Positions 1 through 64,000 of a stretch of 64,000 bases of DNA are shown here, in pieces. The notes below the pieces were generated by a model. That model was not told the origin of the DNA. It made no database searches and saw only the letters and a list, made by a program, of their open reading frames with translations. This DNA is from Octopus sinensis. Its lineage: Eukaryota. The DNA is taken from assembly GCF_006345805.1 (NCBI RefSeq), contig NC_042999.1:82088001-82152000 (forward strand), written 5' to 3'. The position numbers and the translations under genes are program-made. Within the stretch, counting starts at the first letter, position 1. Every line of letters begins with the position of its first letter.

Positions 1-519
1 CCCATTTGAAGGAAACTGAATAAATATTGGAATACGATAGCCCGTATATAGAGTATGGATACTGTGTAGTATAGATTGTCTTAATGTTTTACAGTATAAT
101 TTGTAATTAGAATACAGATATGTAGAAAAACCGTAAGTTAAGACAAAAAAACTTGCTGCATAAACAAATATATAAAATAATGAAATAGAAAATTTTGAAA
201 GGTAATTATGTAAAAGAAATAAAACATTTAATTAAACATGATAAAAAGAAAAAGTCGCCAAGAAATTAGAGATAATGTAAGCAAATATTACGATTTTGTC
301 GTGGAGATAGAATTTGTTTTTAATACATCCTTGATATGTATATGGAAGAGCGTTTCTGGAATCATTTAATTTACTTTAAATGAGATCGGACTGATTTCTC
401 GTCCTTACACTGATTTTCTTTTACCGAGATGATATAATCAGTAGATGGATTGATATAAATGACTTCCTGATCTTTCAGGGAAATGTCATACAAATCTAGG
501 TCTACTACTTTTGTTTAGT

Positions 520-1250
520 TGTACTTTAGCATAACAGATTAATGCGTATAAGGACAACTGCCCTAGCGACAATATTTCGGGAGAGATGTCACAAACAGGT
601 CTAAGAAGAGAAAGCATTATTCTTGTTTACAAATTGAAATATTTTGGACAACTAGTAAAAATAACTACTTGGTTGAAGAGAAACCGGAGTGCAAGAAGCA
701 AAAGTATTACTAAACATTTAGCTGATCTTAAATTTCTGTTGAACATCTATTATAAATATAGTAAGTACTGTAAATATTTGGCTATATTTCCTATTACCAT
801 TTGAATGACCTCACAAAATATTACGGCTAGTGTATTGTATTTATCTGAAAGACCACCATGGGGCCGAACTTCAATATAGCATTGATGAAGTGTGGCGAAA
901 TTCGCAATTCCTAGTTATGTGAAGTTATATGCATTAGTGCAAGAGGTTTTGTAAACTCTCTTATATGTGCTTTTGTTTGAGTCCTAAGGTATTTGGGTTT
1001 ATACAACGATCCCTAGATTTTGGAGAAGTTTATGAATATATCGAGTCCTTGTTTCAAATGATTTGAAAAGTGTTATTTACGGGCTCTTAATCTTTTTCTT
1101 TGTTTTTTTTTCAGGCTAAAAAGATCTGCTCCAAAAATGCTGTGTGCTTTGGTTACTGGATTAATATCCTTTGCTCTAAACTCCATTATATCGTTACCAT
1201 AAGAAAAACAGTTGAACTGTCGTCAAAAATAAAACGAACACGATTTTCTT
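520..1250 (-). mobile_element. Very degenerate CR1-like LINE relic (RT C-terminal region)
   Basis: Minus-strand frames give broken matches to CR1-type motifs (NLGIVV ~ DLGI; AILKFGPMV ~ PILEFASTVW; SLPEIL ~ WNSLPE.IV), with many stops and frameshifts. Confidence 0.35.
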
Positions 1251-1424
1251 CTTCCTCTCCTTCTTCTCTCCTTATCATCATCATCATATTCATTTATCCT
1301 TCATTATTATTCCTCCTTCCATTTTATACATCCCATTTATCGCTTCATGTAGTGCAATATAAGTAGGCGAGCGAGCTTGGCTCGCTATCATTGGTAGAGT
1401 ATCTCGGTTAGCCAAAGAATAAAA

Positions 1425-1426
<2 letters not shown>

Positions 1427-1476
<50 letters not shown>

Positions 1477-1490
1477 TCTCTCTCTTTCTC
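1427..1490. repeat. (CT)n microsatellite
   Basis: Direct reading. Confidence 0.95.
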
Positions 1491-3008
1491 TTTGAGAGTA
1501 CTTGTGAATCGAACAATAATGAGACCGATCTTGAGAGTAATTTTCATTCGGAAGAGAACTCGCGCTGCATCTATCTATTTATCGAAAGTCTGCCCAATGA
1601 CGGACCGAAAGTTGTGTGGTCTGAAACTGTTATCTCCCACGCGCAAATTTCATTGATTATTCGAAGTTATGCATGTATATATAATAACAAAACAGAGAAT
1701 AGTTATTTATTCGCAGCTATACCTAGTTACTCGTTCAGACATCAGATATACTTTATGTACCATTATATTCAAATGAATATATAAACTACAATCAGCCCAT
1801 ATATATTGTCATATTTTGTTTTGTTCTGATTATACACACCCAGAATACGAATATTTGTGCGTGTTTTGGGTGTGTGGGTGTGTGTTTTGTGTGTATGCGT
1901 GTTTTGCGCGTGTGTGTGTGTTTTACGTGGGGATAAGAAAGGGAGAAGGAGCATGTAAGGGCTAGCAAAGGTAACCAATAGATAAATAGAGAGATAAATA
2001 CGTGCACATGTGAGGCGCAAGATGTATATAGTTCTATCTTCCTCGAAAATAAATTTACTTTTCCGTTTTATAAAACGTTATAACATGTTTAATTATACTA
2101 TAAAAATACTCATTCCTTTTTTTAGTTGTTTGAAATGCCTCAGTGTTATAAAAATATCTTCAAATATAAAGGTCTGGAATTATTTTTGATGTTCTTGGAA
2201 CGGAATGCAAATAAAAAAATATATTCAATTGACCTGATGGTATTTCAAGCAAAATGCTAATCGTAATACTATAGAGACATATTATCTTTCTTGTTACATT
2301 TATTTCTTTTGCTGGTGTTGTTGTCTATTATTTTATATACCGAGATGTGACTCAAAGTTTTTTCTTTGTACGCTGACAGAATTTTGCAATTTTGTTTTCC
2401 TTTTCTTTTTGTTCCATTTCTTTGCTAATGCCAGAGGAGATTCAAAAGTTAGTGAATTGGGGATTGGTATTGCTAATTATTTTCCTGGCTCCATTTTTCA
2501 ACGCACGTGTGTAGGGCACCACACTGTGTCTAGTGTCGATTGAAATAATAATGTCAGACCAAGTTTAAATTTGTGATTATGTAGATTTAATACAAATCAT
2601 CAATTATGGATGCGGAGTTGAAAGCAAAGGCAACAAGAGAAAATGGAAACAAACAAAACAATACAAATGGCAATGAAACAGAAGCAATTATCTAAGTTTT
2701 CGTCTAAACAGGAAACGAATGTAAGTAAAATATATACTAGATATAAAAATAAACGAGACATGAAACGGATGATATGAAAACAAAACAAAAAAATAATGGT
2801 CATGTGGACATTGTTTTAGCATATATGTGTGCATGCATGTGTTTGTGTGTGTATGTATATATATATATATAACGGGAAGCTTTATGAAAATAGACAAAAG
2901 ACGTGTATGTGTGTGTATGTACATATATGTATGCATGTCTGTATATATGTCTGTCTGTATGTATGCATGCTTGCGCTATGTGTGTGTGCGTGCTTGTGTG
3001 TGCGTGCT

Positions 3009-3056
<48 letters not shown>

Positions 3057-3852
3057 GTGTGTGTGTGTGTATCAACAAAATATGTTTCGGTATTTATTGC
3101 TAGAGGGTCAACGAGAATAGTTTCCGTTATACTTTTTTAGTTAACTTTTAGCTTTGGTTAGTCCTAATAAAGCAGAATTATAGCACTCAATTAACTGTTC
3201 GACTTTTCTACTTCTACATTACAGATTTAAGAAACACTGCAACTATATCATTTATTATTTTTTTTCATAGATGAGGATTAACCGTATATTTCAACATGCA
3301 GTTTCTTTGAGCATACTGTATTCTATGGCAAACTGTATTCTATTATGCTTTTTTTCTTTTTTCTGTAGTTGCTCCATCTTTTCTTTCATGGCTGCAGATT
3401 CGGATGCTGATGTCGAAGTAATAGAATAACATGAACTAAATCAGAATACCAGATTTATTGTTGTTCTGTAATTTTACTGTTGTTCTGGATCAATTGATTA
3501 TTAACGTATATACTAATTTGGTATCTATTTCTTTGTTTTTTCTGTAGTTTTTTTTGCGTGTGAAGTGGGTTATATCAATAGTATTCTTGGAATGTATATT
3601 GTTATTATTGTACTATAAAATAAATTCATTGTTTTTTTTTGGCGAGTGATTATATATGAAGCAGAAAGGACAATCAAAGTTGCAACATGCTGTTGCAACA
3701 AATTTGTTTTGTCATATGTCAAGGTGACTATTTTTTCTTCCGTTAGGTGCAATGTATGCAGTATTTATAAAAGGTATATGTGCTATTGTATTAACTTTGG
3801 AATACCGTTGTGGTATGTTGCGGAAGAAACAGGGGTCATGAAACTCAAATGC

Positions 3853-4085
3853 AAGTGGCCCAATGGTTAGGGCACTAGGCTCAAGATCATAAGATTGTCG
3901 ATTCTAAGCCGAAAGTGAGTAGTACGCGATATCCCTGAACAGGGCATTTAACTTTATGTTGTTTCACTCTATTCAGCTGGAAATTAGTACCACTCTACTA
4001 TTATGTAACTGTATCTCACTTCAAAAGGAATATGATACATGTGAACCGGCCATACTTGTTTGCATGTGAGAGTGACAGGACACAG
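3853..4085 (+). mobile_element. tRNA-headed SINE (family C-like), degenerate
   Basis: Head gtggcccaatggttagggcac; body ccctgaacagggcatttaact resembles ccttgagcaaggcactttatt in other copies. Confidence 0.5.
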
Positions 4086-5111
4086 GACACTGAGAATTTT
4101 GGAAGGAATGGAGAAAGTTATCAGGGAAGAAATGTGACCCATATAATCACAAGAGATTGGATTCTAGTAAAAGCAGCATATGATGAATAGTTAATTTTAA
4201 ACCGATGACGAATAAAATGAAACACATAAGAGCAGAAGCAGTCATAACGACGAGGTTCCACCGAGTTTATATCTACGAAATTTTTGCTTGCAAATTTTCA
4301 CATCCACAAGACTTCGATTCCCCACAGTTAGATCGAATTAAAATCACGTTGCTCGTTCCTGTTCCAGTATTTTAGGACTGATCTAATCTATATGTTATAA
4401 ACTTGTATTGTAGATTCTTTTTGGTGGTTACCTCATGTGCGTGAGACACACAATTTCTCTTGTTTTAGAAGAGATACAATTGCGATATCACGCTTCTATC
4501 GTGAATTTTGAACCAGAAGAAGCTCAATGCATTTCCAGGTACGACTAAATCCTTTTGTGGTGGATTCGGACGATATACGCGTGTGTGTGTAAGTGAGTGT
4601 GTGTATGTATTTATATATGTGTGTGGGAGTGTGTATTTGAGAGTTCGCACACACACACACACACACTTTTTCCTCGTTGTTAATGACATTTCTAACTCTT
4701 CGCCCATGACCTCCCTCAGAAGGCCTATCAATCCCGCAGCAGATCTATGGGGTTTGAAGCATCGATGACAGACGAAATTTGTAACTCACTGCGAGTTTCC
4801 ATTTTACCACTCTTTTTTCGCCATAGTACTTTAAGTGGATGGGGTGACTAATGAAGTCGCCATAAAGAGATATCAGCGCATCACTGGATTTTAGTGATAA
4901 ACACTTGTAAAACACGACTGTCACACTCTGAGCCTCCGTGTTAGGTACCTAATAACATGGCTAAGCGAAATAACCAATAAACACGTAATACTGCAGGTTC
5001 TGCATTAGAGTATCTTTCTCTTAAAAGGATTCGGTGAGAACAGCTAGCGATCATTCACTCAATTTCATAGTCGGGAAGTCGATCATAGACACGCATATAT
5101 GTAGACAAACA

Positions 5112-5218
5112 CATATATAGGATGGGCTTCTTTCAGTTTCCATCTACAACTCCACTTCGATCGGCCCGAAGTTATAGTAGAAGACAATTGTCTAAGGTGC
5201 TATGCCCTAACACTGACC
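5112..5218 (-). mobile_element. SINE family A fragment
   Basis: Reverse complement matches tgtcttctactataac...gaaactgaaagaagccc of full copies in the window. Confidence 0.6.
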
Positions 5219-5739
5219 ACTGGTTTTTCTGTGTACAAATGCTAATATAGTTTTTCCTCATATGAACATGAGTTAGTTAATCCATACCTTAGACGTTGAA
5301 AAGTGCAACTTACACTGGATAATAGTAGATGGGAGAACCGTAGAGAAAAGGAGATGGTTCCACACTCCTGAAAACTCTGAAAATCCAGAACTAAATCCTC
5401 CTACCGGATTCCATTTAGTCATGTTCAGGGTATCATACATCCATCCATCTGTACATACATTCATACACACATACATGCAAAAATGCTTACATATATGCAT
5501 TCATACATTCGTACACATATGCATGCATACACGCATACATGCATTCATTCATGCATACATGCATGCAGAATACACACTTGAATACATGCATTCATGCATA
5601 CATACTTACATATATACATACATATATACGCACATTCACACAAACACACACACACGCATATGTGTGTGTGTGTGTGTGTGTGTGTAATATTTTTCAGTTT
5701 AGTTCCAATAAAAAAGTTTTGCATTAATCTGGTGTAACC

Positions 5740-5985
5740 TGATAATTAGGAGTAAGTACCTTGACTATTATGTCTATGGTTCCTCTGTATGCGTTACTTA
5801 CTTTTTCACTTTTGTGTATCTTAGGAATACCGTAGAATTGACTGGGTTTGCTATTGAAGTTAGTCTGCATAGGTTTAACGTTGTTTTTAGGCTTCTCATT
5901 ATTTTCTGCTGCCTGTAGTGTTGTAACTTTTCATAATATGTGGTGTCTTCTAATATGGATAGTACTAGGGTTATAAGTAAAACGT
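5740..5985 (-). mobile_element. Penelope-like element, inverted RT N-terminal fragment
   Basis: Minus strand translates to VLSILEDTTYYEKL... and FNSKPSQFYGIPKIHKSEKV, the PLE RT FYGLPKIHK motif. Confidence 0.75.
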
Positions 5986-5989
5986 GTTC

Positions 5990-7090
5990 ATTAAGACTAC
6001 TGCACTCCCTTTATCAGTCATGGGGTGCTTAGAAATAAATCTTTATTGTAATGTACTAGGAAAAATATATTCTACTTGTACATACAAAATAACTGAAAAA
6101 GGTATCTAAATGACTGCTTCATTCTTTGGCATGAAGATATAGAGAGACTTATAGAATTTCAAGCACTTCTAAATGGACTTGACATAAACATTCAATTTAC
6201 GATGGAATATGGACATCGAAACTCCCATTCCTCATTAAGAAATCCAACAACAAAACAGAAACAGACATATACTATAAGCCTACATACTCCAAACAATATC
6301 TGCCGTTCAAATCATGTCACCTAAGATACACTAGAATGAATATCTCTTACAACCTGGCAAAAAGGGTTTTATACTACAGTATTTGATACAACCACCAAGG
6401 ACACACGTCTACTTGAGCTAAAGGATACATTCATCAGCAAAACCTACCTACCATCACTAACTGATATAGGCCTTGAAGGTGCCCAACAATTCAGCATCTA
6501 CGAACTCAGGCACCCCACACTATAGAAGGATTTACAACCATAAGCCCTACCATACAAATCCACGCACAACCCCCTTCGACACCATCCTCCAGAGATGTTG
6601 TTACTAAAACGGGCCTAAGTACACTGGTCAGCAACATTAAAACCGACAGTAAAAAAATGCGGAAGACCTAACATTGAAATATATGTTTCGAACGAATCGA
6701 GGAACCGGAATTTTCCTTCAAATAGGGTCAACGATTTACAGTGAAAAACGTCTTAACATGTGCTTCGGAAAACTTTATATATATATATATATATATTAAC
6801 GTGCTCAGGGTATCGAGAACTATACATTGGTCAACCTAAAAACAGACTACGCCAGAAGATGACGGCACATAGATCCCAGATTAAAATACGTGAATACAGA
6901 TAACTGCTTGAGCGGATTAAGCGGACACATCGGTATTTGCGCCAGTAACGAACAAACCAGCTTTAGTATTTTCCCCCTCTATAAATTCATGGATAATGCA
7001 AACTATAATCTGCGCCTTAGCAAAGAAGCATATTTTATCGCAAAATATAGAACTCTTTTGAATGCATCCACCACAGATGAAACTATTGCA
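5990..7090 (+). mobile_element. Penelope-like element relic: RT C-terminal half plus GIY-YIG endonuclease
   Basis: KRYLNDCFILW (YxDD mutated to YLND, 6103-6114), LNGLDINIQFTMEY, TDIYYKPTYSKQYLPFKSCH, CASENFIY...LTCSGYRELYIGQ (GIY-YIG), FSIFPLYKF...KEAYFIAKY; several frameshifts. Confidence 0.85.
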
Positions 7091-7665
7091 AGAATATAGA
7101 ACAATTTCAACCACTACTACTACGATCACAACAGGTCAATTTTAGGTCATTTGACCATTAAAGATTCCATGAATAATCTAGTGTCACACCAATTCTGTAT
7201 TTCCTTTTCTTTCCCCTTCATCCTCTTCTTTCCCTATTCTTACTTCTCTTCTTCTACTTCTTCTTCTTCTTCTTATTATTATTATTATTATTATCATTAT
7301 TATTTTTCTTCTTTTTCTTTTCCACCTTCTTCTTCTCCTCTCTCGGCTGCTCCTGCTTAAACCATCAATTCTTTGTAGTCATAAAGCTATTTCTTCAGTT
7401 TTGTGACTACCTACCAATCATTCACAAAGGAAGAGACACAGACAGAAAGACTATGGAAATATTTACAAAACATTTCACTTGCATGTTTTGTGACAATTTA
7501 ACTGTTTTTCTTATTTTACTCTTAGTTGAAAAAGTCTAAATATCGGAAACCGGTACAAAATGTAATTCATGATAAAATTATTTTAGCATTTTCTACCTTG
7601 TCTTATTTCCCTTATCCATATCAACTGGTGTGTTAGTTTTCTACCTTCTACACACATACACATAC

Positions 7666-7698
<33 letters not shown>

Positions 7699-7760
7699 AA
7701 TATATATATACGTCACTAAAGTGAACAAGCGCACTGATCAGCACCAGCATTGCTAGAGAT

Positions 7761-7770
7761 AGATGTATGT

Positions 7771-7829
<59 letters not shown>

Positions 7830-7842
7830 ATGTATATATGTA

Positions 7843-7929
<87 letters not shown>
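7761..7929. repeat. Compound (AT)n/(GT)n microsatellite
   Basis: Direct reading; source of spurious IYIY ORFs. Confidence 0.95.
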
Positions 7930-7932
<3 letters not shown>

Positions 7933-8531
7933 GAATATTTGCCTTCAGAAAACCCAAAATGGCATGTAATGCTATGTAAGTGCTGCGGGAGGACTGTAGT
8001 TAGACCCTCGGTTCGATAATAATAATAATGCAGGTCTTGTGTGCACATGTACATATTAAGTAAAATGACACAACAAAATCGAGGCTGTTTGGAATTTATA
8101 GGGCATTTAAAGGACATTTGCAAGTCTTTCTGAGATATTAGGTATATCTCTTCAAAAGAAATGATATGAGAGGGAGATAGTAGAGTTCAATATAAGGAGT
8201 TATTTTGGAAATGAATAGATATATGAAGTATAAAGGGAAATAAGAGAATATGTGTGTACGTACACTCATAGATACACTTTCTAAAATACAGAGTTACACG
8301 ACCATCATTTTCTCGAACCAACTATTCTTCAACACAGGATTTTTTAGATACGTTTGTGCGTTTGTGCTTATTTACTTTTGCATGCGGGTGTATATAAATG
8401 TACACGTATGGGCGTATACGTATTAGGAATGTATATACAAATCATAAGCGTGTTGGGGTTTATATATACTTTCTACTCAGTTACAAAAAAACAGTAGAAT
8501 CATCTTCCAGATTGGAGAGTGTATTTGAAGA

Positions 8532-8920
8532 GCGCAGGCGTGGATTTGTGGTAAGAAGCTTGCTTCTCAACCACTCGGTTCCGGGATCAAACCCATTGCA
8601 TAGTACCTTGGTCAAGAGTCTTCTACTATAACGTCGGGCCGATCGAAGCCTTGTAGACGGAAAATGAAAGAAGTCCGTCGTATATGTGTGTCTACATTTA
8701 TGCGTGTGTGTCTGTGATCGACTCCCCGACCATGACTTGACAACTGATGTTGGTGTGCTTACATCCCTGTAACTTAGCGAGTCAGCAAAAGACCAATAGA
8801 TTAGGATTACAAAGAATAAGACTTGGTGTTCATTTCTTCGACTATAAACTTTTAAAGGTGGTATTCCATCTTGGCCGCTGTGAAAATGACTGAAACAAGT
8901 AAAAGAATAAAAGAGTAAAA
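8532..8920 (+). mobile_element. SINE family A, near full length
   Basis: tRNA-like head gcgcaggcgtgg..gtggtaagaagcttgctt, internal (TA/TG) tract, tail tgactgaaacaagtaaaaga. Confidence 0.85.
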
Positions 8921-9202
8921 AATATGTATGCATCTCTAGCCGGAAATTGTGTGAGGTTGTACGTACGTACGTACAACAGGTTACTTTGTTGATGAATGCC
9001 CCCTTACACGAGGTCATAACGAGATTTATATATTCCTTTAAAAGTGTATCTTTGTACATGGCAATGTTTTCCGGTACGTGTGTGACACAACAGATTGGAT
9101 AGAAACGAATTGCAGGATTATGACGTTTTGGTGGGAGCTCTTGTGATTGTAGTGATAAAATGAACGGTTCATTTTATTGCTAAGATTATTTATGGTAAGT
9201 AA

Positions 9203-9430
9203 GGCGGTGAGCTAACAAAATGCTTATCAGTATTTCGCCAGTCGATACATTCTGAGTTCAAATTCCACCGAGGTTGACTTTGCCTTTCACCCTTTCGGGA
9301 TCGATACATTCAGTACCAGTGAAATGCGGATCGATGCAATCGACTAATCCCCCCCCCAAAAAAAAAAATTTCTGTGCCCTTAGTAGAAAGGATTTTTTTT
9401 TTTTTTGGCAAGTTTTAGTGAAAGGAGTTT
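9203..9430 (+). mobile_element. SINE family B
   Basis: ggcggtgagct...ttctgagttcaaattccaccgaggttgactttgcctttca, shared with many copies in the window. Confidence 0.8.
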
Positions 9431-9942
9431 TTATGCTTAGCCGTTGTAGCAATTTCTAGGGTTAAAACGTATTTCAGTTTTAAATATTGTGTATGTTGAT
9501 CTTTGCAGTCGGAAAGTGTATACATACCACTTATCATTCAAAACGATCCCTTGAGCTATTTTCTTACATTTACCTGATATTTATCCATATATTCCAAAGT
9601 ACATACCTCTTTCCTTTTACAATATATACGTTACTAATTAGAATAGAGATGGCTGCTACTGTATATGATTTGCAGATATTTAGCAAGTTTGAAGCACATC
9701 CATTGCTTTCAACTGTTAACAATGAAGAACAATCTCACATTGATTGTAATATCTTACTTGTAAAAAGCTTAGACAAGCCGATAGCGGTTTCATTATATTT
9801 CGCAACTGTTGATTTTAAATTTAACACACTCTAAAGTGTTTCTTTTCTCTTTTCTTTTTTCTTTTCTCTTCTTTGTTTATATTTTGACTTCTTATTGCAA
9901 ATGTCATCTGTTGATAAATTTCCTAGATTCGTATGCATAAGT

Positions 9943-10010
<68 letters not shown>

Positions 10011-10469
10011 ATATATATATATCTAGATAGATAGATTGATAGATAAATATACAGATAGACAGATATACATATATATACATCTGTATACGTACGTGTATAC
10101 GTATGGTATTTATGTATGTACCATTGTTGTACTGAAATGATTAATTAACTAAGCTGCAATGTCTAAATTTGAAGTGTTTGATATTTTTTGATTCTATTAT
10201 AAATTTATGCATATACAGACATTTTTGTGCCTTTTATAAAATTTCGACAAATATTTCTTCTTTTAATTTTCGCTTATGTTATCTAATCTTTGTGCTTTGA
10301 AGTGTTATCGCGGGTGGAATGGAAGATATACCCGACAGACAATTAGAGATTTGTTTACGTTTGTTTTTTGGTATGGAATTTTACAGTTTGTTGAACATCG
10401 GGATTGACAGAATTTCCACTTCTGTGTCCCTCTCCCTCACTCATTCTCAATCTAAATTCCCCTCCTTAC

Positions 10470-10505
10470 GTGTGTGTGATTGCCGCCATTTTCAATGACG
10501 TCATT
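10470..10505. promoter_or_regulatory. Adjacent YY1-like motif (GCCGCCATTTT) and CRE palindrome (TGACGTCA)
   Basis: Motifs at 10482-10492 and 10496-10503 in non-repeat sequence; no functional evidence. Confidence 0.25.
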
Positions 10506-12142
10506 TATGTATGCCCTCTTTTTCCTTTCTTCAACGCCTATCATCAATATATCTATTATTGAATACGAGCCTACAAACATGCGGTAGCATTATATGTGCC
10601 CCATCGAAAAAATATTCTTTCATTAATCTATACATCATGCAAATACGATATGCACAGCTATAAACTACAAAGTCACACACACGTATATGCATGTATGCAT
10701 GCATGTATTTATATATCTATGTATCTAAATGTATTTGTATGCATCTCCGTTTGAAAGTCTGTATGTATGTATAAGCATGTTTTAATATATGCACATGTTC
10801 ATACGCATGCATCCATATATGTTTAAGTATGTATGAGTGTGAATAATTGTATGTATAACCCCACATGCGTAGACACGCCAAGGTTGAGGATTCTCGAATT
10901 AACGAAACGAAATTTTAATTAAATCTTTGATCGAAATGTTTGCAGGAAAAAGGGCAGAAAGCAATATAGGTAACAGCTAATAACAATAACAACAACTAAA
11001 ATATATCAGAATAAAAGAAAAGGAGGTAAATAAATATAACCAAATATCATACAAAAAATACGTCAATAGTGAAATGAAAGGAGAGACAAACAATAAATCG
11101 TATATAAGCAAACATTAAATAGATAAAATGGCCTTCTTTTAATTAAACAAAGATTTAAGTAACCGATTTCTATTGAGTCATGCATGTTGTTCAACCGCTG
11201 AACATTTATATGCATGTGCACACAATACAATAGTAACGTCTGTGTGTGAAACACTTCCCTCATACAGTATAGCTGTGTATGTGTAAGTACATGTTCCTGT
11301 GCGTGCGTGTGTATGTTTGTGTGCTGTATGATCGCTTTTGTGTAAGTACGTGCATGTATGTGTGTGAAAGTGATTGTGTTTGTGTGTGTAGATTCAAACG
11401 TGGATCATTGTCTATTGTTCATTTAACTGTGTAAGTGTTCACTGGATCAGTGGCATGTTTCTTTCAGAATAGGCCCATTCTAAATATGTTGCTTAATACG
11501 TACATACACAGACACCGACATGCGCACATGCATACATATACATACTCAAATATATACATATATGTACATATAATGTATTTGTTTATGTGAGTGTTTATAG
11601 ATGTATAGTGTACGTATTTGAGACTTACCTATGTCACCATAAACATATTACATACAGGTTTATAGTATAGTATTGTATTATCGACACTCGTGAACATATA
11701 AGGGATGAATATATAAGATTACACATATAAGATGTTGTTCATTCATCCAACTGCATGCATATATGGATATCAAGGTCTTTATACTGACTTCAATCTCATA
11801 TTTATTTCTATTTAAACAGACACTATGTAATGGATATTAACCGATTTGATTAAATATGTTGCATGTTCTTGAGAATGCGTCGCAAAGTCATGTTTTTCAA
11901 TTTGTCTGGTCGTTACCATATTTCCTCCTATTGGAAGTTACTGAGGATTTTATTAAAGGAGGAAGTATTGAATAATTCAATGCGTTTGGGCAAGAATGAA
12001 TGGAATTATAGCGTTACTATGGTAGGATTTTCGGAGATAGCTTACTATCATTGTAGGGTGATCGATTCTCAGATTCGAAGAATATGTGCATATAGATTGT
12101 AATAAAAGGTGAAAATAAGTCAAGTATATCTGTACTTTTGAC

Positions 12143-12596
12143 ATGTAGGTGTTGCTGTGTATTAAGAAGCTTATTTCCGCACCACATGTTTCTGGAGCAA
12201 GTATCTTTAACTATAGCTTCGGGCCGTCCATAACCTTCTGAGTGCATTCGCTAAAGGTTAAACTAAAGGAAGGCCTTCGCATATATGTACGTTTGTGCGC
12301 GTGCGTATGCGTGTATGTGTATGTGTGTGTTTGTGTGTGTATCTGAGTGTATGTGTGAGTGTGTGTGTGTACGTGAATATCTCTGAGTATATGTATCTTT
12401 GCGTAGGTGTTTGTCTCTTACAACCACTTGAAAACCGCTGTTTGTGTGTTTGCATCCCCTTAACCTAGTGGTCCGGGAAAAGTGACCGGTAGAGTAAGTA
12501 CCAGTACTGGGGTGGATTCATTCAATTGAAAATTCCTTAAAGCGGTGCTCCAGCATGGCCGTAGTTTTTATGACTGAAACAAATAAAAGATAAAAG
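12143..12596 (+). mobile_element. SINE family A, degenerate
   Basis: Head gttgctgtgtattaagaagctt; tail gcggtgctccagcatggcc...tgactgaaacaaataaaaga. Confidence 0.75.
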
Positions 12597-13098
12597 TAAT
12601 TTTATTTCACATCAGCTAGTTGATAATGCTTATGTAGAGATCAAGCAAGAGTGGATACGATGCTTTTATAAAATTTTTATTTCAAGCCTTAAAACTCAGC
12701 GATTTCTTTAGTAGATTTACTTTGTCACCCTAAACTAAAATACTAAAATCATAGATGAGTCGTTTTCATTTTATTTAGGCACAATGATATAAATTAATTA
12801 AAGGATTATGCTTATTGCATTTTATCTCCCAGAACCATGTGATTGAGAACAAGTTCCTTGCAAAACAGCCACGCATAAGAAATAAATATGAAGTTAATTG
12901 CTTAATTATCTTCCCTCCTTGTCTATATAACATTTATTTAATTTGCTAATTAATATATTACGTCAAAGAACAGTATCAACAGATCACTTCATCAGACACC
13001 ATTGCGTAAGGAAAGTGCGCATTGATCTGAATAGTGATATACACACGCACACATAACTAGATTCGCGCGTGTGTATGTATATATACATACATATATAT

Positions 13099-13157
<59 letters not shown>

Positions 13158-13181
13158 AATATATATATATATACATACATA

Positions 13182-13214
<33 letters not shown>

Positions 13215-14088
13215 TTACATATATATATGTATGTGCGTTTATAGTGCGTGCGTGCGTGTATATGCATGCTTATACCCGAACACATATATTCTTCTCAGAC
13301 ACTATCTACTTCAGTTAAGGTTGGGCACAGCATATATTTGAGAAATGCGTGGGAGTAAGAAGTAATGTAAGGAGACAAGATTACTTCAGAATTCATGGAT
13401 GTGAGACGGTGAAACATCTTATCCACATTAAGTATTAGTAATCTGCTATACATTAATCTTACTAAAAACAACTAACATATAGATGTGTATAACCTGAAAA
13501 AGAAAGCTTGGTTTTGTTTCATTCTTAAATAAAGATATTAAAGTGCATACAAATTTTAATAGCATGTTTAGCAACGAACAAACGACCAATGTTTGCGGGT
13601 AAATGGAAAAAATTATGAATAATGGGTATGTTATGTTTATGGTATTCCCTTGGGGCAATAGCTTCAAGTATGTTGCTTTTTAGATTCCTTGGAGCTTTGA
13701 GTAAGAAAACGTTTGCCACACACATATTTGACAAACTGGTTTTTGATTGTGTAAAATTGTCTGTTTTACACTCCTTCTTGTAAACAGTAGATTCGTTATC
13801 ATGTGTTCTAAAAATTAATGTGTACTTCTGCCAAACATTTTCTAGACCGTGGCTGCAAGGCATTTCAATGTAGAAAATGGAAATAAATTGAACACGGAAC
13901 AGTATAAATACTGTTTGGTTGTTATATCTTTTAAATTGCATTTCCTCCATATTAACATCTATTTTGTACAAAAATACATAGTTGTGGCATTCATAGTTTT
14001 CCCTAAGATTTAATTATCCAGAAAACCTAGAAAACGCTGAACTTGTAGAATTAAAATTAGCATTCCACTCGTTAATACATTGTCTTTA

Positions 14089-14089
14089 A

Positions 14090-14120
<31 letters not shown>

Positions 14121-14132
14121 GTATATATATAT

Positions 14133-14197
<65 letters not shown>

Positions 14198-14255
14198 TAT
14201 ATAATATATATATATATATAAATATACATATATATATAAATATATATATATATAT
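14089..14255. repeat. (AT)n microsatellite
   Basis: Direct reading. Confidence 0.95.
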
Positions 14256-14650
14256 AACTTACTTGGAAGGGGATGCGTGGTGTTCGATGATATAATAACA
14301 AAATGATATATAAGACATATGCATATATACATACATCTATATGTATATATATATGCATATATGGGTACAGGGCATAAAAAAACGTTGAACACAATGAGAA
14401 ACGAAAACATAAAACAAAAACATGGAAACGGACATTTTTCAAATAACGAAAAAACAGAGTACAAGACATACAACGCAAGGAATATTCCCCTTCTTCAGTT
14501 GCCTCTGTTTCTGCTGTTTTCCGCGTAAGTTAATAAACTGTGATAAGTGAAAATATTGTAAATATAGTTACAAGTTTACACCGTGTACTGACTATACAAA
14601 ATAGTCTAATATTAAGGAATATAAACCCCCGACGGAAAAGAATGGATATT

Positions 14651-14712
14651 AGTACGCATGGGAGTCGAACCTCCCCTCTTACCTTCGCGATCATTGTGCT
14701 GACCGATTACAT
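14651..14712 (-). pseudogene. Degenerate tRNA-like sequence (tRNA pseudogene or isolated SINE head)
   Basis: Minus strand tgtaatcggtcagcac (D-arm/A-box-like) and ggttcgactccc (T-arm/B-box); no clean acceptor stem. Confidence 0.35.
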
Positions 14713-15134
14713 TATTCATTATTCGTATATATTATTCGTATATAGTATTCCAATGGTATACAATTCCATAACTCCAACAACCACACGCCCCCGATGAGAA
14801 CGATGCCATGAAAAGTTTGTATTGTTACCTAAAATCCACTTAGTGCCCATTTTGAAACAGCTGTAGTGATCGACCACTTTCATTGTTTTAATTTACACAC
14901 ATAACTATCGCATAGTCAGTAAGATTTTCTGCTTTTAGCATCTATCATCGGAATATTTTGTCTAATCTTTATACAGGACGAAGTGTATCAGATGCATTGA
15001 TTAATGAAATTTATTGATCAATTATTGATTTATTTCTCTTTTCTATCCAACATTGTTTATACTAGATATTTAACAATTGTTTTTACCAATATTGATTGAT
15101 TTATCCTACTATATTATTATTATATTATTACGAA

Positions 15135-15370
15135 GGCGTCACGCTAGCACAGTCGTTTGCACACCGGGCAAAATGCTTAGTGGCATATTGTCCGTGTATA
15201 CGCTTTGAGTCCAAATGCCACAGAGGCCGACTTTGCATTTCACTCTTTTGCAGCCGATTAAATAAGTACCAGTTGAAGACTAGTTGGGAGAGTGCGAGTG
15301 AGTCTGTTCCTCTTCACTCTTCAAAGCTGCATCAGTTCTTGTTAGAAGTATTGTCTCCGTGCATAAAACA
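15135..15370 (+). mobile_element. SINE family B, degenerate
   Basis: caccgggcaaaatgcttag...gactttgcatttca...aaataagtaccagtt. Confidence 0.75.
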
Positions 15371-17464
15371 GTACATAGTTAGGGACGTTTTACCTCAGAT
15401 TTCCAGACTTTAAGCTAATTATGAGATTTTTTCCCCCAAAATACTGACTAATATAATACAGATAATGACGTATACCGCAGTGATGCTATATATACTCGAG
15501 TATAACAACGTAAATATTACTAATAATAGTGTGTTGTGTTCATAAAGGCATAATAATAGCGATTCACCTAATATGGGAAATAATAACTATTAGAACAGTA
15601 CTCACATGAATAAGAATACTATTAGTGAAATGGTGAAACCTCAGCCAGGTTCGAAAACAACACAAGGATATGTTAAACCCTATAGATGGGAATGCGATTA
15701 CATGTACGTTTAAGTATAAAAATAGACTCCAGGACTGCCCTCATAAGCCGTACTGGGCATATTGATAGTCCAGAAAACATACCTCCACACAATAAAATTA
15801 GAAAGCCTTTATTTAAATGTGATAACTGTGAATCGATTACTATTCATCGTATCTCCCATGAAAGCAGGGGAATATGTACATTAATAATTAGCCGCTCCAA
15901 CACTAACAAAAATAAAACTTTTGGAAAAAATTACATAAGAGAAATATAATACGGTTTACCCTCCCCATTCTGAAATTAATATAGCTTAAGCATGTCTGAA
16001 ATTTTGGCTTTGGAAAAACATTTTCCAAAGCTTTATGGCTTTGGAAAAAACATTTTTACCCCTTTAGTAAGTATAGTAAAATCTTTACTTTGCACACCCT
16101 GCCGTTTGAATCTCTTTTTAGGCCTAACGTACCTCTGAACATTGTAGCTAAAAACAATAGGACATTAATATTAGTCACGTAACTTTAGATTTTCGTGTAG
16201 TAAATATTATATCTCTATCTATTGTAAAGGGTATAAGGACTCTAATGTCCTCTCACAGTAATAACGATACAAATTTTTGCAATACTAAACGTAAAAGTGT
16301 AACTGAATGAATCAAGATTCATTTTTTAAAGAAATAATAACCTGGATGTAACATTTTATTAATGTTCTGTTAAAATCACAGTTACAGTGCATTATTACAT
16401 TTTCAGGTTTAGACTACATAACCATATCCGAACATTTAACAATACGAGAAAGCACTGCCTACCCCACTTGCTAAGTATATCTGAGATCTCAAAGACCGAC
16501 TTTGGGCTATTCATTTTCCTGGTCAATCTTACGTTACTTTCGCATAAAGTGCTTGGAGTAGCCGCAACATGTGTTCTTTTAAAGTATTTAAATTTCTCAG
16601 GTATAGGGTAGGTTTAATTAATAAGAGTAATTAGTTATTAATCCATTGTTTCCCTAAATTCAACAGAATTTTAAAGAAAATTCTGTTTAGCAAACACATA
16701 ATTATAATGAAGTAATAAATAGCATTCAAAATCTTTGCGTTACTTCAACTTAAGCACAGATGATATAATTTGAAATTTACTCCAAATTTAAACAATTTTT
16801 TCATGTATAATTAATTATAATTAATCATTTATTTCTTAACGAACGACTTAATTTCAACTCTGACTGATTTAATAATAAGGAGCTACAATCATGTTAGTTT
16901 TTAGAGTTATACTGTGTTTGTCCAAATCATTTCTATACCTCAAATTTCTTTTTAATAATTTTACAAGCATATTAATACTTCTTTCAAAATTATAGCAATA
17001 AACTGTTGACTCTTTGCAAATATTCATCCTATCTCCTAGCCTGCTTATTTCTGCACTAGTATTTATATCTATACCTCCATCCATCTATACTTTCATACAC
17101 ACACCACACACACACACACACATATGTAAACATATGTCTGTCTGTCTGTGTCTATGTATGTATGCATGCATGTATGTATACCATTTATTTCTAATTTCCT
17201 AAATTAGTCGGCTACTGACCCATTGATTAAGATATACCTAACGAAAGCATGTTAGGTGACACCTTATCAATACATTACCTCTTCTTGAATATTTGCTCAG
17301 ATAGTGTGAAACGTAGCAAGTTTATTTATTACTATGACAGTATAAACCCCACCCTGCTCACTACATTTATTCGACCAGTTTGGCTATGTAAGAAAGCACT
17401 GCATTGATGAATTGATGAAATAACGGGTGAAAAATTTAATCTTATGCTATGGACATAAATAAGG

Positions 17465-17517
<53 letters not shown>

Positions 17518-17547
17518 TGTATGTATGTGTGTACATGTGTACATGTA

Positions 17548-17583
<36 letters not shown>

Positions 17584-17790
17584 TAAATATGTATATATAT
17601 ATATATATATATATAAGCGAGAAAGAAGCAACAAGAATGGATATTCTATCCATTCTTGTTGCTTCTTTCTCGCTTATAATCACCCCACATTACTGTATTG
17701 TTAAATCAGTATTGTTTTTTTTTGGTGCATCTAAGTTAGGTACCATATTCAAGTAAATTTTTTAAATTAACTTGAATCTTTATTGCTCTT

Positions 17791-17857
<67 letters not shown>

Positions 17858-17861
<4 letters not shown>

Positions 17862-18045
17862 GAAGGAGCTTCTACAGGACTAGAACTGTTTCATGCAGAT
17901 GAAATCTTCAGGAAGCTCCTGAAGATTTCATATGAATGAAACAGTTCTTGTCCTGTAGAAGCTCCTTCTATAAAATAAATTACTTTACTCTGCTATGTAT
18001 TGAGTACCTTATTTACTGTGGTTAACTCCGACTCAACCCGGGACC

Positions 18046-18048
<3 letters not shown>
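17858..18048 (+). mobile_element. Fold-back element FB1, copy 1 (PLE pLTR-like), in (TA)n
   Basis: Near-perfect palindrome 17858-17972 plus a unique 3' tail ending ggacctac; second copy at 39871-40060. Confidence 0.75.
17911..17965 (+). ncRNA. Type I hammerhead ribozyme-like motif (FB1 copy 1)
   Basis: CTGAAGA 17919-17925; stem II ttc/gaa; GAAA 17938-17941; stem III cag/ctg; GTA site; stem I ggaagctc/gaagctcc with bulges. Confidence 0.55.
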
Positions 18049-18121
<73 letters not shown>

Positions 18122-18139
18122 ATAACTGTGTGTATATTT

Positions 18140-18415
18140 TTCAATGCGTACGTATAATAAGGAAAACAAAGAAATAGTAACCAGGGTAGCAAAAATTCAC
18201 ATAAGCGGCAAAGATATTACAGACTAATTATAAAGGTAGAAATTCTAGGGTTAAGTGATAAGTTTTTGTATAACACAAAGGAATTAAGAAATGGAGTCAA
18301 ACGTAGATGTTATTCAAATCATTTATACTTTCAACATATGTTTCGAAAAAAGCATTGAGATCGGTATAATATCAATGCTTTTTTCGAAACATATCTTGGA
18401 ATGATTGGAATAACA
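18140..18415 (-). mobile_element. Fold-back element FB4 with 23-bp perfect inverted repeat
   Basis: Arms 18336-18358 and 18372-18394, 13-nt loop; the minus strand carries cgaaa-catatg-tt-gaaag, a hammerhead 3' half. Confidence 0.5.
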
Positions 18416-18459
18416 CATGCATTAATTTATTCACACATACACACACACATATAAATATA

Positions 18460-18830
18460 GGCGCAGGAGTGCCTTTGTGGTAAGAAGCTTGCTCCACAGC
18501 CGCATGGTATGGGGTTCTGTCCCACTGCGTAGCACCTTGGGCAAGTGGCTTCTACATACGAGTGGATTTGGTTGACAGAAAATGAAAAAAGCCCGTCGTA
18601 TACATGTGTGTGAGTATTTTTGTGTCTGTCTATGTTTTTGTGTCTGTATTTGTCCCCCATCACAGCTGCATATCCGGTGTCGGTGTATTTACGTCCCGGT
18701 AACTTAGCACTTCGGCAAAATAGAGCGATAGAGTAAGTACCACGCTTAAAAATAAGAACTGGCGGCCGATTCATTCGACTAAAAATCCAAGGTGGCGCTC
18801 CAGCATGGCTGAAACAAGTAAATGACAAAA
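18460..18830 (+). mobile_element. SINE family A
   Basis: ggcgcaggagtg..gtggtaagaagcttgc...ggcgctccagcatggctgaaacaagtaaa. Confidence 0.85.
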
Positions 18831-19152
18831 TTTAAAATATATATATATCTATATGTGTATGCATACATGTGCATATACTATGTTCATTAAAACCAGTGGG
18901 TTCATCTGTTTATTAGAATCATTCTCTCTATATATTCTCACTTGGATTACTTATAACCACATCGCCGACTTGGTCCTCGGTAAAGGTATGAGAGCGTAAG
19001 TTAAGTTCGAATCATTTGAGCGCTACTAAGTGCTTTATATACAGAAATTCTCTCGTCCTCACTTGCTGCTTCTGAGTTTGTATGCGTCGTGTGTGTGTGT
19101 ATGTGTTTTTTTTTTGTGCGTGCATGCGTTTTATATGTATGGTGATATATAT

Positions 19153-19380
19153 CGGCGAGCTAGCAGAATCGTTAGCGCGCCGGGCGAAATGCGTAGCCGT
19201 ATTTCGTCTGCCGTTACATTCTGAGTTCAAATTCCGCCGAGGTCGACTTTGCCTTTCATCCTTTCGGGGTCGATAAATTAAGTACCAGTTACGCACTGGG
19301 ATCGATGTAATTGACTTAATCCGTTTGTCTATCCTTGCTTCTCCCCTCTGTGTTTAGCCCCTTGTGGGTAGTAAAGAAAT
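19153..19380 (+). mobile_element. SINE family B, young-looking full copy
   Basis: cggcgagctagcagaatcgttagcgcgccgggcgaaatgcg...gtgggtagtaaagaaat. Confidence 0.9.
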
Positions 19381-20140
19381 ATATATACATAATCATGTTG
19401 AAATATTCGTAATCATGCAAAAGTGAAATAAATACAAACAGGATTCCAGGCCTGATTTGATCACCTGTTTAGATATTTAATCTCATTCCTCCATTTCTTT
19501 TTATAGAAGGTGGATGCAGACTGGAAATAACACTGAAGAGATAGCATTTTAATGAAGAAAATTTCTATGAAGCATGAAAAGGAATGTAGCGAATGATTTC
19601 GGAAATATTGAGGAGACATAGGGAAAACAACATTGGTTTAGCTATATTCGTCTACCTACATATCCTTGTGGATGTGCATTTAAAGAAACAAAACTCAGTA
19701 TCAATGGGTGTAACATAATCCCAAATTTTAAACTGTATGTGTTTACATTTACACTTATATAGGCACATAAATATATATATGTGCACATATATATATACAA
19801 GCTATGAATACAATGAGGTGTTTTCCTGTACACTTGCATTCATATATTCTTACGTACACTCTCACGAACATGCGTATATACACAGAAATTTCTATATACA
19901 CATCTCCATCACGAACCTGTTGATGCCTAAAATCGAAAGAAAGAGCTCTGTTTCTGATTTAGAAAGTGAATGATTCGTTGTGAGAAAAAAAAAAAAAGAA
20001 AATTAAAAACACTGCAGATGAACATGCATACAAAACATATATGTAGGCAGATTTACAAACATTCATACATAAATATATACATATCTCTACGCATACATAC
20101 AGGTACATACATGCTAAGATACATGTACATAGTCATACAT

Positions 20141-20217
<77 letters not shown>

Positions 20218-20870
20218 TGCATGAAGACAAACTTTGCATCCATATTGCAGACTTGTGGAGCCAGGAAATGCTCTGTAGTCGGTAAGCAAAGTCTTTTCTC
20301 TTTAGATCAATGAGAAAATGTCAAAATTTTGTTGAATATTTGCATTTTTACTTGATTTTTAAATTTATTGTTATTTTTTTTTTAGTAATTTTGTGATTAT
20401 CGTTTTCTTATTTTCTGCAATGTCATTGTTTTAAACATTTCCATTCCAGAGATATCGGGAAAAAAAATGATTGATTCTTTCTATGATTCCTTTATTCTCA
20501 CATATTTCATATTTGTTTTTTTTTTATTACTCTGCATTTTATTTGTTCTGCATTTTTATTACCGTTGTTATTGATGTGTTTTGTTGTTACTTTTAATACT
20601 TGAGAATTATCATAAGTTTGAAGTTTATTTTTATAATCTGGTTCCAGGAAAGACTTTCGACATTCTTTCATTGGAAATGTATTCCTTAATTTCTTCTTTT
20701 ATCTTCTTGCATTTCTATCCATTATTTTCTCTTTTCTCCTTTTTCTTTCAGTTTCTACACAATTGACTTTAAAAATATTTGTTTCAAAGATGCTTGACAG
20801 CATATTGGAGTTGATATTTTATCTTATTCCAATAGATTATTCATAAATTCATACTTTATATATACTTTCA

Positions 20871-20926
<56 letters not shown>

Positions 20927-21539
20927 CTTGTATATATATATATACATATATATACATAGATATATACATAAATATACATATATATATATACGCAAAACAC
21001 ACATAATATATTTACATATGTATATATATACACATGCACACACATATATATATATATATATACATACGTACATACATGCATACACACACATATATGTATC
21101 CATGTGTATACATGAATATTAGCACACGCGCATTCACGCAAATACAGGTAATATGCGTATTTATGTCTATATGCTCATATGAATGAAGATAAGTATTTAT
21201 TTAACCGAATATACGTTATGCGGGATCAATTGCTTCACATTTCGTGATCAGATATGTCTGTTAACAGATGATCTGCATTTCGATTTCAAACTAGTGATAA
21301 ACCGGATTAGTGACATCAATACATCACCTAAGAGCATTACACCCATCACACGTACTCACGCATGCATACCTCAAACATAAAGAATATACGCATGTGTGTG
21401 TGTGTGTTTGTGTGTGTGTGCGTAAGCTAATATGCACCATACACGAAGCAAAAACACAGAGAAGCACAAAGACTACTAAATAAACGTATTAATATATAAA
21501 AGGACGTGCATACAGATAAACATACCTGTATGTATATAG

Positions 21540-21876
21540 GCGTAGGAGTGATTTCGTAGTAAGTAGCTTGCTTACGAAAAACATGGTTTCGGTTTCAGTG
21601 ACAGAGCGGTCGTAGGATCGCGGTTTCGATTCCCAGACCGAACGTTGTGATTGTTTATTGAGCGAAAACATTTAAACCTTCACGAGGCTCCGGCAGGGAT
21701 GGTGGCGATCCCTGCTGTACTCTTTGTCACAACTTCCTCTCGCATGTTCTTCTGTTGGCCTGTTCGCTTAGCCAGCGGGCTGGCGTCATTTGAAGGCTAA
21801 AACAATGCGAAGCGCATTGTGACCAGCGATGTGTAACAACATCTGAGAGCCTAGTCGGTGACAGTGATCACGGTGA
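21540..21876 (+). mobile_element. SINE A head (21540-21599) fused to a different tRNA-headed SINE (21600-21876)
   Basis: gtagtaagtagcttgcttac head, then ggatcgcggtttcgattcccagaccg (B-box-like) and tail gcattgtgaccagcgatgtgtaacaacatc. Confidence 0.6.
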
Positions 21877-21921
21877 TATATATATGTATATATATATATA
21901 TTATATATATATATATATATA

Positions 21922-22200
21922 TACAGGTATCAAAAAGATCCCGGACCAGTTCTCTGGCGCGCCGACAGATGGCAGCACACGGTTGCTGCACAGTGGGAGC
22001 TAGCGGTAACCTTTGTGAGTCTGTGTACTGAATGACATCACTGTGTTTACTTCGCAGCTTGTAATATTTGTGAGTTTGTAATCACGCACCTGGTGTAGTC
22101 TGTGACTTTTTATTTAATCATAGACAGGAATTTGGAACAAAGAGCCAACGAGAAGTTTTGCGTTAAACTTCAGAAATCTGCTACAGAGACATTATACATA
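21922..22200 (+). mobile_element. Mariner-type transposon 5' end with N-terminal HTH coding relic
   Basis: TIR-like tacaggtatcaaaaagatcccggac after (TA)n; from 22120 translates (I)DRNLEQRANEKFCVKLQKSATETL, matching mariner EQRANIKFCVKLGKSATET. Confidence 0.75.
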
Positions 22201-22439
22201 CCAAAGCTTCTGAGCACAATCGGGTGGACATCCTTGAACACATACACAATCGCTACTACGATAAAGGTGAGGCTTTTGGGAGAAGACATTCACAGAAAAG
22301 TGATTCACAGTCAGTGAGATACTGGCAGTCAAACACAATTGGGTGGAGATCTGTGAAAGCTTACTCTAGCGCTACACCGATAAAGAGCGAAGCTTTTAAG
22401 AGAAAATATTCACAGAAAAGGAGCTGCTTGAAGATTTTC

Positions 22440-22656
22440 TCAAGGACACAATGACAAAAGCATGCGCAATGTTTCGGATACGTCTTGAGACTGTGGTGGA
22501 AGCCGAGAGCGTTTGCTCTGAGTAAGCTGTTACCTCCCAGTTATCATCTACTTATATTATTTTATGCTTTTTAAAATACTTTTGTTTTCAGTTGAGATAT
22601 TGTTTTCTCTTTTCCTTTTATGCAAACTGTCAAATTTAGTCAAAACGACCTGTGTA
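22440..22656 (+). mobile_element. Tc1-like transposase C-terminus and 3' end
   Basis: KDTMTKACAMFRIRLETVVEAESVCSE* resembles Tc1-family AC..FR.RIEAVVEAEG..IE*; ends ...cctgtgTA. Confidence 0.5.
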
Positions 22657-22682
22657 TATGTGTGTGTGTGTATGTATATATG

Positions 22683-22724
<42 letters not shown>

Positions 22725-22789
22725 TATATATATATATATATATGAGTGTATGTATGTATGTATGTATGTATGTATCATGTATGTATACG

Positions 22790-23083
22790 ATGGACTCGCC
22801 CGTCAAGTGCGACGTATGAGTGCTCAGCTTTTGCCAAACGACCTGCACAAATGATTTGTTTACAAAGATAAAATTTTCATGCCACATGTTGGCTCAGTCT
22901 CTCCATCAAATCGCTGTTACCCAAACAGGTGCGTGGTATATTACGCGTCAGTTGTCGAAGGGATCGCAGAGAAAGGTAGGTGAGACGAAATGTTTTACTC
23001 AAGAACACAACACACCACTCGGTCTAGAAATTGAGATTTCAATCGATACATAGTGAGTGTAACACACTAACCAGCAGGTCATG

Positions 23084-23084
<1 letters not shown>
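22790..23084 (-). mobile_element. SINE family C, degenerate
   Basis: tactcaagaacacaacac core shared with 32781-33114. Confidence 0.6.
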
Positions 23085-23166
<82 letters not shown>

Positions 23167-23599
23167 GCACGCACACACACACACATATATATAATGTAAT
23201 TAAGGAGAAAAATGTCCCTGATCATGGTATTTTCAAGAGTCAATCCTTTGCCTTAGTTTAACAGGTAAAGGTCAAATACTGGTTATTGTCTGACTGGGGA
23301 AAATGCAGATGAATCACGTGTAATAACCGAAAATTACCAGGTATATATTCCTCATAGCTGAATAAAGAGAAACATTGACGAAGAAGCATAACAGATCGCC
23401 TACCATGAGATAGGTCAATGTCTTACTCTGTCGTGTGAATACTGTAAACACGAATATACAAATGCGAGAATACTTAACTCAGAATAACTATATATTATAT
23501 ATCAATGCACATACGCATATGCATACATCTATTCATCTGTGCGTATATCTGTGTATGAGTTACATATTATAAATATATAAACAATCATATGTATACGTT

Positions 23600-23637
<38 letters not shown>

Positions 23638-23641
23638 ATAT

Positions 23642-23676
<35 letters not shown>

Positions 23677-24756
23677 TTGTATTGCTTGACAGGTTGCCAA
23701 GCTTCAGTTAACAATAAATGAATAAATAATGTTTACATCTAGTCTTTATTTCTGTTTCATTTGCAAAGGACAATACGCACTCGCACGCATGCACACAGAC
23801 GTATAGTAACACAAATACATAAAGAAAAACATCTATCCATGCATATAGGTACGTATATATAAACGCACGACCGCGCACACATACACACGCACGCATACAC
23901 AGACACAAACACATACAAACACGCGCATATTCACTCACACATATCGTTTTTCTATTCGTTTGCTATTTTCTCCCCGTATGTAACCTATATGCAATTCCTC
24001 AATTATTTAATTTTTTCTTCTCTTTTTGGCACCGTCCCATTTATATTTTTATGCCCTCCATCTCTCTGTATCTGTCTTCTCTCGCTCTCTCTCTCTCTCT
24101 CACAAACAAATACACACGCACACACACGCAAAATCACATACCCATAGTGGCACATACATAGACTAAAAGGTAAATACTCTGATACATACACATGGACAAA
24201 TGACAGGCACAGATATATCTGCTGTTTCTCTTTGTTGTTCTTTCTGATGCTCACATCATTTTCACATCATTTTCGCATACATTTTACATGCATTTCCACA
24301 TTACTCCTACTTGTCATACTGTGTCTCAGATACAGAGACACACAAAACTTTGCCTCCTTTAAAATCTTCCTCTCCTTTTCCATCTTTCTCTTTTCCTCTA
24401 TCGCTCTTACTAATGGCCGCCCAGATTTTCTCTCCTCATATATCGCTCTACAATCTAACAACAATACCTGCAACTATCCAACATAAATTCAGTATATCAT
24501 GATCCCATATTGGCTATCCAAGATACAATGCTACGAATACAGCTCATTTGACTAAATTTTTATTCGAGAATATTCGATATGTTGTTTGAAGATTCATCGT
24601 GAGAACAGTACAATATTGACTAAATATAATTGCTTGCTTCAAAACATATCAAGATCTCCTTCCTTTTTATGGACCAAAGTAGTCCTATCTATTGATATCA
24701 CTCTATCTATATGTCTATCTATAGATAGATACTAATATAGATAGATATATGTGTGC

Positions 24757-24816
<60 letters not shown>

Positions 24817-25114
24817 CGAGAGAGAGGTATATATATCTTTAAATATACATTTATACACACATACAAATATATGTATACACATACTGTCATACACGTAAGC
24901 AATATATATATATACAAGCATATATTTACTCACACGCACACTTACACACGCAATACACACACATATATTAGTGTTCTATTTGTGTGCGCATCTATGGATC
25001 TCTCTGTGTCAGTGCCTAAAATGTCTGACAGTTTTGACGGGAGAAGTAGACAGGAAAGTAGTACACGAGGAGAAATGTGCAGTCGCAACAGTTGTACAGC
25101 TGTAGAAAATCAAC

Positions 25115-25475
25115 TACTGCTACTATTGCTGCTGCTGCTGCTGTTGCTCCTACTACCACCACCACTAATACTACTACTATTACTACTGCCACTACTGCTA
25201 CTGAAGTTAATAATACTTCTACCGCTGCTGCCGCTTTTTCCACTGGTGCTTCTACTGCTGCTGCTACTGGTGATGTGCTACAAAAGTAGTGCTCCTGCCA
25301 TTGCAACTGCTACTACTTTTACTTACACCACAATTACTTTTACAACTGCCGCTGCTGTTACTGCTGCTGTGCTACAGCTTGTGATGTTAACGGTGGTATT
25401 AGAAAGATGGTGCTGCTGTTCAGTTGCTGCAGTTGCTACTACTTCCTCTCCTACTGCTGTAGCCACTACTACTCG
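25115..25475. repeat. Degenerate (CTA/CTG)n trinucleotide tract
   Basis: Direct reading; produces poly-Leu/Thr/Ala pseudo-ORFs. Confidence 0.85.
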
Positions 25476-26039
25476 TGAATACTGAAGGAAGGGAATATAT
25501 AAGAAAGAGAAAGATTTCGCAACAGATAGGAAGTGGGTTATGTCTGACTAACATCTTCAAATAAATTAATTTTTGTTTTCAGCTCAGATATGGCGTCGCA
25601 AGTACTCGAAGGCATATTTGGTCTAGTATCCAGATATATCTGATTCAAAATACAGGTCAACTTAATTGAGTGCATGTAAAAATTAAGCGATGTACATGGA
25701 TAGAATAAGCTTCCTGTTTGAGAGTCCTTGTTCTGCTATGTTCTGAAATTGTAAAGTGGGTGGCCGAGGAAATAGGTATTAAACATGAGTCTTATTTTTC
25801 TCGCGTACCTTCTTCTGTTCCAACTATAAACATGTTTAATATGAAAATAAATCACTATTAGATTGTTTAGACGCATGTAATCAAATTTTAAGTGTTATAT
25901 ATCTTTTCCCCCATTATCAATTCTCATAGTGCTTACACATGCATGCACACATACGTGAACATATATACACACGCGCAAAATAGTTTCGTATTTTGGTAAC
26001 AGGCCATAAATTTTGGGGGAAGGATTCAGACGATATCAT

Positions 26040-26165
26040 CGACCCTACTGCTACATTTTCTCTCAGCATGAGAGGACGAAAAGCAAAGTCGAGTTTGGTA
26101 GAATTTGAGCTCAGAACGTAAAACCAGAAGAAAAGCCTCTACGCATTTTGTCTGGCGCCGTAACT
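26040..26165 (-). mobile_element. SINE family B fragment
   Basis: aaagtcgagtttggtagaatttgagctcagaacgta is the reverse complement of the family B core. Confidence 0.7.
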
Positions 26166-26922
26166 ATTCTGTCTATATTGTACATATGTACATATAATCC
26201 TATACACCGAGTTCCTCATTTCCGAGCCTGTTCTTTTCATATTCACTGTCTGAATATGTTTTGAAATATGAAATAAAAGTTTGAAGGAAACGTTTATCGT
26301 TATGTTTTTTCGTTAAATACGTTTTTGAAGAACTTGTGTGAAAACGGCAGCTGCAAGCTTATGCTTTTTATTTCATTTCTGATTTTCATGAGAACTATCC
26401 ACTGGGCAGTAACCGTCTGGCAAAGTCAAAGGTATAAAGAATTAAGGTTGAATAAAACAGCAGTGATCAAACTAAAACACATTTGGCAACAGAATTTACG
26501 TTCAAAGTACATCATTACAAGCATAAGCATACATTTCTCAACCCGACAGAAAATTTCCTACGGCTTTGTCGAAGTTTATATGATGCTTGCATGAGACAAG
26601 TTCTCACGAATTCAGAATTACCTGGTCTGTTGTAGATAATGTGCAACTAAATCAAAGATGTGGTGTAATCTTTGTTTGCGCAAAAAATTGAGAATTTTTA
26701 CTCAAGGCAATAATAGTTTGAACAAAAGAAATGAACTGTTAACGCCTTGTATACATACGGCAAAGTACCTTTTATGCAAATACAAACCTTGAATTTCGAA
26801 TCATTAAAAAAAAATAATAATTTGGTTTTCGAAATGTTTAATTAATAGGTTTAATTACTATATGTTTCGATATGTGTGTCCGTGTCTGTATGTGAGTATA
26901 TGACTATAAGCATGTTTGTATT

Positions 26923-26971
<49 letters not shown>

Positions 26972-27571
26972 ATATATATGTATAAATATAATTCTGTGTA
27001 TACATGTATGTCAAAGAGATTACATATGTATGCGTTTGCGCAGGCACATGCAAAATGAACAAGCACATACACACTCATTGTTTTCAAAAGCATTAATTAA
27101 AAATATTAATTAAAAGTATTATTTAAAATCATTAATTTGGAACATTACTTAAACAGCAACGCAATTTTATGATTTAAATTTCATGGAGTTTATGATGTTT
27201 ATGATAATATAACCACGAGACCCAAAAATTACTTAAAAAGCGGAAACTCGAAGCAGCCATTTTCGTACACGACATTCACAAAAGTTTTCAAACGAAAGAA
27301 CATAACAGGTGTTTCCTTCAAGCTTTCATTTCATATTTAAGAAATATAAAAACACCGGATATTCAAAAGAAAACCTAGCTAGGTTTATCGTCTGTTGACC
27401 AGAAACGAGCAACTCGGAGTATTGGAAATCGGCCCCTCTCAGTTATATTGTATTAAAGAATACATTTCATTTGTATTGTGTCCTGTAAATCAAGAGAGAA
27501 TTATAATTATTTGTATATTGTTATGTATATCACTACACACACTTACTCACAAACACAACACACGTACATGC

Positions 27572-27574
<3 letters not shown>

Positions 27575-27606
<32 letters not shown>

Positions 27607-27682
27607 TGTATGTATGTATGTAGGTAGGTAGGTAGGTAGGTAGGTAGGTAGGTAGTAGGTAGGTAGGTAGGTAGGTAGGTAG
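27575..27682. repeat. (TATG)n-(TAGG)n compound tetranucleotide repeat
   Basis: Direct reading. Confidence 0.95.
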
Positions 27683-28078
27683 ATTGGTCGGTAGGTAAAC
27701 CAGAATATTTCTTCGCTCGTAAGACGTTCACGTTAGCAAATTCGTGTCATTTATGCGTGAGAATTACTATACGCATGATTTTGAGTGCGCACCCGTGTAT
27801 GTGCATGTGTGTGTGTGTGTGTGTGTGTGTGTCTGCATGTGTGTGTGTGTGTGTGTGTGTGTGTTTATATGTGAGATTGTGATGCTCATTTTCGTGTAGG
27901 GAATGTGATGTATGTGTGACCTAAACCGTAAGGCTTTCAGCTCAACATAGTAAGCTCATAGTTTCATTTCCTAGACAATTGATCCTGTATTTCACGCTAC
28001 TCAAAATTAACTCAGCTGTAAATAAGGCCCAGCAAGGCAATAATGCAACTCTATTTAATTATCTCTTTCTCTTTTCTA

Positions 28079-28081
<3 letters not shown>

Positions 28082-28153
<72 letters not shown>

Positions 28154-28210
28154 TTTCTCTCTCTCTTTCTCTCTCTCTCTCTTTTTCTCTCTCTCTCTCT
28201 CTTCTCTCTC
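28082..28210. repeat. (CT)n microsatellite
   Basis: Direct reading. Confidence 0.95.
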
Positions 28211-28753
28211 TCAAGTACCAGTTGAGCACTGGGGCTGATATAAACCACTTACCCCTTTCCCCAAAATACTGCCCTTGTGCCAAAATTGAAACTAAAAATT
28301 CCTAAATTTATAAACTTATTACAGTTTTATAAGCTTCATCATAACTATGATATTTTCCCGGTATTCATAGTTATTTAATTTTGGATATGAATCCAATCTA
28401 TGTGTATACTAAATCAAATGATGTTGAGCTTGTTATACTGTATGTTTTTGAGAAAAGCGATGCAGTCACCATTGCAAGGATCTTGTTTTAACTATTTCTA
28501 TTTTCATTTCTTAGATTGTAGGCGTCAGTTTTTCGTGATCAAATAATCAATAACCATTGGAAGTGTCACATTCCCTCACGAACAATGTTGTTATAAAAAA
28601 AAATGCCACGACAACTTAATTATATTTTGCGATACAATATGGAAAAATTCTGCAGCAAGACTAAAATCTACTCATCTTGGTAATACATGCATCTCTTTTC
28701 TTCTCTCTATCTCTCTCTGTCTCTGCCTCTCTCTGTCTCTCTCTCTCTCTATC

Positions 28754-28799
<46 letters not shown>

Positions 28800-28844
28800 T
28801 ATGTTATATATATATATAGAGAGAGAGAGAGAGATATGTTATAT

Positions 28845-28880
<36 letters not shown>

Positions 28881-29557
28881 ATATGCATGCTATATGTATA
28901 TTGATTAGGATTTCTAGTTGACCTAGTTGACCAGGTGTGAAAATTTTCATTTACAATGTCTTAAATGAGAAAATAGTTTAATTTTAGATATAGGGTTTCA
29001 ATTGATTATTTTCTATTCTGATAAGAATTGTATATGAAGAGGAAATGAGAGGAAGAATGTATTTACGTAAAACATAAAATTTCGTTTGGGGTAAAGGGAA
29101 CAAACTCTAAAGATTATTTAAAGGCGACAAGAAAAGATGGGGGTTAAATAAGAAGATGACAGTAAGGAATAGCGATGTTGATTTAGGCATCGTTTCCAGT
29201 GGAATTTCTGCGGAATTTATCGAAGTCAAAATAAAGTGGAGGGTATTTCGGAAAGTGAAATTTCATCAAGGAATTTGTGTATGTTTTAGGTTTTACGGTG
29301 TTTAGGTATTTACATTTTGATGACAATTATTCTTCGTGTGACTATTTTTGCATTTGTATGTCGATGGCTACTTTATTTCTATGTTGTGCGTATTCTACAT
29401 GAATACATTTGAAACAACGCAGATGCATTTTTTAAAAATATAATGAAAGGTTAACACAATGAAGTGGATAAATGTTAAAATACTGATCTAAGCTTACAGT
29501 TTCACAATTTCACGCACAGACACACAGACACACACTTAATATATCTATCTATCTATA

Positions 29558-29572
29558 TAGATAGATAGATAA

Positions 29573-29660
<88 letters not shown>
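29558..29660. repeat. (GATA)n microsatellite
   Basis: Direct reading. Confidence 0.95.
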
Positions 29661-29661
<1 letters not shown>

Positions 29662-29977
29662 CAGAGAGATATATCAATTAAATATAAGTATAGAATCTAT
29701 AAAAGATCTTATCAAGAAACCAGCGTGTAAAGCCAATTATGGTAAAAAAAAGGTTAATACTAAGTGTATAATTTTTATTTAAATACATTATTACATTAAT
29801 GACTGTTACTATAAGTAAAGCCACATGCTGGAAAGGGACGCTAAAATCAAACTACTTCATCAAATATACACGCACGCTGAAACGAGGAAATGAACAAAGA
29901 CAAAACGTATCCACTGAGCGTATAGGCTCTGTGGATACGTTGCGTTCATATGGTGTGTATAAGTGTTTATAGTTATA

Positions 29978-30044
29978 CAAGCAGCGACATCCGGCATTGC
30001 CCAGGAATGAAATTTTTCCTTATATATTGGAAGAAACAAGCATA

Positions 30045-30130
<86 letters not shown>

Positions 30131-31430
30131 CAATAATAGTAAATAAATAAACAAAATTACAAAATATACCACTTTTGGTAGGAGATAAATTCTACCACAT
30201 ATGTTGAAGGAAATTATAAAAGAGCTTCTGGGTAAACAACATTCTTTGTTTTCTGGTCCGGACCATAGACAAATAAGTGTTGCAAACTACCTACCCTGGA
30301 GCAACCAACATAAAGTTGTCCACGAGAAAAGCAAGCCAGTAGATTTCAAAGACTGCCCTTGAGCTTTGTTAATTGATATTGCAAAGCGAAGTTGCACAGG
30401 GAATTGTGCTCGTTTGAACTCAAATAGCATGTCTGTTGGTTTGATTGGAATTCTTGGAATGAAAGCCTCTTCCCCAGAGACACATCTATTGATGATGGTA
30501 GCTTCTGTAACTTTAGGTGGTAATGTCTTCACAATCAACCATGTCCCATTGCATCATTTAGGAGGATCTAAATTTCTTAGAAGCATTATTGGGACTCCTA
30601 ACTTCACAAAAAGTTTATGTGGAGGAGTTCCAGGTAGCTCAAGAGAATTAAGGAACTCTGTTAGTAATGAATAGCTTGATTTTCATCAAAGACTGAATTA
30701 TCTGATTTGTACTTTTTAATGACTGTTGTAATCTTATTCATTAATTCATGGTTAATCCTTGCTACTGTCTCATTTTTTGGCGCAAGAATTACCCTTTCGC
30801 AGCCATTTATGTGTATTATAATTATTACTTAATATCTTGTTCTTCAATTCAGCTGGGGAATTGATCATGATAGCAATATGAGCCAAAGTGATATCAGCAT
30901 TCCCATCAAATGGTACTTACTCATTTTCTAATTGGAGGAGCCAGGTTGAAAACTGTTTTGCACATTGGTCCGCATGTAATAAAGCACACACATTAGTAGT
31001 TAAGGTGAATTTCTGTACTTTATTCCATAGGTGTGAAGATTTAATGCATGGTTTTATTTCATCAAATCTTGATCGTCTCGGAATGACTGATAATGTCTGT
31101 CTGAAATCTCCTGATAAAACTGATGTTTATTGTTGCCTCTGATGTCCTGTAAAGTCTTACCAAGTGCTTCAATTGCACCTCTATGTGACATGGTGCATTC
31201 ATCCCAAATGATAAGGTGGCATCGGCACAACACTTCTGGTGAACCTCAATCTTTGCTTATGTTACAAATTGGACTGTCATTTGTGACCAGTTTTAATGAT
31301 AATTTCAAAACAGAAGGAACTGTTCGCCCCTTGGAGAGAAGCAATGTTACAAATGTTTTACCTGTACCACCAGGAGCATCAAGAAAGAAAATCCCTCTAC
31401 TTTTTTCTGGCGATTGTGGAACACTACAAG
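29978..31430 (-). mobile_element. Helitron relic with 3' terminus
   Basis: PIF1-type helicase relic, then on the minus strand a degenerate hairpin cctgggcaatgccgg (29991-30005) about 10 nt before CTTG|T (decayed CTAG). Confidence 0.8.
30214..31425 (-). pseudogene. Helitron RepHel PIF1-like helicase domain, disrupted
   Basis: FFLDAPGGTGKTF (Walker A), LIIWDECTMSH (Walker B), GDFRQTL, FKRAQFPVQLRFAISINKAQGQSLK, GQLYVGCSRVG, KNVVYPEALL*; deletions and stops. Confidence 0.9.
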
Positions 31431-32694
31431 CACACACACGCACACACACACACACACACACAGTATCAAACCTCAGATGAAATGGGCGTGTGTGTGTGAA
31501 AGAGAGTGAGTAAAAGGGTGTGCTGTCATGTATATGTACATGCATAAAGAAATAGGCATTCATCATTCTTGTGTGTGAGAGGGAGAGTGCCACTTAGACT
31601 TCATTCTTCCTCGATCTCACAAACACACACACACACATGCATAGAAAAAGTTGTACACATATGTATTTATGTGTGTACGTATACATAACAACACACCACT
31701 TTAAACAGATATACACATACATAAATGTATACAAACGTACATACAAAAACACACGTGTGTGTATGACACACTTGCGTGTGTGACTGGCTACAAATGTATA
31801 GAGCTGAACACTGCATGCAAAAGGGAAATATATTTTTAAAATTTTACGGAAATTAACGAAGTGTTTGAGTTCAGAAAGAAATGAAACCTGGAGAGAGAGA
31901 GAAAGAGAGGGTATGATGTGTATGTGTGTGTGAGAGAGAGAGAGAGAAAGAAAGAGAGAATATTACAAACAATGAATGAGATAAACGTGGAATGTAAAAA
32001 TCATATAAATAAAAGCACGTTAAAAAATATCTTGTACCAAATATTTAAGTTTGTAAACTACATAAATGTTTCTTTCAGTAATTTGTTGTAGTTGTTTACA
32101 AATAGCGAACATTAAAATGGAGACTGAGAGACTGCCGTTTTTACGTCAATACCGGAAGTTGTCATTGAGACACATTTGTACAGATGTGTATCATAAATAT
32201 ATAGCAATATTTGATATTTTTAATTTTAAAAAATCAAATGAAGGCCGTATTATGTGTCCGAGGTCAAATTATTCATGCATCATAAGTATGGAAGTAATTG
32301 GTGAAGCCGTTTTCACGTGAAAAGTGAATATACACACATCTCTTTTTTATATATTTTAGATATTTCTGGTTATGTTTTCACTGACGAATTGAGAGCGAGT
32401 TACAGCGCTGACCATGAAATCGTTTTGATATGCAACTGAAAATATTTTCTTTGCTCGTCTCCTCGACTTCAGCGCGTGTGTATATTTGACAAAGTAGTTT
32501 GACTTAAGCGACTCTTTCCATCGTGTGGCTTTACTTATAGTTAACAGCCTTTAATGTAATAATGTATATATCATATATTTATAGAATTATATATGTATAT
32601 ATATATGCATATATGGATACATGCATGCATATTTATATATATATATATAGATATAGATATAAATATAGATATAATATAGATATTTATATATATT

Positions 32695-32770
<76 letters not shown>

Positions 32771-32780
32771 ATATATATAA

Positions 32781-33114
32781 AGGGGTAAAGACCCCCTTCG
32801 GTCATGAATGACCATGGGATTGCACCTAGAAAGTTACCCTCCTAGACACAAGTCCGGGCAAGGTTGTTTATGGAAGACCAACAGTCGCCCACGCATACCA
32901 GCCTCCCCTCTCCACGCCACCAGTGTTATCCAAGGGAAAGACAAAGGTCGATACAGCTTGGCACCAGTGACGTCGCAACTCATTTCTACAGCTGAGTGAA
33001 CTGGAGCAACGTGAAATAAAGTGCCTTGCTCAAGAACACAACACGCAGCCCGGTCCGGGATTCGAGCTCACAACCTCACGATCGTAAGCTCGATGCTCTA
33101 ACCACTGAGCCATA
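32781..33114 (-). mobile_element. SINE family C, young-looking full copy
   Basis: Minus strand gtatggctcagtggttagagc (A box), ctcgaatccc (B-box-like), ttcttgagcaaggcactttatttcac. Confidence 0.85.
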
Positions 33115-33933
33115 CATATATGTTATACATATATATACATATATATATATGTATGTATACCTAAATATATATACATATATACATATACATACATGTGCGT
33201 ATGCGTGTGTGTGTGTATGTGTGTGTTTGCGTGTGTGTTTGTGTGGGTGTGCGTGTGTGTTTGTGTGTGTGTTTGCATGTGTGTTTGTGTGTTTGTGCGC
33301 GCGCCTGAAAATCCTGTGTGTCTACAGTGATAGAATATCAAACGATGCAACTAATATGGGTTGTTTATATATTTGAAAACATATTTCGGGTTTCCGTTTC
33401 AAACGGCAGATGAAGACTCTGAGAAAGAGAAAACCATGTAAATGTTTTGTGTCCCGTTTTCATTCCGTTTAACACTAAACTTGAGTTCTAAGTCTAAACT
33501 CTGACATCTAACCTTGCCAAAATATTAATTCCTAACTATTGACCCTAAAACTTCACTCTTTTTTTTTTCTGTTTTTTTTTTTTTGTAATCATAATCTCTT
33601 ATGCTTAAAATAATTCTGATAGAAATATTTTAGGAACATTTCAGAAATGAAATTGTCAAGAAATTTCAGAGTAATAGAAAATGATAAATAATAAACAATT
33701 TGAAATTTTCCGTTGGAACAAAAACAATTCCTGCTGACACAATAATAAGGAAGTTTGAAAAAAAACCTTTAATAAAAAAGATTCAATTGTTGAAAACGGT
33801 AAAGTATTCAGCATCATTAATTGCTTAAAACTCTGTTAATACGCAGAAATATGCACAAATAAAAGTACGTTAGTTATACATACACATGCACACACACGCA
33901 TGTATGTATGCATGTATATGTACATATATATTA

Positions 33934-34094
33934 GCACTGGAGTGTGTGTGTGGTAGGAAGCTTGCTCCACAACCACATGGTTCCGGGTTCACTCCTACTG
34001 CGTGGCACCTTGGGCAAGTGTTTTCTACTATAGCCTCGGACCAACCAAAGCCTTGTGAGTGGATTCGGTGGACGGAAACGGAAAGAAGCCTTTC

Positions 34095-34191
<97 letters not shown>

Positions 34192-34430
34192 ACGTGTGTG
34201 TGTATATATGTAAGTCTTTGATGTTTGTGTCTGTGTTTGTCCCCCCAGAATCGCTTGACTACTGATGTTGGTGTGTTTACGTCCCCGTCAATTAGCGGTT
34301 CGGCAAGAAAGACCGATAAGAAAAGTACTAGTCTTACCAAGAATAAGTCCTAGGGTCGATGTATTCGATTAAAAGTGGTGCTCCAGCATGGCCGCAGTGA
34401 AATAGCTGAAACAAGTAAAAGAATGAAATA
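33934..34430 (+). mobile_element. SINE family A
   Basis: gtggtaggaagcttgctccacaaccacatggttccgggttcac...gaaacaagtaaaagaat. Confidence 0.85.
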
Positions 34431-34784
34431 TATATATGTATAAAGGCCAGTTTAGCAAAAATGTAAACATCGAGATCAAGCAAGATCTACTCATACGGGG
34501 AACATACAGAAACATGAAACACGACACATTGAGAGCATACTAACTTCATATTGGTATTCTAAGAATTAAAGAAGCAATCCCGTTAAAAAACACACCAACT
34601 GGCCAGATTGGAGCAATCTCAAGATTAATCAGCCGAAATTTCGAGGATGATTCGGTTCTTGTTGAAGATTAGAGACTTCGAATGTCCCGTCCGTGATTTT
34701 TGTATCGTCTATTTGAATGTGATTCGTTATTGTTCCATTTTGTATTTTTGTGTGTGTATATATATAAATATATATATATATATA

Positions 34785-35506
34785 TAATTTCAACAATTGA
34801 GGGTAAAATTAATTAATTAATCAATTTCACCAAGTATTCAGTATGCAAAGGGACCATTTAAGGCGAATTCAAATTATTACATTATATAAAAGGGCTTAGT
34901 AAAAGAAATTACTTTGCCGCATACTGAACTCATTAGAAATAGCAGCTAAAAAACTTTTTTAAAACTATTTCTAATACTTAAAGAAAACCTCTCTCATATA
35001 GTGTTTGCTCAATTCAACTCACGCAATACCCTCAATGTTGAAATTATAATTCATCTCTCTCTATATAATGCCGCGGACTTTACCGAAAAAAGCATAGTGT
35101 TTACTGATTTTAACCCACTGGTGGAAAGGGGAGAGCAGAAATTCTTCGCTTGCATTTTTGGGTTTGTTGGCACTGTTAGTTGGGAGCAGATCTTCAGAAG
35201 CGAGAGGAAGCCGAAAGGGTATGCTCCCACTTTCAGTGTTTTCAAATCCAACCAGGGAGTTCTGAGCTGATGATAGAAATGTCGTGTTGACTAATCTTGA
35301 AACGTACGTTCTCAAATAACCTTTGCACTTGATTTTTTAATGTCTCTACCCCCATATTTGCGTGAGTTGAATTGAGCAAACACTATATGAGAGAGGTTTT
35401 CTTTAAGTATTAGAAATAGTTTTAAAAAAGTTTTTTAGCTGCTATTTCTAATGAGTTCAGTATGCGGCAAAGTAATTTATTTTACTAAGCCCTTTTATAT
35501 AATGTA

Positions 35507-35513
<7 letters not shown>
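34785..35513 (+). mobile_element. Fold-back element FB2, copy 1 (PLE pLTR-like), flanked by (TA)n
   Basis: ~155-bp inverted arms 34871-35026 and 35358-35513; related copy at 63447-64000. Confidence 0.75.
35263..35314 (+). ncRNA. Minimal type I hammerhead ribozyme motif of PLE type
   Basis: tgag-CTGATGA(35267-35273)-stem II (aga/tct, gtc/gac)-GAAA(35299-35302)-c gtac g-TT-ctca; palindromic stem III loop, stem I tgag/ctca. Confidence 0.7.
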
Positions 35514-35554
<41 letters not shown>

Positions 35555-35559
35555 GTATG

Positions 35560-35800
35560 TATATTTGTATGTGTGTGTCTGTTGTTTGTCACGCCACCAT
35601 CACCACCCCACCACCATCGCTTGGCCAGCGGTGTTGGTGTGCTTATGTCCGCGTAACTTAGCAGTACGGCAAAAGAGAACGATAGAATAAGTACTAGGTT
35701 TACAAAGATTAAGTCCAGGGGGCGATTTCTTCGACTAAAAGCCGGTGCTCCAGCATGGCCTCAGTCAGATGACTGAAGCAAGTAAAAGAATAAAAGAATA
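35560..35800 (+). mobile_element. SINE family A, 3' half
   Basis: gtaacttagcagtacggcaaaagag...ccggtgctccagcatggcc...gcaagtaaaagaata. Confidence 0.8.
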
Positions 35801-37764
35801 GAAAAATCCGGATACTTACAGAAATACAACACACGTTTTTTTAATTAATTTCCAACTTATACCCTGGGTTTTCAATTGTTAGTCACCTCTTGTGCTCATT
35901 ACGTGTACGAATATTAGTCACCTATTTCATTCATGTGTGTCTGACTGAGTGTGTGCGTGTGTATGTGCGTGTGCGCGTGTCTGAGAGCCTGTGTGTATAT
36001 ACGTGTGCGTGTGTGTGTTTGCATGCATGTGTGCGTGGCTGTGTTTAAGTATTATCTAACAATACTGATGAAAACATATTCGATGCAAATATCTGATATT
36101 GTAATATTGTTGAAGCTGATTGGTCTTGTATGTAATGCACGATGTTTCAAAAAGCGGCTTACAATAGGCATATTCGTGTGGAAAGAAATCATTGAAAAAG
36201 AATATTCAAACCAGTTATAGCCTACGATATATTGGATCAAATACACTGAATTTGCATGATTTAGATACACAATTTATATTGCATCCAACTGTGGAATAGA
36301 AGCAAGTGTAACTTCATAAGCAAGAGAGGAAAACAACGAAATTTCTTGCTGATAAAGGTTCTGCATAACATCAAGATGTAGACCCCACTTAAGATAAAAT
36401 TAAAATAGTTCATGGATTTAGTTTACTGATTATATGGGGGCTTATTTTCTCAAAATAGACAGTGTAAAACTAATTTATGCTATTTAATTTTCTGCTAAAA
36501 ATAGCCGAAATATTAGTGTAATTTAATTTTCTGCTAAAAATAGCCGAAATATTAAATTAGGAAAATCGATTTCAATTTTAAGTTAACGCGGTATTTACCT
36601 CTCAATATTCTAAATTAAAGTATTTTTTCGAAGTTGAACTAGAAATATCATAGAAGAATTTTTATTACAAAAAAATCTTTAAAACGTCAAATATTTGGAT
36701 GGAGTCATTTAATCCATAATTTTAGGGGTCTGGGAAAATTGTTTTGTTATAGTCAGGCAAAGTGCTTTAACCTATGAATATTGCACTGTGTGACAATTTT
36801 TGGGGTTTTTTTCTGTTCAGTAAGTGTTATTTCTTAATTGCTGCTGTCTGTAAAATCGAAGGAAATTATTATTATTCTCTATAAACTTTGTGATCTGGGC
36901 ATCAATGTTTTGAATCTGACCTATTTTCCGTGATAGATTCAGCGATGAGTTGCTGGAACAGAAATATCGTTATAGCAAATATTTTGCTTAATACCACTTC
37001 AGCATGTCCCTTTTTAGCTGATAATATGTGCATCGTTGATCATAGCAGTAATAGTGGTGAAGTATCATAGCCATGTGCTGCGAGCGACTTTTTGGGATTT
37101 TGAATACATGTAACGAAAAACAAACTTTGAAGGAAATATTAACCATACTTCATATTATATATGGGAAAGCAAATAGGAAATAACGGTTGCTAGCAGAAGA
37201 CAAAAATCGTGTTACTCAGTGATATCAAAGAATAAGTTTAGAAAATAGAGAAAATTCGGCAGCAGTGCAGAACTGGCGCGTACTTTATTTACCCGGAAAG
37301 GGAATGAAATGTTAAGCTCAGAAGATTTGAACTTAGAACGTAAAGTGCTGGAACGCTTATTGTAAAAATCTATCCGACGTTCTAAGAATTCTGCCAGTGA
37401 GTTACCTTCTATATTCATACATACATACATACATGAAAATGAGTCAATCTGCTGACACATATTACATATACAGACGGTAAGTGGAACAGCATCCTTGTAC
37501 CAAGATCACTCTTATTGCATTGACTGGTACGGGATTATGGAAGGCATTTCCACAGTTTAACACACTTCAACGACGGGAAGGTGTTCCATGAATCTGGGTA
37601 ACAAAGAAGACAATAATGTCATTTTTTTTATTCTTAAAGGTAATTATAATAAATGTAAGTTTTTTATACACAATAAAATTTACAATCCGTAAAATATTAC
37701 AGTACCGTAAAATATTCATTTTCAGGATGGCGGTATCCTTGTAAAAGTTTTTGAAAGATAAATT

Positions 37765-38078
37765 GATCATGAATAACCATAGGATTACGCCTAGAAAGTT
37801 CCTCTTCGAGGTACAACTCTGGGAAAGGTTGTTTATGGAAGACCAGCTATCGCCAATACATACCAAATTACCCTCTCCATGCCACCGATGATGTCCAAGG
37901 GAAAGGCAAAGTCGGGTGAGGCTTGGCAGTAGCGACGTCACGACTCATTTCTTCAGATAACTGGAGCAATGTGAACTTACGTGACTTGCTCAAGAACTCA
38001 ACACACAGCTCAATCCGGAAATCAAACTCAATACTTCATGATTGTGAATCCGACGCTCTCACCACTGAGTCATGTGCC
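37765..38078 (-). mobile_element. SINE family C
   Basis: Colinear with 32781-33114 (ggttgtttatggaagacca, cttgctcaagaac, accactgag). Confidence 0.8.
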
Positions 38079-38113
38079 AGAAAATATTATTATTATTATT
38101 ATTATTATTATTG

Positions 38114-38654
38114 AGTGAGAGAGCAGTGAATGCCATCAAAGTGACACTGGGATAAAATATACCAGTATACCCATCACGGCTACCCGTCTGATAAAGGTAC
38201 ACTAGGCACATGCATCACAACCATATGTGCGCGACATAGTGATCTCATATCAAGATAAACAGCGCATGACCTTGCAGGTGGGGCCCAGTTAGAATTTTCA
38301 TCTGGTTGAGTAACCCATCCTACTCAAAAGGTCCCTGAATAGGGATTGCTTAAGGATGTTGAACGAAACACTAATGTTTCCAAAGGTGAATTATTCAAAC
38401 CTCTAAGGATTCCTTTCAACACACGGCTATTATGCTCCCCCACTACTTCTGCTCGTGATCAGAGATGCACATATCGTCAGCCACTAAGGGACATGCTCAA
38501 CTGGTTACGGTCAAACAACGGACAAGTAAATCTGTGGTATTGAGCAGAATATTTGCTGTAGCCCATCTTTTATACCAAGACAAAACAATGTACATGATTA
38601 TACTTCTAATCAGTTAAGATCAGAAGCCATGAGAGCTGGTACTGCATCAGGGCT
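38114..38654 (-). mobile_element. ~540-bp non-coding repeat embedded in (TAT)n
   Basis: Flanked by (TAT)n on both sides; 3' part repeated at 41041-41265; no recognisable ORF or tRNA head. Confidence 0.65.
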
Positions 38655-38655
38655 A

Positions 38656-38722
<67 letters not shown>

Positions 38723-38724
<2 letters not shown>

Positions 38725-39088
38725 TTTTGACTTTTACTTTGTTTTTGTACAAGTTGACTCCCAATCTCACCCAGAGACCTCAAGTTAGAAGATCAAGTTG
38801 AGTATTATGCCTAGGGTGTCATATGTTTGTTTTTACACATATTATTGTTCAAGAGAATGTTTAAGAAAATTGCAAGTTTGTTTTAAAATTTTAGGGTTTC
38901 CTGGTATCGGAGCTTGGTATGAATCAGACCCTTTTGCTTTCATTCGTAGGGCACCTATGACAACAGGTATTGTTTTACTCCTGAGATTCCACATTTTGGC
39001 AATTTCTGTTTCAAGATTTTTTATACTGGCTCAGTTTTTAGTAGGTCTTGACAGATACATTTATGTAGAAATTTCGACCCTTGTCTGA
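38723..39088 (-). mobile_element. R4/Dong-like LINE 3' fragment
   Basis: KLSQYKNLETEIAKMWNLRSKTIPVVIGAL (REL endonuclease C-terminal region); 3' end runs into (TAA)n at 38656-38722. Confidence 0.8.
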
Positions 39089-39104
39089 AAATTTGAAACC
39101 AAAA

Positions 39105-39290
39105 TCGACGAGCTGATAGAATCGTTAGCGCACCAGAGAAAATGTTTAGTGACACCCCTTCTGGCTTTATGTTCTGAGTTCAAATTCCACCAAGATCGAC
39201 TTTGCCGTTCATTATTCTGGGGTCCATAAGCTAAATACCAGTCACGAACTGGAGTCGAAAACTTCAGGCTTTGTGTGCCTATAGTATAAA
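39105..39290 (+). mobile_element. SINE family B
   Basis: gagctgatagaatcgttagc...gttctgagttcaaattccacc. Confidence 0.7.
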
Positions 39291-39472
39291 GGATTACTGG
39301 ATATTATATATTTGCGTATTGTTTACGCTTTCGATTCTGATTGTATTCGGAAGCAAACTTGACCGCCGGGAGATTTTTAATTGTAACGAATACGAGCAGG
39401 CATGACTGTAAGGAAATAATATCAAGAGAGGAAATGGACACAGATTAAGTAAGTAGTAGTAGTAGTAGTAGT

Positions 39473-39504
<32 letters not shown>

Positions 39505-39794
39505 AGCCGAGTGAGTAATAAGAAGCAGCAGGTGTAATAACAACTCAACAAGAATTACAACCTGCATAGCTATAATTATTGAAACGCCAACTGATTATCT
39601 CTGATCGTCCATTGACCTAGCCTGTATGGTATTAATATTTGCACTATTTAATTTCCTTCCTTTCCTCTTGTCATTTTGTGTTGGTAACATTCGTGTCGGG
39701 AGGTGGGTTTTCATAGTTTATTTCTGTATTACTCTAGCGTGTTTCATATATGTGTGTGTATATAACTGTATTGTACATATGTATAGATAAATAT

Positions 39795-39870
<76 letters not shown>

Positions 39871-39875
<5 letters not shown>

Positions 39876-40060
39876 TATATAGAAGGAGCTTCTACAGGAC
39901 TAGAACTGTTTCATTCAAGAGAAATCTTCCTGAAGATTTCTCTTGAATGAAACAGTTCTAGTCCTGTAGAAGCTCCTTCTATATAATAAATTAATTTTAC
40001 TCTGCTATGTATTGAGTACCTTATTTACTGTGGTTAACCCCGAATCAACCCGGGACCTAC
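39871..40060 (+). mobile_element. Fold-back element FB1, copy 2
   Basis: Perfect 59-bp arms (39871-39929 and 39932-39990) with a 2-nt spacer; same 3' tail as copy 1. Confidence 0.8.
39926..39972 (+). ncRNA. Hammerhead-like motif (FB1 copy 2)
   Basis: CTGAAGA 39930-39936; ttc-tctt-gaa; GAAA 39949-39952; cag/ctg; GTA; gaag. The stem I 5' strand here comes from the inverted arm. Confidence 0.5.
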
Positions 40061-40062
40061 AT

Positions 40063-40095
<33 letters not shown>

Positions 40096-40664
40096 GTCTA
40101 TATGAATATAGGTATCTAAGAGAAATGAGTGAGAAAGAGCGAGAGAGACTGTGTGTGTGTGTGAGTGCATGTGTGCGTAAAATATTATACTACATTTTAT
40201 ATACTATGTATATTATGCTTATTTACCTGAATTATATATATATATATATATATAATATATATATATATATATTATATATATATATATATAATTTCAGACA
40301 CGCATACATATATGTGTTTGTGCGTCTGTCTATCTGTCAGTCTGTGTGAGAGTTTTCGCTGACTGATCGCTTGATAAGAGATGGGATGATCCTGCGCTTT
40401 AGTTGATGGAATTGGCTTTATTCCAACGATAAAAATACATATATCGATTATCCGACAGCATAAACTTCCACCATGAACAGTTGAGTAGATCAGTTTTGGA
40501 TATATTGCAAGCGGAACCAGCAACTCAACCAACCCGCAATATATTAAGAATATATTGTTGTCTGTTTTATTATTATTTCTATCCATTCATTTACTGATAT
40601 AATATTAATTAGCTAATACAATACAATGCATTATTTTTGTAATAGTTATTGTTTGTGGTACTAA

Positions 40665-40726
40665 TATTATTATCATAATTATTATTATTATTATTATCAT
40701 TATATTCATTATCATTATTATTATTA

Positions 40727-40771
<45 letters not shown>

Positions 40772-40825
40772 CATCATCATTATTATCATCATTATTAATA
40801 TCATTATTATTATTATTATTATTAA

Positions 40826-40864
<39 letters not shown>

Positions 40865-40946
40865 CATTATTATCATTATCATTATTATCATTATTATTAT
40901 TATTTTTTTATTGTTGTTATTATTATTATTATTATTATTATCATTA

Positions 40947-41037
<91 letters not shown>

Positions 41038-41040
41038 CAT
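40665..41040. repeat. Long (TAT/CAT)n trinucleotide tract
   Basis: Direct reading. Confidence 0.95.
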
Positions 41041-41265
41041 TAGAGTGAGAGAGCAGCGCATGCCATCAAAGTGACATGGGTACACCTTTCCGAAGCCCAA
41101 TATACCCATCATGACTACACCAGGTAGATGATTAGTGCAAGACCTTTAAGGTAGGGCCCAGTTTAGAATTTTCTTCAGGTTAACAAGCCCATGCCGCTGA
41201 AAAGATCCCTGTATAAAGGCTCCCTGAATAAGGATGATGAACGAAACATCCATGTTCCATTCTTT
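41041..41265 (-). mobile_element. Partial copy of the 38114-38654 repeat
   Basis: gagtgagagagcag..gccatcaaagtgaca...gggcccagtt..aaggatg..gaacgaaaca shared. Confidence 0.7.
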
Positions 41266-41309
41266 TCAGCTATCTAATATTTTCCTGATTATTGTTGCTG
41301 TTGTTATTA

Positions 41310-41499
41310 GGCAGCGAGCTGGCAGAATCTTTAGCATACCGGGCGAAATGTTTAACTGTATTTCGTCTACCACTATGTTTTGGGTTCAAATTCCGCCGAG
41401 GTGGACTTTGCTTCTCTTTCTTTCGTGATGGATGAATTAAGTACTAGTGAAACACTTGGGTCGATGTAAATCTGAGTCCTTCTGCCGGCAGTAGAATGG

Positions 41500-41500
<1 letters not shown>
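41310..41500 (+). mobile_element. SINE family B
   Basis: ggcagcgagctggcagaatc...ttcaaattccgccgaggtggactttg. Confidence 0.8.
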
Positions 41501-41532
<32 letters not shown>

Positions 41533-41619
41533 TTCGTCTCAATTCTATTTCCATTTCATGCCGAGAGCCTTCCTGATACCAAAGGCAGAGAAACGTACTG
41601 TATACATTGGTAGGCTATT

Positions 41620-42417
41620 GAAATAAACACACCAGATTGTTAATTTGCAAAGTCAAGTGATATGGAAAAAAGGAAAGAGAGAGTGAAAAAGGAAAAGAAT
41701 AACCAAGCTCTTGCTGACGAATCTGTGAAGTATAACATCTATAAAACTTCTGGCACCCAGAATTGCGGACTCTGTGGAAAGAGTGTAGAAATGTGACTCA
41801 CTTTGTAAATTGATGTGAGAGCCTTGCATAAAAACAATACAAGCGCTGCCACGATAAATTGTGTGTGTGTATCTTCATTGGCTCTTATGCCGAAAATACT
41901 AATATGGAGTAACAGAGAACCGGTATAAGCATGTACCAAGTAAAGTTAAGCAGCAGGATGGAAAAGTAACGATACTCTGGGACAATGATTTTCAGACAGA
42001 TCGTGTAATCGAACACCGTCGGTCGGATATTGTCATATTGAATAAAAGAGACAAATACTGTCAGATCATTGATGTAGCCATACCAAATGACATGAATATT
42101 GTGAGTATTAGGTTGAAATAAATCACCAAGTACTCCGAATACAAAGGGGAAATGGCAAAACTGTATGGAATGCGAAATAGTAATGTAAAAGTGATGCCAG
42201 TGGTGATCGGAGTGTTGGGCTCAATCCCATTGAAAATTCAAGACATCTGAAGGCAAATGGAAATCACATGCAAGATTGATGTCTTGCAAAAAGCAGCCTT
42301 ACTGGGCACAGCACACACCTTAAGGAAAGTATTATCTGTCTGAAGTCCTTGTTGAGACTTAACAGATGACTAAAGACTCCGATGCATTTTTCCTACATGC
42401 ATTTTTTCCTTGCGAAG

Positions 42418-42418
<1 letters not shown>
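41620..42418 (+). mobile_element. R4/Dong-like LINE 3' fragment 1 (zinc knuckle plus REL)
   Basis: NCGLCGKSVE..H....C...KRCHD, ILWDNDFQTDRVIEHRRSDIVIL, IIDVAIP, PVVIGVLG, LQKAALLGTAHTLRKVLSV*; followed by (TAA)n. Confidence 0.85.
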
Positions 42419-42490
<72 letters not shown>

Positions 42491-42491
<1 letters not shown>

Positions 42492-42808
42492 TGCCAACAT
42501 TATGGAATAACAACAGAAAAAAGATGGTATAGGCAAACACCAGAAAAAGTCACAGAAAACGAGAAAGCAACCATACTCTGGGATATGCCAATACACACAG
42601 ATATAAAATACAAAGACCTGGAAATAGAGGTAACCAGAATGTGGAATCTAAAAACAGAAACAATTCTTATCATAGTAGGTGCATTAGGCATGATAAAAAA
42701 AATATTCAGACAAATACAGGCACTCCACACATCCTACGCAGAACACTTTCCATACAATAACCATCAGAGCATCACAACAAATCACAGTACATACCCAAGG
42801 CACACAGA
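42491..42808 (+). mobile_element. R4/Dong-like LINE 3' fragment 2, internally deleted
   Basis: WYRQTPEKVTENEKATILWDMPIHTD|KYKDLEIEVTRMWNL..IIVGALG..HILRRTL; (TAA)n on both sides. Confidence 0.85.
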
Positions 42809-42829
42809 TAATAATAATAATCATATAGA

Positions 42830-43545
42830 TGCGGAAGAGTGACCTGAAGACAGTGGCAGAAACTCTTATATGCGAAGCAAAAGAACAAGCATTAAGGACA
42901 ATGTGAAATGCAGAATCAACTTCATTAATGAGAGCGACAAATGCAGAATGTGTGATGAGAGGGGTGAAACGATAGAGCACATCGTTAGCGAATGCCCTAA
43001 ATTTGAAAAATGCGATTACAATAGATGGTTGAAAATAATGTAAGCATATTCCACCGGAAGCTCTGTGGAACCACGGCCTACAAAGTGCAAAGGCGTGGTA
43101 TGAGCAAACACCAGAATGTGTCACCGAGAATGAAAATTACCAAATCCTGTGAGAGGCAATGATTCAGTCCGGTCACTTGACCAGATATTGGAAAGTGGAC
43201 ATTGTTGTGGTCAATAAGAAAGAAAAAAAAACATGCATGATAATCGACAAACCATGTTAATTGACATTGCGTGATAATCAACATAATCCCGGTGACAACA
43301 GGATCAGGAAAAAGCTGAACAACTACGACGATTTGAAATGGCAAATATGAATATAGATGCCAACAGTAATTGCGCGCTTGGTTCAAATGTAAAGATAGAA
43401 CACCTACAAAAATCAGCATTGCTTGAAACTTTCGCAGGGTTCTTGAAGCAGGACCAGTGAACCAGTGTCATCTTAGTCAGCTGGCTATGGACGGCTGATC
43501 CTTTTCCTCATACCCAACAAAATATGCTCAGAGTTCTAATCAAAT
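42830..43545 (+). mobile_element. R4/Dong-like LINE 3' fragment 3
   Basis: ETLICEAKEQALR, KCRMCDERGETIEHIVSECPK, WYEQTPECVTENE, DIVVVNKKEK. Confidence 0.85.
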
Positions 43546-44884
43546 GATGATGATGAGGAGGAGGAGGAGGAGGAAGAGGAGGAAGAGGAGGGGGAGCAGC
43601 AGCAGCAGGAGTAGGAGGAGCTGGAATTTATTAGGAATTATCTGAATAAAGCTCGAATTCGTATACAATAAGGTCATTTTTCTTCTGAGTTCAAATCTCA
43701 CCAGGTATGATTTGGTCTTTCATCCGTTCTTGATCTATAAGAAACAAATTCAATTCAATTACTGTTGGCGATTTAATAAAATATAATTAATCTTTTATAT
43801 GATATCGCATTATGACACTTAAACGTCATTGCGACGATTTCTTTTGGGTACGGAGAGTAAAGTTGTGAACGACTATGAAAATTACGTTTTCGATGCAGAT
43901 TTGTTTCATGAATGCTTTATTTAAGTTACTATTTTCATCTAACTTACGATTCCAAATGGTAATGGATGACAAAATCTGTAGAGTACATGGTAACATCCCA
44001 TGTACTAGTTAACCAAATTGTGCATTGTGTATTTTGTCCAAATCTCACTGTAGAATAGCTGTAATTTCATGCATGTCTCATGACGTAATAGCATAACGTA
44101 CCGGAGTTCATGACATCGTTAGACAATTGCAAATACGAAGCGAACTTCAGTTATGTAACATTCCCTCATTTTAGATATTTCGAAGTTTAACTGTTTCGCA
44201 ATATTGATGCATTTTATGGGTATCTTCTGATATTTCGGTCAGTGTTTATTTCGAAACTGGCTTCTGATAAGATGTTTTATGCCTATCTTATACAAAACCC
44301 ATCAAAACTTTTTCCCTTACTGCTATATAATCGACAACTCTTTCTAAATTGTTGTGACCTTTGCATAGTACCAAGTTAGAAATCGTCGATAATTCAGTTT
44401 TTATGACCATACAAGAGATAGATTCTGCATTATACATATTTTTCTTTAGTTGTAGTTTGCTTCAATTTTGTATATAATATTTTTGAAGATTATAACTGCA
44501 TGCATATCTATGTTTTGGAACTTATATGTGTAAAGATCACTTGGAAACACTTCAAATTCAAACTCATATTTGGTTTTATGTCTTATTTGTTCAAGAGCTC
44601 ATACGATTACATAAAGTGTAATATTGCCAGTACTTCTACATTTCGATTTCCAGTGGTCTTCGGAAAGCAGAACGTTTCAAGTACAATTTGTAAAGTTTAG
44701 TTTTCAAATATGATTCGAAAACTTAACTTTGAGCGAAATGGACAATCTACATCGATCACTGTATATATGACTTAGATATCTTATTTTATTACTACAACAC
44801 GAACTAACTGCATTGATTGTTGGTATCTCTTTATCAGTATGTGTTGGCGAAACTCAATATTTCTATTTTTCGTTACAGTATCGG

Positions 44885-45057
<173 letters not shown>

Positions 45058-45151
45058 GTCTATCAATCTATGTATCTCTCTGTCAGACTGTCTGTCCATC
45101 CCTCTGTCTATCTAACTTAGTATCTATCTGCAGATATATTTAAGTGTTTAT

Positions 45152-45197
<46 letters not shown>

Positions 45198-45737
45198 ACA
45201 AGATATTGAGTGATCGATAGATAGATAGATAGATAGATATGTATATATAAATATGTGTGTGTGTCTGGGTGTAAGTGAAGAGTTTATAAGTGTCAATATT
45301 CTCATTTTATACGGAATTGATTTCAAGATACTGTATAAAGAGATATTCATGAAACATTGGTGACGCGCTTGAAAATATGCATCTAATTCTGATAATAGAG
45401 CTCAAATATCAAGTTATATATATATGTGTTTGTTAAAAACAAATGTATCTGAAAGTGATATTGTGATGCAGAGAAGCAGAGTTGCCGTTGCCACTATGCT
45501 ATGAATGTGCTGTAGAAACGGAGGAAGATTCTCAAACGACAAACTATTCTTAGATATTACGAACGTTGAAGATTTTGTCAAAAAGAATCCAAAGTTTGGC
45601 CCACGGGCAGCCTTTGATATTTCCGGTCCAAAAGGTTTTTGAATGCAATATTACCAGTCTGTTATTTGTAGCTTAAATGTTTACTTCAATGTCCACTGTT
45701 CCCCAAAAGAATTACGTCTGTGTGTGTGTGTGCGAGC

Positions 45738-46030
45738 GCGTGAAGGCACATGACTTTGTGGTTAAGTTTTTGCACATACAATAGCGAGATCGTGGGTTCC
45801 ATTCTCAGCCCAATCGTTGCGTTGTGTTCTTGAGTAAAACTATTCATTTCACGTTTGTCTGCGATCGTTTTGTCGTCTCGCATGGTACGTCTTGCACCTT
45901 TACAAGTGATGACGATTTGATGGAAGGACTGAGCCTTTGTGAACACAAAACATTTGATCATTATAAACACATCATTTGTGTGGTTGTTCAGCAAGAAACT
46001 GCTGGAGCCTCTTACGGCGTCTAGTGATAG
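45738..46030 (+). mobile_element. SINE family C-like, degenerate
   Basis: gtggttaag head; gttgtgttcttgagtaaaac..atttcacgtt core. Confidence 0.6.
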
Positions 46031-46244
46031 GAATGTCAATAAGTTCTATGTATATATGTATGTTTGAATGGATGGATGGATGAAAGCACGCATGCATGCA
46101 TGGATGTATGTATTTATATATATATATGTGTGTGTGTGTATACATGCATATATCCATACATACATGCACACATACATACATACATACATATATACATACA
46201 TGCACACATACATACATACATACATACATACATACATACATACA

Positions 46245-46278
<34 letters not shown>

Positions 46279-47298
46279 CATACATGTGGGTGTAGTAGTG
46301 GATGCATTTAATTAATTCTATGATAAAAAAAATTTGTGAACATGACGAATTTCGGTGTCAGTTGACACTGATAAGTCAGAGATAGTAGTTTTAATGTACG
46401 TTCTTTCAAAAAGATTCTTAATATTTTGTTGGAACCTTGTTTAACGAGAGTTGTAAGTGTGAGCAGAGCGAATAGTTTTTTTGTTGTTTTTTTTTTCCAT
46501 TTTAAGTTAGAAAGTTCTCTGACGTGGTTCAATGTTAAGTGTGATACTAGCGCAAAGCATAAAAAAAAACAAGAATAAAATACAGTTCCTTATACTTCTA
46601 GAAGTTGATTCACTTTCATATGGTTACAAAAGTGTCAATAAAATTGGTTAATACAACATTACAACCGGGGAATTTAACCGAGATTAGTGAGTTTAGTTAA
46701 ATTTATGGCCATTATATTTGATGGCAATTAAAGTTAATGACTTTTGAATCACAAGACATGAGTTTTAATGGTTATTTGAAGAAATACTCACAGACTCAGG
46801 ATGAATGTGTAATCAAAGGTGACCTACATCTCGCTTTAAAGTAACAAGTGACGGGCTAAAGAATGAATGAGAGAAAAGTAAAGAAATCACAAGCACAACA
46901 GGAAAACAAAAAATAATTATATTGAATTAACACCTTCGACATTCGATAACAAAAACTACAAAAGTCTTGTAATTAGTTCTTTCGTTGCAGAACCAAAGCG
47001 AATGACACCGAAAATTTGAAATAAATGTGGAAGGTGAAATAAAGTGGTGTTCTCCAATACACTAATTAATCGACTGCTAATCAATAGTGAATGCCACGCC
47101 TTGTATAAATGGATATTTGCTTAACGACAACATTCCGGTTTCATTCCTAATTCATTCATTCACACACTCGTTTATTCTGTCGTTGAGCCAATCAGCCATT
47201 CTTTTATTCCTTATTTCTTTCTTCCTTGATTTGATTCGAGCAACAACGCCTGGAATCGCCAGAAAAACTTGTTTGCTTGCACTTAGTTCCAAAATGCA

Positions 47299-47332
<34 letters not shown>

Positions 47333-48571
47333 CATACATACAAACATACATATGGATATACATATGTATGTATGCCTTTAAGTATGTGTGCGTCAGTGTT
47401 TCCATTGTTTAAGTCGTGATCATTTGTATCCCTTAATTTTAGGGTTGAAATGTGGATCGATAACATAAGTATGAGAATGAAATAATTACTGGGATCGATA
47501 CGATCGACTAAAAACACTTCAAAGCGCTACAAAAGAATGGCCGCAGGTCAATGATTGAAACCAGTAAAAGTATGAAAGAATATAAATACGTGATAAAAGC
47601 AACAGAAAAATCTATACATTAGCGTGAATATTGACTCTTAATTTTTGTGCAAAATATCGCTGCTAAAGGGTACAACGAAATAAATGTACGTTTGCATATT
47701 TGCAATAATATTGTCGTTTGCATCGTGTTGCCGTATCAGTATGTGTGTGTCAGTTATTAGTTCTTATTGTGAGCGATTTGTTATATGTTAATCAGTCATA
47801 AAATTTAAACGAATATGGATGTCAGATTAATTACGATTACAACGTGTTTCTAAAATTTCGATAAAAATGTGCCAGCAAAATGTGGATCAAGTGAAATATT
47901 TTATTGATGGATGTATGAAACAGAAAGGACATTAGCTTAAAATATTGGTCGAGAAAGACAGTTAATTATATTTATGAGAAAATATGCAACCATACTTACA
48001 ATGCGTGTAGGATGATGAGTATTGTGATTTAACATTTTAGTAAATATATTCTTGGATATAAGAGCGTATGAAGATGTAGAAAGAGCTAAACTTCAAATTT
48101 TTATGAATATTTACTGATATTTGATACGATGAGATACATCAAAACCGGTAATATTTTCTTTATATATTTTTTTATTAAATTCCCTCTTAAATTGTAATGA
48201 CATTGACTCACTTCTGTGCTATTTCCACCTCCATCTTAGATACACACACACACACACACAAACACAAGAAAGTAAAATTGTAAGATGCCGCACGAGTGGA
48301 AATATACATGAAAGAAGGTTTCAAAATGCAATTTTAAAGATGTTTATTCACTTGAGTGGTTCCACTTATTTAGAAAAGGATTGTCAAAAGTAAAATGTAA
48401 AGCTTTGTATAAGCTTTGTTGTGTTAAGCACTCGTGGTCACAAAAGTATTAAAATACATATATATATTCTTTGATGATAATAAGAAAATGAAAAAAAGTT
48501 TACAAGAAAGTATTTAAGAAAATATTCAACAAAAAGTATTAGGAGTTCAATCTAAATCATGTTTGTTTAGT

Positions 48572-48640
<69 letters not shown>

Positions 48641-48850
48641 GTACTTTATTTAAAAGCAGCAAAAATTCAACAAAACCTGTTACTACTCGAAGTTTCACGT
48701 TCCCGTTCGTCGAACAAAACTGTCCGACGAACGAGTAACAGGTTTTGTTGAATTTCTGCTGCTTTTAAATAAAGCATATTACTCTACCCCTGGTATTTGA
48801 GTACTCTTTTTTCCACCTTGTTTCACATTTATGTGTTTACTCCGGTATAT

Positions 48851-48913
<63 letters not shown>

Positions 48914-49115
48914 GTACTTTATTTAAAAGCAGCAAAAATTCAACAAAACCTGTTACTCGAAGTTTCACGTTCCCGTTCGTCGAACAAAACTGTCCGACGA
49001 ACGAGTAACAGGTTTTGTTGAATTTCTGCTGCTTTTAAATAAAGCATATTACTCTACCCCTGGTATTTGAGTACTCTTTTTTCCACCTTGTTTCACATTT
49101 ATGTGTTTACTCCGG

Positions 49116-49116
<1 letters not shown>
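48641..49116. mobile_element. Tandem pair of fold-back element FB3 (48641-48846, 48914-49116) separated by (TA)n
   Basis: Two near-identical ~205-bp units differing by a 3-nt tac insertion, each with inverted arms tttatttaaaagcagc...cctgttactc / gagtaacagg...gctgcttttaaataaa. Confidence 0.8.
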
Positions 49117-49153
<37 letters not shown>

Positions 49154-49254
49154 GAAGGAGATATATTTAAGAATTTACAAAAAATTGGAGAGGAACCAAC
49201 CTGTCTCTTTGGTATTTTTTCTGTTTTGTGACAGAAAAATTTTTTTGTGACAGA

Positions 49255-49530
49255 ACAATGACAAAAACATCACGTGATATCGTGATTGACGAGGCTATCA
49301 GATGATGGTAAACATCGCTGATCACAATGTGTTTTATCTTATTTTAGCCTTCAAATGACGCCACCCCACTGAATAAGCGAGCAAGCCAACATCCCTCCCA
49401 ACCTTGGTCGAATGGGTAACTAGAGCAACGTGAAACAAAGTGTTTTGCTCAAGAAGACAACGTGCCACCTAATCGAGGAATCAAACCCATGATCTAATGA
49501 TCGTGAGGGTAACAGCCTTACCACTAGTCC
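49255..49530 (-). mobile_element. SINE fragment (family C-like core)
   Basis: gagcaacgtgaaacaaagtgttttgctcaagaagacaac core. Confidence 0.6.
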
Positions 49531-50057
49531 ATGTATATGTATATGTATGTATATGCAGATTCATATGTAGGGTCATAGATATATGCAGTGAATAATATAA
49601 AATGATAATACGGGAGGAACTTGGTTTGAAATATATATTACTTGCATAACGCTTAATGGAAATTGTATCAAGGTTTCGAATTAAAGTCACTCACTAGACG
49701 AAAGTGAAATTTATTCGAGTATGGAAGTGATATGGTCAATGTGATAGAGAAAAATAGAGGGTTATGAAACAGATGGGGCGGAATTAAAAAAAAGAGGAAC
49801 GGTTGAGTTTGTAGTTGCACCTATAGTAGTGTAGCTGTGTCTCGAAGCGGTCACCAAGTGGGAGTTGTGTATATGTGTATTTTAGTATGGTGTATGTGTA
49901 GAAGAGTGGAGATGTAATCATATAAGCGATTTGGTGGGTGTATGTAAGGAGGTGAGAACGGATACGTGTGTGAATAAAAAAATACCAGTAACGCAATTCG
50001 GATCGCAGGAGCAATGAAGATGTGTGTGTGTGTGCGTGTGTTTGTGTGTGTGTGTGA

Positions 50058-50088
<31 letters not shown>

Positions 50089-50990
50089 TGTGTATGTGTG
50101 TGTGTGTGTGTGTGTGTCTGCGTCTGGAAGTGGAAGACAAAAGTACGTAGGAGTGTGGAACGTTTTAATAAACTGTGAACGTTTAAAGTACAGTATGGAA
50201 AAGAGAGGGAAAGCGAGAAACAGTACGAATTATACAAAAACAGGTTATACAAAACTTCACTGCAGCATGTGTCGAAACTATGGTAAGAAATTAGAACGAT
50301 CCATCGAGAAGAGACAGTTGTGATGAGTAACTGGTATCAGAGGAGAAATAGAAAAATTGAAGAGGTTTAAAGCTAGAATTGACACAGGGGGGCAGTGAAG
50401 ACAAAATTTATCTCTTTTTAAAGAAGATTGGAGAGTGAAGGAAGAGAAGCAGAAGGAGTAATGTAGATTTTGGCAGTTACAGTAAAGTGAATGTGACAAA
50501 TGAAAGTGCGGGGATTGTTTAAGGTATGTAGCAAAACATGACAGGAGTGCAGGAGATAAGAATTGCGTTGTAAGTGTGCGTACTAGCTGTGACTGGGGGG
50601 TTTCTGCATAAAGATGTGTGTATGCGTGTGTATGCGTGCCTAAGTGGAGAACGGTATTGTATGTAGAGGAGACCAACTGTATGTTTGTGAGAGTATGTGT
50701 ATATGTGACGAATGGATGTGTGTGCATATGTGTATATACGTGTGCCAGTGTGTCTATTTGTCAAAGAGACAAGACTGTAGATGAACAGAAAGATGTAGAT
50801 GGGCGTGTTTAATGTACGAAATGTGGTGGGTGGTATGTATATGATTCCATATATGTGAGTATGCGTGAGTAAGTATAGCGGTGTACGTGTGCTTGCGTCA
50901 AGAATACAAGAATTTCGAATAAAAAGGTGTGTATATGTATGTACGCAATTGAAAGGTGTAAATGTATGCGGGTGGGGCCACCAAGAACAG

Positions 50991-51040
<50 letters not shown>

Positions 51041-51424
51041 TATAGAGTGTGTTCAGCTTGTATATGTAGGTGTGAATTTGGTGCAGAGTGAGATGTATGT
51101 TGTGAAGAAAAGAGTGAATGGGGTGTAAGGTGCTGCGTGGGAGAAAGGGAGACCAGTAAATGGAAGTGTATAGTTCTGAAACGGAGAAGGAAATGAAGGT
51201 AGTGAATTTAGAATGAAAGGCACGTACGTTTGTAGGGAGAAGATAAGCTCCTGTTCCATTTAGAAGAAAGTGTTGAAAGTACAAAAGAAGAACACATAAT
51301 ATTGGATAATGTGATCGGCGGGAAAATGTAATAAAGGAAGAAAAAATATCATGATCTGGTAGAATTTTGATCCTTACGCGTGTAACAAATGCATATATTC
51401 GGTAAAGATTACCAAGCGAAGGCT

Positions 51425-51464
<40 letters not shown>

Positions 51465-51467
<3 letters not shown>

Positions 51468-51828
51468 TCTTTTATTTGCTTCAGTCATTTGACTGCGGTC
51501 ATACCGGATCACCGCTCTTAGTCGAAAAAATCAACCCAAGGACTTATTCTATGTAAGCCTAGTAATTATCCCATCGGTCTCTTTTGTCGAACTGCTAGGT
51601 TACGTTGATGAAGTGCACCAAGCGATGGTGAGGGGTAGACAAACACAGACACACAAACATATACACATCTATATATATATATATATACCACGGGCTTCTT
51701 TCAGTTTCCGTCTACCAAATCCACTCACAACGATTTGGTCGTCCCGAGGATACAGTAGACGGCACATTTCCAAGGTGCCACGCAGTTTGACTGAACCGAG
51801 AACCATGTAGTCGGTAAGGAAGCTACTT
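51465..51828 (-). mobile_element. Host SINE family A: body and tail, interrupted in the head
   Basis: Minus strand aagtagcttccttaccgactacatggttctcggttcagtc...gcaccttggaaa...gaagcaaataaaagaatg; continues the head at 57960-57997. Confidence 0.9.
51813..51828 (-). repeat. Target-site copy 1 (AAGTAGCTTCCTTACC)
   Basis: Plus strand ggtaaggaagctactt; one nt longer than the other three. Confidence 0.9.
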
Positions 51829-53857
51829 TATTTTATATAATTTTCCACTAGGGCAGCACACAGAGTAGTAGCTACGGGCTGGACAAGGACATTAATGGAT
51901 GATGGTGGTGGTGGATGAAGATGGTGATGGGAGAAGTCAAAAGCGCCCGCCGACTCTCGCTTCTCTAAAACAATGTTCAATAATTACATTTAATAAAAAT
52001 GTTCACAATGATCAAATTACATATTTTAGAGGAGGCATAAACCTCCTCTTCAACATGTTACAAAAATGTTCAACAATTCTCCCCGTCAGGTCCCCGAAGC
52101 AAATTGTCTTGCCGCCTGCAGACAACTCTGCGATGTCAAGTCGGGGCCTGCAAAGAGAAAAGTAAAATGTTTTCTCTCAAATGTCTCTGCGACCCTTGAC
52201 AAAATATCTTCCGTTACTTTTTCCGCAGCTACCCGCGGAGGCCATAACGGACTCCTTGAGCCGACCGTTCCCTTGCGTTCTCGGTCACCCAAGCCATTCA
52301 AAAACCTTTCTACCTCCTCTCCCTTGTGGTAAAGGAGGAGAAGCATCTCCTCTTCACAGGAAGGGACCTCACACTGCTCCGTCAGTGGCACACTTCCCGC
52401 TGACGGAGCCCTGTCCGCGGGTGGCACACATCCCACCCGCGGCTCCGTCGGCGACACAGAAACGTCAGCCGTCCGACCTCTCCTTTTTCTCCTCCTTCTT
52501 TTGGGGGAGACTGCTGACTCAGGGGACTCCGTCACCAGACACGGGGGATCGCTATCTCCCTCCGCCACCTGAGCGTTCTTTGGCGAGCAACCATTGTTGT
52601 TCGCCTGTCTCTTTCTTTTCGTGGAGGCAACCTCCTCCACGACTTCCACCGTCTCCCCCTCCAATGAGGGGGCGGCGGGCGTCTTTTCCCCTTCATGCTC
52701 CGGGGCACCACCACGGCCCCCGGGACAATTCCTCTTGATATGTCAGGGCTTCAGGCACAGGTGACACTTGGTGGGGCGACCCTCGAGTATCACCGGGTAC
52801 CTGTGCCCAGCCATTCTCAGGAAGTCCGGGAATTTCATTTCTCCCACGGCCACCAGTGTCCACAGGGTCAAAGTTGCCTTTGACCCCTCCCGGGCGACCG
52901 CGGGAGCCATTTTCACACTTAGTAGCCTGGGTCCGCCGTCCCCCAGGCCTCGCCGGATGGTCTTCTCGATCCATTCCGCCTCCGTGCCCGGGTCAGCCCA
53001 CAAACCCAGGCCCTTTTTACTTTTCTGCCACAATACGAGGGGAGGAACAAAATTTCCTCTCCCTCCAGTGGCTCGCTAGCAAATCTGCTAGCTTCCTCGG
53101 GGGTATTAAACAGCAACCACACCGTTGCAAATTTATTCCCCCGAGAAATAAACTTTATCGTTGGTAGGTGGTCCCTCAACTCTTTCTCTATGGTGCTCCT
53201 GTCGAAGAGGGCGATAGCTCCACGTGACCTAGAATAGGTTCGTAGGACCACCGTCCTCTTCTCAAGACTTTCAATCCACTGCTTGGGTGGGACAACCTCC
53301 CATTCCAAAGCAGTGGCTTCTTTTGTTGCCATGATTTTGAAAAAAAGTTCAACTAAAAGTTCAAAGTCCAATAAGAAAAAAACACAATGATAGAACAGAA
53401 AGACAGAACAGAGAAAAGGACGAAGGAAGACAGTTTAAATAATGGCAACACAGTTCTGCAACTGGTGATCCTCACGAAACAGGGTATTCCTAGTTGCAGC
53501 ACACTTGGTTCTCCGTGGTAAATCCAAGCACAATTGGTTCTCCGTGGTAAATCCAAGCGAACAAATTAATTTTTGAGGAGGGGCTATGCCTCTCAAAATA
53601 CACAATTCTCACTAAAAGGTGAGGCAATAAATATGCCAACAGGCAGAACAGATACATCCGAAGCACAGTGAAGCTTATTACGCGCAGAAAAAGTGTTAAC
53701 ACTAATTAACATTAATGCCAAAAAAGTATTAACGGCATGCAACAAACCTCACTATGCTTCTAAAAATATCCAAAATGTCATACCTGTTGCCATCAAGTGT
53801 TCAATATTTCACGTTAACACGTGACATTTGCCGGAGCAAAAAACAACACGTCTGTCT
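51829..53857 (-). mobile_element. ORF1-only L1/Tx1-like element, copy A (2029 bp)
   Basis: 525-nt 5' UTR, single ORF1-like frame, 257-nt 3' UTR with conserved terminal block and short A-rich end, bounded by target copies. Confidence 0.8.
52086..53332 (-). pseudogene. ORF1p-like protein A (~415 aa if repaired)
   Basis: MATKEATALEWE... start at 53332; 1-nt deletion near 52993; TGA inside the knuckle CHLCLKP*HIKRNC at 52743-52745; ends ARQFASGT*. Confidence 0.85.
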
Positions 53858-53872
53858 GGTAAGAAGCTACTT
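53858..53872 (-). repeat. Target-site copy 2 (AAGTAGCTTCTTACC)
   Basis: Plus strand ggtaagaagctactt. Confidence 0.95.
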
Positions 53873-55859
53873 TATTTCAACAATTTTGCCACTAGAGCAG
53901 CACACAGAGTAGCTACGGGCTGGACAAAGACATTAATGGATGATGGTGGTGGTGGATGAAGATGGTGATGGGAGAAGTCAAAAAGCGCCCGCCGACTCTT
54001 GCTTCTCTAAAACAATGTTCTTTTTTTCCAATAATTTTACAAAATTTCCAAAATTTTACAAAAATTCAAAAATTTCAAAAAAAATTCCAAATTTTACAAT
54101 TTACGATTTCAAAAGTTTTTCCAGAGGCAATAAACCTCTATCGCAATATAACCCAAATACAGGTTCACGTTACCTGACCGATGAACGCTCTTGCTTTAAT
54201 GACGCAATCGTTCTTCGTTAGGCCCCCGCATATAGGTATAACTTGCAAGACATCCTCCGGGAAAGAATTCTCGATCCTGCACATATCATTTTCGAGTAGG
54301 ACCTCCGCAGCCAGCTGCGAAGGCCACTCGGGATACTCCATGCAGGACCGAAGTCCCTCCCATTGGTTTCTCTTCCTCATCTTACCTATTTCATTCTCTA
54401 GTGTACCTCCTTTGTGGAAGAGGACCACATAATATTTCTCCGGCCCCACAACCACCGGAGGACACATGGGAGACGCCGTCTGCGTGTTACAATCCGCTGG
54501 CGGCGTTCCGTTTCTTTTCTTTCTTTTTTTCTTTTTACCCTGGGCCACGGGAGGCTGAGGCTCCGGCGTTGCACACGCCGGGTCCACTCTCTCTCCCGTA
54601 GCCTCCGGGTTCTTCAGCGGGTCACCATTGTCTCCCACTTTTCGCTTTCTCGTCTAGGAAGTCACCGCTTCCTCGCTCTGCTTCTCTCCCTCCACTGGTG
54701 GGGCAGGGAGAGGCTCTGATATCAACTGCTCCAGGATCCTACTCTTGTCCCTGGGGCAGTTCTTCTTAATGTGGCCGGTCTCCAAACACAAGTGACACTT
54801 GGGGGGGGCGTCCCTCAAGCATCATCGGATACTTGGACCCGGCCATCCTCAAAAAGTCCGGCAAAACCAGACTCTTGGCTGACTGGGTCCATAGAGTCAA
54901 AGTAGCCTTTGACCCCTCCCAATCAGCCGCAGGCTGCATTCTTACGTTCAGGATCTTGGCGCTACCACCACTCAGAACCCGGCGGATAGTATCTTCCACC
55001 CACTCGGGCTCAAAGCCGGGTGGCAGGCCGCAGACCCGTAATCTTATTAATTTTTCTCCCTTGTAGCTTGGGAGAAACAAAATCTCTTCGCCCTCAATGG
55101 GCTTGCTTGCGAAATTGCAAGCTGCTTTTGGGGAGTCAAACAGCAACCAAATCGTTGCGTATTTGGCTCCCCGTTGAATGTATGTAACGGCTGGCATATA
55201 GTCTGCCAGCTCGTTCATAATAGTGGCTTTCGGAAAAACCATTATGGTGTTGAGTGACTTTGAATAAGTCCTCAACACCACGGTTTTGTCCTCCAGCTCC
55301 TTCAGGTAACCCTTCGGAGGTGTTAACTCCCATATGGTTAACTCCTTTTTTGCCATAACAAAAGTCCAATAATAAAAAAATAAAAAACACAATGACGGAA
55401 CAGAAAGACAGAGCAGAGAAAAGGACGAAGGAAGACAGTTCAAATAATGGCAACACAGTTCTGCAACTGGTAATCCTCACGAAACAGGGTACTCCAGTTG
55501 CAGCACACTTGGTTCTCCGTGGTAAATCCAAGCACAATTGGTTCTCCGTGGTAAATCCAAGCGAACAAATTAATTTTTGAGGAGGGGCTATGCCTCTCAA
55601 AACACACAATTCTCACTAAAAGGTGAGACAATAAATATGCCAACAGGCAGAACAAATACCTCCGAAGCAAAGTGAAGCTTGTTACGCGCAGAAAAGTGTT
55701 AACACTAATTAACATTAATGCCAAAAAAGTATTAACGGCATGCAACAAACCTCACTATGCTTCTAAAAATATCCAAAATGTCATACCTGTTGCCGAAAAT
55801 GTTCAATAATTCACGTTAACACGTGACATTTGCCGGAGCAAAAAACAGCATGTCTGTCT
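53873..55859 (-). mobile_element. ORF1-only L1/Tx1-like element, copy B (1987 bp)
   Basis: Same architecture; 5' UTR and 3' block very similar to copy A. Confidence 0.8.
54165..55356 (-). pseudogene. ORF1p-like protein B (~396 aa if repaired)
   Basis: MAKKELTIWE... start at 55356; +1 in the G8 run at 54801-54808 before CHLCLETGHIKKNC; TAG at 54654-54656; ends ARAFIGQVT*. Confidence 0.85.
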
Positions 55860-55874
55860 GGTAAGAAGCTACTT
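55860..55874 (-). repeat. Target-site copy 3 (AAGTAGCTTCTTACC)
   Basis: Plus strand ggtaagaagctactt. Confidence 0.95.
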
Positions 55875-57959
55875 TATTTTATTTTATTTGCCACTTAGGG
55901 CATCACACAGAGATAGCGGTAGCTCCGGGCTGGACAGGGACATTAATGGATTATGGTAATGATGGATGAAAATGGTGATGGGAGAAGTCAGAAGCGCCCG
56001 TCGACCTCTGCTTCTCTAATACAATGTTCTTTTTACAATGTTTTTAAATTTTACAAAATTCAAAATTCAAAAATTTCAGAAAATAACAGTGTTCAATGAA
56101 TACATTTAGTAAAATGTTCAAAAATGTTCAAAATGTTCAAATTACATTTTTTCAGACGAGGTGATAAACCTCCTCTTCAACATGTTTAAAAATGTTCAAA
56201 ATGTTCAAAAAGTGTTCAACAATTCTCCCCGTCAGGTCCCCCAAGCAAATTGTCTTGCCGGCTGCAGACAACTCTGCGACGACAAGTCGGGGCCTGCGAA
56301 GAGAAAGGTAAAGTGCCTTCTTTCAAAGGTCTCTGCGACCCTTGATAAGATAGCCTCCGTTACCCTTTCCGCAGCTACCCGCGGAGGCCATAACGGATTT
56401 CTTGAGCCGACCGCGCCCTTGCGCTCTCGGTCGCTCAAGCCATTCAAGAAATCTTCCACCTCCTCTCCCTTGTGGTAGAGGAGGAGAAGCATCTCCTCTT
56501 CACAGGAAGGGACCTCCAGTGGCTCACTTCCTACTGGCGGAGCCTTGTCCGCGGGTGGCACACATCCCACCCGCGGCCTCGTCGGCGACACAGAAACGTC
56601 AGACGTCCGACCTCTCCTTTTTCTCCTCCTTCTTTTGGGGGAGACTGCTAACCCAGGGGACTCCCCCTCCGCCCCCTGAGCGTTCTTTGGTGGGCAACCA
56701 CTGTTGCTCGCCAGCCTCTTTCTTTTCGTGGAGGCAACCTCCTCCACGACTTCCACCGTCTCCCCCTCCAATGAGGGGACGGCGGGCACCTTTTCCTTTT
56801 CATGTTCTGGGGCGGCACCACGGCCCCCGGGACACTTCTTCTTAATATGTCCAGGCTCCGAGCACCGGTGACACTTGGTGGGGCGTCCCTCAAGCATCAC
56901 CGGGTACCTGGACCCGGCCATCTTCAGGAAGTCCGGAAAAACCAGACTCTTGGCCGACTGGGTCCACAGAGTCAAAGTGGCCTTTGACCCTTCCCAGTTA
57001 GCCGCAGGCTGCATTTTAACGTTGAGGATCTTGGCGTCCCTGTCACCCAGCCCCCGGCGGACAGAGTCTTCTATCCACTCGGGTTCAAAGCCGGGCGGCA
57101 GGCCACAGACCCACAAACGTAACAGTTTTTCCCCCCTGTAACTGGGGAGAAACAGAATTTCATTGCCCTCAATGGGCTGGCTTGCACATTTGCAAGCTTC
57201 TTCGGCGGAGTCAAATAGCAACCAGACCGTTGCGTACTTGACCCCCCCGTTGTATATGTTTAACGGCTGGCATATAATCAATGGTATCTCTCGGAAAGAC
57301 CATTATGGTGTCGAGTACCTTTGAAAATGTTCTCAGCACCACGGTTCTTTCCTCAAGATCATGTAAATATTTTTTTGGGAGGTGCCAACTCCCACACAGT
57401 AAAATTCCTTGCCTTCGCCATAACGTAAAATACAATAGTTCAATAATAACTAAATTTAGCCACAGAAAGGAGAATAAAAATGTAACAGAAGGGAAGAAAA
57501 AATAAAAATGGCAGTTCAAAAAGGTTTTTAACAAATAAATGATAGAAGAGAAAGAGAGTTCAAATTAGGCAAAGGAATTCAGTTTTCTTTTTTTCTCACT
57601 TCTTCGGCCAGAATGTAATCCGTGCCAAATGCATTGGTAAGACCCTTGGTAAACAATCCTTGGTAATCCCGTGGACACACAATGACGATTTCACAATAAT
57701 CTCTTCAGCCGGACCAAGCCGCTTCAAAAATACAATTTCTTTCGCTCGACACAGGCAGAAAAATTACACTCGGAGAAAAGTGGAGCCTTATTACTTGCTA
57801 AAAAATATTAAACGTTAAAAAACATTCATGCAAGCAATAAAGCTTCACTAAACCCACAAAAACACAAAATTCCTACCTTTAGTCGAGACGACAGTTCAAT
57901 ATTTCACGTTGAAACAACGAGACATCGGAGCAGCAAAAAACACGTCTAACTCAGACGAA
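55875..57959 (-). mobile_element. ORF1-only L1/Tx1-like element, copy C (2085 bp)
   Basis: Same architecture; diverged 5' UTR; (TAAAA)n-like 3' end. Confidence 0.8.
56232..57421 (-). pseudogene. ORF1p-like protein C (395 aa if two homopolymer +1 indels are removed)
   Basis: MAKARNFTVWE... start at 57421; T7 run 57370-57376 and C7 run 57242-57248 each one base too long; intact CHRCSEPGHIKKKC; no in-frame stop in the 349-aa distal frame. Confidence 0.85.
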
Positions 57960-57997
57960 GGTAAGAAGCTACTTACTACACAGCCACCCCTGCGCTT
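57960..57997 (-). mobile_element. Host SINE family A 5' head, including target-site copy 4 (57960-57974)
   Basis: Minus strand agcgcaggggtggctgtgtagt-aagtagcttcttacc matches the heads at 8532, 18460 and 21540. Confidence 0.9.
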
Positions 57998-58227
57998 ATG
58001 TATATGTATAAAAAACATTGTCAGTCTGAAACTATGTCATGTCGATAAGTTTTTTTTGAGTGCAAATCGTACTCTGCTGTGAAAATAAAGGAAATATTTA
58101 TTGAAACAAAAGAACATAATATATATTATGTCCCATTAATATAGGATGTGCAAAAGTGGACACAAGTAAAATAGAATGCAAATGATTATAAGTTACCGAA
58201 AATCAGTTTAATATACAGCAGAATTAA

Positions 58228-58448
58228 GGTGGCGAGCTGGCAGAAACGTTAGCACGCCGGGCGAAATGCTTAGCGATATTTCGTCTGTTATTACGTTCTG
58301 AGTTCAAATTCCGCCGAGGTCGAACTTGCCTTGCCTTTCTTCCTTTCGGCGTCGATAAATAAGTACCAGTTGCATACTGGAGTCGATCTAATCGACTGTT
58401 CCCCCTCCCGAAAAATTTATGGCCTTGTGCCTAGTGTAGAAACGAATA
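58228..58448 (+). mobile_element. SINE family B
   Basis: ggtggcgagctggcagaaacgttagcacgccgggcgaaatgc. Confidence 0.9.
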
Positions 58449-59404
58449 TATAGTAGAAAGAGTTTAGAAATAAATGACAGTGTGAAAGTGGTTTAGACAA
58501 ATAGGAAAAAAAAAACTGTGTGAAGTGAATACGCTAGAATGAATCTGCGAATACACACTATTATAAGTTAATACTAAAGGAGATTAACTTTTTTAACAGA
58601 TTACGTCAAAGTGTATTAAATAAAGTATTTTTTTAATGGTGTTTATATTAAAATCGCGCTAACTACGCTTTTGAACGTGGAGCTCTACGAGTATATAGAA
58701 TCTGAAATAATTATTGTATTAAGTAGTGGATGAAAAACATTAAAGAGTTAAACAAATGTTATAAAGCTTAATAAACTGAGCAATTTCCAGGAATATTTAG
58801 GTGGTTGATTTCATACCTTGAAGAATTAAATTTTAATCAAAAGTTAAATAAAATTAACAGTTTAGTAGATTGATTTAATGTTTCAAAGATCCATACCTCC
58901 ACTATGTTACTAATTCCGAATGAATAATATAATTGAAGGCTAAACATAAAGCTTGATATTCTTCTGAAGTGCACAGCTGACAAGAATTTTTATTGTTGTA
59001 AAGTTTTACAAAAAAATAACGATTTTCTATTGTGTCGGAATAGGTGTGCCAGCTCAACATCAAATTCATGATAGTGTGGATGCTGCTATTCTTTGATTTC
59101 GAAAAGATTGTGCGTGTAAAAAAGAACATCATTTTTAAAAGAATTAGGTTTATAGGAACTTATAGACGAGCTTGCTTTGACAGTGTTACAGTACCTCAAA
59201 GAGAACATACTTTCTTTTAGCTGATATGCAATATCGTGTATTCGTAAGATAATTCTGTAACACACTGTTCTAAAATTAGTTATCAAATAGATATAAAGTT
59301 CAAGCTAAGTTCATCCACAGCTACCGTAATGCCATTCCTTTTATTTTATCTGAAGTATGTTGATTATGCACACTAATGCGGGCAAATTTCTTTTATGTTT
59401 ACCT

Positions 59405-59780
59405 ATAGCGCATGAACAGCTGTGTGATGAGAAGCTTGCTTGACAATTGCACAGTTCCGGGTTCAGCCACATAGTGCGGATCGTTGGACAAGTGTCTTCG
59501 ACTATAGCTTCATAAGGATAAAAAGCCTTGTGAGTAGATCTGATAAAGAGAACCCAAAAGAAGCCCGTCGTGTATATGTGTGTGTGTCTTTGTGTCCATG
59601 TTTGTACCCCACAACCGCTTAACAACTACTGTTGGTGTTTCTGACGCTCACTTAACTTAGTGGTTAGACTAAAGATAGAATAAGTACCAAGCTTTATAAA
59701 CTTCATTCGAATGAAAAAAATTATTTAAGGTGGTGCTCTAGCATGACCACAGTCTAGTGACAGAAGGAAATAAAAGCTAG
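59405..59780 (+). mobile_element. SINE family A, degenerate
   Basis: gctgtgtgatgagaagcttgctt...ttccgggttcag...ggtggtgctctagcatg. Confidence 0.75.
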
Positions 59781-60044
59781 AAAATATTCCACTTTTGAAA
59801 AAATTAAATTCAAAAATTTATTAAAATACCAATTTTGTAATTATCATTCGTGAACATTTAATTTATAAACAATATATCTCTCAAAGTAAAATGACAATCA
59901 GGAGAAGACCTGGGTAGACAGAGTATGTTGATGAGATCGTAAATGGCGACGAAAGAACTTTAAGAAACCTAGCTGATTGAATTATTAACTATTAATCAGA
60001 CATTTGTTTAGGTAACAATTCCCTAATAATATTCCTTTCTACTA

Positions 60045-60410
60045 CAGGCACGACTGGAACTTATTTTATCGACCCCGAAAGGATGAAAGGAGGAATTTGG
60101 ACTTAGCATTATAAAGCCGGAAGAAATACCGCGAACTATTTTGTCCGGCATGCTAGCGATTCGGCCAGCCTGCCGCCTTAAATTAACTAATAATAACACT
60201 TTCTGCTAAAGGTACGAGGCCTGAAATTCTGGGGTGGGTGCTAGTCAATTACATTGACCTCAGTGCCTAACTGGTATTTATTTCATCGACCCCGAAAGGA
60301 TGAGAGGCAAAGTCGACCTCGTTGGAATTTGAACTCAGCACGTAAGGACCGAAGTGCCGCTAAGCATTATATCCGGCGCGTTAACGATTCTGTTAACCCA
60401 CCGCCTTAGA
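60045..60410 (-). mobile_element. Two tandem SINE family B copies
   Basis: tcgaccccgaaaggatga occurs twice; both end ccgcctta. Confidence 0.75.
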
Positions 60411-62012
60411 TTAACTAGTAATAATAAAAGTAAAATAGAATCAGTTGACTATTATTATAATGGTATTATAATCAGATATTATGCCAAAGTAGATCAACTT
60501 TGAATGTCTATAAGTCATGTATCTCAATTTTCTTGTATGAAAACGATTAATAAAATATACCTACATCTGTAACATTAGGAATTCGGTACAATAAAACTTG
60601 CTAGTCACTCTATTCAAATTGACACATATGCCTAAATCTGAACTAAGTTTCTCAAACAAAACTTTTACCATATATATAATCACAGCCCGCCGTCTATTCT
60701 CTGCCTATTAACTATGCATTCAACGCCACGGAATATCGGCTATTACTCGTCATTCTACAATATTATTTATATCGGTAATTTGATTTCACTATTAAGACAA
60801 ATTTGCTTGATCTTCAGTAACTTTAGCATCTTTATATAAAACAGATGACTATTTTAGATAATTTATCTTTTTGGTAAAACATGAAGTCGTAATCACATCT
60901 TACATAGACGCATATGCGTATATTCCTAACGGCAATGCGTATAAAACCTATATATATATATATATATACGTGTGTGGGGGTGTCTGTGTGATATTTATTA
61001 GATTATTGTCATTACCCAATTTGATATGTCTGCAGAAAACTGGAGCAAAATCGCACAGCATCCGCTTGCCAAAATCTCAGCGTAGACGCAATGGAGAGTT
61101 ACTAACGCATTACGTTTTAGTCAGTCAGCCATTACTGTTAATTCACCAAAAATAATGTTGTCTTTGAATGTGTGTAGTGAGCTAGTAGGTTCGTGGAAAA
61201 ACAAGGCGAACATATTTACCGAACTAAATATCAGCTCTTAGCGTACAGCATTTTAGCGTACATTCACACATATGTATCAACGTATACTCACACACAAACT
61301 CATACACACACACACAGACACACACACACACATACGTACATGCACATATGCATACACACATATCTATATACAAACGTGTAATTTGGCAAGAAAATAATGT
61401 AACACGAAAGCGAAAACCACTTATATAATGCGTTGCAATTCATTAAAAATATGTCTTCCGGCCACTATAAAATACTATACTTTAAATACAAGAGGCACAC
61501 ATTTATACACGGTAAATACAAATACACGTTTGAATTTCTTGGTACCGACAATAGTGCGAACTCCCAGTAGCGTAAACCACCTATGTAAGTGTAAGTACTG
61601 CGCATACGCATTTTTTACACAATTTATTAGCTTCTATGTCTTTTTAATGACTGATTCGTGTATATTTTTACATTTACTATATTTCATTTTCCATTTTAAG
61701 GTTTGGCTTTTATGTGTTCTTATTTTAAATATAAATTATGCTTTAAATATATGCTCCCCGACACTGACATCGTCAGATATATTGATTATGTGACAACTCA
61801 TTGATATAAAAAAAAGTGTTATCTTATGCATCATGCGTCGAAATAAAAGGTGAAAATGACGTAGTATTCGGTTATCTAATCTACTTTAATCTTGATATAA
61901 AGCTAACCTAACCAACAATCTAATCAAGCGTTTGTTTAATTCGTTGACCAAAAAAGTCAGTTGTTTGTCAGAATCCTTTCATCACCGTCGCGACCTTATC
62001 AATGCCATACTC

Positions 62013-62250
62013 CCTTGGCAGAATTTAAGCTCAGAACGTAGCAGCAGACGAAATACGGCGAAATGCGTTGCGGTATTTCGTCTGCCGCTACGTTTTGAGT
62101 TCAAATTCCGCCGAGGTCGACTCTGCCTTTCATGCTTTCGGGGTCGATTAAATAAGTACCAGTTACGCACTGGGGTCGATATAATCGACTTAATCCGTTT
62201 GTTTGTCCTTTTTTGTCCCCTCTGTGTTTAGCCCCTTGTGGGTAGTAAAG
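62013..62250 (+). mobile_element. SINE family B with inverted 5' duplication
   Basis: 62013-62056 is an imperfect reverse complement of 62073-62116. Confidence 0.75.
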
Positions 62251-63446
62251 AGATATATATTGATTAGTTATACTCTCACAAACATACTCCCACCCTTCAC
62301 TTCTCATAAAAATGGTCACCGCTACAGGTGAAAGAAAGCAGCGAATATATACGAAAACAAAGACAGAAAAAAAAACGGAGAATGTAACAAAAATACAAAT
62401 AACAAGACATAACAACAGGTGTCTTTCAACTAAGGACGAATTCATTTAAGCTGGTGTGTGTGGAAATAAAGCCTTACGGCAAGGTTACAAGATTTCACAG
62501 GCACAGGGAGGAATATAGATGTTGCACGGATGACGGCCGAACCAAGAAAAGACGATCAGTCTTGACCGAGGACCGGTCACGTAGGGAGAGAAGAAAGAGT
62601 TAAAGGCAGTGAGACAGAAGTGAAAAGAGAAAAGCATAAATGAGGTGTGCGCAGCGTATGTTTAGTACTTTCATTGTGAGAGGAAGTGTGCTTTACCAAG
62701 AGGAATAAATTATCTCCTGGGTTTGTTTTAGCTAAATTGAGTACAGAACTATCCATGGTAATATTTCGTTTCTCCTTTCCGTTAATTAAAACCTGAAATT
62801 ATTTATTCGTTTGCGTGCTTACAAGCTTAATTTCTTACTCCATTTTATGAAAACGCTTGTTTTCCGTCTTGTAAATCTCTATGTATTCCCGCAGTACTAA
62901 ATATTAAATACAGTTGGTCATAACTTTTCTTTAAATCTTCTTTCATATTTAACAACCGCTCATTGAAAGAAACTTCGTATTTTTAATTATCGTTAAATGG
63001 CCCTCTAGAAATAAGCGGCGAAATTTACTTAAAGCCTTTCATACATGATGGAATTTTTTGTATCAAAATCTACATACTGCTTACTTTCTCTTCCCAGATT
63101 CTTCAACTAAAAGCAGCCTATTTTCGTTTTCTTGCCCTCCAATATAGCCCGTCCACATTTATTTCGTTTCCCGTCCTCTTTCTATGACAGTTACTCAATA
63201 TATGTGTATAACAATCGCACACATTCAGCTTTTTTCAGTACTTTTAGCTCGAGAGCCCTTGCCGTGCTGGAGCGCTGTCGTTGATTTATAAATATATTAT
63301 AAAAATATATAAACATGTTGAATTCAATTTCAGAAATGCACACACATATATATGTACGTATGTATGTATGTATGTATGTATGCATGTACGTATGTATGTA
63401 TGTATGTATGTATGTATGTATGTATGTATATATATATATTTATATA

Positions 63447-64000
63447 TAATTTCAACAATTGAGGGCAAAATTAATTAATTATTAATCAATTTCACCAAGT
63501 GTTCAGTATGCAAAGGGACCATTCAAGGCGAATTCAAATTATTACATTATATAAAAGGGCTTAGTAAAATAAATTACTTTGCCGCATACTGAACTCATTA
63601 GAAATAGCAGCCAAAAAACTTTTTTAAAGCTATTTCTAATACTTAAAGAAAATCTCTCTCATATATAGTGTTTGCTTAATTCAACTCACAAAAGTTTGGG
63701 GGTAAGGACATCGAAAAATCAAATGCTAAGGTTATTCGAGAACGTACGTTTCAAAATTAGGCAAAACAACATTTCTATCATCGGCTCAGAAATTCCTTGG
63801 TTTGGATTTGGAAACACTGAAAATAAGAACATACCCTTTCGAAGATCTGCTCCCAACTAACAGTGCCACCAAATGATGATAGAAAATGTTGTTTTGACTA
63901 ATCTTGAAACGTACGTTCTCGAATAACCTTAGCATTTGATTTTTCGATGTCCTTACCCCCAAACTTTTGTGAGTTGAATTAAGCAAACACTATATATGAG
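63447..64000. mobile_element. Fold-back element FB2, copy 2 (runs off the window)
   Basis: Homologous to 34785-35513; inverted arms ~63658-63782 and 63875-64000. Confidence 0.8.
63737..63788 (-). ncRNA. Hammerhead-like motif (FB2 copy 2, U4C variant)
   Basis: Minus strand tgag-CCGATGA-stem II-GAAA-cgtacg-TT-ctcg; a 5'-truncated plus-strand twin lies at 63874-63921. Confidence 0.5.

What the first reader, a model, noticed from the sequence alone, without database searches (positions are those of the whole stretch)
51813..57974. Three ~2-kb retroelements inserted in tandem at one site in a SINE's tRNA head
Seen: removing 51829-57974 restores a family A SINE (gtggctgtgtagt-aagtagcttc(c)ttacc-gactacatggttctcggttcagtc). 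The 15-mer AAGTAGCTTCTTACC occurs at all four junctions (57960, 55860, 53858, and 51813 with one extra C). The units are 2029, 1987 and 2085 bp, in the same orientation as the SINE, each ending in a short A-rich tail. They are too diverged for a recent duplication: hand counts give 66-79% amino-acid identity in the N-terminal half, with synonymous changes seen. Established: target-primed insertion duplicates the target, and Tx1-clade L1 elements (Tx1, Keno, Dewa, Mutsu etc.) are sequence-specific for multicopy RNA genes or repeats. Inference: a family that uses the abundant SINE head, between A and B boxes, as its landing site and re-targets it because each insertion regenerates the site. I know of no described cephalopod case.
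Basis: partly seen in the sequence, partly recalled or inferred. Interest (0 to 1): 0.92.

Follow-up and report, generated by a model that had tools for sequence, protein, structure and literature searches.

The report
SINE-targeting ORF1-only retroelements in tandem
Three diverged copies of a small octopus retroelement that carries only the first LINE gene lie head to tail at one 15-16-base spot inside a SINE, and copies at two other octopus loci use the same spot, so this is a site-specific "safe-haven" insertion habit of a kind already known from Tx1-type elements in vertebrates.

Summary
On the minus strand, three units (2085, 1987 and 2029 bp) are separated by exact copies of AAGTAGCTTCTTACC. 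A 16-mer variant closes the array, and joining the flanks restores an abundant octopus SINE.

Each unit has a 5'UTR, one broken ORF (two RRM-like domains, a CCHC knuckle and a C-terminal part), an AT-rich 3'UTR and a conserved ~155-nt 3' block ending in AAATA. None has an RT or endonuclease gene, LTRs or TIRs.

The units are not in-situ duplicates. Between them dS is 0.5-2.7 and dN/dS is 0.1-0.3. Their modules have conflicting relationships, yet the 15-mers are identical.

Two non-orthologous loci confirm the target. An O. sinensis copy has its 5' junction at the same SINE position. A 5'-truncated O. bimaculoides copy has the identical 3' junction.

The ORF is homologous to ORF1 of autonomous octopus LINEs (APE + RT + zf-RVT, closest to L1 ORF2p), one of which also forms a tandem array.

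Best reading: an ORF1-only ("half-LINE") non-autonomous, target-specific non-LTR family that re-inserts into the regenerated site. Precedents are Tx1-Mar/SINEU-3 in crocodilians and HAL1. The autonomous partner, Tx1 clade membership and a genome-wide census remain untested.

Interest is moderate.

The parts
57975..57996 (-). Host SINE, 5' part of the head (consensus positions ~1-22, includes the A-box-like TGGCTGTGTAG) upstream of the insertion site
   Evidence: Alignment of the joined flanks with other SINE copies and with the rough consensus
57960..57974 (-). Target-site copy 1 (15-mer AAGTAGCTTCTTACC), upstream of unit 1
   Evidence: Exact pattern match; sequence
55875..57959 (-). Unit 1 (2085 bp): 5'UTR 57433-57959, unrelated to that of units 2 and 3. 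ORF 56232-57432, with one frameshift in a C7/G7 run near 57243-57249. AT-rich 3'UTR, then 3' block 55875-56036 ending AAATA
55860..55874 (-). Target-site copy 2 (15-mer) between units 1 and 2
   Evidence: it is the only terminal direct repeat of a unit
53873..55859 (-). Unit 2 (1987 bp): 5'UTR 55357-55859, 95% identical to unit 3. ORF 54165-55356, with a frameshift in the G8/C8 run at 54801-54808 and a premature TAG at 54654-54656. Its C-terminal part is unalignable with units 1 and 3. 3' block 53873-54024
53858..53872 (-). Target-site copy 3 (15-mer) between units 2 and 3
51829..53857 (-). Unit 3 (2029 bp): 5'UTR 53333-53857. ORF 52086-53332, with a frameshift near 52990 and a premature TGA at 52743-52745 inside the CCHC knuckle. 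Its C-terminal part is 91% identical to unit 1. 3' block 51829-51983
51813..51828 (-). Target-site copy 4 (16-mer AAGTAGCTTCCTTACC). It keeps the ancestral 16-nt length of the SINE site
51483..51812 (-). Host SINE, remainder: GACTACATGGTTCTCGGTTCAGTC (B-box-like), body, (TA)n and tail

Best explanation
The three units are independent insertions of diverged members of one family of non-autonomous, ORF1-only non-LTR retrotransposons ('half-LINEs'). The family integrates, by target-primed reverse transcription, at one defined position in the head of an abundant octopus SINE.

Shown:
- The bottom-strand nick falls exactly between ...GTGT(A/G)GT and AAGTAGCTT. The second-strand break falls 15-16 nt downstream, before (G/A)AC(T/C)ACA.
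- A full-length insertion therefore duplicates the 15-16-mer and leaves two intact copies of the site, each of which can be hit again.
- The family diversified as active lineages, with its ORF under purifying selection and with exchange of whole modules (5'UTR, ORF C-part).
- The copies here are now dead: one frameshift in each, plus a premature stop in units 2 and 3.

Inferred:
- Endonuclease and reverse transcriptase come in trans from an unidentified autonomous L1/Tx1-type octopus LINE. That LINE's APE endonuclease recognises the SINE sequence, and its RT recognises the conserved ~155-nt 3' block ending AAATA. The lack of poly(A) points to 'stringent' 3'-end recognition, possibly helped by read-through SINE sequence annealing to the nicked target.
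- The retained RRM-RRM-CCHC protein acts in cis as the RNA chaperone or packaging factor.
- Unit 3 probably entered first. Its downstream site keeps the ancestral 16 nt, and the upstream copy then lost one C before units 2 and 1 entered.
- Landing in SINE copies is a safe-haven strategy. It also splits the A-box-like motif from the B-box-like motif, so it should inactivate the hit SINE copy.
For: Anatomy and exact junctions. There are no LTRs or TIRs, and the 15-mer is the only terminal repeat.

Independent origin of the units:
- In the RRM-RRM-CCHC part, dN/dS is 0.10-0.31 with dS 0.55-2.7.
- The similarity is mosaic. 5'UTR: u2-u3 95% against ~54% to u1. ORF N-part: u1-u2 79%. ORF C-part: u1-u3 91% against ~47% to u2. 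3' block: 85-94% in all pairs.
- Meanwhile three 15-mers are identical. At the units' synonymous divergence, a neutral 15-mer would stay identical between two copies with probability <0.001.

Same site elsewhere:
- L001 (O. sinensis CM016886.1) reads ...GGCTGTGTGGTAAGTAGCTTGCTTCC|element 5' end.
- L051 (O. bimaculoides CM046628.1) reads SINE head-AAG|138-bp 5'-truncated copy...GAAATA|AAGTAGCTTGCTTATC AACCACATGG.
- Their flanks are not collinear with the window.
- 5' truncation with microhomology is a TPRT hallmark.

LINE affinity:
- The ORF aligns over RRM1-RRM2-CCHC with ORF1 of full-length elements carrying Exo_endo_phos + RVT_1 + zf-RVT. Their best solved relatives are L1 ORF2p, E~1e-39.
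- The AF2 model of P0001 has two RRM-like domains, and its Foldseek top hits are the tandem-RRM proteins NONO/SFPQ/hnRNP A1 UP1. There is a weak zf-CCHC match.
- A related autonomous family also forms a tandem array of diverged members (L002).

Literature precedents:
- Tx1-Mar and SINEU-3 insert at a ~16-bp site of Mariner-N4_AMi, with tandem insertions sandwiching a TSD (PMC4494074).
- HAL1 is an ORF1-only L1 derivative (PMC5753468).
- 13 recently active L1-Tx1 families are reported in O. vulgaris (PMC13282606).
Against: - Only 5 insertion events at 3 loci were seen. No octopus genome could be searched by DNA, so the fraction of copies in SINE heads is unknown.
- No autonomous element sharing the 3' block was found in ~230 kb of octopus DNA on hand, so trans-mobilisation is inferred.
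- No RT is available for the family, so the Tx1 assignment is untested. The RT search returned no Tx1-named proteins.
- The O. sinensis copy is annotated as a gene (LOC115225585), which leaves room for a gene-retrocopy reading.
- The array rests on one assembly, and read support was not checked.
- The hairpin around the site is not better than shuffles, so a structural-recognition idea has no support.
Confidence: 0.8

Rival explanations
1. Tandem segmental duplication: a single insertion plus its TSD was duplicated twice in place (unequal crossing-over or replication slippage), and the copies then diverged.
For: Head-to-tail arrangement with the same 15-mer at every junction. Adjacent units 2 and 3 share a 95% identical 5'UTR.
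Against: dS is 0.5-2.7 with dN/dS 0.1-0.3 between units, so the divergence happened under selection on a working ORF and not in a dead array. The 5'UTR of unit 1 and the ORF C-part of unit 2 are unalignable with the others. The 15-mers are identical although they would have decayed at the neutral rate. Independent loci show the same insertion site.
Confidence: 0.03
2. Site-specific insertion is real, but the array was assembled by ectopic or unequal recombination between different occupied SINE copies (or by assembly mis-joining), not by repeated insertion at this locus.
For: Module shuffling shows that recombination occurs within the family. Read-level support for the array was not checked.
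Against: Only the 15-mer lies between units, with no duplicated SINE head or body. Recombination would have had to occur within 15 bp each time. The units are too different for assembly collapse or expansion. A comparable array of diverged full-length relatives exists in another assembly (L002). Tandem insertions sandwiching a TSD are the documented outcome for Tx1-Mar/SINEU-3 (PMC4494074).
Confidence: 0.06
3. The units are processed retrocopies of cellular, ORF1-derived genes (a domesticated RRM-CCHC gene family), passively mobilised by a SINE-site-specific LINE. On this reading they are not members of a self-perpetuating transposon family.
For: The units have no RT or EN. The ORF shows purifying selection. 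The O. sinensis copy is annotated as a protein-coding gene.
Against: There is no poly(A) tail. A non-coding 3' block is conserved at 85-94% while coding parts are at 46-79%, which is the pattern of an RT-recognition element. Several deeply diverged lineages exchange modules. Every copy seen, including P0001's own locus, sits in the SINE site, so no 'parent gene' locus outside a SINE has been seen.
Confidence: 0.08
4. A variant of the mechanism: targeting is mainly RNA-guided and not protein-guided. Transcripts read through into the downstream SINE part, and that sequence anneals to SINE DNA at a nick or break, so any LINE RT could place the element there.
For: Every copy is followed by the SINE remainder, so read-through RNAs would carry AAGTAGCTT.... 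The 3' junction is precise to the base at four of four 3' ends, and there is no poly(A). Co-transcribed target sequence is known to sharpen integration in R2/R1-type elements (as discussed in PMC4494074).
Against: The AATAAA-like signals in the A-rich tail ahead of the AAATA terminus suggest defined RNA 3' ends. The constant second-strand position (a 15-16-bp TSD at full-length insertions) fits a sequence-specific endonuclease better. Target specificity in Tx1 and R1 clades is attributed to the APE endonuclease (PMC4640811).
Confidence: 0.2

Closest known systems
Tx1-Mar LINE families and their partner SINEU-3 in crocodilians (Kojima 2015, PMC4494074)
   Same: APE-type non-LTR elements and a non-autonomous partner insert at one ~16-bp sequence inside an abundant, dead transposon. 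Tandem insertions sandwiching a TSD are frequent. The safe-haven logic is the same.
   Different: There the target is a DNA transposon (Mariner-N4_AMi), not a SINE head. There the non-autonomous partner is a short snRNA-headed SINE with no ORF, while here it is a 2-kb element that keeps a selected ORF1. The host is a cephalopod. Tx1 clade membership is not shown here.
Tx1L of Xenopus laevis inserted in Tx1D, and other Tx1-clade specialists such as Keno (U2 snRNA), Kibi and Koshi (microsatellites), as listed in PMC4494074.
   Same: Sequence-specific integration into multicopy targets by L1-group elements. ORF1 of the RRM + CCHC type (this point from my own knowledge of ORF1p classes).
   Different: Those are autonomous elements with ORF2. 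Their targets are RNA genes, microsatellites or a piggyBac derivative. No RT exists here for a phylogenetic placement.
HAL1 ('half-L1') of mammals (PMC5753468, citing Smit 1999 and Bao & Jurka 2010)
   Same: A non-autonomous LINE derivative that encodes only ORF1p and is presumed to borrow ORF2p in trans. It forms its own propagating lineages.
   Different: HAL1 derives from mammalian L1, whose ORF1p is the coiled-coil-RRM-CTD type. It is poly(A)-tailed and not target-specific. The octopus family has RRM-RRM-CCHC, no poly(A) and a fixed target.
R1/R2 and other rDNA- or tRNA-gene-specific non-LTR elements (PMC4640811)
   Same: Precise, orientation-specific insertion into a multicopy sequence, inactivating the hit copy.
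   Different: Different clades and endonucleases (RLE for R2/NeSL). Their targets are functional RNA genes, not a SINE.

Membership tests
Non-LTR (LINE-type) retrotransposon insertion by TPRT | Target-site duplication of variable, roughly 5-20 bp length flanking the insert; no LTRs or TIRs | tested here: met
   A 15/16-bp direct repeat lies at all four junctions. No other terminal direct or inverted repeats are present.
Non-LTR (LINE-type) retrotransposon insertion by TPRT | 5'-truncated copies sharing the 3' end | tested here: met
   L051 carries only the last 138 bp. It is joined to the target by AAG microhomology and has the same 3' junction.
Non-LTR (LINE-type) retrotransposon insertion by TPRT | Encodes a reverse transcriptase (autonomous element) | tested here: not met
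   There is no ORF2 in any unit. tblastn with APE and RT of related LINEs finds nothing in the window. The units are therefore non-autonomous derivatives.
Non-LTR (LINE-type) retrotransposon insertion by TPRT | ORF1 homologous to ORF1 of bona fide LINEs | tested here: met
   23-31% identity across RRM-RRM-CCHC to ORF1 of elements that continue into APE + RT ORF2 (L002, L003, L049).
Tx1 clade (L1 group) target-specific LINEs | RT-domain phylogeny places the element inside Tx1 | not testable with these tools
   The family has no RT. The relatives' RT is nearest to L1 ORF2p among solved structures and carries zf-RVT. No Tx1 reference sequences or Tx1-named hits were available.
Tx1 clade (L1 group) target-specific LINEs | APE-type endonuclease | tested here: not met
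   Absent from the units themselves. Present in the ORF1-related autonomous elements (Exo_endo_phos).
Tx1 clade (L1 group) target-specific LINEs | Insertion at one specific sequence, in one orientation | tested here: met
   5 of 5 insertion events (three in the window, plus L001 and L051) are at the same SINE position and in the same orientation. The sample is small and there is no genome census.
HAL1-like ORF1-only non-autonomous LINE derivative | Full ORF1, no ORF2, own 5' and 3' UTRs, architecture shared by diverged copies | tested here: met
   All three units share the ORF-stop-to-3'UTR layout despite dS >= 0.5.
HAL1-like ORF1-only non-autonomous LINE derivative | 3' end shared with an autonomous partner LINE | not testable with these tools
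   No element with ORF2 and this 3' block occurs in the window or in eight octopod loci (~166 kb). Octopus genomes cannot be searched by DNA here.
HAL1-like ORF1-only non-autonomous LINE derivative | Derived from mammalian L1 (strict HAL1 membership) | tested here: not met
   The host is a cephalopod and the ORF1 type is RRM-RRM-CCHC. It is analogous to HAL1, not a member.
tRNA-derived SINE (the target) | Multicopy short element with internal pol III A- and B-box motifs | tested here: inconclusive
   At least 7 copies occur in the window and more in other loci. TGGCTGTGTGG matches the A-box consensus at 10/11 and GGTTCAGTCCC matches the B-box consensus at 9/11, both by eye only.
tRNA-derived SINE (the target) | Head recognisable as a tRNA | tested here: not met
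   ARAGORN finds no tRNA in the window. Rfam lists no tRNA match at E <= 10 in a 95%-consensus copy.

The most novel reading that the evidence does not exclude
This is an undescribed cephalopod lineage in which a LINE has shed ORF2 but keeps ORF1 under selection, and specialises in the head of a SINE. That would be a three-tier arrangement: a non-autonomous retroelement living inside a non-autonomous retroelement. Its targeting would be partly RNA-guided by read-through SINE sequence, and 5'UTR and ORF modules would be swapped among lineages.
Probability: 0.3. Interest if true: 0.65.

Novelty: new variant of a known kind. Interest (0 to 1): 0.5.

Why it matters
Target-specific retrotransposons are the natural models for programmable, RNA-templated DNA insertion, and they show how parasites limit harm to their host.

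This case adds three things:
- a new target class, the head of a SINE that makes up roughly a tenth of octopus genomes;
- a new host group, cephalopods;
- an ORF1-only architecture whose ORF was kept under purifying selection.

The last point speaks to the open question of what ORF1p does in cis when ORF2p is supplied in trans.

It also has practical consequences. It explains nested SINE/LINE annotations in octopus repeat libraries. It gives a clean marker system (occupied versus empty SINE heads) for octopod phylogeny and for dating insertions.

It does not overturn anything. The principle was established for Tx1-type elements in vertebrates.

Tried and rejected
- Protein searches with the 349-aa and 196-aa ORF pieces found one close relative only, P0001. 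The exhaustive HMMER search found 33 hits, all but P0001 at 49% identity or less, and the 20 whose source I looked up were octopod proteins or unnamed Logan/ENA contigs. A protein-based census is therefore impossible.
- The exact-ORF look-up of the window's own ORF is not on record.
- DNA pattern scans found nothing real. The metagenome scan gave 39 hits, all chance, with at most 24 nt of similarity. The prokaryote genome collection gave 1 chance hit. The viral collection gave 0.
- Pfam gives only a sub-threshold zf-CCHC match for the units. Rfam gives nothing meaningful in the region.
- tRNA identity of the SINE head is not supported by ARAGORN or Rfam.
- A hairpin or cruciform at the target as a recognition feature is no better than shuffles, with z-scores from -0.25 to -0.9.
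- A consensus fold of the 3' block shows a plausible stem. With three sequences there is only one compensatory pair, which is not evidence.
- I looked for a host exon in the window to fetch orthologous loci and test for an empty site. No convincing exon appears among ORFs of 110 aa or more.
- I tried to name the clade of the related RT by annotation. No Tx1-labelled hits were returned.
- LTR-element and DNA-transposon readings are rejected, because the units have no LTRs or TIRs.
- A SINE copy in L053 that starts exactly at the target position has an unrelated upstream sequence. I treat it as a truncated SINE.

Full report
OBSERVATION. Everything lies on the minus strand. Reading 5'->3' on that strand:
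- SINE head ...GCGCAGGGGTGGCTGTGTAGT (57996-57975);
- AAGTAGCTTCTTACC (57974-57960);
- unit 1 (57959-55875, 2085 bp);
- the same 15-mer (55874-55860);
- unit 2 (55859-53873, 1987 bp);
- the 15-mer again (53872-53858);
- unit 3 (53857-51829, 2029 bp);
- AAGTAGCTTCCTTACC (51828-51813);
- GACTACATGGTTCTCGGTTCAGTC... and the rest of the SINE.

The 15-mer has exactly three matches in 64 kb, even when two mismatches are allowed. The expected count is 0.11, and 0 of 100 shuffles reached three. The joined flanks align end to end with six other SINE copies in the window. They are 87% identical to a rough consensus, with no gap when the 16-mer is used, so 16 nt is the ancestral length of the site.

ANATOMY OF A UNIT. 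From the alignment of the three units and the ORF list, each unit has:
- a ~500-bp 5'UTR;
- one ORF of about 400 codons;
- an AT-rich stretch of ~100-210 bp with short GAACATTTT/ACAAAATTT-like repeats;
- a conserved ~155-nt 3' block that ends ...GTGGCAAA..(A/G)AAATA with no poly(A).

There are no LTRs or TIRs, and the only terminal repeat is the 15-mer. There is no second ORF. tblastn with the APE and RT of related LINEs finds nothing in the window.

All three ORFs are broken:
- unit 1 by one frameshift in a homopolymer run near 57243-57249;
- unit 2 by a frameshift in the run at 54801-54808 and a TAG at 54654-54656;
- unit 3 by a frameshift near 52990 and a TGA at 52743-52745.

WHAT THE PROTEIN IS. 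Pfam sees only a sub-threshold zinc knuckle. An exhaustive HMMER search finds one close relative, Octopus sinensis LOC115225585 (P0001, 65% identity). It also finds about 30 distant ones, mostly 23-31% identical over the matched stretch; the 20 whose source I looked up are octopod proteins or unnamed Logan/ENA contigs.

The genomic loci of the distant relatives settle what they are. In L002 (O. sinensis) and L003, the homologous ORF is followed by an ORF2 that starts M..VGCLNV.GL and carries Exo_endo_phos, RVT_1 and zf-RVT. Its best solved relatives are L1 ORF2p, at E~1e-39, well ahead of R2. L049 carries the same ORF1-APE-RT order by tblastn.

The alignment shows a shared RRM-like / RRM-like / CCHC architecture. 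An AlphaFold model of P0001 has pLDDT of 77-94 over residues ~11-130. Its Foldseek top hits are tandem-RRM proteins: NONO/SFPQ and hnRNP A1 UP1. So the ORF is a LINE ORF1 of the RRM + zinc-knuckle type, and the units are ORF1-only derivatives.

ARE THE THREE UNITS INDEPENDENT INSERTIONS? Yes, on three grounds.

(a) Codon-level comparison, with pieces aligned separately and no read-through, gives dS = 0.55-2.7 and dN/dS = 0.10-0.31 in the RRM-RRM-CCHC part. This holds for all pairs among units 1-3 and the O. sinensis copy. The divergence therefore accumulated while the ORF was functional, that is, before these copies landed here.

(b) The similarity is mosaic:

| Segment | u1-u2 | u1-u3 | u2-u3 |
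|---|---|---|---|
| 5'UTR | 55% | 54% | 95% |
| ORF N-part | 79% | 66% | 63% |
| ORF C-part | 46% | 91% | 48% |
| 3' block | 85% | 87% | 94% |

No single duplication history fits these conflicting relationships. Exchange of modules between lineages does.

(c) The three 15-mers are identical. At K >= 0.5 substitutions per site, a neutral 15-mer would stay identical between two copies with probability about e^-7.5. The high conservation of the non-coding 3' block relative to the coding sequence is what one expects of the part recognised by the reverse transcriptase (inference).

IS THE SITE SPECIFIC? Two further loci say so.

L001 is O. sinensis CM016886.1, fetched through P0001. Unique DNA is followed by GGCTGAGGCATGGCTGTGTGGTAAGTAGCTTGCTTCC, and the element's 5'UTR follows immediately. 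This is the same position and orientation. The element is cut off downstream by an unrelated rearrangement.

L051 is O. bimaculoides CM046628.1, fetched for an unrelated reason. The 3' block hit it by chance: AGGCGCAGGAGTGGCTGTGTGGT-AAG | 138 bp of 3' block ...GGCAAATTAAAATGAAATA | AAGTAGCTTGCTTATC-AACCACATGGTTCCGGGTTCAGTCCC. This is a classic 5'-truncated TPRT product. Its 3' junction is identical to the base, and its 5' end is joined through AAG microhomology instead of a full TSD.

The flanks of both loci share only dispersed repeats with the window, so they are not orthologues of it. Five of five insertion events thus use one nucleotide position and one orientation. Most SINE copies seen are unoccupied, including two with the near-identical site AAGTAGCTTGCT(T/A)ACC. 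All three occupied SINEs have T at site position 4, where the majority consensus has A. This is a hint of sequence preference, not a significant one.

MECHANISM. The shown parts are these:
- The TSD is exactly 15/16 nt, because the bases beyond it differ between the element ends and the SINE.
- The first (bottom-strand) nick therefore lies opposite GT|AAGTAG.
- The second break lies 15-16 nt downstream, before (G/A)AC(T/C)ACA.
- The 3' junction is invariant and the 5' junction is variable (L051), as expected for TPRT.
- A full-length insertion leaves two complete copies of the site.

The inferred parts are these:
- An autonomous L1/Tx1-type partner supplies a sequence-specific APE and an RT that recognises the 3' block.
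- ORF1p acts in cis.
- Unit 3 came first, because only its downstream site keeps 16 nt. A C was then lost from the upstream copy before the other two insertions.

Insertion separates the A-box-like motif from the B-box-like motif and should silence that SINE copy. The two nick positions flank a segment bounded by an imperfect inverted repeat (TGTGGT/ACCACA). The hairpin is not better than shuffled controls, so I attach no weight to it.

A related autonomous family shows the same behaviour. L002 holds three ~5.3-kb full-length elements head to tail, 75-94% identical to each other, with a short shared motif (ACTGAATAC and context) at the junctions.

COMPARISON WITH WHAT IS KNOWN. Target-specific non-LTR elements fall mainly in the early-branching, Tx1 and R1 groups. 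Their known targets include rRNA, snRNA and tRNA genes, microsatellites, telomeres and other transposons (PMC4640811).

The closest precedent is in crocodilians. [quoted passage not shown] ORF1-only derivatives are known as HAL1 in mammals (PMC5753468). L1-Tx1 is annotated in O. vulgaris with 13 recently active families (PMC13282606).

I found no paper describing SINE-head targeting or ORF1-only elements in cephalopods. Repbase and Dfam could not be consulted. Membership in the Tx1 clade is not established: the family has no RT, and I could not build a reference phylogeny for its relatives. What it works like is clear. What it is, cladistically, is open.

LIMITS.
- There is no DNA search of octopus genomes, so no census and no partner.
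- The collection scans returned only chance hits.
- There is no read-level check of the array.
- No empty-site allele could be sought, because the window holds no recognisable host exon to anchor orthologous loci.

VERDICT. The element is best described as a target-specific, ORF1-only non-LTR retrotransposon family that nests repeatedly in one site of an abundant SINE. It is a new variant of a known kind and of moderate interest.

Noticed in passing
L002 1-12850 (O. sinensis CM016867.1:70972137-70984986, reversed): Head-to-tail array of three ~5.3-kb full-length LINEs (ORF1 RRM-RRM-CCHC; ORF2 APE + RT + zf-RVT), 75-94% identical to each other. Their 3' ends read ...GGGTAATAAAGAAATCA, and a shared motif (CTGAACTTT[C/G]ACC[A/G]ACTGAATAC) lies at the junctions. 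This looks like another target-specific family whose target I did not identify.
   Followed up: partly
L051 6915-7222 (O. bimaculoides CM046628.1): A 138-bp 5'-truncated copy of the family sits in a young SINE (97% to consensus) at the identical 3' junction. It was found by chance in a locus fetched for another protein, which suggests short copies may be common.
   Followed up: yes
L001 1-640 (O. sinensis CM016886.1): The C-terminal end of an ORF2 (50% identical to the L002 RT tail) and its 3'UTR ending ...AATAAAGAAATATGG. This is a further L1/Tx1-like LINE and is not in a SINE.
   Followed up: no
window 55502-55559 and 53500-53560: The 5'UTRs of units 2 and 3 contain a tandem 29-bp duplication (AGCACA[C/A]TTGGTTCTCCGTGGTAAATCCA x2). 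The AT-rich 3'UTRs contain short degenerate repeats (54010-54099).
   Followed up: no
window SINE copies at 33920, 8518, 18447, 21526, 59395, 12130; L051 18354; L052 19985: All three occupied SINEs have AAGTAGCTT (T at site position 4), whereas most unoccupied copies have AAGAAGCTT. This may be a preference for one SINE subfamily. The numbers are too small to test.
   Followed up: partly
window 31246-31593 (-): An ORF fragment containing FLDAPGGTGKTF, a P-loop motif that by eye resembles PIF1/Helitron helicases. Pfam gave no hit at E <= 0.01.
   Followed up: partly
protein P0063: A protein labelled 'MAG... Herbaspirillum sp.' is 53% identical to the cephalopod LINE RT tail (zf-RVT). This is probably eukaryotic contamination in a bacterial MAG.
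   Followed up: no
L003-L009 (Logan contigs of runs SRR11869384-94): Contigs of 1.1-1.9 kb carry ORF1 homologues. L003 continues into the start of an ORF2, so related LINEs are represented in those sequencing runs. The species of the runs was not determined.
   Followed up: no
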